Shown piece after piece: positions 1 to 64,000 of a DNA stretch of 64,000 nt. The stretch lies in assembly GCA_951406725.2 (NCBI GenBank), contig OX597822.1, positions 77,066,001 to 77,130,000 of the forward strand. The letters run 5' to 3'. Position numbers and translations under genes: made by a program. The notes beneath the pieces are model-generated. The model saw only the letters and a program-made list of their open reading frames with translations. It did no database searches and was not told the origin of the DNA. Position 1 is the first letter of the stretch. Each line of letters starts with the position of its first letter. The stretch is from Octopus vulgaris (Eukaryota).

Positions 1-11
1 TTTTTGCATAT

Positions 12-104
12 ATGTGTGTATACATATATTACATACACACACACACATACACAGAAACACACATATACACAAACACTAGCAGATACAAACACACACACTT
101 ACGC

Positions 105-146
<42 letters not shown>

Positions 147-147
147 G

Positions 148-246
<99 letters not shown>

Positions 247-468
247 TGAGAGAGAGAGAGAGAGGCGGATGAATGAATAGATAGGTAAGTAGATACATAC
301 ATACATACATGCAGACAGATATGTGTGCATATGTACATGAAATACATGCATACATACATGTATGCACCTTCACATTTATAGATACACTCAAGCGCACCAT
401 ACACGTGTGTGTGTCTGTGGATCTGAGAGGGACACACATAGTGCATACACACCCATAAATGTATGTGA

Positions 469-512
<44 letters not shown>

Positions 513-527
513 CATACATATGCATAG

Positions 528-608
<81 letters not shown>

Positions 609-690
609 GAGATAGATAGATAGATAGATGCATGTGTGTCCGAATGCATTTATATATGCGTGCCTGTATGTGTTTATATGCATGTATGCC
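12..690. repeat. Compound microsatellite field (CA, TA, GA, TAGA, TACA)
   Basis: Simple-repeat tracts are directly visible. Similar fields recur at about 1380-1810, 9120-9510, 21160-21385, 22400-23040, 30750-31550, 31835-31990, 41370-41640, 47170-47720 and 57750-57910. Confidence 0.97.
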
Positions 691-1375
691 CAAAAGCAGA
701 TGAAGGTGGAGAAATGAAGTTATTAGTTACTGTCATACGAATATATTTATCAAATGTTAGTGTATGTCTGTGTGTTGTCAATCAACAAACACATTACCCC
801 TGCCACCAAAGCAAAAAAACAAAAAAAATATATACATCCGATTACAACACGTCACTGTGGTGACGACGAGCATCAACAACAACATCAACAGTTACAATAC
901 CAAAACAGCAACAACAATAACAAAAACAACAGAATCCCCGCCATGAACTCTGTTCAGAAATACAGGAATACAGAAACACAACAGCACCAATAACGGTAGT
1001 TAGTAAGAGATATAACGGCAATATCACTTTGATCGTTCTCAACGTGTGTCAACATCTTATGGTAAATAAGATATACCATATTAGATAACCGATCTTCACA
1101 CCTTCTACCTGAGTAGCTATACATCTGCTCTATACGGCATATATATATACACACATCGCACACTATATGTGTATCAGTGTATGTGAGTGCGCGTGCGTGT
1201 GTATGTGCGCGTTTGTGCATGTGCGCCTTGTGTACGTATATGTGTGTTTGTTCGTTTGTGTGTGCGTCTATTTGCGTACGCGGGTTTCGCGTGCTTATGT
1301 AACCGTTACTATCGGTACTGAAATATATATGTTTGTGTGCATGCATGTGTATATGTGCATGTGTGTATTTTGTAT

Positions 1376-1415
<40 letters not shown>

Positions 1416-1476
1416 CCTTCTCTCTATACTGGCACACTCACAGATACATACATGCATATATATACATATATATATA

Positions 1477-1576
<100 letters not shown>

Positions 1577-1776
1577 GAAATATATGCATATATAATCATA
1601 TGCATATACACATACACACATATATAAATATATGCATATGTAAACATACATATTCATACACACAAATATATATGTATACATATATATAGAGATACATATA
1701 TTTATACATACACACATAAATATATATGTATACACACATATATACATACATATACACCAACACACATATCTATCTA

Positions 1777-1809
<33 letters not shown>

Positions 1810-1877
1810 GCACGTACAAGGTGCGCACGATAGGCCATACATACATACACGGATGCACACGTGGTGGTGCATGTATG

Positions 1878-2215
1878 TAGGTGCAGTATGACAGAATGGT
1901 TAAGACGTTCGATTCGCAAACACGAGATCCTGATTTCGATCGCACGGCTTAGCATCTTGAGCAAATGTTCTGTTTTCTACAACCTTGGGTCGAACCGAGT
2001 AAAATTGGGCAAACGGAAACTGCATAGAAGCCATTCAGTAGGTTGTACCATTAATGCAAATGGCAAAAGCTTTGTGTTGATGTTGATTCTACCTGAGATG
2101 TCCATTAAGGATATACGTGTCTGTGGAATATACGGCCACTTACATGTTAACTCAAGAGTAGGTAATTCAGTTGATCGATGACTGGTATCCACGTCGTCGA
2201 ACGGCAGAGATCCAC
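1878..2215 (+). mobile_element. Old diverged tRNA-headed SINE, 3' part related to the CORE-like SINE at 39826
   Basis: A-box-like agaatggttaag and B-box-like gatttcgatc. The 3' part (ttaaggatatacgtgtctgtgg...gttgatcg...cgtcgtcg) aligns by eye with 40035-40140. Confidence 0.6.
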
Positions 2216-2233
2216 TATACCACAAGCTTATAT

Positions 2234-2639
2234 ATATAACTGTAATTAGATATTATTTATATAGTAATATATGCTCCATTTAGAACAACTTAAACAAGTG
2301 ACAGAAAAATGTTGCGAAAAAACACTGGGAATTGAACACATCATCAACGCTTACACGACTCGGTACGCACCCAATTCAGCAACATAGTCCACCCAACAAT
2401 TTCAGCCAATTTTAATGTATAGATAATTTTAGTCTAGTATATAATTTGTAAACACACCGAAGGGCTGTCAATTACGGAGAAGAGCGATACACACAGGTAC
2501 TTTATAATAATAATTGACTTGTTTTCGTTCAACTGTTTAGGTTTAGTCGCCCTAAGTGGAGTATATATCATTATATAAATGATATATAATTACAGTTATT
2601 ATTAAAAAGGACCTATGTGTGTCGCTCTTCTCCGTAATT
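2234..2639. repeat. Interleaved diverged inverted repeats (A-B-A'-B') around a tRNA-like segment
   Basis: ataactgtaatta (~2237) is inverted as taattacagttat (~2587). aattacggagaagagcgatacaca (2470) is inverted as tgtgtcgctcttctccgtaatt (~2618-2639). An A/B-box-like segment lies on the minus strand at ~2325-2385. Confidence 0.6.
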
Positions 2640-2744
2640 TATAGTTATGTATGTATATTGAATTCGGACGTTGGCACAAGGATAACAATTTCAAGGAAAG
2701 GCGTAAGCGAATTACATCGACCCCGGTGCTCATATGATTTGAAC

Positions 2745-3372
2745 ACAGAACGTAGCGGCAGACGAAATACCTATTTCTTTACTACCCACAAGGGGCTAAA
2801 CACAGAGAGGACAAACAAGGATAGACAAACGGATTAAGTCGATTATATCGACCCCAGTGCGTAACCGGTACTTATTTAATCGACACGAAAGGATGAAAGG
2901 CAAAGTCGACCTCGGCGGGATTTGAACTCTGAACGTAAAGGCAGACGAAATACCTATTTCTTTACTACCCACAAGGGGCTAAACACAGAGAGGACAAACA
3001 AGGACAGACAAACGGATTAAGTCGATTATATCGACCCCAGTGCGTAACTGGTACTTATTTAATCGACCCCGAAAGGATGAAAGGCAAAGTCGACCTCGGC
3101 GGGATTTGAACTCTGAACGTAAAGGCAGACGAAATACCTATTTCTTTACTACCCACAAGGGGCTAAACACAGAGAGGACAAACAATGACAGACAAACGGA
3201 TTAAGTCGATTATATCGACTCCAGTACGTAACTGGTACTTATTTAATCGACCCCGAAAAGATGAAAGGCAAAGTCGACCTCGGCGGAATTTGAACTCAGA
3301 ACGTAGCGGCAGACGAAATACGGTTAAGCATTTCGCCCGGCGTGCTAACGTTTCTGCCAGCTCGCCAACTTA
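2745..3372 (-). mobile_element. Meta-domain tRNA-SINE, tandem array (one head plus about 3.3 units of 184 bp)
   Basis: Minus-strand head ggcgagctggcagaaacgttagc, B box gagttcaaat and Meta-type core gcctttcatcctttcggggtcgat..aagtaccag. The marker gacgaaata recurs at 2761, 2944, 3128 and 3312. Confidence 0.85.
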
Positions 3373-3525
3373 AGCTATGTAAATGTTTGTTTTTCACGTG
3401 GTTATAATAAAAACAATTTAACATTAAATTGAAAAATGACTCAATACTTTTATAGAGTACAGATTTATACTTTTATAAGAGGGGTTCAATCTGTTCCTAT
3501 TCTTCTTGTAAACGAATAATAGATG

Positions 3526-3556
<31 letters not shown>

Positions 3557-3768
3557 TTATATATCTATACGTGTGTGTGTGTGTATATATATGTATGTGT
3601 GTATGTATATATATATAAATGTATGTATATATATGTATGTTTATATATCTATGTGTGTATGGCTATTTCTTCTACTGCAAGAAAAGTCTCCCAGACAATG
3701 CATATTCAGAAATAACTCACATAGGTATAAGGGAAAACCAACGAAAGATCACATCCATATGAGATCAC

Positions 3769-3830
3769 CCGAGGACAATCCTGTTTCTGGATTAGTTGAC
3801 TAAACGCCAACATTTCCTTCATCAGCTCAG
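3769..3830 (-). ncRNA. Type I hammerhead ribozyme motif, canonical core
   Basis: Minus strand reads ctgag-CTGATGA-A-GGA-aat-GTTGGC-gttta-GTCAAC-taa-TCC-A-GAAA-CA-ggat-TG-TC|ctcgg. Stem I (ctgag/ctcgg), stem II, stem III and a GUC triplet are all present. Confidence 0.8.
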
Positions 3831-4164
3831 AGATTTCTTCTGATTTGGATTTGAAAGTACTAAAAATCAAACATACCCGTCCGATATGGGTAACACCGGA
3901 CAAACCATGCCAGACCACCAGTACCAGCGAATCCAAAAATACAAACGAGATCTAGTATTCTCCCTGTCCACCCACGTGAGTTACAGAGTAGTACATTCCT
4001 ACAGAGGCAAAACTGTAGTTAAAATTTTTGGGGAGAAAGTATTATATTGTCAATAAAAAAGGGTCAAATTAATTAATTATTAATTAATTCGACCGAGCAG
4101 TGTCGAATTTTTATAAAGTATTATGTATATATATATATGTATATATTATATATATATATGTATA

Positions 4165-4195
<31 letters not shown>

Positions 4196-4260
4196 GTACG
4201 TGTATGTACGCACACACATAGCTATCCGTTACACATGCACAGAAACACATGTATATACAT

Positions 4261-4343
<83 letters not shown>

Positions 4344-4844
4344 GTCGCTAATCATTTTGCCCGAAATGCTAACGATTCAGCCAGCTCGCCACCTTGTTGT
4401 AACTAAATATTGTAAAGCGTTTAGTCGGACAATTCACACTGTTATATAAAGCAAAATGATTGGAATATCTGATGCATAAAAAAGAAACAAATTGATTACT
4501 AATTCAATGTAGTGGTCCGAGATATTTTAATTAATTACTCCCAAATATTTTAATTAATGAAGAGCTCACTTGCGTGGAGTGGATAGACGTGTTTATGTTA
4601 AAAGTTGATAGCTTATGCAAGGCAGTCACGAATAATTAAGCCAGAGAGAGCTGACTGTCAACTTTTGATATAAGAAGCAGGTGCGCGTGCCTGTGTGCGA
4701 AGGATAAAGAGAGAGAGGCGAGTATTTGTGTGTTTTTATGAGTATATATAAGTATTAGCAGAGATACCCGGCGTTACTCGGTATTAAAATAGTATAGTTT
4801 GTTTACATACATTTCTATAATGCCCATGGGGTAAGGGTATACTT

Positions 4845-5776
4845 AGAGAGGACAAACAAGGACAGACAAACGGATTAAGTCGATTACATCGACCCTAGTG
4901 TGTAACTGATATTTATTTAATCGACCCCGAAAGGATGAATGGCAAAATCGACCTCGGCGGAATTTGAACTAAGAACGTAACGACAGACGAAATACCAATT
5001 TCTTTACTACCCACAAGGGGCTAAACACAGAGGAGACAAACAAGGACAGACAAACGGATTAAGTCGATTACATTGATCCCAGTGCGTAACTGGCACTTAT
5101 TTAATCGACCCCGAAAGGATGAAAAGCAAAGTCGACCTCGGCGGAATTTGAACTCAGAACGTAGCGGCAGACGAAATACCTATTTCTTTACTACCCACAA
5201 GGGGCTAAACACAGAGAGGACAAACAAGGACAGACAAACGGTTTAAGTCGATTATATCGACCCCAGTGCGAAACTGGTACTTATTTAATCGACCCCGAAA
5301 GGATGAAAGGCAAAGTCGACCTCGGCGGAATTTGAACTCAGAGCGTAACGGTAGACGAAATACCTATTTCTTTACTACCCACAAGGGGCTAAACACAGAG
5401 AGGACAAACAAGGACAGACAAACGGTTTAAGTCGATTATATCGACCCCAGTGCGAAACTGGTACTTATTTAATCGACCCCGAAAGGATGAAAGGCAAAGT
5501 CGACCTCGGCGGAATTTGAACTCAGAGCGTAACGGTAGACGAAATACCTATTTCTTTACTACCCACAAGGGGCTAAACACACAGAGAATAAACAAGGACA
5601 AACAGATTAATTCGATTATATCGACCCCAGTGCGTAACTGGTACTTATTTAATCAACCCTGGAAGGATGAAAGGCAAAGTCGACCTCGGCGGAATTTGAA
5701 CTCAGAACGTAACGGCAGACGAAATACGGCTACACATTTCGCCCGGCGTGCTAACGTTTCTGCCAGCTCGCCGCCT
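4845..5776 (-). mobile_element. Meta-domain tRNA-SINE, tandem array (one head plus about 5 units of 184 bp)
   Basis: Same unit and same unit junction as 2745-3372, with a single head at ~5725-5776. Confidence 0.88.
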
Positions 5777-5918
5777 TGTTTATATATATTACAGTTATGT
5801 TGAAACAGGTGATACGGGAAAGCGCAGCGTTGACGACAAAACATTTGTGGAGTAAATGATGATCTAATTTGACTAATCGACATGTAATACGTCAGTTTGG
5901 AGGATTCCATGCCCTAAC

Positions 5919-6595
5919 CTAGCATGGAAAATTGGGGCGGGGGTATGTTATTTGAATCCACCGAAAAGCTGTCAAGTGGGTATACTCACCTTTGAGACTG
6001 TCAGCGCTGCGTTTAATACAGCCCATCGTATTGTTGACAGACAAATGAATGGAGGTATAATGGAGATATTGTACGTAAATGGGTACATTCTGGAAATGGG
6101 CTGCAATGAGAGAGGGTAACGGGGAAATGAACTGTTGAAAGGGGTTAAGGAGTGCTGGCAATCTTACCTTACCACTCGAGCAGCACATGCCATTAGTTTC
6201 ATTTGGAAATATTTGAAAGCTTTGTAGAAGCGATCATTTGTGTGTAGCACAACAACTTATACAGAATTATCATTTTCATAAGAATGGGATGGATCATATC
6301 TGAAAGCAGATCTTGGTATTGTGAAGAATGAATTTGCATGTGGTCTATTTCTGAGAGCTATTGTATTGGACTTCTGTCTAATCTGGCGTGCTAAACGTTG
6401 TTCTAATGACTCGGCATTAAGTATTACTATATCTCTTCTCCCTTGAGACTCCATTTGACGTGCAGCAGTATGCTTCTGCTCATCTTGGGAAAGTCTCATT
6501 TCCTTTCTCTGTTGAAACACTCGCATCCGATTTTCTGCAATCGTCCTCGCTTTATACGTGTTTCTGGAGAGATTACGTCCTTTCTTTGGTGGCAT
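5919..6595 (-). pseudogene. Helitron RepHel N-terminal fragment (disrupted)
   Basis: ORF 6257-6595 (MPPKKGRNLSR...R/E-rich...AFRYDP) is followed by CCSSGKVRLP. The CCxxGKVxLP zinc-finger motif is typical of the Helitron Rep N-terminus. Confidence 0.75.
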
Positions 6596-6691
6596 ATTTT
6601 TTCAATATTGTAAACAAAGAATTATGAATATAGAAAGAATATACATTAACCTCTATTTTTTAAGCAGTTGTGTGTATATAGTATGTCCGTA

Positions 6692-7215
6692 TTAGTACCA
6701 GTTACGCACTGGGAGTCGATATGATCGACTGGTACCCTCCCCCAAAATTTCAGGCCTTGTGCCTATAGTAGAAAGGATTATCTGAATGAAATATAAGGTG
6801 ACAAGCAGACATAACCATTTGAACTCCGGACAAACTGCTAAGCACGCCGGGCGAAATACTTAGCAGTATTTCGTCTGCCGTTACGTTCTAAGTTTAAATT
6901 CCGCCGAGGTCGACTTTGCCTTTCATCCTTTCGGGGTCGATAAATTAAGTACCAGTTACGCACTGGGGTCGATGTAATCAACTTAATCCGTTTGTCTGTC
7001 CTTGTTTGTCCTCTCTGTGTTTAGCCCCTTGTGGGTAGTAAAGAAATAGGTATTTCTTCGGGCTTTACACGATGAGTTTAAGCACATCCGAGGTCAACTT
7101 TGCCATTCATCCTTTCGGTTCGATAAAATAAGTACCATTTCAGCACTGGAATCGATGTAATTGACTAACCTTTCCCCGTAAAATTTCAGGCCTGGTGCCT
7201 ATAACAGAGTGGTTT
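6692..7215 (+). mobile_element. Meta-domain SINE fragments and a dimer
   Basis: Meta core at 6917-6955 and the unit junction gaaataggtatttc at ~7043. Confidence 0.8.
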
Positions 7216-7383
7216 ATCTGAACGAACTAATAGTTGAAGTGGTAGGTTAGTGATGCATTTTGCAGTAACGTCACAAAAGGTCATGAAAACACTGCTATAA
7301 CTGATAAAATTGACAGCGTCGACTTAGAAATTATTCGGTAGTATATTCCTCAGATATTTCATGGTTTTATTTTGCATATATGC

Positions 7384-7551
7384 AGGCATAGTTGAGTGGA
7401 TAAAAAGGTCACTTTGCAGCCACGCGGTTTCGGGTTCAGCCTCGTTGTGCGGTGGCATCTTGTGCAGGTATCTTCTACTATAGCCCCGGGCTAACCAATG
7501 CCTTGTGAGTGGACGACGAAAAATATATGGAAGACTGTTGTATGTTTACAT

Positions 7552-7599
<48 letters not shown>

Positions 7600-7855
7600 G
7601 CGTGCGTGTGTGTGTGTGTGTATGTGTGTGTGTGTGTGTGTGCATGTGTGTTTTAGTGTTTGCGTCTACTCCCCATTACTGCTTGCCAGCCGGTCTTGGG
7701 TTCTTTACTTCCTCGTAACATAGCTTTCCGGCAAAAGGTACCGATAGTATAAGTAGCAGACTTTAAAAATTTGTACTGTGATTTGTTCGACTAAATTCTT
7801 CAAGGCATGGCCGGAATCTAATGACTGAAGCAAGCTAAAGATAAAGGATAAAAGA
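7384..7855 (+). mobile_element. Bipartite tRNA-SINE with internal (GT)n and a LINE-derived tail (diverged copy)
   Basis: A/B-box head, tcttctactatagcc, a microsatellite, then a 3' half ending gcatggcc...atgactgaa..aagataaa. Confidence 0.75.
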
Positions 7856-8318
7856 GACTGCATCTCAGTGCCGATTTTTGATTTGTATTTTGTTGTCAGA
7901 AAATTTTCCTTCTATATTTATTCTCTTCACTTCTGTGGAATTCAATATATAATGGCTTAGCAGTCAACACGAGTTTTCTTAACTTATTTTATATATTGTA
8001 TTATAATGCTTCGCAATGCCTAATTATTGTAAATGCATAGTCTCCCGTTGAGAAGGTGTATTTGTGCGTCCGATGTAACAGTCTGAGTCATGTAGTTTAC
8101 TACTTCTAAGTTTTCATCGAAATTCCTATATTAATTTCGTTGTCTGAAGTACGTTCTGAAGTTTACAAGACGCTAGTTTCACGTTGATGGGGGGGGGGCT
8201 TTTATTCATTTATTTTGTAATATATTCCAAATATGAGGTTATAGTTCGATGGGGAAAATATTTAATAAAATCCTGAACTCGACTGTTTTAATAGCAAATG
8301 AGACAAAAACAGTTCTTT

Positions 8319-8423
<105 letters not shown>

Positions 8424-8431
8424 ACACACAT

Positions 8432-8620
8432 AAGGCGGCGAGCTGGCAGAAACGTTAGCACGCCGCTACATTCTGACTTCAAATTCCGCCGAGGTCGACT
8501 TTGCCTTTCATCGATAAATAAAGTACCAGTTTCGCACTGGGGTTGATATAATCAACTTAATCCTTTTGTCTGTCCTTGTTTGTCCCCTCTATGTTTAGCC
8601 CCTTGCGGGCAGTAAAGAAA
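8432..8620 (+). mobile_element. Meta-domain SINE monomer with internal deletions
   Basis: ggcggcgagctggcagaaacgttagc head and tttagccccttg..ggcagtaaagaaat tail. Confidence 0.85.
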
Positions 8621-9196
8621 TATATATATATATGTATATATATACACGCATATACATTTGCATAATGTCACCACGGACGAACCATCCGTTTCGAATCTCA
8701 GACTCTGATCTGGAGAATTTTAATAATGCTCTCCTCGGATAACGAATATATTTGACTCCTGATGAGAATCTGAGTGAGATTCGATGGTTTACGCATTGAT
8801 ACAATATTCAAATGAAATTATTTCAACTCTCAAGTCGGATAATTATTGACTGCTTCGTTGATTAGTAGCTTCTCAATTTTATAACTAAGACACTGATTTA
8901 CTTTGTTTAGTATATAAGTTTGTCCTCACTGCGTGTATTTCTATTTTTCTCTGTCTTTCTTTCTCTTCCTCTCACACAGCCTCTCACTCACTCACTCACA
9001 CACTCAATCAATTACGCACAATCTCTCACTCACGCTCTTACTCTCACGTTCATATACTTCCATTTACACAAGCTTTCACTCACTCACTCTCTCCCAATAT
9101 CTATCTATATCTATCAATGTACCTACTTATCTATCTATCTATCTATCTCTCTATCTATCTATCTAACTATCTATATTTGTCAACATACCTACTTAC

Positions 9197-9259
<63 letters not shown>

Positions 9260-9314
9260 CCTATCTTTCACTCTATATCTATCATCGTACCTTCTTATGT
9301 ATCTGTCTACCTAC

Positions 9315-9389
<75 letters not shown>

Positions 9390-9429
9390 CCTATCTTTCA
9401 CTCTATATCTATCATCGTACTTTCTTATG

Positions 9430-9510
<81 letters not shown>

Positions 9511-10464
9511 CCCTACGATGCTTAGCAAGCCACTTGTTCAAGTATTAAGATTAACTGGAAATGTCTGGCAAACGTCACAACTACAAATGCTTACATTATT
9601 GATGAAGGAACAATAAATTAACATTTACCAACACCATTCAATCTTGTAAAAGACAAAAGATTACACGGTAGCAAGGCCATCTTTATGTTTCTTAGGTTAA
9701 TTTTCTTCCTTTCTTCTTTTCTTCCTTCCTTCTTTCTTTTTCTCTTTCTTCCTCAACGAAATTACAACGACCATAATACGAAGAGATTAGAGAAAGGTTT
9801 GATAAGGTAGCTTTAATGACCCCTCCTCCTCCATCATTTCACCGATGATGGCGACGACGCAGACGATCCTCGAGAGCGGCAGTAAAGGCGGTGCAATAAT
9901 GCCAACATGCCGGCGAAGACATAAAGTTCCACATTGTAAATTACGGACCGAAATTGAACCATAAATTAAATTACGGTTGGCCGTGGTAAGTTGGTATTAA
10001 AATCTGACGCTAAGAAGGGGTTAGTGTCTGCTGTAATAGATCATTTCTTGAGTAGGATGTGGGGCAGAGCTCGGTGATTGGTTAGTTTAGAAGAGGAGGG
10101 GGGGAGGTAAAGGAGGAGGAAGGAGAATTAATTATCGTCATCGTATTGTATATATGTGCACGTCCGTGTATGTGTAAGTGTATATTTGTGTGTGCGTGTG
10201 TATATATACATATATATATATACGTATGTGCGTGCGCGTATGTATAAATGTATATATATATACACACATATATACATATATGTACATATCTACACACACA
10301 TAAATACGTTCACACACACATGCATGCACACACACATACATATGCATGTATGTATATATGTATATATATATGGATATAGATGGATAGATATCGAGAGATA
10401 TACATACACAAATATATCTGCTTATATTCACACGCGCGCATGCACAAACACACGTTTTCATTTA

Positions 10465-10852
10465 TTTTGTTCTTTGTGCTGCGCCCATGCTGGGACACAA
10501 CCTTGAAGAGTTTAAGTCAATAAAATCAATAAAATCGATCTCAGCACTAATTGTTTAAATTTTGGTACTTATTATATCGACTCTCTTTATCGAATTGCTA
10601 ATGTTACGGACACGTAAACTTTACTAGCATCAGTGTCAAGCGTTCACCGACAATCATAATACAAACACACACATATGCATGTACATATTATAGGTTTCTG
10701 CACAGTTTCCGTCAACCCAGTTCATTCACAAAGCATTGATCGGCCTGGGTGTTTGGTAGAAGACACTTGCCCAATGTGTGGCGCATGGAATTGAACCAGA
10801 TATCACTTGGTTGCAGAACAATTTTCTTAACCACGTTGTTGTAACTGCGCCC
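10465..10852 (-). mobile_element. Bipartite tRNA-SINE (diverged copy)
   Basis: Reverse-complement match to the 51095-51478 family (agaagacacttgccca, gtcaagcg, gtacttatt). Confidence 0.7.
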
Positions 10853-10989
10853 ATTCACAACCTTACATACATTTCGTAAACACGATCCTGGTTGAAATTA
10901 ATAACGCCACCCACGGAAACAACACTACAACAACAGTAAACTATCTGAGAAGATGTAAGTATAACAATAAAAATATGCAAAACTTCTCC

Positions 10990-11650
10990 CCAAGATTAAA
11001 ATATAACATGGTGTTCGTTATCGACATTCCAGCGATGGCTCTCTGTATCTTTGTTAGAAACTAGCTCCATCCTTAGAAGAAAAAATTAAATAATTAAAAA
11101 CATTCATACATACATACACTCTGGTGCACACATGAATATACAGCGACAAATGTAGTACATAGTTTCTTAAGAGAAGTATTTTTGTTTAGCAGAACATCAC
11201 GAAAGACACATGCAGCCAAACGAAACACTTAAAGCATACCATTAAACATCAACGTAACAAGACACATGCAACACATCGCTAAGAACTCATGCAATTGCAC
11301 CACAACAGCAATATGTGCATTACAAAGAAATTGCTTAAAAATATTAAGGCGATGCTCCAGCATGGCCACAGTCAAAATGACTGAAACAAGTAAAAGAATA
11401 GAAGACTAGTCTACAAACTAAAGAGAACTACATCCGCACCGCTAGTGGAACATTCAAAGATAGTGACACAAAACTTTAAAAATATTCAGAAATGCACACA
11501 CGCACACACATACACTCACACAAAAGAAACCCGACGTCTCTATCTAAACACACCTGGGAGCTAAAAGAAAACAAATAAAACTGTCACCACGAAATGGAAA
11601 ATAACAGAATGTGTACCATCATAGATAAATGGTTCCGGAATCTTCCTGCA
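10990..11650 (+). mobile_element. Heavily decayed Penelope-like element C-terminal (GIY-YIG) remnant
   Basis: Hand translation gives KENYIRTASGTFKD (~11420-11460) and TSLSKHTWELKENK...KWKI (~11535-11605). These resemble YIGxTxxxFKxR and TxLSKYIWxLK...WxI of PLE GIY-YIG domains. Confidence 0.5.
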
Positions 11651-11925
11651 GGCATCGCAGAAAAAATACCACAACGCATACACACACACACACACACAAA
11701 AAAAAAAAACAAATAAGGAGACAGCTTTTGATTAGTCACAGGCAAAAATAAAAATAAAAGTAATAGATAATGTTATTAATCGTGGTAATTTCAGAAATAA
11801 ATTCAATTGTCACTTTTGCTAAACAGAAAATGTACCTCGTAATTCCAAGACAAAACAGTGTCAGATTTATTTTGTTTCATTTTTTTTTTCGTTCTTGCTC
11901 GAGGCAAACTTTTCCCAGATATATA

Positions 11926-12090
11926 GGCGTAGGAGTGGCTGTGTGGTAAGTAGCTTGCTTACCAACCACATGGTTCCGGGTTCAATCCCACTGCCTGGCA
12001 TTTTGGGCAAGTGTCTTCTACTATAGCCTCTGGCTGACCAAAGCCTTGTGAGTGGATTTGGTTGATGGAAACTGAAAGAAGTCCGTCGTA
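11926..12090 (+). mobile_element. Bipartite tRNA-SINE, 5' half
   Basis: ggcgtaggagtggctgtgtggtaag (A box) ... gggttcaatccc (B box) ... gggcaagtgtcttctactatagcc ... gaaactgaaagaag. Confidence 0.88.
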
Positions 12091-12092
12091 TA

Positions 12093-12610
12093 TCTCTTAT
12101 TATAAAAGGCAGATTTTATCTGCCTCCCTTTGTCAGTTATAGAAATCTCTTATTATAAAAGGCAGATTTTATCTACCTCCCTTTGTCAGTTATAGAAATC
12201 TACAATATAGGATTTCTTCAATTACAATTTACCTAGCATTTTTAAGAGTAGAATGCCTCGGGTCATGCCAGGTCCAGTTTTTAAAATTTAAACTCCAATT
12301 AAGCAAAATTTACAGAAAACTCACATTCTGGTGTGTATGTCAAATGCTTTTCTTAATGTGGTTTACACCACACGTACACACACTGTGCAACGAATAAAAT
12401 GAAAGTAATTCACTGTGTGTGTGTTGACAGGTAGACAATAGAATGCGATGGCGATGGCGATGTAATATTTGTTTCTGTCTATCACGCTGATAGATACATG
12501 AGTAAAATGTATGGCAAGCTAAGAGATAAGAGTGAGTGAAAATGTTCTTGGAAGAGAGTAAATAGCGAGAGTGATTTGAGGAAGACTTTACATTAAATAA
12601 CCGTAGTGGC
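12093..12610 (+). mobile_element. Non-autonomous Helitron-like 5' portion with a 53-bp terminal duplication
   Basis: Starts A|TCTCTTATTATAAAAG, like the Helitron at 13696. The first 53 bp are repeated at 12146. No 3' CTRR end was found. Confidence 0.5.
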
Positions 12611-12631
12611 TTGTATATATATATATATATA

Positions 12632-12902
12632 CATACATAAGACAGTAAGGTGTGATTTAAGGGAGATTTGGCTGCTATTTCTACCATGTCTAGCTGCCAT
12701 GTAGGGGTCTCCCTCATAGGCTCATACATACATATATACATAGATAAGACAGTAAGGTGTGATTTGGGGGAAATTTGGCTGCTATTTCTACCAGGTCTAG
12801 CTACCATGTAGAGGTCCCCCTCATTGTCTCATATATATATACATACATAAGACAGTAAGGTGTGATTTGAGGGAGATTTGGCTGCTGTTTCTACCAGGTC
12901 TG
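12632..12902. repeat. Three tandem copies (103-107 bp period) of a dispersed gagatttggctgctatttcta repeat
   Basis: taagacagtaaggtgtgattt at 12638, 12745 and 12848. Related dispersed copies occur near 18800, 24280, 31610, 45835, 52415(-), 59560, 62160 and 62255(-). Confidence 0.85.
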
Positions 12903-12959
12903 TTAGGCCTTCTCATGTAAACTCAAGCTTTCTCATGCCTTGAACATAAGACCAAAGCA

Positions 12960-13190
12960 GAGAATGTATTCTTTTATTCTTCTGCTTTTTCCAGCCATTG
13001 GTCTGTGGCCATGCTGGGGCAATGCCTTGAAGAATTGTAGTTTAATGAATCAACTCCAGTTTTATTTTTGTAAGCATTGTACTTATTCTATCTGTTTCCT
13101 TTGTCAAACCACTAGGTGACAGGGATGTAAACAAACCAACATTCGTTGTCAAGCAGTGGTGGAGGACAATCACAAGCACAGACACGCACA
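12960..13190 (-). mobile_element. Bipartite tRNA-SINE, 3' half
   Basis: gccatgctgg, gtacttattctatc and gttgtcaagc motifs in reverse orientation. Confidence 0.7.
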
Positions 13191-13260
13191 CACACACATA
13201 CATGCATACACATATACACACATACATACATACATATATATATATGTGTGTATATATATA

Positions 13261-13582
13261 TTGCAGCGTGGAAGGTGTTTGTAAGCCATTTAAGAAACAC
13301 ACAAAAACCGTTAGATTCACTTCAACATTTAAATTTAATTTGCCAAAATATTTTCCTCGCTTTGAGACCGCGACCTGTTCACTGACAAAAATATCGTGCT
13401 AACAGGTCGCGGTCTCAAAGCGACGAAAATATTTTGACAAATTAAATTTAAATGTTGAAGTGAATCTAACGGTTTTTGTGTGTTTCTTAAATGGCTTATA
13501 AACACCTTCAACGCTGCAACTGTTTTCGTTCCAGCACACGATCTCAGATCAAGTCACTTGCTATGCAAGTACATCTCTGTAA
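13261..13582. mobile_element. PLE-type non-coding mini-element with an inverted pLTR-like copy (119-bp arms)
   Basis: 13261-13379 is the reverse complement of 13401-13519, with about 4 mismatches and a 21-nt spacer. It is flanked by (TA)n, and a second dispersed copy lies at 29679-29803. Confidence 0.75.
13339..13389 (-). ncRNA. Minimal type I hammerhead motif with a G3:C8 swapped core
   Basis: Minus strand reads tttgtca-GTGAACA-G-GTCGC-ggtctcaaa-GCGAG-GAAA-ATAT-TT|tggcaaa. The other arm reads GCGAC and tgacaaa, which gives perfect stems I and II. Confidence 0.65.
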
Positions 13583-13591
13583 CTATATATA

Positions 13592-13632
<41 letters not shown>

Positions 13633-13695
13633 TGGTAAAAACAGTAAGATAACAAAAGAAAGAAAGAGACCTCAATATTATGTAAATAGAGGAAA

Positions 13696-14088
13696 TCTTT
13701 ATATATAAAAGTGAGGTTGTGTGTCTGTCTCCTACGATTTAGATTCCTAACTACTCCCACATTTTGCGGTGCAGTTTAACCAAAACCGGGTATCTTATAG
13801 TCGTGATTCATATCGAGACCGTCTGGGTATTAGCGCGCGTCTACGATGAGTCTACGATTTAAAAAAAAATTACCATCAATTTTTCCCATTTTTAATCCAT
13901 TTTTGACATATATAAGGGAAGTAACTCTCTAAAATTTATTATTAAATCTCAGAACGTAAAAAGCTACAGTAACACCCCTCCCCCTTTGTGGTTAGCCATA
14001 TTGAGATGGCTATTATACTTTACATCTCTAAAAATGCTTATATGATTATTTCCCTTACAAATCCGAGCAACGCCGGGCGATACTGCTA

Positions 14089-14089
<1 letters not shown>
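13696..14089 (+). mobile_element. Complete non-autonomous Helitron (394 bp)
   Basis: 5' A|TC (tctttatatataaaag), a 3' GC-rich hairpin-like ccgagcaacgccggg followed by CTAG|T, and no TSD. Confidence 0.85.
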
Positions 14090-14133
<44 letters not shown>

Positions 14134-14320
14134 AAATAAGAAAATGGAGAAATATATCTAAATCATTCATCAACTATCAGATAATACCGAATCATATATT
14201 TTATTAAAACACTACACAAGAGCATTAAGATTAGATATTAATACAGTACAATAATTACAATCAATATAATGAGATATAACTAAATAAATATAACAAGATA
14301 TAAAAATACATATACATTAT

Positions 14321-14437
14321 AACTGACAGCTGTTTCGGCCATGCAGATATGTATGTCTCATTTAACCTATATTAGCCATATATTGCAGGTATAAATGAGA
14401 CATTAACAAAAGTATCTTACGGCCTCTTCGGAGATTC
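14321..14437 (-). ncRNA. Type I hammerhead motif with a U4C core and a ~88-nt stem II
   Basis: Minus strand reads ct-CCGAAGA-GGCC-[long hairpin including atgtctcatttatacct/aggttaaatgagacat]-GGCC-GAAA-CAGCTG-TC|ag. Stem III is palindromic with a GUC triplet; stem I is weak. Confidence 0.65.
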
Positions 14438-15072
14438 TAATGTAAGTATGAGTACATACCCAAAAATCATTTACATATAAATATAACTATGAGTGCATAT
14501 ATACTCATATCCTTATATATATACACATATACATAATAATATAAATATAAATAATATAAATCAATATATATCAATAAACATAATAATGTTCTATATTGAA
14601 TGTTACAGTTCCTCAACAAGTATTAAGAAATTACAACAGATATATTCATACTTAATGCAGACATATATAGTAAACAGTTCATTATATTAATTTGTGTTAC
14701 TTTACAAAAAGTCAATAATGCTAATACCAATATCGTTATCCATAACAATAATGTTATCAATATCAATATTCTTACTACTAACAACATCATTACTAATAAA
14801 ACAATACATATATCACACAATTAACAACATAGTAGCAACACTGAAGACCAATAAATACCACCATAGTATTATTCAAGGCAAATAGATATCTGCATATATA
14901 TGCAATCAGTCAAATTCTTCTGTTTGCACGGTATTAATTTCCACAGATGCATTCGATTGACCTATACTTTTAAATTTGAATTACAATAGATATTTCACGG
15001 TTAGTTAGCTAGGAAACATACACACGCACACGCACATCCACAAACGTGCGCACATACAGACATAGTCACATG

Positions 15073-15131
<59 letters not shown>

Positions 15132-15323
15132 CCACATACACATCCAAATCATAAATAACATAAGAGGTACTATCCCACCTATACACACAATATATATATA
15201 TATGTGTATATATATATATATTTATAATAGGATTAGCTCGTATACGAGTAGGTATATATTTGTAAAAAATGAAGTTCGAAAATGCTGCTGTATTATACAA
15301 TTTTTAATTTTTATATATACATT

Positions 15324-15362
15324 ATAACATGTTTCAGTTCCTGAAATGAACCTTATCAAAAA
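15324..15362 (-). ncRNA. Possible minimal hammerhead with a U3:A8 core
   Basis: Minus strand reads TTGATAA-GGTTC-atttcag-GAACT-GAAA-CATG-TT|. Stem I is poor and the context is AT-rich. Confidence 0.4.
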
Positions 15363-15734
15363 AAGTTATATATAAAAAGAGACAGCTCATGCCGTCAAAC
15401 ACAAGAAATTCATTTATAATACACAACGGAGTCAGACATCTTAGAGTTCATGTATAGTTGATATATAGTTCATGTATAGTTGATATATAGTTTGAAGTAT
15501 ATTTCAAAGTGTTCGATGCAGTGGCCCACGGTGGCGATACGTATTCAATACAAAAAACAGATCAAAGTGGTGGAAAGCGGTCAATACAGAAGATTGATGT
15601 TTCCGAAAGAGCGAGGAATTCATTTTTACCTTAAGCAATTGTGATGACCCATGGTGGAAGTTCGCTGGGTGGTTCTAGTGATTTTTTGTGAAATGCTTGG
15701 TTTTATAATGCCTGTTAGGTGGTCAATCTAGCGT

Positions 15735-16078
15735 AGCGTGACGTCATCAATGTTTTGACCAATCGTTTCGTTAGTTGGCTTTAATCAAGTGGAACGGGAC
15801 GTCATCATTATTTTGACCAATCGCTGCATTATAACTCCCTCTTGTTTGTTTCCTGTCTTGACCAGTCGCTTCGTTAGTCAAGCATAGCGGGATGTCATTC
15901 AGATTCTGCCCAATCACGACTTATAGCTACATTAGATCTGTCCCCTGTCTGTACTTGTTAGGTGACTATTCAAGCAGAAAAGGACGTCATCAATATTCTG
16001 ACTAATGACTGTCCCCTGTTTGTATCCTGTCCATTCTAGCAGAGCTAGACGTCATCAACTTGTTGACCAATCAGAATC
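15735..16078. promoter_or_regulatory. Five GACGTCAT(CRE-like)...CCAAT modules, probably part of a PLE untranslated region
   Basis: gacgtcatca-N-tgaccaatc-like modules at about 15740, 15798, 15891, 15983 and 16048. Confidence 0.4.
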
Positions 16079-16188
16079 GGGTCTGACCCTTAGCTGTATC
16101 GTATGTATCAGGGTCAGATTTGCACGAAAGAATTTTCGAACTTCATTTTTTACAAATATATATATATATTTTCGAACTTCATTTTTTA

Positions 16189-16264
<76 letters not shown>

Positions 16265-16284
16265 ATGTGTGTGTGTGTGTGTGT

Positions 16285-16475
16285 CTGTGTGTCTGTGTTT
16301 GTCCCTCCACCATCGCTTGACAACCGATGCTAGTGTGTTTACGAGCCCGTAACTTAGCGGTTCGGCAAAAGACACCGATAGAATAAGTACTAGACTTACA
16401 AAGAATAAGTCCTGGAGGGTCGATTTGTTTGACTAAAAGGCGGCCGCAGTCAAATGACTGAAAGAAATGAAAGAA
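16285..16475 (+). mobile_element. Bipartite tRNA-SINE, 3' half
   Basis: tgtttgtccctccaccatcgcttgacaaccgatg...gtaacttagcggttcggcaaaaga...cagtcaaatgactgaaa. Confidence 0.85.
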
Positions 16476-17879
16476 AAATTTTTAAAATATATAAAAGAAT
16501 CCCCTTTTGGGTTCTTCTTTGAGCCCTTTTTATCGACTTTCTCTCTTCGCTCTCTTCTCTTTTCCTCGTCTATTTTTGCGCTGTGTGCCGCACATTCCAA
16601 ACTGTAATAACTATTTTCACATTTTTTGCTCTTTTGTTATTTATGCTTTTATAATATAGCATTGTGTATACGTTTAACCGTTTATTAAATGTCTTTCACC
16701 TCTCTTCACCTCTACCAAAACTAGTGGCGTCTATGCAACTCAGTCAGTTTTATTGATATTCTTTTCGTTTGTAACCAATGAAAGCTTTTCTTTTTATTGT
16801 TTCTGTTGAATATTTGTTTTAACGGTCTTGTTGTTTCATTCTTTGAATTTTTGTAGGAAGACCTGAAGATATGAAACTCGGAGTTACGAAATACGAAGTT
16901 TCAGCTATTACGCAATAAATTGTTGCCCTGACAAACTGCTGTGGTTTAGCATCCAGTTATATTTCTGTAGAAGAGGCAAATAACAGTTAAACGCACAAAG
17001 GGAACAAACTGTATCTTGTGTTAATATGTAGATATAAAGTGAATCCTCTGTGTGTGTGTGTGTCTGTGTGTGTGTACACATGTACTCGCGTGCATGTGTG
17101 TATATTTTTTCCGTTCATTGAACGAGAAGAAATCGCAGTTTAAAGCAGAGGTCACACAGGTCTTAATGCACGATTAACGGATATATTTATTTTGTAAAAA
17201 TATATTTCTAGTTAATTGGAAACAACCCTGTTACCATATCACAAAACCTTCTGAAAATTATATAGTCTAGGTATGAAATTAATTTACTGGTGAGGCAGTT
17301 TAAGATAATTACAGTGGAATATTTCCTCAGGTTGCCTTCTGCATGATGAACATATAGCTAAATGCAAGCTGATATATCGTGTAATTTACATCTTCTTGCA
17401 ACCAGTCGGGTTACTGGTGGAATAACACTAACGATTTTATTTTGCGAAGCTAAAAAGAACTGACGTTAAATACAGACTATTTGATTTTGGTCTACCTATA
17501 AATCATCGATTTTCTCCCAAAATCAGCTTAATAAAAGAATGAATTTGTTTCGTGTTTACCATTGATCCCGAGACACCAGCTATGCCTTAATTGCTATGCC
17601 ATGTCGCAGACAATGTATTCTTTTCAATAAGAACTGCTTGACTTATGAACTCAGAATGCTTTTGAGGGTTCGATCGATCGGAAGATATCATCTGTTCTTA
17701 ACAGGTAGAATTTTTATGGATCTTCATTTAAAATCCATGATTTACTACGGCGCAGTTATGTACATGGTGAGGTCCCGATCCCTTCAGCGGAGGCTAGTCA
17801 CAAGTCTGTATTCCGTCAAGAGAGAGAGCGCTAGATGGACCACACATCTTACTATCATGCCTTTTGAGCAATGGAATAT

Positions 17880-18297
17880 ATTTATTTCTTTATTGCCCAC
17901 AGGGGGCTAAACATAGAAGGGACAAACAAGGACAGACAAACAGATTAAGTCGATTATATCGACCCCAGTGCGTAACTGGTACTTAATTTATCGACCCCGA
18001 AAGGATGAAAAGCAAACTCGACCTCGGCGGAATTTGAACTCAGATCGTAACGGCAGACGAAATATCTATTTCTTTCCTAACCACAAGGGGCTAAATACAG
18101 AGAGGACAAACAAGGACAGACAAACGGATGAAGTCGATTATATCGACCCCAGTGCGTAACTGGTACTTATTTAATCGACCCCGAAAGGATGATCGGCGAA
18201 GTCGATCTGGGTGGAATTTGAACTCAGAACGTAGCGGCAGGCGAAATACCGCTAAGCATTTCGCCCGGCGTGCTAACGATTCTGCCAGCTCGCCATT
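17880..18297 (-). mobile_element. Meta-domain SINE dimer
   Basis: Two 184-bp units, one head, and the usual junction at ~18060. Confidence 0.85.
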
Positions 18298-19029
18298 GAA
18301 TATATTGCTGGTTATTTTGTCTGTTGGTTTGTCTCCCTTTTTCGGTCTTCGTGCACATATGGAAGGACGTCGCCTCTATAGCAATCCTTTCGGGATTGCT
18401 GGTACTATATTCTTAGTTTTGTTCAGTAGCCGAACTAAGATACAGCTGTGTGGCCATCGGTGTGTACCACCAGCATCTGGGAGCCGTAAGAGCCGTATAA
18501 TAGTCGGCTGATAGCTTTACAAAGATACTACATTTTATGCACTACACCAAACACCACTTTTGGGGGTTACGTTGGTCATATTTAACCGATTTCCCTAAAT
18601 CGTAGTCTGTGTGTCCGTTCCTTCTGAAAATGTGGGATGTTATTATGGTTGTTGTCATCGTCGTCGTCGCAGTCACCACTGCTGAGGCTTCTTATCTCCG
18701 TGTCATCCTTGAATGAACAAACTTATGATGAAACGACTTCTACCTGTTACAGTCTTATCATATTGTGCATTCAGAAAAAAGCATTATCTAGAATATCCAG
18801 TTGCTATTTCTAGTCTTTTAAACGACCATATACAAGCTGTCTCGTTGTCATTATCATGTAGTTGATGCTCTATGCAGTTTCTCCTCACATTCTTGCGGTT
18901 CAATGACTGGAATGTATAGGGAACGCTTACGTTTGGCCGATCTCATGACTAGAATATTACTGGTATAATTCCTTTTGTCTTTTGGAAGGCGTTGAAGGCA
19001 AAGACAATTCCCGCAAGGCAACAATAGTA

Positions 19030-19236
19030 ATTTTGGCACAATACCAGCAATATCACGAGCAGGGGGTAAGTCAATTGCATCGACACCAGTACGTCACTGG
19101 TATTTTATTTTATCAATTCCGAGAGGATGAAGGCAAAGTCGATTTCGGTGACATATGAACTCCGAACGTAAAGTCGAAAGAAAAGCCACAAAACATTTCA
19201 TCTGGCGTGCAATCGCTTCTGTCTGCTCACCAATTT
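19030..19236 (-). mobile_element. Older Meta-domain SINE
   Basis: gaggatgaaggcaaagtcga...gaactccgaacgta...ggcgtgc. Confidence 0.7.
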
Positions 19237-19267
19237 AATGCAAAGTAATAATAATAATAATAATAAC

Positions 19268-19842
19268 AACAAGATCACTCAGAGAGCGCAAACCTCCGTC
19301 AAGGCAACACCAACGTCCTCTCAACGAGTAGCCAGAGATGGTTTTTAAAATAAGAATATCTGAAATAAACTCGACTGCTCTCACAAACGAGACTACTAAA
19401 AATGAACCCGACCGCTCTCAAAAATTAATTTAAAAAAAACGGAAAAATAATCCAGAATCCTTGTCCGGTACCTGATCTATGCCAATGGCAGCCATGGAAT
19501 GTGAAGGTGGCTGTAGAAAATTTAGTAGTAGTAATAAACAGTTTATCCGTATCTAAAACAAGCCAAAGTTGATAATTTCATCCTAAAGGGAGATAATTGA
19601 GAAAGACTTGATAGTTAACGTAAGGCCGTAATCATGTAAAGTAAATATAATAAATAATCCAGAATCCTTGTCCGGAACCGGATCGATCTTCAAATCTAAT
19701 CAGTTCGTGCCAGTTGTGAGGCCAAACATTCCTGAAAGTTTCATCCAAATCCATTCAGCAGTTCTTGAGATATCTTGTACACGGACAAACAAACAAACGC
19801 GACTGAAAACAATACCTCCGTCTTGGCGAAGGCGGAGGTAAT
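19268..19842 (-). mobile_element. Helentron-associated (HINE/DINE-1-like) non-autonomous element
   Basis: Sub-terminal inverted repeats acctccgtc (19292) and ggcggaggt (19831). There is a hairpin acctccg...cggaggt at 19814-19839, a (CAAA)n tract, and a short terminal stem cactc-aga-gagcg. Confidence 0.65.
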
Positions 19843-20268
19843 AATAGAATCATAGATACAGAAAAGCGAAGTTGCTTACTTATCGAACCATCATGCCCGT
19901 TTGATTGCAGGATCGCAAAGAAAGAGGAAGAAAACAAAGAAAATATGATCCCTTACAATTTGAAAGAGGAAGAATTTGGAGCATGCGAACAATAAAGGTC
20001 GTACCTGTAATAATTGGTGCGTTGGGAACATTAAGCAAATATATAGACAAATCGTTGAAGGAGATTAAAATAGAATTCCAGGTGGAGCTCCTACAGAAAG
20101 TGTGCCTCTTTGGGACAGCAAGGATTATCAAGAGGGTTCTAAGCACTTGAAAAACTGCCGAAAATGTGTGGATACCTAAGATTACAGGTAGTAACACGCT
20201 ACTCAAATAAATTCTACTAGGAATAAGACCAAGCCCCAAATTTGTTTCAATAACAACAACATCAACAA
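19843..20268 (+). mobile_element. 5'-truncated R4/Dong-like non-LTR retrotransposon (restriction-like endonuclease C-terminus plus 3' UTR)
   Basis: KQRKYDPLQFE..RIWSM..IKVVPVIIGALGT...LQKVCLFGTARIIKRVL matches the RLE C-terminal pattern of the R4/Dong clade. It ends in (CAA/TAA)n, consistent with Dong targeting. Confidence 0.8.
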
Positions 20269-20278
20269 CAACAACAAC

Positions 20279-20320
<42 letters not shown>

Positions 20321-20330
20321 AATAATAATA

Positions 20331-20878
20331 TGCCCTGATGTAGTACCAGGTATTGACTTTCATGGCTTCTGATCTTAACTGATTGAAAGTGTTATCATAC
20401 ACGGGTTTTGTCTTGGTATAAGAGATGAGCTACAACAAATATTCTGCTCAATACCACAGATTTGCTTGTCAGTTGCTTGACCGTAGCCAATTGAGCGTGT
20501 CCCTTAATGGCTGACAATATGTGCAACTCTGATCATGAACAGAAGTAGTGTGGGAGTTTCATGTGTTGAGAGGAATTCTTTGGGATTTCGATAATTCACC
20601 CCTGGAAACATGGTTGTTTCATTCAAAATTCTTAAACAACTCTTATTCAAGGACTTTTTGAGCGGGATGGGCTACTCAAACTGAAAAAAATTCTAATTGG
20701 GCCCCATCTGGAAGGTCATGAGCTATTTATCTTGATATGAGAACGCCATGGCGCGCACATGGTTACGACGCATGTACCCGATGTACCCTTATCAGACCGG
20801 TAGTCATGATGGGTATACTGAGCTTCGTATATTTTACCCCAGTGTCATTTTGATGGCATGTACTGCTCTCTACTGAAT
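20331..20878 (+). mobile_element. ~550-bp non-coding element embedded in (TAA)n, copy 1
   Basis: Colinear with the reverse complement of 37815-38367, and both ends abut TAA-type repeats. Confidence 0.8.
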
Positions 20879-21293
20879 ACTACTACTACTACTACTACTA
20901 CTAATAATAATAATAATAATAACAAGAAGAAGAAGAAGAAGAAGAAGACGACGACGACGACGATGATGATGATGATGATGATGATGATGACGATGTCGAC
21001 TTAAGTTATGAAATATTTAATATATTTTCCTAAGAAATATAGGGCGAAGAAACATCATGAAATTAATTAAGCTGGTTAGTATTTTTTTCCATTGAAATAT
21101 TGTCTGACAAAAGAGCTACAAGAAACAAAATCACTGGGTATACATCTACATGCATACACACACACACACACACACACATACATACATACATACATACATA
21201 CATACATACATACATACATACATACATACATACCGCCGACAGATATGCATATCTACTCAAACAGGTATAAATACATACCTTATATCTATCTAT

Positions 21294-21386
<93 letters not shown>

Positions 21387-21388
21387 TA

Positions 21389-21609
21389 GGCGGCGAGCTA
21401 GTAGAAAAGTTAGCGCGCCGGACAAAATGCTTAGCGGTATTTCGTCTGTCGTTACATTCTGAGTTCAAATTCCGCCGAGGTCGACTTTGCCTTTCATCCT
21501 TACGGAGTCGATAAATAAAGTACCAGTTTCGCACTGGGGTCGATGTAATCGACTTAATCCCTTTGTCTATCCTTATTTGTCCCCTCTATGTTTAGCCCCT
21601 TGTGGGCAG

Positions 21610-21612
<3 letters not shown>
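21389..21612 (+). mobile_element. Meta-domain SINE monomer inserted in (TA)n
   Basis: Full head, B box, Meta core and tail between two (TA)n tracts. Confidence 0.9.
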
Positions 21613-21672
<60 letters not shown>

Positions 21673-21923
21673 CATACATACACATATATACTATACACAT
21701 ATATACTCACAATCTTAAAAAAACATTAACAAAAGGCATGTTGCTACCAAGTATATATATATATATATGTACATACACTGATATACTATACACATATATA
21801 CTTACACACATTCTTAAAAACATTAATAAAAGGCATGTTGATAGCAAGTCATACACATTTGCGCGTAATGTTTATACACACACATATATGTCTGTGTCTG
21901 TGCGCGCATGCGTGTATACATCT

Positions 21924-21964
<41 letters not shown>

Positions 21965-22408
21965 TATATATATATATTATGACGAATTAGTACTTGTGTC
22001 TTTGCACTAACATAGCCAGACATTCGCAAGCGCGTGTTTTTACGGGCGCGGGTGTACGTGTGCGTGGCCGTCACGCGCAATCGAGTATGACTTTTGCATC
22101 AACAATCAACAGGCTTTTTTTTTTAAATGTATTTTTGTTAGTTTTTACTTCACTCATTTACTTGAGAGTCGACACACAGACACTTTTTGATCCAACGAAA
22201 TAACCAAGACATTCCAATTGAAGGCTAGAGAAGGGTTGTACCCCAGCATTTGACTGACACATCACTGTATCGAATGTCAATGGATGTGAATGCAAAGCTG
22301 ACCTCGGGCGGATTTGAACTCAGAACGTAAAGAGCCGGAACAACTTACCACCTAGCATTTTGACTGATTCTTTAACTATTCTGCTTATCAACAGCCATAC
22401 CTACCTAC

Positions 22409-22498
<90 letters not shown>

Positions 22499-22615
22499 GT
22501 AGGTGTGCGTCTTTGTGTGTATACACACACACATATATATATGTCTGTATGTATATATATATATATATGTATGTTTATATATTTATATATATATATATAT
22601 GTATGTTTATATATT

Positions 22616-22724
<109 letters not shown>

Positions 22725-22774
22725 ATATATATATATATATATGTATGTGTATATATATATATATATGTATATGT

Positions 22775-22820
<46 letters not shown>

Positions 22821-22999
22821 AATGTATGTTTATATATATGTATGTATACATATATATGTATGTATATTTATATGTATATATATATGTATATATATATTAT
22901 ATGTATATATATATATATGTGTGTATATATATATCTATATATTTATGTATATATATATATGTATATATGTATGTATGTGTATATGTATGTATATAGATA

Positions 23000-23041
<42 letters not shown>

Positions 23042-24749
23042 AATGAATATATACATGTATATAGATACACCCACACGTATGCATCAAATATTTACAAATG
23101 TGTGTACGTGCACGTGTGTTGTTTGTGTGTGCATGTGTATGTGTGTGTCTGTGTGCCTAAGTGTGAGTCTGGCTGGCCGCGTGCGAGGTGTGTATGTGTT
23201 AACTGAGCAAGTATATCATTTTATTTGTTTCTTGCGGTCTCAGTTGTTTTATATGTTGAAGGTATTAGCGCTGCTAATTTGTACATAGAAATAACGTTCA
23301 GAAACTTCGCGAAAGTTTCTGGTAGAATCTTCACGCTTTGGCACTGCGCCAATTAGTAAAATCTAAAAGACAACGAGAAAGACACACGTAAAACAACCGA
23401 AGAAAAACATAATGCTGTGTGTATCAGGTTATTTGACGTAAATTGTGAGTTGATTCGATGTAGAAGGCGAGATGATATTGTTGGTAATGGCGGCGTTGAG
23501 AATGAGGTAACGTGTAATGTGTCAGCAGGCAGCGTGCTGTCACGTGACGCAGGGGATCCTTTCACAGGGAATGCGAAGGATGGTGGAGGGCGGGGGAGGC
23601 TTCATGATTTAGTGAGTTATCTGACAGAAAATAAAAAGTACTAAAGGAGTGTGGTGGCTGTTATGACGTTGAAAGTCATGTGATACCTAACAAATAGGAC
23701 CATTCTCATGAAAGTTAAACCAAAACAGGCTTTCGAAACGTTGTAGAACGCCCTGAAAAAATCCCTATGTACTTGTAGATGTATGTTGAAATGGTTCGTT
23801 TTTTTTTATCAGATATCGATACTGTGACAATTTCTTCTAGATCTATACTATCTGGAAAATATCGAAAATATTTGTCTTGAAATATGTCAAAAGATATGGC
23901 AAACTATTGCAAGATTATAAGAGAGAACAGTTTGCAAAGAAATAGTGAAGTGAGGTGGGTTGGCTGGGGTATGTGAAAACTCAGCTGTTTAATTATGCTG
24001 AAAGTTATCTGACAACAAAATGGTTGAAAGGACTGTTTATGACGTAGGCAGTCACATGATTACAAGCACGATGTAAACGGGCTGAATGTAGGCGGTTGCT
24101 GTTGTTGTTTAGCCCCAGGTCACACCGGATAGATCGAAATTGTGATTAAAAAGAGTTCTGTCCTGTGATTAAAAAGAGTTCTCGTCTTTTATTGAGACAG
24201 CGTGATCAAAACAAAATGATTAGTGAATCCTTCTTTTGTATAAGGCAATGGAGGAAGGGTGAGATTTGAAGAAAATTTTTGACTGCTATTTCTAGCAGAT
24301 TGATGCAGTGACATAAAGGCACAAGGGAGTATAAATTTTCGTAACTCCTTTTTTTCTGTACTACGCTATCACCGTCCTCGCTAACAACAATTAGGTTTTC
24401 GCCAAAGCATTAATTTTTTTCAATTCTTAATTTCTAGAAATGGCTACCTCCATTGTGGCCTGTTGGATGGTCGATGACTGTACTGAGTTCATCCGGTTTT
24501 TGACAGGTTTTGTTTTTCATCCTGCAGAGAGTCGAACGAAAACCACTCTCTTTACCAAACAAGCTTAGTAGGGTTGCTGGTTTAGTCGCCGACGGCCCGG
24601 CCACGCTACAGGTCGTACTGGGTTACATGTTACTAGTACTACAAAAGTGACTCTCTCTCTCTCTTTTTCACCCTCTCTCTGTCTCATATATATACACACA
24701 CACAGAGTATATATAAAAGTTTTAGCAAAACCCACTTGATACAGCCACA

Positions 24750-26260
24750 ATATTTAAAGAGATTTTCTTAAAAGTTACCGATTATTTCAAAAAGACTTTT
24801 GATAGCAGAATCGTACGAATTTTTTCGCATTGTGTGTAATGTGTATAAGCGCTTTCGTTGTTCAACATTTCATCAGATGTGTTCTGGGCTAATCCGTATA
24901 GAGCAAGTTGTTTCTTGTAATTGTTTTGACTATTACTGATTTGATTTGGTATTTTTTATTCTTAGAAAATATTCCTCTCTTGTCTTTTGTAGTTATTCAT
25001 CTTCGTCTTTAATTTTGAAAAAAAATATTTTGAATTTCCCATTTGCACAAACTTATAGATGTTCACTACATGCAACAGTTCTATGAGATGAATCTTCAAT
25101 TCCTGTTTGTGCACCTTCACACGGCTGGTTAGTTTTGTTCTTGTTACTCTGATATAATTCTCAATGCATTGCGAGCATGTGATGAATTAGATGAGACCTT
25201 TTTGTTTTCCAACTCTTGGTCGCATTCATTTTCAATTCCTTTCCATCTTTGAATCTTTTGGTTGTTCAGTTAAATAACACAACGCGAGTCCTCACAGTTT
25301 GTTACCTACATTAATTCTTCCGACGCTGTGAATATCGCCCTTGTTAGAAGTATTTTGAGAATTGGTGGTTGCTTTCGGCTGTTGATGATTTGTAACCGAA
25401 TTGAAAGGTATCGTTTGGCCGAATGAAGAATATTGTAGTTTCTAGGATTATAGGTGACTACAAATGGAATAGTTATATTTGTGATTGTGCTTTGCCCTCA
25501 CTGAAAGTGCTTCACTGTAAGGCAGTAATTGGGCTAATTTTTTGTTTGTTTTTACTTTGGTTATGGCAAGATTTATTAAATTTTGGGGTATTTTTGTTTC
25601 TGAAAGAACACATTGTCATACCAGTCATTCCTCTCGTTTCCTTGAGTCTGTAAATCTTGAGTATATATATCTTGCCATATTGGTATGTTCCTTTTGGTGT
25701 GGAAAGGGTGGCAAAATCTAAAATCTAAATATTGGTGCATGTCTGTGTTCTTGCAGTGAAGATCGGTTATAACTGTTTCATTTTCTTTAATTACCAGAAT
25801 ATTCAATAAACAAAGTTCCTTTCATTTGTTTCCATAATAAACTGGCTTGATTCATGAATGCTACTTATTAATATATGCAATTTTGTAAGGTCCTTCTTAC
25901 TTTTGTCCTAAAATATGAAGCGATCATCAAGGAATCTTTTCTAGTTTCCAATTAAATTTGATCAAAAGTAACTCCCGACTGGGTAAAAAAATTTTATTCC
26001 AGAATTCCTATTGCTAGTTGTGCAAATAGCAGTGCGACTTTTGTTCCCATTGTGGTACCTTGTATTAGGTACTTTGGTTGTCAAAGAACAAGTTCTGGTT
26101 ATCTAATTCTAATCATAACCATTCAAGTATAAATTCTTTTGGGAATCCCTCCCGAATTCTTTGTATATATTTGTCTATCTAGAATTCTACTCCTTGTAAT
26201 CCTACTCCATGTAGGAATTTTTGTGTAGAGACTCGTTACAACAAATCATCTCATAATCTG
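24750..26260 (-). mobile_element. Decayed Penelope-like retroelement (RT plus GIY-YIG, Neptune-like)
   Basis: Minus-strand motifs occur in order: VTSLYTKIP (~26240), QGTTMGTK (~26060), KRFLDD (~25935), ITDLHCKNTDMHQYLDFRFCHPFHTKRNIP (25680-25770) and NYIRVTRTKLTSRVKVHKQ (~25105-25160). There are many stops and frameshifts. Confidence 0.8.
24845..24881 (-). ncRNA. Minimal hammerhead motif just 3' of a PLE ORF
   Basis: Minus strand reads cacat-CTGATGA-aat-GTTG-aa-CAAC-GAAA-GCGC-TT|at. Stem III is palindromic and stem I is eroded. Confidence 0.55.
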
Positions 26261-26382
26261 TTATTCTTGGAACATGCTTTTAGGAGTCCATATCAACTCT
26301 GATGAAGCTAGGGACCGGTTTGTACTACAGTATAAAATTATATCAAACAAATTGCCTAATTGTTGGGTACTAGATCCCAATT

Positions 26383-26548
26383 CACAAAAAAAAAACGTCG
26401 AACACAATGAGAAACGAAAACATAGACACAAACCCAAGGAACTGGACATTTTTTTAAACAACAAAAAAATAGAGTACAGGAAATTAACACAAAGAAAAAA
26501 CCCCTTCTTCAGTCGCCATGGTTTCATCTACTCTACGTTTCGAAGGTG
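26383..26548 (-). mobile_element. PLE pLTR-like fragment
   Basis: Minus strand starts ttcGAAACGTA (3' half of a minimal hammerhead) and continues into a T-rich tail like those at 38630-38720 and 44420-44525. Confidence 0.4.
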
Positions 26549-26787
26549 TATATATATATATATAAAGTTGGTTAGAGGATATGTTAACCTCATAAAGGGA
26601 TGGTTACATCCAAGGAAATACTGGTTCTATACCTAGTACTGTTGGGGAATGTAATTTCTTTAAATCGATAGGCATATATTAATAGTTATATATATTTGTG
26701 TCTGTGTGTGTCTATGTGTGTGTATAATTTATAGATTTGAACTAGATATTTTCTGTCCTCTCTCTCTCACTGTGTGAGTATGTATAT

Positions 26788-26842
<55 letters not shown>

Positions 26843-28996
26843 AAAGTATAAAAATATACAAACTGGGACAATAACAGGAAACATTTAGAAGACGACACAA
26901 AAAAAAACATATATATATATATATATATTTGCAGTAACATCTTCAACAACCTAACATTAATTATACAAGGCTGAATGGCGATTCTCACATGTTCCGTTCA
27001 CAAAAGTCACATATGACACACGGATCGGACAACCAATTTGAGAAAGTAGTATTTATGTCACCTTTTTTGTCACTGACATTTCAAATATGAAATCAATAAT
27101 TAACTCTCGAGTCGTAAGGTCAAACTTATTAACACCACATCACAAGCATTCGTGCATAGCAGTATTTCCTAAGATTCTGATATCACACTTTTCTCATTCT
27201 TTATTTATATATTCCATCGATTACTAATCTTTCGCCACCCATCACATCTGGGCATGTTACTAGTACTTTTGAAGTTAATTATTGTCTGCTTGAGTTAGAT
27301 AAACTTAAGATAATAAACCTGCACTTCTCCTTAATGCCATGTCAACTTTGGAGAATCCTTGAGTCTTGAGGTTATGCCCCCTTGTATACAATTATTGTGA
27401 CTTGCTTTTGATAACTACAATACATGCTCTTAATGCGGGGAAATATTTAATAACTCGAGAATTTATGCTGTATGATACATAACGTACATGCATTTGTCTA
27501 TATTACACATATACGTGCCATTGGTTACTCTGAGTTATTTCTCTTAGCTCATTTGCTTTTAAATTATGCAAATTACCTAGGCCGTAAATTTGTTCTGATT
27601 GTTCTCATATATAAGTCTATGTCCCTTGGCTACCGCAGATAAGGTTGTGCTGATGATGTTTATTGAGAGCGAAATATGTGTTTGCGACTGTCGTCCTTAT
27701 CTCCAACCAATAAGTCTGCCCTGTTCTTTAATGGCATGTCAGATTTGGAAAATTCTTGAATCTTGAGATTATCTTCCCTTTTCACATGTAACTGGTCTTA
27801 GTTGTTCTATGGCTCTTATAATACACCCTCCCGAGGTGGAGATAATTTTAATAAATCAAGGACTCTTGTATGGTATTTAGTGTACCTTTATTTATCTATG
27901 TGGTTGAAATATGTCACTTTGAATTAGTTTTCTTAATTTATTTCTGTTTAAATACTAATTAAGTGTCCTAACTTCGGGTAACACGATAAAGTGCCTGCAT
28001 CAGATATGAACGCAAGCTCAATGAGCTGGCAGTTAAGCATATTATTTTCAAAAGCTATTTCAACTTGTATATTAGCTATGGAGAAGTCCCCGAAAGCTAT
28101 GAGCATGGCTCAAGGACTAGAAATAAATGAAACAACATAACATAGGCATATGTATTTTTATAAGGAACCCTACTGTGATTAAGTAACGAAGATATCCTAG
28201 CAAATATAGCACAGTTGCCATAACAACAGATCTACTTAATAGTATTTGTAGAACTATAGCCAAAGCAACTAAAAGATTGGAGTCTGTTTTGAGAATGATC
28301 TAGTCGCCTTGGTAACATACCGTTCAGGGAAACAGCACAACTACTTACATTTCCGCTGAGTAACACCATAGTTTTAAACAAGCAATACTTCTAATACTGG
28401 ACACTCATCGCCAAATATTACAGATGCTCATTTATTTTCTTATACAAATATTGGACGTGGTACCAATTTAAGAAACCAGTAAATCTGATACTATAAAAAC
28501 AAATTCAAGAAGTTCTGAGTTCGTACGATCTTCCTGAAAAAGGGACTTCCAATCTGTTTCTATCTATGTCGAACTGAAAAAAAATATTAAAAGAGATACG
28601 GCGCACCGACGGTTTCTTAACTGTATGAAAATTGGTTTTAAATTAGAGATAAGCACTTGCACTGCAGTTCACGGCAAAGAAATACATTTGCCGTTATTAA
28701 AATCTTTCAAGTTTTTCAAATAGCCTTTTTACCATTAAGCAAGACATTTTCCAACCAGCAAGACTTCTCACGTCCCAAAAGGCAGCCATACTTTTGGTTC
28801 TTTGCCAAGAAGCCCCCTGTCAATTTTGCAGAATCCTCGAACACATAATCACTCACCAGCACAGATATCTCTGTCGACGCTATTTCTCTAAAAGAAATAG
28901 CGAAACGAAGCTGCCTCCGTCGCTGCCCATTTTTCTATTCGATGCACACAAAAACAGTCCATTTTTGATTCAATTTCTCGAACCGAACATACATGA

Positions 28997-29190
28997 AGGC
29001 GGCGAGCTGGCAGAAACGTTAGCACGCCGGGCGAAATGCTTAGTGGCATTTCATCTGTCTTTACGTTCTGAGTTCAAATTCCACCGAGGTCGACTTTGCC
29101 TTTCATCCTTTCTGGGTCGATAAATTAAGTACCAGTTGCGTACTGAGGTCGATCTAATCGACTGGCTTTGTGCCTAGAGCAGAAAAGAAT
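28997..29190 (+). mobile_element. Meta-domain SINE
   Basis: Head, B box and Meta core. Confidence 0.85.
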
Positions 29191-29289
29191 TTCTCGAATG
29201 TACTTGATTGTTTTATACCAAGTAAAGAAATTCTTGCTAACGACTGCAATCGACAGGTCGATAATAACCGGTGCTAAATCGTTTGAGTC

Positions 29290-29602
29290 CCAATAACTTA
29301 GCGCATCAGCAAGAAGAACACGATAGAAAAAAGTACTTTACTTTGAAGAAAATTCAAAGTAATGGGATCTATTTATTCGACTAAACTCTACAATGGTGTG
29401 CCCCAGCATGTCCGTAGACATGATACAAATGAAATAAACCAATGTTGGTGTGTTTACTCCCCCGTAACTTAACGGTTCGGCTAAAGAGAACGATAGAATA
29501 AGTACTAGGCTTACAAAGAATGAGTCCTGGGGTCGATTTATTTGCCTAAAAAGCGGTGCTCCAGCATGACCGCAGTCAACTGACTAAAACAAGTAAAAGA
29601 GT
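29290..29602 (+). mobile_element. Two bipartite-SINE 3' halves
   Basis: aacttagcg...gatagaa..aagtact...ccagcatg motifs occur twice. Confidence 0.7.
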
Positions 29603-29678
29603 ATTTAAAATTAATATAAACCGCAGTTTTCAATGCTTTTGTGTATGTGTGTGTGTGTGTGGGGGTGTTCTTGTTGGG

Positions 29679-29803
29679 GTGAATCTAACGGATTTTGTGT
29701 GTTTTTAAATGGCTTATAAACACCTTCCACGTTGCAATTGTTTTTTTTTGTTTCAGCATACGATCTCAGATCAGGTCACTTGCTATGCAAGTACATCTCC
29801 GTA
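29679..29803 (+). mobile_element. 3' fragment of the 13261-13582 PLE-type mini-element
   Basis: gtgaatctaacgg...cgatctcagatcaggtcacttgctatgcaagtacatctc matches 13460-13580. Confidence 0.85.
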
Positions 29804-29840
<37 letters not shown>

Positions 29841-29843
<3 letters not shown>

Positions 29844-30046
29844 CAATAATAATTCTCTAAAAGAGATATAGACAGTAACTGCTCGATAACATAAGGGACT
29901 AAAGCCATCTGAATATGGCTAGGGACAGGGCAGGGTGGTGGGGGTGTTACTGTTGCATTTAGCCCCAGGCGAACATCGACGTCACCAGAAAGGCTCGACA
30001 CCGTCACGGTGTCCTTATCCTGCAAAGGGAGGTAATTCCCCGATGA
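29841..30046 (-). mobile_element. 5'-truncated copy of the 360-nt retrozyme-like element
   Basis: Reverse complement of 48313-48518 with 2 substitutions. It has the same 3' end abutting (TA)n. Confidence 0.92.
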
Positions 30047-30356
30047 GCAGTAGTAGTATTCCCTTCATGAGACTGTCACATTAAGTTGACAGCATACAAC
30101 TACTTTATCGTATCACTACAGTAATTAATCTCTCTGGGAGATTTAGAAATGTATCATATATATATATATATATATACATATATATTTATTTATTTATATA
30201 TACGTAAATATCTATGAGGATAATAAATGTTTATAATAATACCAGCATGCATAGAAAACCTATAACGGTAAAAATTAATAATTAATAATTTTGGTTACTA
30301 ACAAGTATTACCGGCATGCTAAATATAGCAGTCAAAATGACCAAACCATAAATTTT

Positions 30357-30427
<71 letters not shown>

Positions 30428-30884
30428 TGTGTGTGTAGTGTATCGATATCAATCGAGTCTAAGCAGAAGCTGCTGCGATGGTAACTGGGGCAGGAAATAC
30501 ACAAACATACAATCTCTCAAATAACACGTATAAAAAGAAAACAGAAAAGCGAAGAATCCGTGCCAACCAACTGTTAAAGGTGACTTACCGTCACCTTTAA
30601 CAAATTGCATAGACACAGATTCTCTTCCTCCTTTTCCCTGTAGTTGCTTCTCCACCATTTCCTAATAATGTATCATCCTCCAGAGTTCTTTCACTCACTG
30701 TCTCTGAGTGCACTTAGATACAGAAGCGTACGTATAAACATCCGTGCGTGTAATTATATATATATATATATATATACATACATACATACATGTGTGTGTG
30801 TGTGTGTGTGTGTTCGCGCGCGTATATATGTGTGTGTGTGTATATATGTATGTATACATACATATATGTATATATATGTGTGTG

Positions 30885-30921
<37 letters not shown>

Positions 30922-30948
30922 ACATATATATATATATATGTGGATATA

Positions 30949-30985
<37 letters not shown>

Positions 30986-31126
30986 GTGTGTACATATATA
31001 TATCTATATATATGTATATATTTACATATATATATATACATACACACATATATATACACACATATATATATGTGTATATGTATGTATGTATATATTTCTA
31101 TGCATTTGTGTGTCTGTCTGTATGTG

Positions 31127-31275
31127 TACTCCCCTATACACCAAATGGGCCAACAGCTGGAACAAAGGTACACACAGGAGTGGTGATGTGAAACACCCCA
31201 CACTGAGGAATTCCGAAAGACCACGGTGGTGCTCCAGTATGACCGCAACCGCATGACTGAAACGAGTAAAAGAAT
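31127..31275 (+). mobile_element. 3' UTR fragment of the CR1/L2-group LINE
   Basis: Matches 37283-37430 (caacagctgg...gagtggtgatgtgaaac...aaagaccacggtggtgctccag...gaaacgagtaaaaga). Confidence 0.85.
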
Positions 31276-31434
31276 ATACATATAATACACGCACACATGC
31301 ACACACACACACACACACACATACATACATACATACATACATACATACATACATACATACATACATACATACACACCTATGTATGTATGTATGTATGTAT
31401 ACATCTATACACACAAACACCATGTATGTATGTA

Positions 31435-31510
<76 letters not shown>

Positions 31511-31834
31511 CATCCATCCATCCATCCTTCTATATATCTATCTATCTATAGCAACCAAAACTTGACTCTAAGACCACATTATGTGCTCGTGGTCTTAGAG
31601 TCAAGTTTTGGCTGCTGTATCTAGCATGGTGGTATCTCTTAGATACCCTTAATTATAATATTAATAATAATTATTACCTTCGAGGTGTTTATTCATATGC
31701 TGGCCACATGATAAAATCGGTATTCTAAATAACGATCTTATCCTTATTCATATGAAGTTATATGAGTCCTGGGGTCGAATTGCTCGACTAAAAGGTGGTG
31801 CTCCAGCATGGCTGCAGTAAAAGAAAGTAAAAGA

Positions 31835-31903
<69 letters not shown>

Positions 31904-31927
31904 GATGGATGGATGGATGGATGGATG

Positions 31928-31988
<61 letters not shown>

Positions 31989-32199
31989 GTTGATATAGGT
32001 ATAGATATCATATATATGTGTTTGTGTGTGAGTATTTTATGCCTTTATTCGAATAAATCTGGAAATGCTTCTGTTTATACGTAATGTGTAAACGTGCGTG
32101 CGCGTGCGATTTAAATGTCATGTTTTCTTAGTCAATATTTACGTTCAGTTAAACTCTGTCTGCCAGTCTCAGTACAGTAACGGACAAAAATGACTTGCG

Positions 32200-33230
32200 A
32201 TATTTAAATAGCTTTACGTTCGAAGTTCTCATTCTGCTGAGGTCGATATTGCTTTTCCATTTCTGAGGAGTCGACAGAATAAAGAACGAGATAAGTAATA
32301 AGGTCGATATCGATATAATCTACAATGCCCATCGTCCCTTAATTTTGATGCCTTTGACTTATGTCAGAAATTGATATTTAAGATGAGGGTGGCGAGCAGG
32401 CAGAAACGTTAGCACGGGGAAGGGGGGGGGGGGAAATGCTTAGCGGTATTTCGTCTGCCGTTACGTTCTGAGTTCAAATTCCGCCGAGGTCGACTTTGCC
32501 TTTCATCCTTTCGGGGTCGATAAATTAAGTACCAGTTACGCACTGGGGTCGATATAATCGAGTTAATCCGTTTGTCTGTCCTTGTTTGTCCTTTCTGTGT
32601 TTAGCCCCTTGTGGGTAGTAAAGAAATAGGTATTTCGTCTGCCGCTATGTTCTGAGTTCAAATTCCGCTGAGGTCGACTTTGACTTTCATCCTTTTCGGG
32701 GTCGATAAATTAAGTTACCAGTTGCGTACTTGGGTCAATCTAACCAACTGGCCCACCCACTCCCCAAAACTTTCGGGCCTTGTGCCTGGAGTAGAAAAGA
32801 ATCGTAACCGCACCGGACAAAATGCTTAGCAGCATTTCGTCCGTCTTTACGGTTGGAGTTCAAATTCCGATGAGGTCAGCTATGCCTTTTCACTCTTTCG
32901 GAGTCGATAAAATAAGTATCATTTCAGCACTGGGATCGATGTAATCGACTTGACCCCTCTACGGAACTTGCTGGCCTTGTGCCAAAATTTGAAACCGATC
33001 TTTAAGACCAGATGAAGGCTGCAAACTGGCATAATCGTTAGCGCGCCGGGTGTAACACTCAGCGACATGGCATCCGTCTTTACATTCTGAGTTCCAATAC
33101 AACCGATGTCGACTTTGCCGTTCATCATTTTGAGGTCGATAAAATAAATTACCACTTAAGCACTTGAGTCGATGTAATTGCATTCCCCTCTTCTCAAAAA
33201 CTTCTAGCCCCGTGCCCAAATTTGAAACGA
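32200..33230 (+). mobile_element. Cluster of about 5 Meta-domain SINE units of different ages
   Basis: Repeated B-box/Meta cores at about 32240, 32490, 32675, 32875 and 33110, with the junction gaaataggtatttc at ~32623. Confidence 0.8.
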
Positions 33231-33404
33231 TTATTATCTCTTATTTTCCAAAATATGTTACGGTTCAGTGGTCACATCCTTGTCATACATTTATCATCTT
33301 TCACGCAACGAGATTAGCTACTTAGAAATCATGCAGACCATTAACCAGGTCTCCTCCCAACCTCAAGAACAATAGGAATAGAATCGCTATCTGCTACTTC
33401 AGCT

Positions 33405-33810
33405 TGGAAAATTCCAAGGAAGGGGAGGAGGGGAACCTGGAAAGTTTCAAGGAAGGGGAGGAGGGGGAATAATAAATTTCTTGGAAAGTTCCGAGGAGGG
33501 GGAGGTACTTCATGAAAAGTTCCGAGGGGGAGGTACTTCATGGAAAGTTCCGAGGAGGGGGAGGTACTTCATGAAAAGTTCCGAGGAGGGGGGTACTTCC
33601 TAGAAAGTTCCAAAGAAGGGGAGGAGGGTAATACCCAACTTCCTGGAAAGTTCCGAGGAGGGGGAGGTACTTCATGGAAAGTTCCAAGAAAGGAGAGGAG
33701 CGATATAGGAAGTACTTCCACCTTCTCGGAACTTTCTAGGAAGTTGACTATTCCTACTCCTCCCCTTCCTTGGAACTTTCCAGAAAGTACCACCCCATCC
33801 ACGGAACTTT
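33405..33810. repeat. ~31-bp G-rich minisatellite (GGAAAGTTCCGAGGAGGGGGAGGTACTTCAT) ending in inverted units
   Basis: About 9 direct aaagttcc-type units at 33405-33690 and inverted ggaactttc-type units at about 33729, 33772 and 33803. Confidence 0.85.
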
Positions 33811-34146
33811 TAGTGGAAGAAATCGACCCCAGTACTTATTCTTTGTAAGCCTAGTACTTATTCTATCGGTCTATTTTGCTGAACCGCTAAGTTTTGGGGG
33901 AAACAAGCACATCAACATCGTTTGCCAAGCAATGGTGTGGAGACAAACACACAAACAAAGACATACACAAATAAATATATATACATATATACGACAGGTT
34001 TCTTTCAGTTTCCGTCTACCAAATCCATTCACAAGGTTTTGGTCGGCCCAAGGCTATGGCAAAAGACACTTGCCCAAGGTGCCACGCAGTGGGACTGAAC
34101 CTAGAACCAGATGGTTGGGAAGCAAGCTTCTTACCACAAAGCCACG
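33805..34146 (-). mobile_element. Bipartite tRNA-SINE
   Basis: Reverse-complement match to 51095-51478. Confidence 0.88.
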
Positions 34147-34184
34147 CCAGCACCTTGATTGCATTTAATCAGTTAATTTAAATG

Positions 34185-34378
34185 GTTTCAAATTTTGGCG
34201 CAAAGTGGTGGGCAAGTCGAATACGTCGACCTCAGTGCTCAACTGGCTCTTATTTTATCGACCCCGAAAGGATGAAAGGCAAAGTCTACCTCGGCTGAAT
34301 TTGAACTCAGAGCGTAAAGGTGGACGAAATGCCGCTAAGCATTTCGCCCGGCGTTCTATCAGCCAGCTCGTCGCCTTC
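34185..34378 (-). mobile_element. Meta-domain SINE
   Basis: atcgaccccgaaaggatgaaaggcaaagtc...gccagctcgtcgcc. Confidence 0.85.
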
Positions 34379-34774
34379 ACTACTTCAACAATATATATAT
34401 ATATATAAATTAAAGTAGGAAGTTGTCCAAATTAAAGAAATAGAATCGTGCCGTTGTGAAAAGTAGTTTTGTATATTTAAAAATATTCAGATAAGATATT
34501 TGAAATGCCATGAATATCAATAGAGAATACAATTGGTTCTAAAAAATTTTACCCAGAGAAGACGATTTTGTATATTTATATACAAATATAAAAATAGCCA
34601 ATGAATACTAATGCATGATACTATTCAACTGATATTTTAAATAAGAAAATGATTATAATTTTTTTGTAGAAGTCATATAAACTATTGCGTCTTCTGAAAG
34701 AGAAGCGAAGAAACACTCCTATACAAAATTGGAGCCAAGTACGTGCAAATCTCTGCTGTTATTCGGAACATCTA

Positions 34775-34834
<60 letters not shown>

Positions 34835-35525
34835 CTTTCACACACACACTCTCCTTCTCCCCCTCTCTCTCTCTATTTGTCTATCTATCACACACACACA
34901 CTCTCTCTCCTTCTCCCTCCCACTCTCTCTCTCTGTCAATCTATCCATCTATCACCTACACACACGTACGCACACACACACACGCACACACATACACACA
35001 CAATAAACACACGCTCGCACACACATATACATATATTGCTTCATGTGGAGCGAAAGCGAAAAGTGTGCTCTCGAGTCGGAAGGCAAAGTCTTACAATATC
35101 AATACAAACACATACACATACACACACACACGTTATATTAACTATGTATATGAAATATTTATATATACATGTATATACAACGTGTGTGTGTGTGTGTAGA
35201 CGAATATGCATAAAAATATACAAAACACAGCGTGAATCAGAGAAATAGAAATACACATAAACATTAGAAACCCTAACTGTGAGAGAAATTGTAAAAGTTT
35301 AAGCATATTCCTTCTATGCTTGTACGAATAAATGAAGTGGGAGAGTTTCCTTACAGACCGTTTCGTAGGTTCCTAACTGCTCCTCAGAGAAGATGTATCC
35401 AATTTTATTCAATCAGTTTAGCTGTTGTATGTAGCATCATAAATTAAGCTCTCACGGTAGTAGAAAACATCATTTGAAAGTTTGTGCTTTTGTACCTGGT
35501 AATTAATAAATACATATCTTATGCA

Positions 35526-35760
35526 GGGCGGCAAGCTGGCAGTATCGTTAGCACGCTGGGCGAAATGCTTAGCGGTATTTCGTGTGGTGTTACGTTCTGA
35601 GTTCATAATCCGTCGAGGTCAACTTTGCCTTTCATTCTTTCGGGGTCGATTAAATAAGTACCCGTTACGCACTGGGGCCGGTGTAATCGACTTAATCCCT
35701 TTGTCTGGCCTTGTTTGTCCCCTCTATGTTTAGCCCCCTATGGGCAATAAAGAAATAAAT
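35526..35760 (+). mobile_element. Meta-domain SINE monomer
   Basis: Head, core and tail ending aaagaaataaat. Confidence 0.88.
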
Positions 35761-35972
35761 ATATTCAGTTGCTCAGATTGTGAGTTCAATGCTCTAGCCA
35801 CCGAGCCATGCGTCTTCACACACACATACACGTGTGTGTGCGTGTTTCGCATTGAAAGTAACAAACATAGAACACAAACACGAGTGTATATATATTCTAT
35901 TATTGATTTTTAGCAGGAGCTACAAAGTGACTCAAAGGCTGAGACTTTCGTGCGTTAGCACTTATCAAGAAT

Positions 35973-36003
<31 letters not shown>

Positions 36004-36006
<3 letters not shown>

Positions 36007-37433
36007 TAATGTCATGGAGCGGATCATTAGAGAGAAGTTTATAATGTTCCTAGAAGAAAATGACCGACTGAACAATACACAGCATGGCTTCCGTCCAGGA
36101 AGAAGATACTTCACACAACTCCTACAACACTATGACTGGGATTTTAAACAACTGCTTGACCATTCAGATATCAGCGTGATATTCCTTGATTTTGCATAGA
36201 CATTTGATAAGGTAAGTCACGGCATGATATGGCATAAACTACGAGACCTTGGCATTGCTGATAAACTGGGAGAGTGACTGGATGACTTCCTGAAAGACAG
36301 AAGTCAGGTAGTTGCAGCCAATGGTGCCATTTCTGTGGAAAATCAGTCCTAAGTGGCGACCCCAGAGAACTAATTCTGAGACCATTACTGTTCAATATAA
36401 CCTTATTAGACATGCCTACGGTCACTCGGACAGCCACTGTCACTAGCTATACTGGTGATACAAAACTACCACACGCAATAAAAAATCAAGATGACGTCAC
36501 AAGCTTATAACGGACCTGAATTCGATATACAAGTGGTCCGAAATAAACAACATGTAGTTTAATGCTGAAAATTTCAAGCACTGAACTATCAACTCACGAA
36601 TGTACTACAATCCCAGAGTCACAGGCAATGAAAGACTTCGGGATCCGTATGTGCAATGACGCATTATTTTATATGCACATTACCAAGATGGCAGCAAAGT
36701 GCAGACAACCGGCAGGATGGATATTCAGATCTTTCAAGACAAGTGACTAAGAAACTATGTTGACCCTGTGAAGAACCTTTGTTCTCAGCCACCTGGACTA
36801 CTGCTCCCAGTTATGATCACTACATAGTGACAAACTAACAACAGAGCTTGAAACAGTCCAACACCACTGCATTAAAAAGACTGTAACAGTGCAGCGGATG
36901 AGCTACAGGGAGAGGCCGAGAAAACTGCAACTTTACTCCAGGGAGCGAAGGTGCGAGAGACATGCAATAATCTACATATGTAAAACTCTAGAGGAGCTAG
37001 TACCTAATTTCGCCATTGGGTGTTATACAAATGCCAGAACTGGCCACCATTGCATTGTACCAAAAGTACCATCCACTCCATCTAAATTCAGAACCAGGTA
37101 CTACAATAGTCTAGGGTCCAAAGGCCTACAGCTCTTCAATACTTTGTCAGAAGAATTAAGAAATCTGCATAAAGTGGAGGTAGATGTCTTCAAAAAGGAC
37201 CTAGACATCCTCCTCTCCACAATACCGGATGAACCAACAGCCCAACATTAAGTGCAGACGAGGGCAAGGGCAGCGGAATCAAACTCCCTTATACAGTAAA
37301 TAGGACAACAGCTGGGACAAAGACACATACAAGAGTGGTGATGTGAAACTCTCCAGACTGAGGAGATCAGAAAGACCACGGTGGTGCTCCAGCATGGTCG
37401 TAGCTGCATGGAGGAAACGAGTAAAAGAGTAAA
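36004..37433 (+). mobile_element. 5'-truncated, decayed CR1/L2-group LINE (RT domain to 3' tail)
   Basis: RT motifs VMERII...QHGFRPGR...VIFLDFA*TFDKVSHG, ILRPLLF and YTGDTK (YADD-like). The C-terminus reads SRERRCERHAIIYICKTLEELVPN...LLSTIPDEP, and the 3' tail ends gtaaaagagtaaag. Confidence 0.88.
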
Positions 37434-37452
37434 GGTATGTGTGTATACACAC

Positions 37453-37544
<92 letters not shown>

Positions 37545-37814
37545 CCATGTATACATATGTATGAACTCAATACTTTTGGTAGAGTGTTAGAGTGTTAATG
37601 TATAAACAAGAACTGCATTGTCAGTGACTTCGAAATGTTGGCCAGACAATCAAATGATGGCTGAATTGACCGAAATTCGAAGTCACTCCGAATACCATTC
37701 TTGTTACAGAATATTATATATATCTGTAGATGTTTTACTATATTTTGAAAGAACTATTTTTCTATATGTATATATATATGTGCGGATGTTTTGTACATAT
37801 TATTATTATTATTA

Positions 37815-38367
37815 TTGAGTGAGAGAGCAGTGCATGCCATCAAAGTAACACTGGGGTAAAATATAAGCTCCATATACCCATCATGACTACTCGTTTGATA
37901 AGGGTACCCCAGACATACACACCACAACCATGTGTGCGCGACATGGTGATCTCATATCAAGATTAATAGCGCATGATCTTGAAGGTGGGACCCAGTTAGA
38001 ATTTTCTTCAGATCGAATAGCTCATCCTACTCAAAAGGTCCCCGAATAAGAGTTGTTTGAGAGTGTTGAACGAAACACCCATGTTTCCAGAAGTGAATTA
38101 TTCAAACTCCAAAGAATTCTTCTTAACATATGGCTATGATGCCCCCCAACTATTTCTGCTCATGATCAGAGATGCACATATCGTCGCCACAAAGGGACAT
38201 GCTCAACTGGTTAAGGTCAAGCAACTGACAAGCAAATCTTTGGTATTGAGCAGAATATTTGCTGTAGCCCATCTTTTATACCAAGACAAAAAAATGTACA
38301 AGATAACACTTCCAATCAGTTAAGATCAGAAGCCATGAGAGCCACTGCCTGGTACTGCATCAGGGTA
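37815..38367 (-). mobile_element. ~550-bp non-coding element embedded in (TAA)n, copy 2
   Basis: Reverse complement of 20331-20878, with (TTA)n on both sides. Confidence 0.8.
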
Positions 38368-38380
38368 TTTATTATTATTA

Positions 38381-38433
<53 letters not shown>

Positions 38434-38442
38434 CAGTTCATA

Positions 38443-38476
<34 letters not shown>

Positions 38477-38594
38477 CCACTCTGTTCCTTCCTCTGTCTC
38501 TCTTTCTCTCTCTATGTACACACACACACACACATCCATGATAGATCGTTAGCTCCTACACGCATTTTTTTCTCTCCTTGTTTTTTTCTGTGTA

Positions 38595-38632
38595 TCTTTC
38601 TGTCGAAGAACGTAGGCTCGAAACGTAAAAGA
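38595..38632 (+). ncRNA. Minimal hammerhead-like motif (A6U) in a short PLE pLTR-like repeat (~38545-38722)
   Basis: tcttt-CTGTCGA-A-GAAC-gtag-GCTC-GAAA-CG-TA|aaaga, with a 5-bp stem I, a palindromic ACGT stem III and one stem II mismatch. Confidence 0.55.
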
Positions 38633-38720
38633 CTTTTTCTATTCCTGAGCGCTATACTAATACATTTGTTTGTTTGTACTCCACCTGCCTTCGTCTTTTG
38701 TTTATTTTTGTAAACTTTCC

Positions 38721-38760
<40 letters not shown>

Positions 38761-39405
38761 AATTTATATGGTCTCAAAAAAGCTGTATACTATATGTGTG
38801 TGTTCGTATAAATGTGCATTTATTTATTTTTATTTTTGCACACCAATGCTTGGTGCATATTCTTGCTCATTTTGCTGCGAACCAAACAAGTAACGTTTTC
38901 ATCTTTTTGCGTTATTTCTAAACTTGATATAATTTAATTTTATAACATCTAACAAACACAACCCTTTCTCCGTTATCTTCACACCTTCACTCTCACAATG
39001 AACGTATGTGTATGAGTATACATACATACATACATACATACATACATACATACATACATACATACATACATACACATGCACACACATACATATATGTGTG
39101 TAAGTTTGTATGAATGTATATCCGCTCTCGTGTGGCTATATTTACCTGTGTCGGACGTTAACTGGTACAGCTGCTACTAGTGCCAGCAGGTATATATGTG
39201 TTACTAAAGATAGAAGAAGTAGAAAAGTCCACCGCAATCGGCACCATCGCAACCATCAACAGCAAAAACAACAGCAACAACAACCACAGCAAAAACTACA
39301 GCGATGACTTAGAAATGCAGATGTGCATTCGACCTGATCACAGACTTCTATCGTAGATACGTAGTTTACCGACGTTCAGACGAACCAAAATCAATAACAA
39401 GATTT

Positions 39406-39436
<31 letters not shown>

Positions 39437-39438
39437 AT

Positions 39439-39738
39439 GAGGCGCAATGGCCCAGTGGTTAGGGCAGCGGACTCGCGGTCGGAGGATCGCGGTTTCGATT
39501 CCCAGACCGGGCGTTGTGTGTGTTTATTGAGCGAAAACACCTAAAGCTCCACGAGGCTCCGGCAGGGGGTGGTGGTGAACCCCGTTGTACTCTTTCGCCA
39601 CAATTTTCTCTCACTCTCTCTTCCTGTTTCTTGAGTAAAGCTGCGATGGACTGGCGTCCAGTCCATCTGGGGGAACACATACGCCATAGAAACCGGGAAA
39701 GCGAGCCCATGAGCCTGGCTAGGCATGAAAAGGGCGCA
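39439..39738 (+). mobile_element. tRNA-headed SINE with a V-domain-like core
   Basis: A box tggcccagtggttag and B box ggtttcgattccc. gcgatggactggcgtccagtccatctgggg...atagaaaccgg resembles the V-SINE central domain. Confidence 0.75.
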
Positions 39739-39744
39739 CGCACG

Positions 39745-39820
<76 letters not shown>

Positions 39821-39825
39821 AGCAG

Positions 39826-40148
39826 TGAAGACGCGTGGCTTTGTGGTATGGGCATTCGGCTCACAATCGTAAGGTCGTAAGTTCAATTCCCGGCTATGCG
39901 TTCTGTCCTTAAGCAAGGCACTTTATTTCACGTTATTCCAGTCCACTCAGCTGGCAAAAATGAGTAGTACCTGTATTTCAAAGGGTCGGCCTTGTCACAT
40001 TCTGTGTCACGCTGAATCTCCATGAGAACAACGTTAAGGGTACATGTGTCTGTGGAGTGCTCAGCCACTTGTAAGTTAATTTCATTAGCAGGCTGTTCCG
40101 TTGATCGAATCAGCTGGGGCATTCGTCGTCGTAACCGACGAAGTGTTC
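39826..40148 (+). mobile_element. tRNA-headed CORE-like SINE
   Basis: A/B boxes, then tgtccttaagcaaggcactttatttcac...cagtccactcagctggcaaaaatgagtag. Further copies lie at 60688-60937 and 62843-63158. Confidence 0.8.
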
Positions 40149-40180
40149 CATATATATATAGGCACCCATCTAAGAATAAG

Positions 40181-40660
<480 letters not shown>

Positions 40661-41174
40661 CAGGAAAATATATGTTTATACGTTTTCAGCAAAAAGAAAG
40701 GAAAAACGAAAACCGAATGCGAGAAAAGCAGACACGCTCTGCGTCACCACCAACTCCGCCCGAAATAAATACATAAAGTAGAATAATACAGATAATAAAT
40801 CATTGAATAAAAAGAAAGCGGATCTACTCGAAACGTTAATTTTAATCTCTTGTCGGAGAATATGAACTGCCCTATTTTGGCAGTGTCGAACTACACGAGG
40901 AATGCAAACACTAAATTGTATTTTCTTTTTACTTCTGTGTTATATTTTATTAGCATATTGTATCGTCAAAAATACTGCGAGTTTTACTAATGATAGAAAA
41001 TGGCTCATGAGAATTATTGGAGAAGCGGTAGATAAATATCAGTAATTGAGTAAATATACGGACTACACAGAATGAGAAGCACGTGAAATGTTTGATATAA
41101 TTCTAAGGTTTCGTTTCAAAGTGTCTTGATCTATGTGATGTTTATATACCAAACATTGACGTTTTTATGCTTGC

Positions 41175-41350
41175 ATGGACCAGGCAGATTTTGTACGACT
41201 GGATGCCCTCCCTGTCGCCAAACATCACCTGTTCCAAGGAAGGTAACATTTCAGCATGCCCAGACAGGCTTACATGGAAGACTGGAAACAAAGGACACCG
41301 CTTGCATCACAGTGATACTCGTTTACAATTATCAAGCAAAGTCAAGGAAA
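41175..41350 (-). mobile_element. RTE-related SINE/UTR fragment
   Basis: Minus-strand ggcgacagggagggcatccagtcgtacaaaa resembles the GGCGACAGGAAGGGCATCCGGCCGTAAAA motif of RTE-related SINEs. A weaker copy lies at ~41865-41895. Confidence 0.45.
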
Positions 41351-41403
41351 GGAGTGAGTAACACACACTCACACACACGCGCATATACATATGCATGCAC
41401 ATA

Positions 41404-41511
<108 letters not shown>

Positions 41512-41526
41512 CACACATATACATAC

Positions 41527-41582
<56 letters not shown>

Positions 41583-42352
41583 GTATATGCACACATACAA
41601 ACACGCGCGCACACACACACACATATAGATAGATAGATAGACTCTTAGATACACACGAATACTTATACAAATATCTATGCATGTATTTACGTGTGTATGT
41701 GTCTTTATGTGTGGGTGTGTATTTATGTGTATATGTGTGTATATGTGTTTGTTTACATTTCTTAAGAACATAGCTGAATTGGTGTTCTCGACAACTTCAC
41801 GTCAACAACTTCCCGTTACGATGACGTGTGAAATAATTATCCTTTGCTCGAAGAAAGAAATAAGAGTTAGTGTCAGAAAGGGCATGAATGGAAAAACAGA
41901 CGAGCACGAAATAATATATGTATAATTTTCTAATGCTACGTGAACGATAATATTTTGAAAAAGACTTCGTGTATGTGTGTTTGTGTGTGTGAAATTGATA
42001 AATTAGACATAATTTAAGATAAAAATTTGCAGTTTCATTTCGTTTAAAATAGCTACTGCAGAGTAAAACTTATTACTACTGTTCACCTTCGTTTAGCGTC
42101 TCTGACTGATATTCAATCCCCCCTACGTTTGTTTCGTTTCCTTCTATCAGCCTGACCGAAGTGTGTAACGCATCGCGTAAAAATACTTTATTGTGCATGA
42201 TTTGTACATTACTCGACCTTTCTTTTATTCATTTTGATTTGAATTCCTATGTATGTCCCTAAATAAGCATGTTTGGAGCAAGACCCTTCTACGGAGAAAA
42301 CTTCCGAATCCAGAAAAAATCCAACAAGAATCTTTCATATTATATTATATTA

Positions 42353-42919
42353 TTGGGTTGTCCGGAAAGTTCGTGCCGATTTTTAAAGGGAAGAAAAGGG
42401 TCAATAAATACTTGCCATTACATTTTTAATCTACCAAATATGAACCATTTTGTTGCTCAATGCGTCTCCATTTTTCCTTTAACTTGAAAATACCCTCTTC
42501 CCAGAATTGAGGTGGTTTCATGGCAAAGAATTCATCAAGGTATCTTTTTACGTCATCCAAGGAATTGAAATTTTTACCACTAAGACTATTCTGCAGAGAC
42601 CTGAATAAGTGGAAATCTGAAGGAGCAATATCTGGTGAATATGGAGGGTGGGGTAACACATCCCAGCCGAGCTGCAGCAATTTTTGTCTGGTTCCCAAAA
42701 CATCAAGTGCCGAAAAGGAACTTTCTTATCTTCCATTTTAAAGGGCTACAGAATTAACACAGATTATAGGAATATAAACCTTCTTGCACGAAAAGATAGC
42801 TTAAACTGTGCTCTAAATGGAGGTGTAGTCAAATCCTATTTTATGGACTCAAACCATGTTCTAAAATAAGTCGAGAGGTAAGCTACTATAAATCGGCACG
42901 AACTTTCCGGACAACCCAA
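42353..42919 (-). mobile_element. Internally deleted mariner (DD34D) transposon, 567 bp
   Basis: Perfect 30-bp TIRs ttgggttgtccggaaagttcgtgccgattt and a TA TSD on both sides. The transposase C-terminus GWDVLPHPPYSPDIAPSDFHLFRSLQN lies at 42426-42698. Confidence 0.95.
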
Positions 42920-43079
42920 TATATGCAGAATACCGCTGTAAAGACGTGAAAGGGAAACACTCTGCATACCATAAAAGCTTATGCATGGTTATGTTTCCTA
43001 TAAACTTGGTGCACACGATGATATTAGTTTCAAAAATCGGCACGCAGCTCACCACCTTATTTCACAGATGATTAAGCCA

Positions 43080-43475
43080 GTAGTTTCGGAGGGGTAGAGC
43101 GAGCAAGTTGATTACGTTGATCCCAGTGATCACTCCGAAGGGATGAAAGGCAAAGTCGACTCGGCGGAATTTGAATTCAAAACGTTAAACATTTTGCCGA
43201 CGTACAAGCGATTCTGCCAGCTAGCAGTCTTAAATAATTATGTAATATTATAAAATATTCTTTTTTACTCTAGGCACAAGGCCTGAAATTTTGGGGGAGG
43301 AGGCCAGTGGATTATCTCGACTCCAGAACGCAACTTAGTACTTATTTAATCGACCCCCGAAAGGGTGAAAGGCAAAGTCGACCTCCGCGGAATTTGAACT
43401 CAGAACGCAGCGGTAGACGAAACACCGCAAAGTATTTCGCCCGATGTGCTAACCATTCTGCCAACTCGCCACCTT
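43080..43475 (-). mobile_element. Two Meta-domain SINE copies
   Basis: gaaaggcaaagtcgac cores at ~43145 and ~43367, each with a head. Confidence 0.8.
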
Positions 43476-43484
43476 AAATGATTA

Positions 43485-43708
43485 CTCTCTTTACTCTTTT
43501 AATTGTTTCAGTCATTTGACTGCGGCCATACTGGAGCACCACCTTTAGTCGAGCAAATCGAAATCAGGACTTATTCTTTGTAAGATTAGTACTTATTCTA
43601 TTGGTCTCTCTTTTGCCGAACCGCTAAGTTACGGGGACGGAAACACACCAGCATCGGTTGTCAATCGATGTTGGGGGGACAAACACAGACAAACAAACAC
43701 ACACATGC

Positions 43709-43739
<31 letters not shown>

Positions 43740-43906
43740 TACGGCGGGGTTCTTTCAGTTTCCGTCAACCAAATCCAATCACAAGGCTTTGGTCGGCCCG
43801 AGGCTATAGTAGCAGACACTTGCCCAAGGTGCCACGTAGTGGGACTGAACCCGGAACCATGTGGCTGGTAAGCAAGCTACTTAGCACACAGCCACCCCTG
43901 CGCCTA
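43485..43906 (-). mobile_element. Full-length bipartite tRNA-SINE
   Basis: Same organisation as 40181-40660. Its internal segment is duplicated at ~43997-44080. Confidence 0.9.
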
Positions 43907-44388
43907 TGTAATATTATAAAATGCTACAAGTGTTGTATTGCCTTTTGGCCGCCGTCTGATGAGGAGAGCATGCATCACATGTATTCGGTTCATTAAGGGG
44001 GACAAACACAGACAAACAAACACACACATGCATATATATATATATATATACATATATACGGCGGGGTTCTTTCAGTTTCCTTTCATTAAGGGCGAGCCGT
44101 CTGAATCATTAGCAGCATTTCGTCCGGTCTGTCTATGCATTCTGTGTACGTATTCCGCCGAGGTCAACTTTGTCTTTCATGGTTTTTATGGGGGTGGGGG
44201 ATCGATAGAATAAATACCAGTTGGACACTGGGGTTAATGGAATCATTTTGGCCCTTTCCACAGAATTGCAAGCTTTATGCCAAAGTTTCAAATCAATATT
44301 ACGTAATCATTGTTTATGGCGGCGATTTGGGTCCGAAACGATCGTAATGAATGAATAAATGGAACACAAACACCATGTATATATATAT

Positions 44389-44423
44389 GTTTCTGACAAA
44401 GAGCTCCGCTCGAAACGTAAAAC
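44389..44423 (+). ncRNA. Minimal hammerhead motif (G8A, probably decayed) in a short PLE pLTR-like repeat (to ~44527)
   Basis: gttt-CTGACAA-A-GAGC-tcc-GCTC-GAAA-CG-TA|aaac. The downstream ttcctgagcg...atttgtt tail is related to 38640-38720. Confidence 0.55.
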
Positions 44424-45029
44424 CCCCCTTCTTCCCTTCCTTCCTGAGCGTCCAATAATACTATATTTGTTCCACATCCTCGCGTTGTTGTGCTTTCTCT
44501 TTGTGTTTTCATGTTTGGATTAACTTTATATATACATTATATATATATATATTTATATTCACGCACACACATATATATGTATATATGTGTATGTGTGTGT
44601 GTTTATACATATACACATACAAGCACACACACACACACACACCGTGAATGAGGAAGCGCTATACTTTGGAGCTCTTTCCCTCTTTCTCTGTCCCTCTCTC
44701 TCTCTCTCTCCCTCCCTCTCTCTCTCGTTCGCTCTCTCTCCCTCTCTCTCTATCTCTCACTACACACACTGATATGGAATTTCATACTTTCTGTATACCA
44801 ACTCCACAACCACACACAGAACCGTACTAAAGAGAGATCACCTCCTCTCTTAGTCAACGACACAGTAACGCACAGACATCAACTCATCTCCTCTCCCAGC
44901 GACCAATCCCTCCCTCCCTCCCGCCCTTCTACCATCCGTTCAGCCATGCATGGAAGCATTCCAGCGGCATATCTAAAAATTTTTTTGCTTCATTTCATCA
45001 TATTTTAATTTCATTCTTTATGTTAGACT

Positions 45030-46870
45030 TGTTAACGTGTTACTTGTATTAGTTATCAATGGTTTTGCCGATGGTAAATGGCACTGGGAATCTCGATGGT
45101 GGTCTTGGTTGTCGTGGCGGTGGTGGTGGTGTGTTTTTATGGGGACTGTTATGGTGGCGGGTGACGGTGCAGACAGTGAAGGTAGCGGTGATGGCGGTGT
45201 GCTGCTGGTGGTGATGATGGTTGTGATGACGAAGTGGTGGTGGTGGTGGTGGTGGCAGTGGTGATGACGGTGTACTGCTGGTGCTGGTGATGATGGTTGT
45301 GATGACGAAGTGAATCTTTTAGGGGAGCTGTGATAGCGGTGGGTGGTGGTGTAATGTTGTTAATGATTTGATGATGATGAAGAGAAAGAGGAGGAGGATG
45401 GTCATCGTGGTGGCAACGGTGGTGATGGTGGTGATGGTATGGGGATGACACTGGGGGTAGAACAATGGTATTGGGATAGGTGTGATGAAGACGGTAGAGG
45501 TAATGTTGATGATAATGATGATGATGATGTGATGGTAGTGGTGGTGGTGCTGAAAGTGATGACAATGGGAAGATGCGATGCTGGTAGCAGTAGTACGGGT
45601 GGTGGTGGTCGTGTGTGGCGGCGGCGGTGGTGATAGTGGTGGTGATGGTGACTGTTGTAGTTGATATTGTTCAGCTCCAAATCAATCCTCTGAGAACACA
45701 GTTTTGATTTAAGAGATTGCATTTATGGCAATCGCATCTTTTTGTCATATGTGCACGGAACCCAGAACCTCATTTAACACGCTACGATATGACCCAGAAC
45801 CTCATTTTACACGCTAACATTATGATGGAGAGTTTGGCTGCTATTTCTAGCAAACCGAATGGCCATACGGCGGCACGGTGGTGATGAAGGTTGCCATTGA
45901 TGGGCGTTAGCGATAGAGGTCGTAATAACTGCAATGGTGTTGGTGTTGGTGGTATTTATGATGACAGGTAGATGCACGTTAATAGCCGTAGAGCACGTGG
46001 TTGGTGATTATGATAGGGACGCAGGTGATACGTTTGTCCTGGAGACAGAGATGAGAGATTATTGGTAGGTTCTGGAAGTTTCTGGTGATGCTATTAGTTA
46101 CTGTTGGTTGGTGACGCAGTTGGTGGTTCTGCGACTGGTACTGCAGTTGCTTCTGTCGATGGCGACACTTTGCTGATGGCGCCGCTGGTTGTGTGTTATT
46201 GGAGCAGATAGCAGTGGTGGCGATGGCGGCGGCGGCGATGGTGGTGGTGGTTGGGGGGGGAGCCATGGCGGCGGCGATGGTATCGACGATGGCAGAAGTG
46301 ATGGTAGCGGTGATGGAGGTGGCGATGGACGTGGCGATGGTTGCAGCGAAGGAGAGAACGAGGTGGGTGGGGGATTGCAATTGGTATGGCGATGGTGGCG
46401 GCGATGGGATGGGATGGGGGTGGTGATAGTTGCGGCGATGGTGGCGGTGATGATGGCGGTGATGGTGGCAGCGATGGAGGCGGTGGTGATTGCGGCGATG
46501 GGATGGGGGCAGTGATGGTTGCGGCGATGGTGGTGGTGGTTGTGGGGGGGGGTGATAGTTGCGGCGATGGTGGCGGCGATGTCGGCGGCAAAGGCGGCGG
46601 CGGCGATGGTGGTGGTGACGATGGCTACCATCGTCACCACCACCGTCGCCGATGGTCGCGGCAATGGTGGCGGCGGTGCTTTAAAAAAAAAAAATTTCCC
46701 CAAAATGGTGACGCCGGAGATTGTGATATTGGGAGTAAAAGTAGAGGCTCTGGAGAAGGAACCATGAATATTGAATGCTGTCATGTTTCTGTCTTTTTTA
46801 ACTGCTGCTGTTGGTAATTGTTGCTGCTGCTGCTGCTGCTAATGGTGAAATGCTGTCGGCGGCGTTGGCG
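45030..46870. repeat. Degenerate GGT/GGC/GAT trinucleotide low-complexity region
   Basis: Strong G skew on the plus strand. All frames translate to homopolymeric runs. Confidence 0.85.
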
Positions 46871-47370
46871 AAATAATGGAGGTAATTTTTATATTTGTAG
46901 TTGTTGTAAGAGCTCTTCGTGGAAGAAACAAATTAAAATGCCAAAACTTATCACAGAGCATGACTGAGAAGATGAGTTTAATGAGGGATACATGATTTAA
47001 GGCGAAAATAACTGGTCAGACGCATGCGCACACAGCCACACACATTGACACTGACACACACACACACGAAAATATATACTCATAAATACATAAAAAGAAA
47101 ATTTCATAAACAAATACAAACATATACGCACAAAATACACGTACAAGAACTAATATATACAATGATGATGTGTGTGTGTGTGTGTATACACGTGTATATG
47201 GATGCATATATGTGTGTGTGTAGATATGTATATATATATATATATGTGTATATATATATATATATATATAGATAGATAGATATATATCACATATATGTGA
47301 TATATTTTTTGTAGGTGTGCATTAATGAATTTATGTGTACGTGTATATATATTTATATACATATATATAC

Positions 47371-47408
<38 letters not shown>

Positions 47409-47553
47409 ATGCATACGTATATATATGTATGTATATATGTATATATATATATATATATATAGATAGATAAGAAAAGAATGTATATGTAGGCACTATATAT
47501 ATGTACACACACACTCACACACACACACACATATATATATATGTATATATATA

Positions 47554-47626
<73 letters not shown>

Positions 47627-47635
47627 GTATGTATT

Positions 47636-47667
<32 letters not shown>

Positions 47668-47717
47668 GTATATATATGTATATATATATGTATGCATATA
47701 TATGTATATATATATAT

Positions 47718-48515
47718 ATAACATAAGGGACTAAAGCCATCTGAATATGGCTAGGGACAGGGCAGGGTGGTGGGGGTGTTACTGTTGCATTTAGCCCCAG
47801 GCGAACATCGACGTCACCAGAAAGGCCCGACACCGTCACGGTGTCCTTAACCTGCAAAGGGAGGTAATTCCCCGATGAAGCGGAAACCACACACGGACCA
47901 TGGTACGATAGGCAATACACCTTGAAACCATGGTCCGTGTGTGGTTTCCGCTTCATCGGGGAATTACCTCCATTTGCAGGTTAAGGACACCGTGACGGTG
48001 TCGGGCCTTTCTGGTGACGTCGATGTTCGCCTGGGGCTAAATGCAACAGTAACACCCCCACCACCCTGCCCTGTCCCTAGCCATATTCAGATGGCTTTAG
48101 TCCCTTATGTTATCGAGCAGTTACTGTCTATATCTCTTTTAGAGAATTATTATTGCTTTCGAACAGATTTTCGAAATCAGCAAATATATTTTGCTTGAAA
48201 ATCTATATATGAATATCCTGCAGAGTGAGAATTCGTCGAGGAAGCGGAAGCCTACCACACGCCGACGATAGGCAATACACCTTGAAACCATGGTCCGTGT
48301 GTGGTTTCCGCTTCATCGGGGAATTACCTCCCTTTGCAGGTTAAGGACACCGTGACGGTGTCGGGCCTTTCTGGTGACGTCGATGTTCGCCTGGGGCTAA
48401 ATGCAACAGTAACACCCCCACCACCCTGCCCTGTCCCTAGCCATATTCAGATGGCTTTAGTCCCTTATGTTATCGAGCAGTTACTGTCTATATCTCTTTT
48501 AGAGAATTATTATTG

Positions 48516-48517
<2 letters not shown>
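47718..48517 (+). mobile_element. Retrozyme-like / non-autonomous PLE mini-element: inverted partial copy plus 1.7 tandem 360-nt units
   Basis: 47905-48157 equals 48265-48517 (period 360, 1 mismatch). 47718-47904 is the reverse complement of 47927-48113. The unit contains a hammerhead, and (TA)n lies on both sides. Confidence 0.85.
48231..48326 (+). ncRNA. Type I hammerhead ribozyme motif with a U4C core and long stem I
   Basis: gaagcggaagcctaccacacg-CCGACGA-T-AGG-caataca-CCT-T-GAAA-CCATGG-TC|cgtgtgtggtttccgcttc. Predicted cleavage is after C48295, with the homologous site at C47935. Confidence 0.8.
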
Positions 48518-48586
<69 letters not shown>

Positions 48587-49079
48587 CATATATATGTATA
48601 TATATGTGTATATATAGTCATTTTGTATCGTATTCTTATGTATATATAATTTTAAATGGGCTTTTCACATACGCGAGTATATGTGTGCACACATAAGCAT
48701 ATATGTATATTCAATTACCAGTTAAAGTGCGTTTGTGTGGGTGTGTGGGTGTGTGTGTTTGTAATTTAGAAATACTGTATAAATATTATGATGGAGAAAT
48801 GCTTTTTTTTTTTTTCCTAATATGTAGAGCAAGAACGAATGATTGAACGAATAAATTACTTATTATCTATGTTGCCTGAAGGACATTTTATAAAATATTG
48901 ACAGTGACTTCGTTTTCCCGCAAAGTTTGCAGCTTTTTCAAGTACTGAAATTGGAAACGTGGACAATAGACCAAAAGTACTTATTATAAAGAGGGAGGGA
49001 TGGAAGGAGGGAGGAGGAAGAGGGGGAGGAATTGGGTCAAATATTAGGATATAGGTTGGTGACAAAAAAATGGGAATAA

Positions 49080-49169
<90 letters not shown>

Positions 49170-49196
49170 AAATGATTGATATTTAATTTGGAATAA

Positions 49197-49560
49197 CGGC
49201 AGAATCGTTAGCATGCCAGGCGAAATACTTAACGGTATTTCGTCTGCCGCTACGTTCTGAGTTCAAATTCCGCCGAGGTCAATTTTGCCTTTCATCCTTT
49301 CGGGGTCGATTAAATAAGTACCAGTTACGCACTGGGGTCGATATAATAGACTTAATCCGTTTGTCTGTCCTTGTTTGTCCTCTCTGTGTTTAGCCCCTTG
49401 TGGGTAGTAAAGAAATAGGTGTTCCGTCTGTATTTACGTTCCGAGTTAAAATTTCGCTGAGGTCGATTTTGGTTTTCATATTTTCGGTGTGATAAACATT
49501 GGGGTTGATATAATCGACTAAACCTTTCCCACCAAAATTTCAGACCTTGTGCCTTTAGTA
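49197..49560 (+). mobile_element. Meta-domain SINE dimer
   Basis: Head, unit, junction gaaataggtgttccgtc (~49412), then a diverged second unit. Confidence 0.82.
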
Positions 49561-49984
49561 GAGAGTAATGGCTAAGAGATTAAGTTGACGTTAAAAAGAG
49601 AGAGTGAATATAAAGGAATTAATGACCTGCTAGTTTAACGGTCCAAGCAGTAGAAATATATTAACAAATAGTGGGTTTCACATGAATTGCAGTTTCACGT
49701 GAATTGTGGAGTTTCACCTCTTGAAGGCTTTTCTAGTTTCAGTAAAATGTGATACTTGACTCTATCTTGGCATTCGAGTTCTTTTTCTTCAATTTCTGAA
49801 TGTTTTGAGATGTCAGGTAGATTCGTTCCTTCGTTTCCAGTCTTATTTGAATTAACACGAAAAATATTTTTACCGTAGTGCTTTATGTTTGTTTGTTTTT
49901 TATTTTAGTAGCTGTATTCTTCTACAGCTTTTGCTTATAGTTTTTGAAATTTGAATAAATTTTACCTGCTTTCAGACATAAGTC

Positions 49985-50245
49985 GATGGAATGCCAAGTA
50001 AAGAAATGCGCATTTCCGACATCTGCTTCTCTTCGCTTTCAATCAAGATTCCGAAACTGCCAAACCTTCTCCGGTCGCTCTCTAACAGACGGCGTTCCGT
50101 TCAACAACGAGGTATAGCTGTAAACGTAACTCGATAAACCTTCAAACCAAGATCTGCTAATTTCCATCATGAAGGCTTTGACAAGCTACTGGAGATTTGG
50201 CAAGAGGTCGTTTAACAATGAAGGAGAATATATTGTTGATAAATT
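49985..50245 (+). mobile_element. Decayed, internally deleted mariner
   Basis: An N-terminal remnant (MECQVKK/HFRHLLLFAFNQ) and a C-terminal remnant (EGFDKLLEIWQEV/NNEGEYIVD) typical of mariner transposases. Confidence 0.65.
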
Positions 50246-50281
50246 TCTTAAGATTGTTGACGAAGAATTAGAATTGAAATA

Positions 50282-50435
50282 GATGTGGTTATTTGGCAAG
50301 TCTGCTTCCCAACCACATGGTTCCGGGTTCAGTCCCATTCCGTTACATCTTAGGCAAGTGTCTTCTATCATAGTCCCGGACTGACCAAAGCCTTGTGAGT
50401 GAAATTGGTAGACGGAAACTGAAAGAAGCCTATTT
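50282..50435 (+). mobile_element. Bipartite tRNA-SINE, 5' half
   Basis: caaccacatggttccgggttcagtccc...ggcaagtgtcttcta...gaaactgaaagaagcc, followed by (TA)n. Confidence 0.85.
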
Positions 50436-50460
50436 TGTATATATATATATATATATATAT

Positions 50461-50892
<432 letters not shown>

Positions 50893-51094
50893 TACCCCAC
50901 TCATTGTAAACTTGTAATAGCACATCTGGTGATACATGGGCAAAGGAATTGGCGATGCATTCCTTCAAATGATTTATGTCTTTTATCTTTTCGCGATACA
51001 GAGGGGTCAGATCAGGGGACCTTATGAACTGTTTCTTATAAAAAAAAATGTTTTCCTACGTTTGAAGACGTTTGAATCACCCTGTATATATATA

Positions 51095-51478
51095 GGTGCA
51101 GGCGTGACTGTGTGGCAAGAACCTTGCTTCGCAACCGCATGGCTCTGGGTTCAGCCCCACTCTATGGCACCTTGGGCAAGTGTCTTCTACTATTAGACTC
51201 GGGCCGACCAAAGCTTTGTGAGTGGATTTGGTAGACGGAAACTGAAAAAAGCCGGTGGTATAATATATATGTGTATATGTTTGTGCGTCTGTGTTTGTCT
51301 CTCCACCGTCGCTTGACAACCGATGTTGGTGTGTTTATGTCTCCGTAACTTAGCGGTTCGGCAAGAGACCGATAGAATAAGTACTAGGCTTACAAAGTAT
51401 AAGTCCTGAGATCGATTTGTTAGACTAAAGGCAGTGCTCCAGCATAGCCACAGTCAAATGACAAACAAGTAAAAGAAC
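51095..51478 (+). mobile_element. Full-length bipartite tRNA-SINE
   Basis: A/B-box head, short TA/TG spacer, 3' half and tail gtgctccagcatagccacagtcaaatgac..aagtaaaaga. Additional 3' halves lie at 51530-51700 and 52590-52778. Confidence 0.9.
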
Positions 51479-51978
51479 ATATATATATATATATATATAT
51501 ATACGAGTGTATGTGGGTGCGTGTGTTTCTGTTTGTACCTTACTACCACTTGAGAACAGATATTGGATTCTTTACGTCCCCTTAACTTAGCGGTTGGGCA
51601 AAAACATCCCAATAGAATAAGAACTGGTGTCAATTTGTTCGACTACTACATCCTTCAACGCGATGCCCCAGTATGACCACAGTCCATTGATTGAAACAAA
51701 TAATAGTTAAAACAATTTGTTTGACTATCCAACATGAAAATACCTAAGGATGATACATACGTGCACGCGCGCGCACATACACACAGATACGCACACACAC
51801 ACACACACTCACACACACACACACACGCACACACACACACACACTCATACATATGGATCATTTTAAAATCCTTATAACTGCTTATAAAGTATTCTAAATT
51901 TTCGCCAGATTTTTTCCAGATTTTCTACACCGATGTACTTTTGGATGCTGACGAAAATCACATTCATTTTTCTTAAAC

Positions 51979-52064
<86 letters not shown>

Positions 52065-52210
52065 CCTTTCTACTTAAGGCACAAAGCCTGAAATTTGGAG
52101 AGAGGTGACTAGTCGATTACATCGACCTCAATGTTTCACTGGTACATAATTTATCGGCCCCAAAAGGATGAAAGGCAAAGTCGACCTCGATGAAAGGCAA
52201 AGACGACCTC

Positions 52211-52256
<46 letters not shown>

Positions 52257-53589
52257 GTAAAAGGTCAGATGCGTTTAAAATTATGTAATTTGAACCAGTC
52301 GGAAGCTTCCATTGTTGACATACCAGTAGTCGCATCTGCCTGTTTCCATGAAAACAGTACACACACACACACAATGAAAACGAAACCTTTACATGGCCTC
52401 TTGACCTACTAGAAATAACAGCCAGACCTTCTTGAAACTACATTATAAAGTCTGAAGTCATACAGGGCGGCACATTGTGCCATATCACAGTTTATTCCTC
52501 GCATAGTACTCAACAGGGAGAATGCTTTCTCCCTATTGAGTAGTGTTATTAATATCATTCTCATTACAATCAACCTCCACAAATGTAATTTGTGTTGTCT
52601 CCCACCGTCGCTTGACAACCGGTGTTGGTGTGTTTACGTCCGCGTATCTTAGCGGTCGGCAAAAGTACCGGGCTTTAAAGAACAAGTACTGGGGTGAATT
52701 CATTCGACTAAAAATTCTTGAAGGTGGTGCTCCAACATGGCCGCAGTCTGATGACTGAATCAAGTAAAGAATAAAAGATAACACCATACCATTACAAACG
52801 TATGGAAACTTATATAAATGGAGGAAACTGACTGGATGCAGTTTTATATACCACAAGCCTGCTGACATCAGCATATGCCACAAAAAAAAATTGTTTCAAG
52901 AACGTTTGTCTCCCCCTTTTCTTCATGTACATTTTCAACTTGTCTACTGTCAGGCAATTCTCTCTTTCCATTCTTCTATTATAATTCCATTTACATTTAG
53001 AAAGTTTTAAAAGAATATTAAAATCGATAGCCAGTACTGTACTTGATTGGTGCTGTATCTTATCGACAACGGAAAAATGAAAGGCAAAGTTATCATGCGT
53101 TGTATTTGAACGAAGTATGTGAAGAGCCGCAACTACGTACACCACAGGCATTTTCTCAACTCGATAACAATTCTGCCAGATCTTCATTCATTGTCATGAG
53201 CTTTCTATCTTCAAATTTCTGAAAATAGCATCCAGATATTTAATAGCAAATTCTTTCGTCTCCCTCACTGCATTGTCTGTGCTGCTTTAAATTCAAAATG
53301 GCTCCTACATTGACATCTAAATCATACATATAACAAATAATTTTCTGGCGTCCCCTAGTATTGAGAGATTTCAGCCACAGTTCCTGTTGTAATTTCAAGC
53401 TGCAAGTTTTATTTCTTCAAATAAGTTTTATTAGGCTTTCGTTACGTTATCATTCAAAATTATGTTCATCAACTCAACCGCCTTCTGTAATCTATTTGCC
53501 CTTAATTCAGCGGGATACCTGACTACCACACTCAGAAACGATCCCACTATTACTGGTCAAGCTAAATTGCCGAGATCTTTACATTTTCT

Positions 53590-53954
53590 ATTCTTTTATT
53601 CTTATACCTGTTACAGTCATTTGACTGTCACCATGCTGGAGCACCGCCTTTAGTTGAACAAATTGACCTCAGGACTTATTCTTTGTAAGTCTAGTACTTA
53701 CTTCATTGTCTCCTTTGCCGAACGCTAGGTTACGGAGACGTAAACACACCAGCGTCGGTTGTCAAGCGATGGTGGGGGAACAAACACAGACACACACTCA
53801 TACACATATATATGTATATACACGACTGGCTTCTTTCAGTTTCCGTCCACCAAATCCACTCACAAGGCTTTGGTTGAAGCAAGGTACTGCGCAGTGGGAC
53901 TGAACCCGGAACTATGTGGTTAGGAAGCAAGCTTCTTACCACACAGCAACTCCA
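53590..53954 (-). mobile_element. Bipartite tRNA-SINE
   Basis: Reverse-complement match to 51095-51478. Confidence 0.88.
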
Positions 53955-54112
53955 GGTTTAATTTAATTTTATTTATTTATTTATTTATTTTTCCACTAGG
54001 AGTAAAATCTAGGAATGTAACAATGAAGAATTTATTTCGTTTCCATGAGTTTTGATGTGAACTCGCGTGCTGATACAGGTTTTGATGTCTCGGAATAGTT
54101 ATTGTGCCACTG

Positions 54113-54310
54113 AGGTGGCAAGCACGCCGGACAGTAATGCTTAGCGGCATTTCGCCCGTCTTTATATTCTGAGTCAAATTTCACCGAGGTTGACTTTGCC
54201 TTTCATCATTTCGAGATCGATAAAATAAATACTAGTTGAGCACTGGGGTCGATGTAATCGACTTACTCACTCCCCTAAAATTGTTGGTTTTATACCAAAA
54301 TTTGAAACCA
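54113..54310 (+). mobile_element. Meta-domain SINE (other fragments at 44089-44300, 52065-52210, 53030-53185)
   Basis: gactttgcctttcatc...gataaaataa...cactggggtcgatgtaatcgact. Confidence 0.8.
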
Positions 54311-54689
54311 AAATGCAAACATACTGATTCTGATTTAATCCTTATCACATTAATTAGTCAACTGATTAATTATTTCACCAATTAACTAATTGATTGTTTG
54401 ATGAAGCGTTCGGCTAATCCATCAGTCAACCAATCAGCTACGTTTATCATCGCTAAGGTCACGAATGGTACGGAAGGACTCTGACGAATCTACATGATTG
54501 ATTGATTTAGCGAACGTTTGACCGAGCGACAGATGAGTCAGTTGGTTAAGTATTTAAGCAACTGATGAATAGTAATAAAAGAAGCTAAATAAAATCAATG
54601 TGTGTGTTATTATAGGCATAATGACCCTCCTGAGATACAACAAACAGTGTTTATTACAATTTACTAAATGTAAGAACAAAATGTATTAT

Positions 54690-55072
54690 TGTTTTACTCT
54701 TTTACTCTTATATTTGTTTCAATCATTTTCGTTGTGGCCATGCTGGAGTACCGCCTTTAGTCGAGTGAATCGACACCAGGACTTAATCTTTGTAAACCTA
54801 GTACTTATTCTATCGATTTCTTTTGCCGAACCGTTAATTATGGGGACGTAAACACACCAGCATCGGTTTTAAAGCGGTGGTGGGGGACAAACACACACAC
54901 TTATAAATTATATACGACAGGCTTCTTTCAGTTTCCGTCATCTAAATCCACTCACAAAGCTTTGGTCGGCCCGAGGTTATAGTAGAAGACACTTGCCCAA
55001 GGTGCCACGCAGTGAGACTGAACCCGGAACCATGTGGTTGGTAAGCAAGCTACTAACCACCCAGTCTCTCCT
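54690..55072 (-). mobile_element. Bipartite tRNA-SINE
   Basis: Reverse-complement match to 51095-51478. Confidence 0.88.
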
Positions 55073-55859
55073 TCGCTATTACTTTCCCATTTTTCTTTAC
55101 TAAATAGATCACAAACATGACATGGCTCCCTAAACCCGGCGTAAACTCAGTAGACTGCTTGTGGTGTCGCTACCTTCAGACGGTCCACGCTGCGCTATCA
55201 TTGACACTTATATCTTCCGCTACAACAAAGACTTTATGGATTCCAGATAATCTTCCAAACCTGTTCGGTCATCTACAAAATGTTTCGTTAGTATTCTTTT
55301 TATTTCATAGCATATTTTTTTTTATTGCTTGGTTTTGCAAAACGTATTCGTACTGTTTGTATACAGAAGTAAATCGAAATTGTATAAACTACAAACTGCA
55401 TCGAACCTTGCTATATATCCGGAACTCGATAACTCAATAGCTTCACAAAAAGTGTCGTCTTCATCCGGCTTATTACCAATAAAGAGATGTGGTTACAACT
55501 GTACTTCGCAGTATTACTGGTTCTGAATAAGTGTATTTGTTCTGTGTGAACATAGTGTAATAAAATATTCTCCTAAACAACCGTTGTGAATCTGCAATCC
55601 GAATGTACAATGAACACCCACTACAGAGGATGTAATTTAGTCACGACGGCGAAACGTTTGTAGAGAGCAAATGGAATAAATTGCATATTATGTTTGTCAT
55701 ATTTTTCATACATAAACATACACATTCATAATTATGTATGTATATGTGTCTGTGTGTATGTATATATGTATGTATTATGTATGTATGTATGTATGTATGT
55801 ATGTATGTATGCATGCATGCACGCATGTCACCATCTACCTTCTAACCAAAACCCTAACC

Positions 55860-56082
55860 TTCTTTGAACAGAACAGGATTGTTGGGGCGCAAAGAAATCG
55901 TGAATTACTCACGTCCAGAGCCATTTCCTTACCTTCGGTTCCAACAGACCATCAGTGCCCGACCTGCGGCAGAGCCTTCCGATCATACATCGGATTGATT
56001 GGCCACAGCCGGACACACCGTTGTTCATATTCTCCTATGTGATGTCTTTGGTCATCGTCGACAACGGCGAAAGAACTAATAA
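55860..56082 (+). mobile_element. 3' end of an RTE-clade LINE (terminal C2H2 finger plus 3' UTR)
   Basis: HQCPTCGRAFRSYIGLIGHSRTH matches the CPxCxRxFxxxIGLxSHxRxH C-terminus of RTE ORFs. It is followed by a stop, gtcatcgtcgacaacggcga and taataat. Confidence 0.78.
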
Positions 56083-56181
56083 TGCTTACATGTATGTATG
56101 TCTGTATGTATGTATGTATGTATAACCTAGTTATCGAGTGTTCTAGCATCGTAGTTTTCGATTTTATGCGGTTACTAAGTT

Positions 56182-56252
<71 letters not shown>

Positions 56253-57041
56253 TCGTGCACATATATATATACTTGTATATGTATACATACTTGTATATAC
56301 ATATACACATATATATATATGTATGTGCATGCATGAATGTATGTATGTATGTATATATTGGTAAGTATGTACAACGTTTTGTGCGCGTGCATGCTTGTGC
56401 GTAAATATATCTCTGTATAAGTGTGCGTACGCGCGCAAGCGTGCATATGTGCATGTGTGCGCGTGGTAGTCTTTGTGTGTGTGTCTGTATCACTGTATAT
56501 GAGTGCATTTGTATGAAGCCGCAGACTTTCCTCGCCAATCCAATCTTATCCAATTTTCACTTCAGCAACTTTTTGTACACAGTTCTGTTCCCCTTCAGAG
56601 TTCTTTTTCTTTTTCTTTTCCTGTTTTTTTTTACCTGATTTTGTTTTTCTAGTTTGTCTTTTGGGTGTGTTTGTATATTCTCTTGATTTGTATGGTTATG
56701 TTTGTTCTGTTTATTGAAGAGGAGGAGGAGGAAGAGGATAGAGCAGCAGGAAGAAATAATGATTTAAAAGAGAGTAAGCGATAATAAGACTGAGTTGAGT
56801 AACGTAGAAAGATGCATATAAACAGAGAGAGGGGGAGAGAGAAAGAGACAGAAATACATAGATAGAGAGAGAGAGGGGGGGAGAAAGAGAGATAGACAGA
56901 GAAAGTGGGGAAACGGAGAAAGAGGGAGAGATAGAAAGATTGAGAAGGAGAAAGGGAAGATAGTAAATTGGGGATATGATAGAGAAAATGAGAATTGTGT
57001 ACGAGGGAGAGAGAAACAAGCGCACACATTAAACAGTGAGA

Positions 57042-57087
<46 letters not shown>

Positions 57088-57750
57088 TTGAAGAGAGAAG
57101 AAGAAAGAGAAACTGAGTGGGAGGAGAAAAAGAAAAGGAGACACATTAAAGAGTGAATGAATGAAGAGGGGGAAGAGTAATAGAGAATTTGAGCACGGTG
57201 TGATAGAACGAGAAAGAAGTACTAAGAGTAAAGAGATAAGAGAAAGAGAGGTGGGGAGAAGAAAGAAAAAGAGGGATAGAGAAAGAGAGAGAGAAGAGAA
57301 GATAATGTTACAACATGTAACACACTACCATTTACTGTCCATCAGAAAGCAGACGATAACGGTGTGAGTTTAACGATGTAGAAAACTTTAAAGATGGCGG
57401 AAGGTGTTAAGCTTAATCTGTTTGGATGGTTGTTCTTCTTTTACGAACTGTTTCTTTTTCTTTGTTATTTCCTTTTTTGTTCTTGTTGCTGTTGTTGTTG
57501 TTGTATTTGATTCTCTTTCTTGCACGTCTTCTTCCCCTTTTCGCTCTTCTCAGTTTCTTGTATCTTCCATTATTAGACAAACATGCATACAAATATAGAT
57601 GCAAATAGTCAGATTGACTGACAAACAGGCCTTTAGACTGATATATAAAGTGATAGAATTTTTCACACATACACATATATATATATATAAAAAAACATGC
57701 TCGCACAGACATAGCCACAAATACATTCGTACGTACATACGTACGTACGC

Positions 57751-58316
<566 letters not shown>

Positions 58317-58638
58317 ATATATATATATCTACAGTTTATTCTTAAACAAAAATATTTTTGACAGCGATTTCGAAGTTTGGCCAGTTAAGCTATTATTACG
58401 ATGCATTTATCTTGGTTTTATATAGTCTGTGTTGGGTTAAAATGGGGTGGATGTTAGGTTTTAGGGGTGAGTTGTTATGGAGAGGTGTTCTGGAGAAATT
58501 TTTATTGATTACGGTATGTTATTATTTAGAATTTATTCATGTATGTAGAGCTTTTTAAGCAAGTGTGTATGTTTAGGTGAGTCCCTTTGTTAAGTAGGCA
58601 CAGAATGTGTTAGTAGTTTAGGTATTTTTGGTTATTAA

Positions 58639-58671
<33 letters not shown>

Positions 58672-59678
58672 TACATCAAAGTGCGGAGTTTATGATTGGG
58701 CTCAACAGACGAACATAAATACGCAGCGACAATATATAGCATAATAAAGTGTAATACAAACGATATGGCAGCTGAAAATCAATCGAATATACATACTGAA
58801 AAGAAACGAATAAACGTAGAGAGACAGCTAGATAAATAGGCAGACAGACAGACAGACAAACAGAAAGATAGAAAGATAGATAGTTCTAAAAGGCCAGCGT
58901 GAGCGGTGATAACGAAAGTTGTACACATTTACTACGATTCTACGATCGACTATTTCTTGCATCCAATATTCATTCTCTCTAAGTACTTTACAATCATATT
59001 TTTTTTACATATATTCTCTCTCTCTCCCTCTCTCTCAAAACAATGGAAAATATGTATTTCACCAATCACAACCCACCGCCCTCTTACACTAAATATCCCT
59101 ACTGCGATAGACTTTGAACGCTGTTGCTTTGAGTAAACAATTTATTGTATGTTTGCTAAAGCCATTGAGTGATAATACCATAACTAAAGACTTCACCTTT
59201 TTTTTTTTACTGTACATCTAACGCAAGTCAGCAAATTAACATGCTGGTAACGGTGATGGGGAAATCTAGCCTACTTTTTCTCCTCCTACCATACGAAACT
59301 GTGCATGGAAGTAGCTCAGCCTTGCAGCGAAACATCGCATTCGTTAATTACTGAATGTTCTTAAGTTCCAGTTCTTTAGCCCCAGGTTAAAGCTGATTGA
59401 AGAGACTTATGATCATCAACAGTTCAACCATGATCACTTAGCGGATTTTTTTTTTTTTTACCTCTTCTGGAATTATTTACTACTCCAGACTTATATTATC
59501 GAAAATGTACTTTAAAAAAAATAATAAAATAAGGCAGAGTATGATTTGAGTGATATGTAGTTGTCATTTCTAACCTTTGAGCGATCTCATATAGACTCTC
59601 CTGTTGACCTATGAACGATCTTACGATCAGCGACGAAATATATTCAATCAAGTTATTCAGCCGTAGAAAGATTAGCTA

Positions 59679-60255
59679 TCAGGTCATCCCATAAGTTCAG
59701 TCTGATTTTACCTTTTTTGAAAATTGAAAGAAATTTAATAGTATTTTAGAATGTCTGATGAAATTAAAAACTATTTTTATGCATTTGTGTACATTTAAAC
59801 TAGTTAAATATTATTTTAACAGAATAATAGAATTAAAATTTCTTTGATTAAAACCATTTCTAACATGGAAGTATCCAAAGAGCATTTAAGGCACATAATG
59901 CTTTATGAGTACAAAAAGAAAAAAGGAAACTCAGCAGCCGAAGCGACTCGAAAATGTTAAATGCCGTAAACAGTGTCTTAGTAAAAGGGAAAAAGCTCAA
60001 CCACAACCGAGAAGGGAACTTCATGGAAAAAAGGTTCTTCTCTCTATCTGGTGGGATTGCAAAGGAGTAATTCACTTTGATTTGTTACCACTTAATCCAA
60101 TAATCAATGCTCAAGTCTACTGTCAGCAATTAGAGCGTTTGAACCAAGCTTTGAAGAAAACAAGACCCGCTTTAGTGAATCGAAAAGGAGTGATATTTCA
60201 TCAGGACAATGCGCGACCCCACTCTGCAAAGATCACATCACAGAAGATCGAAGAC
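59679..60255 (+). mobile_element. Mariner fragment (left end plus catalytic-domain piece)
   Basis: KKVLLSIWWDCKGVIHFDLL...INAQVYCQQL...VIFHQDNARPH is the mariner second-Asp motif. A TIR-like ta|tcaggtcatcccataagttc lies at 59679, and the element is truncated by a SINE. Confidence 0.9.
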
Positions 60256-60261
60256 CTTTCA

Positions 60262-60560
60262 CTAGCACTTAATTGATCGACTCCGAAAGGATGAAAGGCA
60301 AAGTCGACCTCGGCGGAATTCGAACTCAGAACGTAGCGTCGGGCGAAATATCGTTAAGTATTTCAAATTTAAGCTCAAGGCCAGCAAGTTTAGGGGAGGG
60401 GATTAAGTCGATTACACTGGCCCCCAGTTCCCAACTGGTACTTAGTTTAGCGACCCCAAAAGGAATGAAAAGCAAAGTCAACCTCGACAGAATTTGAATT
60501 CAGAACGAAGGACGGACGAAATGCAGCTAAGCGTTTTGTCCGGCGTGTTAACGGTTCTGA
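60262..60560 (-). mobile_element. Two partial Meta-domain SINEs
   Basis: Cores at ~60285 and ~60460. Confidence 0.8.
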
Positions 60561-60687
60561 ACATATAAGCTGTAAACTAAGAGACAAACAGACCTGAAGT
60601 AGACCTGGAGAGGGCATGCCATTGAAAAGGTCGCAAATAGCGATCAAAGGACTTTGACAAATCTAACTTATTGACTAACTGACTGAA

Positions 60688-60937
60688 AGGTGTCCTTGAG
60701 TAAGACACTTTATTTCACGTTGCTCCACTCCACTCAGCTGGCAAAAATGAGTAGTGCCTGTATTTCAAAGGGTCAGCCTTGTCACACACTGCCCTGCGTC
60801 ACGCTGAATCTCCCTGAGAACGACGTTAAGGGTACACGTGTCTGTGGAGTGCTCAGCCACTTGCAAGTAAATTTCACGAGCAAGTAGTTCCGTTGATCGT
60901 ATCAGCTGGGACCCTCGTCGTCGTAACCGACGGAGTG
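60688..60937 (+). mobile_element. CORE-like SINE (head missing)
   Basis: Matches 39903-40145. Confidence 0.85.
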
Positions 60938-61318
60938 ATCCTTTATTTATTATGCATATCATGTTCTTTTGCTTTCTCTCTCTCTGTCTTTCTTTTTCCA
61001 TCCTATCATGCTGTTTATATCTTCCTTTCGATGCAGCGCTGTCATCGTTATAAAACAAGAATGCTGCTGCAGTTACCACGACGACTACTTCTACTTTGGT
61101 AGTACTGCTACAAACCATACTCCAGATGATATGTAGACATAAAGAAAAACAAAAACAAAACAAAAAAAAACAACAACCGTAAACGCGCCACGCGATAAGT
61201 GGAGAATAAGTATAAATATATTTGACTTATTAGGAGAATGTTCAAAGAATACATTTGTCGATAATCTATAAAGAGTGAATCTAAATGTGGACATAGGATG
61301 CATGCATACATACATACG

Positions 61319-61366
<48 letters not shown>

Positions 61367-61594
61367 GCTACGAGAGATAGAAAGTAAAAACAATGGCGAA
61401 TACCAGCGGCCCATTTAGCGCGCCGTGTTTGCATTTATTTGTCTGTGTTTGTTCTGCTCATATATCTTATCCAATGTCCACATTTATACTACTCAATACA
61501 TACATACATATATAGAGAGAGGGGTGGGAGAGACATATATATATATATAAACATATATACAGACGTGTGTGTGTGTGTGTGGGGGGGGGAGTAC

Positions 61595-61975
61595 AGGCAT
61601 GGCTGTGTGGTTAAGAAGATCGGTTTGCAGACAGGAGGCTTCTTGTTCAATTCCACTTCGTAGCATATTGGGAAAATATCATTTCCTATAACTCCGGGCT
61701 GAGTGAATTTGGAAGACAGGTACTGTGTAGAAACTCGTCATATGTGTGTGTGTGTGTGTATGTGCCTCTTTGTTGTTGCGATTGTCTCTAGCCCAGTTTG
61801 TCAGCCACTGTGTGTTTGTTTTCGCCCCCGTAACTTAGCAGTTCAGCAAAAGAACGCGATAGAATAAGTATCAGGGTTAAAAATAAGAATTAGGTTTCAT
61901 TTGTCCGACTAAACCCTTAAGCGCTATGCCCCAGCGTGGCTGCAGTCCAATATCTGAAACACAAAAAACGTGAAA
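61595..61975 (+). mobile_element. Diverged bipartite tRNA-SINE
   Basis: ggcatggctgtgtggttaag head, TG spacer, gtaacttagcagttcagcaaaaga and tail. Confidence 0.75.
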
Positions 61976-61990
61976 GATATATATGTATAT

Positions 61991-62030
61991 ACTAAACTAC
62001 CCGTGACCCGTTCGGTCACCGGGAAACTCT
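61991..62030 (-). mobile_element. Probable Helitron 3' terminus
   Basis: GC hairpin cccgtgacccgttcggtcaccggg, with a minus-strand TTAG|T (CTAG-like) a few nt beyond it. Confidence 0.45.
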
Positions 62031-62842
62031 AAGTTTCTCAGCAACGGGGTTTTGTTTCTTGTTTTTTTTTTCTCTTTCCCATGTTATTTCGCATGCTTTC
62101 AACGATGTGACATCGAAATCACGAGTAAACGGCTCCTTTCCCCAGAAAAAGAAAGATTTGACTGCTATTTTTTGCACACCCTGCTACCACTTAACAGATA
62201 TTTAGGGTCCTTTATTGCAAATAGCTGTTACGTGGTAGTATGGTGTAATAGAAATAGCAGCCAAATCTTTGGAAGTGAGATACGTTGAATGCACTCGACA
62301 AGAAAACATGGAAAACTATTTCTCATCGAAGTTTCGAACGAATCTTTAACGAAATATTTATTATATTTTTAAAGTCATTTTCACTTTAAAATAGTTTTTA
62401 AATATGCCAAAACAACTTTTGTAACGGTATTCACTTGAAAATAATTTTAAAAGCATTAAAATATTGTATGTTTAATGAAAGCTAAAATCTATATACTTAC
62501 AGTGCAAATAACTTTAAAATATCTCTAAATGATTAAAATATTGTGCTTAACAAAAGTGAAAGTATAATTAAATATATATATATATATATACGACGGGCTT
62601 CTTTCAGTTTCCGTCTGCCAAATCCACTCACAAGGCTTTGGCCGTGGTTGGGAAGCAAGCTTCTTACCACACATGTGTATGTGTGTGTGTGTGTGCGTGT
62701 GTGTGTATGTACTCGCGCGCGTGTATGTATACTATTCTCTCTCCCACTTTCCCTCTTTATCCTTTTCTCTTTCTCTCTCTCCCCTTCTCTCTCTCCCTCT
62801 CCTTCTTTCTGTCTTTCTCTCTCTCCCTCTCTCTCTCTAGGC

Positions 62843-63158
62843 TCTCCGTCGCTTACGACGAGGAATGATCCAGTTGATTCAATCAACGGAACAGCCTACT
62901 GTGAAATTATCTTGCAAGTGGCTGAACACCCCACAGAAAGGCGTATCCTTAACATAGTTCTGAGGAAGCTTCAGCGTGACACAGAATGTGGCAAGGCTGA
63001 CTCTTTCAGTTACAGGTACAACTCACTTTTGCCGACTGAATGAACTGGAGCAATGAGAAATAGTGTCTTGCTCAAGGACACAACGCCCCGCCGGGAATCG
63101 AACGCACGGTCTTACGATCGTAAACCGAATAACCTAACCACTAAGCCACATACCTTCC
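62843..63158 (-). mobile_element. CORE-like tRNA-SINE
   Basis: Reverse-complement match to 39826-40148 with an intact A/B-box head. A deleted bipartite-SINE head lies nearby at 62591-62672. Confidence 0.85.
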
Positions 63159-64000
63159 CTCTTTCAACACACACGCACACGTATACAGGCACTTATACAT
63201 TTATCATTCTTAAACAAGAAAATTATTGACAGTAACTTCGAAGTTTCGGGGAGATGAGCCATTGTCGGCAATGTGACAATGGCTTACCGAAACTTTGAAT
63301 TCTCTGTCAATGATATGCGTATTTAAGAATAATAAAGAATAATAAATTTGTTCTTTACAAAAGTATAGAGAAACCCATAAGATTAATATAAATTCATTTT
63401 CATTATAACTAAACATAAAAACATATACATATATACACACACACACAAGTATGTATGTATGTATGTATGTATGTATGTATGTATAAACAGTTACTGCTTA
63501 ATAATAAAAGAATATAGCAGAAACAATCAAACTTCCAAAGAAGATAATGAAGTGTCAGAAAGTTAATATAGATAAGATCGAGAATTCATGTCTAACTAAG
63601 CGGAAAGCGCTCTTCACGGTAAAAGATCACAAAATAGACTTCGCTAATAACTCTAGCTGTAAGCTTTGAGAAAAACTACAGATGTATGATTAATAAAAAG
63701 AGATTAAGGAATATAAATGTTAGCATTCGGAACCAAATTATCTTTTAATAGTAGAAATGAGAAGTGCAAATATCAGCTGATTCAGAGAGAATGAGAGTAA
63801 AATTTGGGCGAAATCCATTTCGTTCGATATCACGAATTTCTCCCCTTCTATAGGTCTATTGCCCACTGGAGAAGGATCTGGAAATCTCAAAATGATATGT
63901 TAATGCAGACATAATAAGCCCAGATATAGTTATGCATTCATTCACGCTCGGAAGACTTCGAACTTTAATGAAGAATCGGCAAGAATCAAGAAATCAGAAA

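What the first reader, a model, noticed from the sequence alone, without database searches (positions are those of the whole stretch)
47718..48517. Young 360-nt hammerhead-containing retrozyme-like element, a candidate circular-RNA replicon
SEEN: direct repeats have an exact 360-nt period (47905-48157 and 48265-48517, 1 mismatch). An inverted 187-bp copy lies in front, (TA)n flanks both sides, and there is no real coding capacity. A type I hammerhead fold at 48231-48326 has a long stem I, a palindromic CCATGG stem III and a GUC site. The unit is full of hairpins (GACACCG-tga-CGGTGTC; AGCCAT-attcag-ATGGCT; AGATTTTC/GAAAATCT enclosing AGCAAA/TTTGCT). KNOWN: non-LTR retrozymes are small tandem hammerhead repeats that yield circular RNAs; PLE pLTRs carry minimal hammerheads that cleave as dimers; PLE insertions often have an inverted 5' pLTR. 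INFERENCE: this is a recently active cephalopod family mobilised in trans by a PLE, releasing a 360-nt monomer or circle. Whether it is already described cannot be judged from here.
Basis: partly seen in the sequence, partly recalled or inferred. Interest (0 to 1): 0.85.

Follow-up and report, generated by a model that had tools for sequence, protein, structure and literature searches.

The report
Young hammerhead retrozyme with Penelope footprints
This is one of more than 500 recent, near-identical insertions of a 360-base non-coding repeat with an unusual hammerhead-ribozyme motif (self-cleavage predicted, untested); its insertion ends match the pattern Penelope-type retrotransposons leave, so it is likely copied by their enzyme, probably from a small RNA circle, which would make these animal 'retrozymes' directly testable.

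Summary
The window holds a head-to-head, two-armed insertion of a 360-nt non-coding unit in (TA)n. The family is young and dispersed: at least 518 insertion ends and 1,219 exact ribozyme motifs in the genome, arrays up to about 23 units. The type I hammerhead is non-canonical (C4 for U4 in 1,219 of 1,220 exact motifs; U·U at the base of stem II), but sister families show compensatory changes in all helices and different perfect stem-III palindromes, as expected of a dimer-acting ribozyme. Insertions end at two fixed sites 44 nt apart, one per arm (43 of 49 loci; 25 of 25 pairs on contig C1): the Penelope-like-element (PLE) 'tail' signature. Units within an insertion share one haplotype, and template-borne variants are A>G-biased on the sense strand, which favours repeated copying of a monomer RNA, likely a circle. 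Not shown: self-cleavage, any RNA, circularity, or which PLE is the partner; none of three young coding PLE families shares sequence with it. This copy has only one complete ribozyme and is probably a dead end. Verdict: a new variant of animal non-LTR retrozymes. The scan noted a similar tRNA-bearing PLE-type repeat in another genome.

The parts
47718..48517 (.). Whole two-armed (head-to-head) insertion, 800 nt
   Evidence: L001
47718..47904 (-). Inverted arm, unit positions 352-360 + 1-178 (unit numbered from the predicted cleavage site, 47936 = 1); outer end 47718 is the fixed 'short' (S) end, no tail
47905..48517 (+). Direct arm, 1.7 units (unit 330 to 360, 1-360, 1-222); outer end 48517 is the fixed 'tail' (T) end
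47936..48295 (+). 360-nt monomer between successive predicted cleavage sites; family majority unit 46% G+C; no frame open through the tandem
47905..47941 (+). 5'-truncated first hammerhead (starts at A6; lacks C3-G5 and the 5' strand of stem I)
   Evidence: sequence
48231..48326 (+). Complete type I hammerhead motif: long stem I (proximal 48256-48261 with 48296-48301), core C3-C4-G5-A6-C7-G8-A9 48262-48268, stem II 48269-48283 with U·U at 10.1/11.1, GAAA 48284-48287, C17 48295; predicted cleavage between 48295 and 48296
48287..48294 (+). 8-nt self-complementary stem III (A15.1..U16.1), predicted to pair between two units (dimer)
48474..48517 (+). 44-nt 'tail' between the two fixed 3' ends (unit 179-222); second copy at 48114-48157
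48493..48505 (+). 13-nt hairpin in the tail, conserved as a hairpin in sister families and identical at the same offset in family E; candidate RT-recognition element (inferred)
47224..47717 (.). Left (TA)n-rich target
48518..48616 (.). Right (TA)n target

Best explanation
This is a copy of a young, non-coding 360-nt tandem element that is likely a non-autonomous retrozyme copied into (TA)n by a Penelope-like element (PLE) protein, probably from a monomer RNA circle that its variant hammerhead is predicted to release. Shown from sequence: hundreds of dispersed insertions, two fixed 3' ends 44 nt apart with one on each arm, variable 5' junctions, one haplotype per insertion, and a hammerhead fold kept by compensatory changes across sister families. 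Inferred steps: (1) multi-unit arrays are transcribed; (2) two units pair through the 8-nt palindrome and cleave after GUC, slowly given C4 and U·U; (3) the monomer is ligated to a circle; (4) a PLE RT-endonuclease dimer nicks both strands of (TA)n and each end primes reverse transcription inside the RNA, one at unit position 178 and one at 222; (5) each RT runs round the unit for 0.1 to 15 turns, sometimes switching RNA; (6) the two cDNA ends are joined blunt or through 1-3 nt of microhomology. The window copy is a short product with one complete ribozyme.
For: PLE signature: 109 of 114 3' ends at 170-180 or 215-222, 100 of 114 abut (TA)n, 43 of 49 two-armed loci pair one S with one T end; on contig C1 all 25 end pairs within 10 kb are S+T and face outward. 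PMC11167929 (main text read) reports in vitro that a PLE protein cleaves and extends both strands, prefers AT-rich DNA and starts RT at two internal sites that delimit the tail; PMC8557442 passages describe the inverted 5' copy, the tail at one end and microsatellite bias. Three young coding PLE families with intact RT+GIY-YIG frames that insert in (TA)n exist in this genome. Single template: p-distance 0.0051 within loci, 0.0057 across arms, 0.0120 between loci; 0 of 500 permutations as low in the first 40 loci; 23 of 23 rare multi-unit variants occur in both arms where both cover the site; non-CpG variants shared by two or more loci are in every unit in 66 of 92 carrier loci; 32 majority haplotypes in 65 loci; three private changes in every unit sampled at L232. 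RNA stage: A>G is 15 of 38 multi-unit variants against 4 T>C, but 6 of 102 singletons against 6 T>C (Fisher p 5e-6). Ribozyme under selection: 95.3% of cells paired, 10 of 20 pairs with two-sided changes, 3-8 pair CG/UG/UA, four palindromes in families A-D, a fifth in family E; N7 varies (402 C, 817 T) while the other 14 scored core positions did not change in about 140 copies from the first 40 loci.
Against: No self-cleavage, RNA or circle was observed. The core fails the strict consensus at U4 and 10.1/11.1; PMC3088659 passages say U4C considerably lowers in vitro activity, though it supports a viroid in vivo, and that U·U occurs in active natural ribozymes. The active monomer fold is 8.8 kcal/mol above the minimum-energy fold. 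In the PLE tested in vitro, ribozyme mutants did not affect insertion and uncleaved RNA was the main substrate; in the Xenopus preprint 8 of 9 retrozyme dimers showed no cleavage. 5' ends do not pile up at the cleavage site (6 of 98 within 10 nt, about 5 expected). Some arrays are not uniform: L111 is a haplotype mosaic, L128 has three variants in 3 of 5 units, L126 and L208 are partly mixed, so conversion, later duplication or assembly error also act and could produce some of the uniformity. No coding PLE shares sequence with the unit or its tail (tail p 0.33-0.90), and tail lengths read by eye differ (43-47 nt here; about 26-41 nt in the three PLEs).
Confidence: 0.62

Rival explanations
1. 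Same PLE-driven insertion, but the template is the uncleaved linear multimer transcript of an array; the hammerhead is slow, protein-dependent or used at another step, and no monomer circle is needed.
For: PMC11167929: uncleaved RNA is the dominant substrate in vitro. Variant core. No excess of 5' ends at the cleavage site. Variants shared by the two arms at the same depth (e.g. L194, L210) fit two primers on one unit of a multimer. Mosaic arrays L111, L128.
Against: Multimer copying alone cannot fix a new variant in every unit or lengthen arrays, yet variants are fixed across 6-11 units (L136, L208) in 32 haplotypes, so a monomer bottleneck or strong homogenisation must recur. The core and palindrome keep covarying across families.
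Confidence: 0.22
2. The template is the cleaved linear monomer, and tandem arrays arise by end-to-end template jumping of the RT between monomers rather than by rolling on a circle.
For: L022 joins 1.6 units of this family to 2.1 units of family E with 2 nt of microhomology, so RT likely does switch RNAs; mosaic L111.
Against: The 360/1 junction is exact in nearly all crossings listed (L114 and L211 are exceptions); the L022 switch is internal (E position 121), not end to end; most arrays keep one haplotype although 32 circulate.
Confidence: 0.09
3. The unit is only the pseudo-LTR of an unfound coding PLE, and the arrays are its 5'-truncated copies.
For: All end features are those of PLE pLTRs. 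Only 66 loci plus two 1.9-kb pieces of an estimated 500-700 were read; 150 of 6,136 GIY-YIG candidates and 60 of 29,376 protein candidates were scored.
Against: After the tail the sequence returns to the same 360-nt unit, up to 15 times per arm; no PLE frame is contiguous with it in 66 loci (the two nearby PLEs, L188 and L206, are separate insertions); the two long S-T spans tested were pure arrays; four sister families share the same closed 350-360-nt plan.
Confidence: 0.04
4. A DNA-level satellite or minisatellite spread by unequal crossing-over, conversion or extrachromosomal DNA circles, with a fossil ribozyme.
For: Some within-array duplication is visible (L128); wrap-around contigs in public runs cannot be told from tandem DNA.
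Against: Fixed 3' ends, variable 5' ends, S/T exclusivity and (TA)n targeting, a 13-nt target duplication at L132, strand-asymmetric A>G variants and ribozyme covariation.
Confidence: 0.03

Closest known systems
Animal non-LTR retrozymes (Cervera & de la Pena 2020, PMC7229834, results and discussion read; Li, Clavereau & Pollet 2026 preprint 10.64898/2026.07.22.740005, main text read)
   Same: Non-coding tandem units of 350-390 nt in a mollusc (mussel), type I hammerhead once per unit, G+C under 50%, no LTR/PBS/PPT, co-occurrence with PLEs; the axolotl Amex2 ribozyme also has U·U at the base of stem II and works better as a dimer.
   Different: C4 core fixed family-wide and a 6-nt palindrome in stem III, so a CUGANGA descriptor would miss it and Rfam does (Rfam also misses canonical-core sisters). 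Mostly short dispersed two-armed inverted insertions with two fixed ends, which the parts of these papers that I read do not describe. No homologous coding PLE found, whereas 24 of 57 Xenopus families had Repbase matches. Cleavage and circles untested here.
Endonuclease-containing Penelope-like elements and their pLTRs (PMC8557442 and PMC3846280 passages; PMC11167929 main text; PMC4209133 results and discussion)
   Same: Inverted 5' copy, tail on one end only, two internal RT start sites, AT-rich or microsatellite target, palindromic stem III.
   Different: No ORF; tail 43-47 nt rather than 30-40; long canonical-type stem I with a bulge rather than the minimal hammerhead of PLE pLTRs; the unit closes on itself.
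Schistosome and newt hammerhead satellites (as described in PMC7229834 and PMC6765202 passages)
   Same: Tandem ribozyme-bearing repeats of about 330 nt with weak or palindromic stem III.
   Different: Here the repeats are mainly dispersed fresh insertions with PLE-type ends; no promoter was tested.

Membership tests
Non-LTR retrozyme | Short (about 150-450 nt) tandem genomic repeat, multi-copy | tested here: met
   360-nt unit, arrays of 1 to about 23 units, 518 S ends and 436 T ends genome-wide
Non-LTR retrozyme | Non-coding, no LTR/PBS/PPT, G+C under 50% | tested here: met
   Stops in all six frames; 46% G+C; no terminal direct repeats other than the tandem unit; PBS/PPT judged by eye only
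Non-LTR retrozyme | Type I hammerhead fold in every unit | tested here: met
   Stems I-III and G5, A6, A9, G12-A14, A15.1, U16.1, C17 present; covariation across sister families
Non-LTR retrozyme | Canonical core C3-U4-G5-A6-N7-G8-A9 with a paired 10.1-11.1 | tested here: not met
   C4 in 1,219 exact motifs against 1 with U4; U·U at 10.1/11.1; both are known natural variants
Non-LTR retrozyme | Self-cleavage as monomer or dimer | not testable with these tools
   Folding only
Non-LTR retrozyme | Expressed as monomeric linear and circular RNA | tested here: inconclusive
   No run on record as RNA; contigs cannot separate circle from tandem DNA
Non-LTR retrozyme | Target-site duplication longer than 4 bp when present | tested here: met
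   13 nt at L132, 9 nt at L209, the only 2 of 65 loci with a non-TA duplication; about 10-12 nt by eye in sister families
Autonomous Penelope-like element | ORF with RT and GIY-YIG endonuclease | tested here: not met
   No frame in the unit; none contiguous in 66 loci or two long arrays
PLE-mobilised element (works like) | Two fixed 3' ends delimiting a tail present on one end; inverted 5' copy; AT-rich target | tested here: met
PLE-mobilised element (works like) | Sequence shared with the pLTR of a coding PLE | tested here: not met
   No match to coding PLE sequence in 68 PLE-bearing or candidate loci, tails not significantly alike; search incomplete

The most novel reading that the evidence does not exclude
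A set of at least five small RNA replicons in one animal genome, each with its own palindromic stem III that lets it cleave only with its own kind, circulate as 350-362-nt circles; a PLE dimer binds one circle, primes one target strand at each of two sites and rolls, so that every insertion is a DNA record of a single RNA molecule, including A-to-G changes made at the RNA stage (possibly host A-to-I editing written back into the genome) and switches between different circles.
Probability: 0.3. Interest if true: 0.78.

Novelty: new variant of a known kind. Interest (0 to 1): 0.55.

Why it matters
The retrozyme papers propose, but in the parts I read do not show, that PLE enzymes mobilise these RNAs and that the circle is the template. 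This family gives dated genomic footprints for both: one of two fixed RT start sites on each arm links retrozyme insertion to the in vitro PLE mechanism and suggests a division of labour in a PLE dimer, and one haplotype per array points to a monomer template. It also supplies a natural series of hammerhead core variants (C4; U3·G8; U3-A8; U·U, C·A, G·U, G-C at 10.1/11.1) that consensus searches miss, so retrozyme counts may be underestimates. A 360-nt RNA and three intact candidate enzymes make the open questions testable at the bench.

Tried and rejected
Rfam: no hammerhead match in the region or in two canonical-core sister copies; uninformative. Expression: no RNA holder listed among 24 runs. 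Laying four runs gave a contig that wraps round the unit in each (X1 391 nt, X5 and X18 390 nt, X19 359 nt); RNA status of X1 and X5 is a guess and contigs cannot separate circle from tandem DNA, so this is not used as evidence. In X18 and X19 (other organism labels) N7 is T and C4 is kept. Partner search: GIY-YIG profile, a related PLE protein, 68 loci compared by blastn, tail alignments and two long S-T spans found no coding PLE sharing sequence. A possible resemblance of the tail to the PLE-1 tail was rejected (p 0.33-0.90). A pile-up of 5' ends at the cleavage site was looked for and not found. Pure fold-back copying of one arm from the other was considered: inner ends are mostly far apart and L111, L126, L133 are not mirror images, though L208 has a mirrored patch at its centre. 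An ADAR neighbour preference was not seen; 10 of the 15 A>G sites are in predicted A-U pairs, so selection for G·U wobble or RT error explains the bias equally well. A loose 13-letter pattern was mis-designed and uninformative, except that its list exposed family E. Not obtained: the Lunse et al. paper on PLE hammerhead variants (not held; seen only as a citation), the supplement of PMC7229834 (unreadable), one of the supplement files of PMC4209133, the preprint's supplements, and Repbase/Dfam.

Full report
1. Observation. The coordinates hold. A 253-nt direct repeat with period 360 and one mismatch, a 187-nt inverted arm and (TA)n flanks are present. Numbering the unit from the predicted cleavage site (47936 = 1), the insertion is head-to-head: a minus arm that ends at unit position 178 and a plus arm of 1.7 units that ends at 222. 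All six frames of the tandem unit have stops. The hammerhead at 48231-48326 has stems I-III and a GUC site, but its core is C3-C4-G5-A6-C7-G8-A9 with U·U at 10.1/11.1, and the first repeat starts at A6, so only one ribozyme in this copy is complete. Rfam finds no hammerhead here or in two canonical-core relatives.

2. The family. A DNA search of the genome (2.8 Gb, 227 contigs) scored 40 of 915 candidates and returned 215 matches; the 150 listed were 93-100% identical, on many contigs. Exact pattern counts are whole: 402 motifs with C7, 817 with T7, 1 with U4 (it sits at the inversion junction of an older copy), controls 0. Junctions with (TA)n number 436 at the 222 ('tail', T) end and 518 at the 178 ('short', S) end. 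Contig C1 has 36 T and 44 S ends in 55 loci, which scales to roughly 680 loci (my extrapolation; exact matches only). Arrays reach about 23 units over 8.3 kb.

3. Architecture. I read 66 loci: 40 (biased to resemble the window copy), 25 more from the list (completing contigs C1-C3 for that motif, plus one on C4) and the U4 locus. One degraded locus (L196) was dropped, leaving 65, all but one of the C7 subfamily. The T7 subfamily was sampled only by two 1.9-kb pieces. Of 65 loci 49 are two-armed. Of 114 3' ends, 109 fall at 170-180 or 215-222 and 100 abut (TA)n; 43 of 49 two-armed loci pair one S with one T end, one pairs S with S, five have an atypical end. The unbiased check agrees: all 25 end pairs within 10 kb on C1 are S+T and face outward. 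Inner junctions are blunt or overlap by 1-3 nt in 33 of 49. Target duplications outside pure TA were seen at 2 of 65 loci (13 and 9 nt). This is the PLE pattern: an inverted 5' copy, a tail on one end, microsatellite bias (PMC8557442 passages; PMC3846280 passages). PMC11167929 (main text) shows in vitro that a PLE protein, predicted to be a dimer, cuts and extends both strands of AT-rich DNA and starts RT at two internal sites that delimit the tail. One site per arm is the genomic counterpart, and suggests (inference) that each subunit serves one strand and one site.

4. Template. Segments under 95% identity and 25 nt at inner ends were left out of the variant counts. Units differ by 0.0051 within a locus, 0.0057 across arms and 0.0120 between loci (308 segments); 0 of 500 label permutations were as low in the first 40 loci. 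Rare multi-unit variants are in both arms in 23 of 23 cases where both cover the site. Non-CpG variants shared by several loci are fixed in 66, partial in 5 and single in 21 of 92 carriers; locus-private variants are single in 74, partial in 11, fixed in 7; there are 32 majority haplotypes in 65 loci. Multi-unit variants are strand-biased (A>G 15 of 38, T>C 4), singletons are not (6 and 6 of 102, CpG-dominated); the polarity of two of the 15 is uncertain, and editing, RT error and selection for G·U wobble are not separated. These data say that each insertion comes from one RNA haplotype and that new haplotypes are repeatedly expanded from one unit, which a circle does most simply. Against: L111, L128, L126 and L208 are partly mixed; 5' ends show no excess at the cleavage site (6 of 98); 104 of 114 arms cross that site, though the loci were chosen to contain the motif; polishing of the assembly could blur or homogenise arrays. 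L022 fuses this family to family E internally with 2 nt of microhomology, likely a template switch, implying shared machinery.

5. Ribozyme. Sister families B, C and D (350-360-nt units, same tail) and a more distant family E (360-362 nt) provide comparison. On 18 intact copies of A-D that I picked, my structure has 95.3% of cells paired and two-sided changes at 10 of 20 pairs, above all 500 shuffles and all slid controls (the sequences are related, so this is not a probability). The 3-8 pair reads C-G, U·G or U-A; stem III is a different perfect palindrome in each family, strongly self-pairing (-7 to -11 kcal/mol) and weak across families. The active monomer fold costs 8.8 kcal/mol, so a dimer is the likely active form, as for axolotl and PLE hammerheads. 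C4 cores recur in other hammerhead families of this genome, including the pLTR of a coding PLE that also has U·U and some family D copies. PMC3088659 passages record U4C as weak in vitro but viable in a viroid and U·U in active natural ribozymes. Selection on the fold is well supported; activity of this variant is not shown.

6. Partner. Three young coding PLE families were found: a 781-residue RT+GIY-YIG frame (14 copies, mean distance 0.011; its CX4CX2C linker fits the Neptune motif quoted), a second with 99.5% protein identity between two copies and a 784-residue family. All insert at (TA)n and show optional tails, but none shares sequence with the unit. The search was partial (150 of 6,136 and 60 of 29,376 candidates scored).

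7. Known or new. The class is known: PMC7229834 (results and discussion) and the 2026 preprint (main text). I found no description of a cephalopod retrozyme, or of S/T two-armed retrozyme insertions, in searches or in passages of PMC7761336 and PMC6962438 (which only counts 235 Rfam hammerhead matches in giant squid). Repbase, Dfam, the preprint's supplements and the supplement of PMC7229834 could not be seen and may list it. Because the canonical core test fails and cleavage and circles are untested, I file it as a variant that works like a non-LTR retrozyme rather than a proven member.

8. Verdict. Real, young, very likely PLE-mobilised (about 0.95), probably with an active dimeric ribozyme (about 0.75) and a monomer-circle template (about 0.65); joint best explanation 0.62. 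Interest 0.55.

Noticed in passing
window about 15250-16240, minus strand: 3' part of the young 781-residue PLE family with an inverted 5' piece, tail and (TA)n flanks; its pLTR carries a minimal hammerhead-like motif with a U3-A8 core and ACATGT palindrome.
   Followed up: partly
window about 3760-3845, minus strand: Another hammerhead-like element with a canonical CUGAUGA core in a roughly 500-nt insertion between TA repeats; a relative lies in L123.
   Followed up: no
window about 24995-25976, minus strand: Decayed PLE RT/endonuclease fragments.
   Followed up: no
window 2736-3321, 4845-5727, 17878-18248: Tandem arrays of a 184-bp repeat (2-4.8 copies), a SINE-like element that also forms head-to-tail arrays.
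   Followed up: no
L213, L214 (G000:C1:8132500-8137000; C1:2662300-2667800): Family E: separate young 360-362-nt tandem hammerhead element (U3-A8 core, ACGCGT palindrome), ends at 178 and 236/237, sharing only a 13-nt tail hairpin with family A at the same offset.
   Followed up: partly
L022:631-2067: Chimeric insertion: family A arm joined internally to 2.1 units of family E, likely an RT template switch.
   Followed up: partly
L081-L110, L137-L186: Older sister families B (2,621 first-look candidates, about 10% diverged from the query copy), D and C with the same tail and different cores and palindromes.
   Followed up: yes
L064, L068, L227: The 781- and 784-residue PLE families carry an upstream overlapping frame of about 446-479 residues with no convincing Pfam match in the one scanned: two-ORF PLEs.
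   Followed up: no
L035, L067, L073, L096, L019: Several further hammerhead-like families in this genome have CCGANGA cores, so U4C recurs and would be missed by CUGANGA descriptors.
   Followed up: partly
L188:2913-5040: A family A insertion lies in the same TA run as the tail end of a young PLE-2 copy; shared target preference or chance.
   Followed up: no
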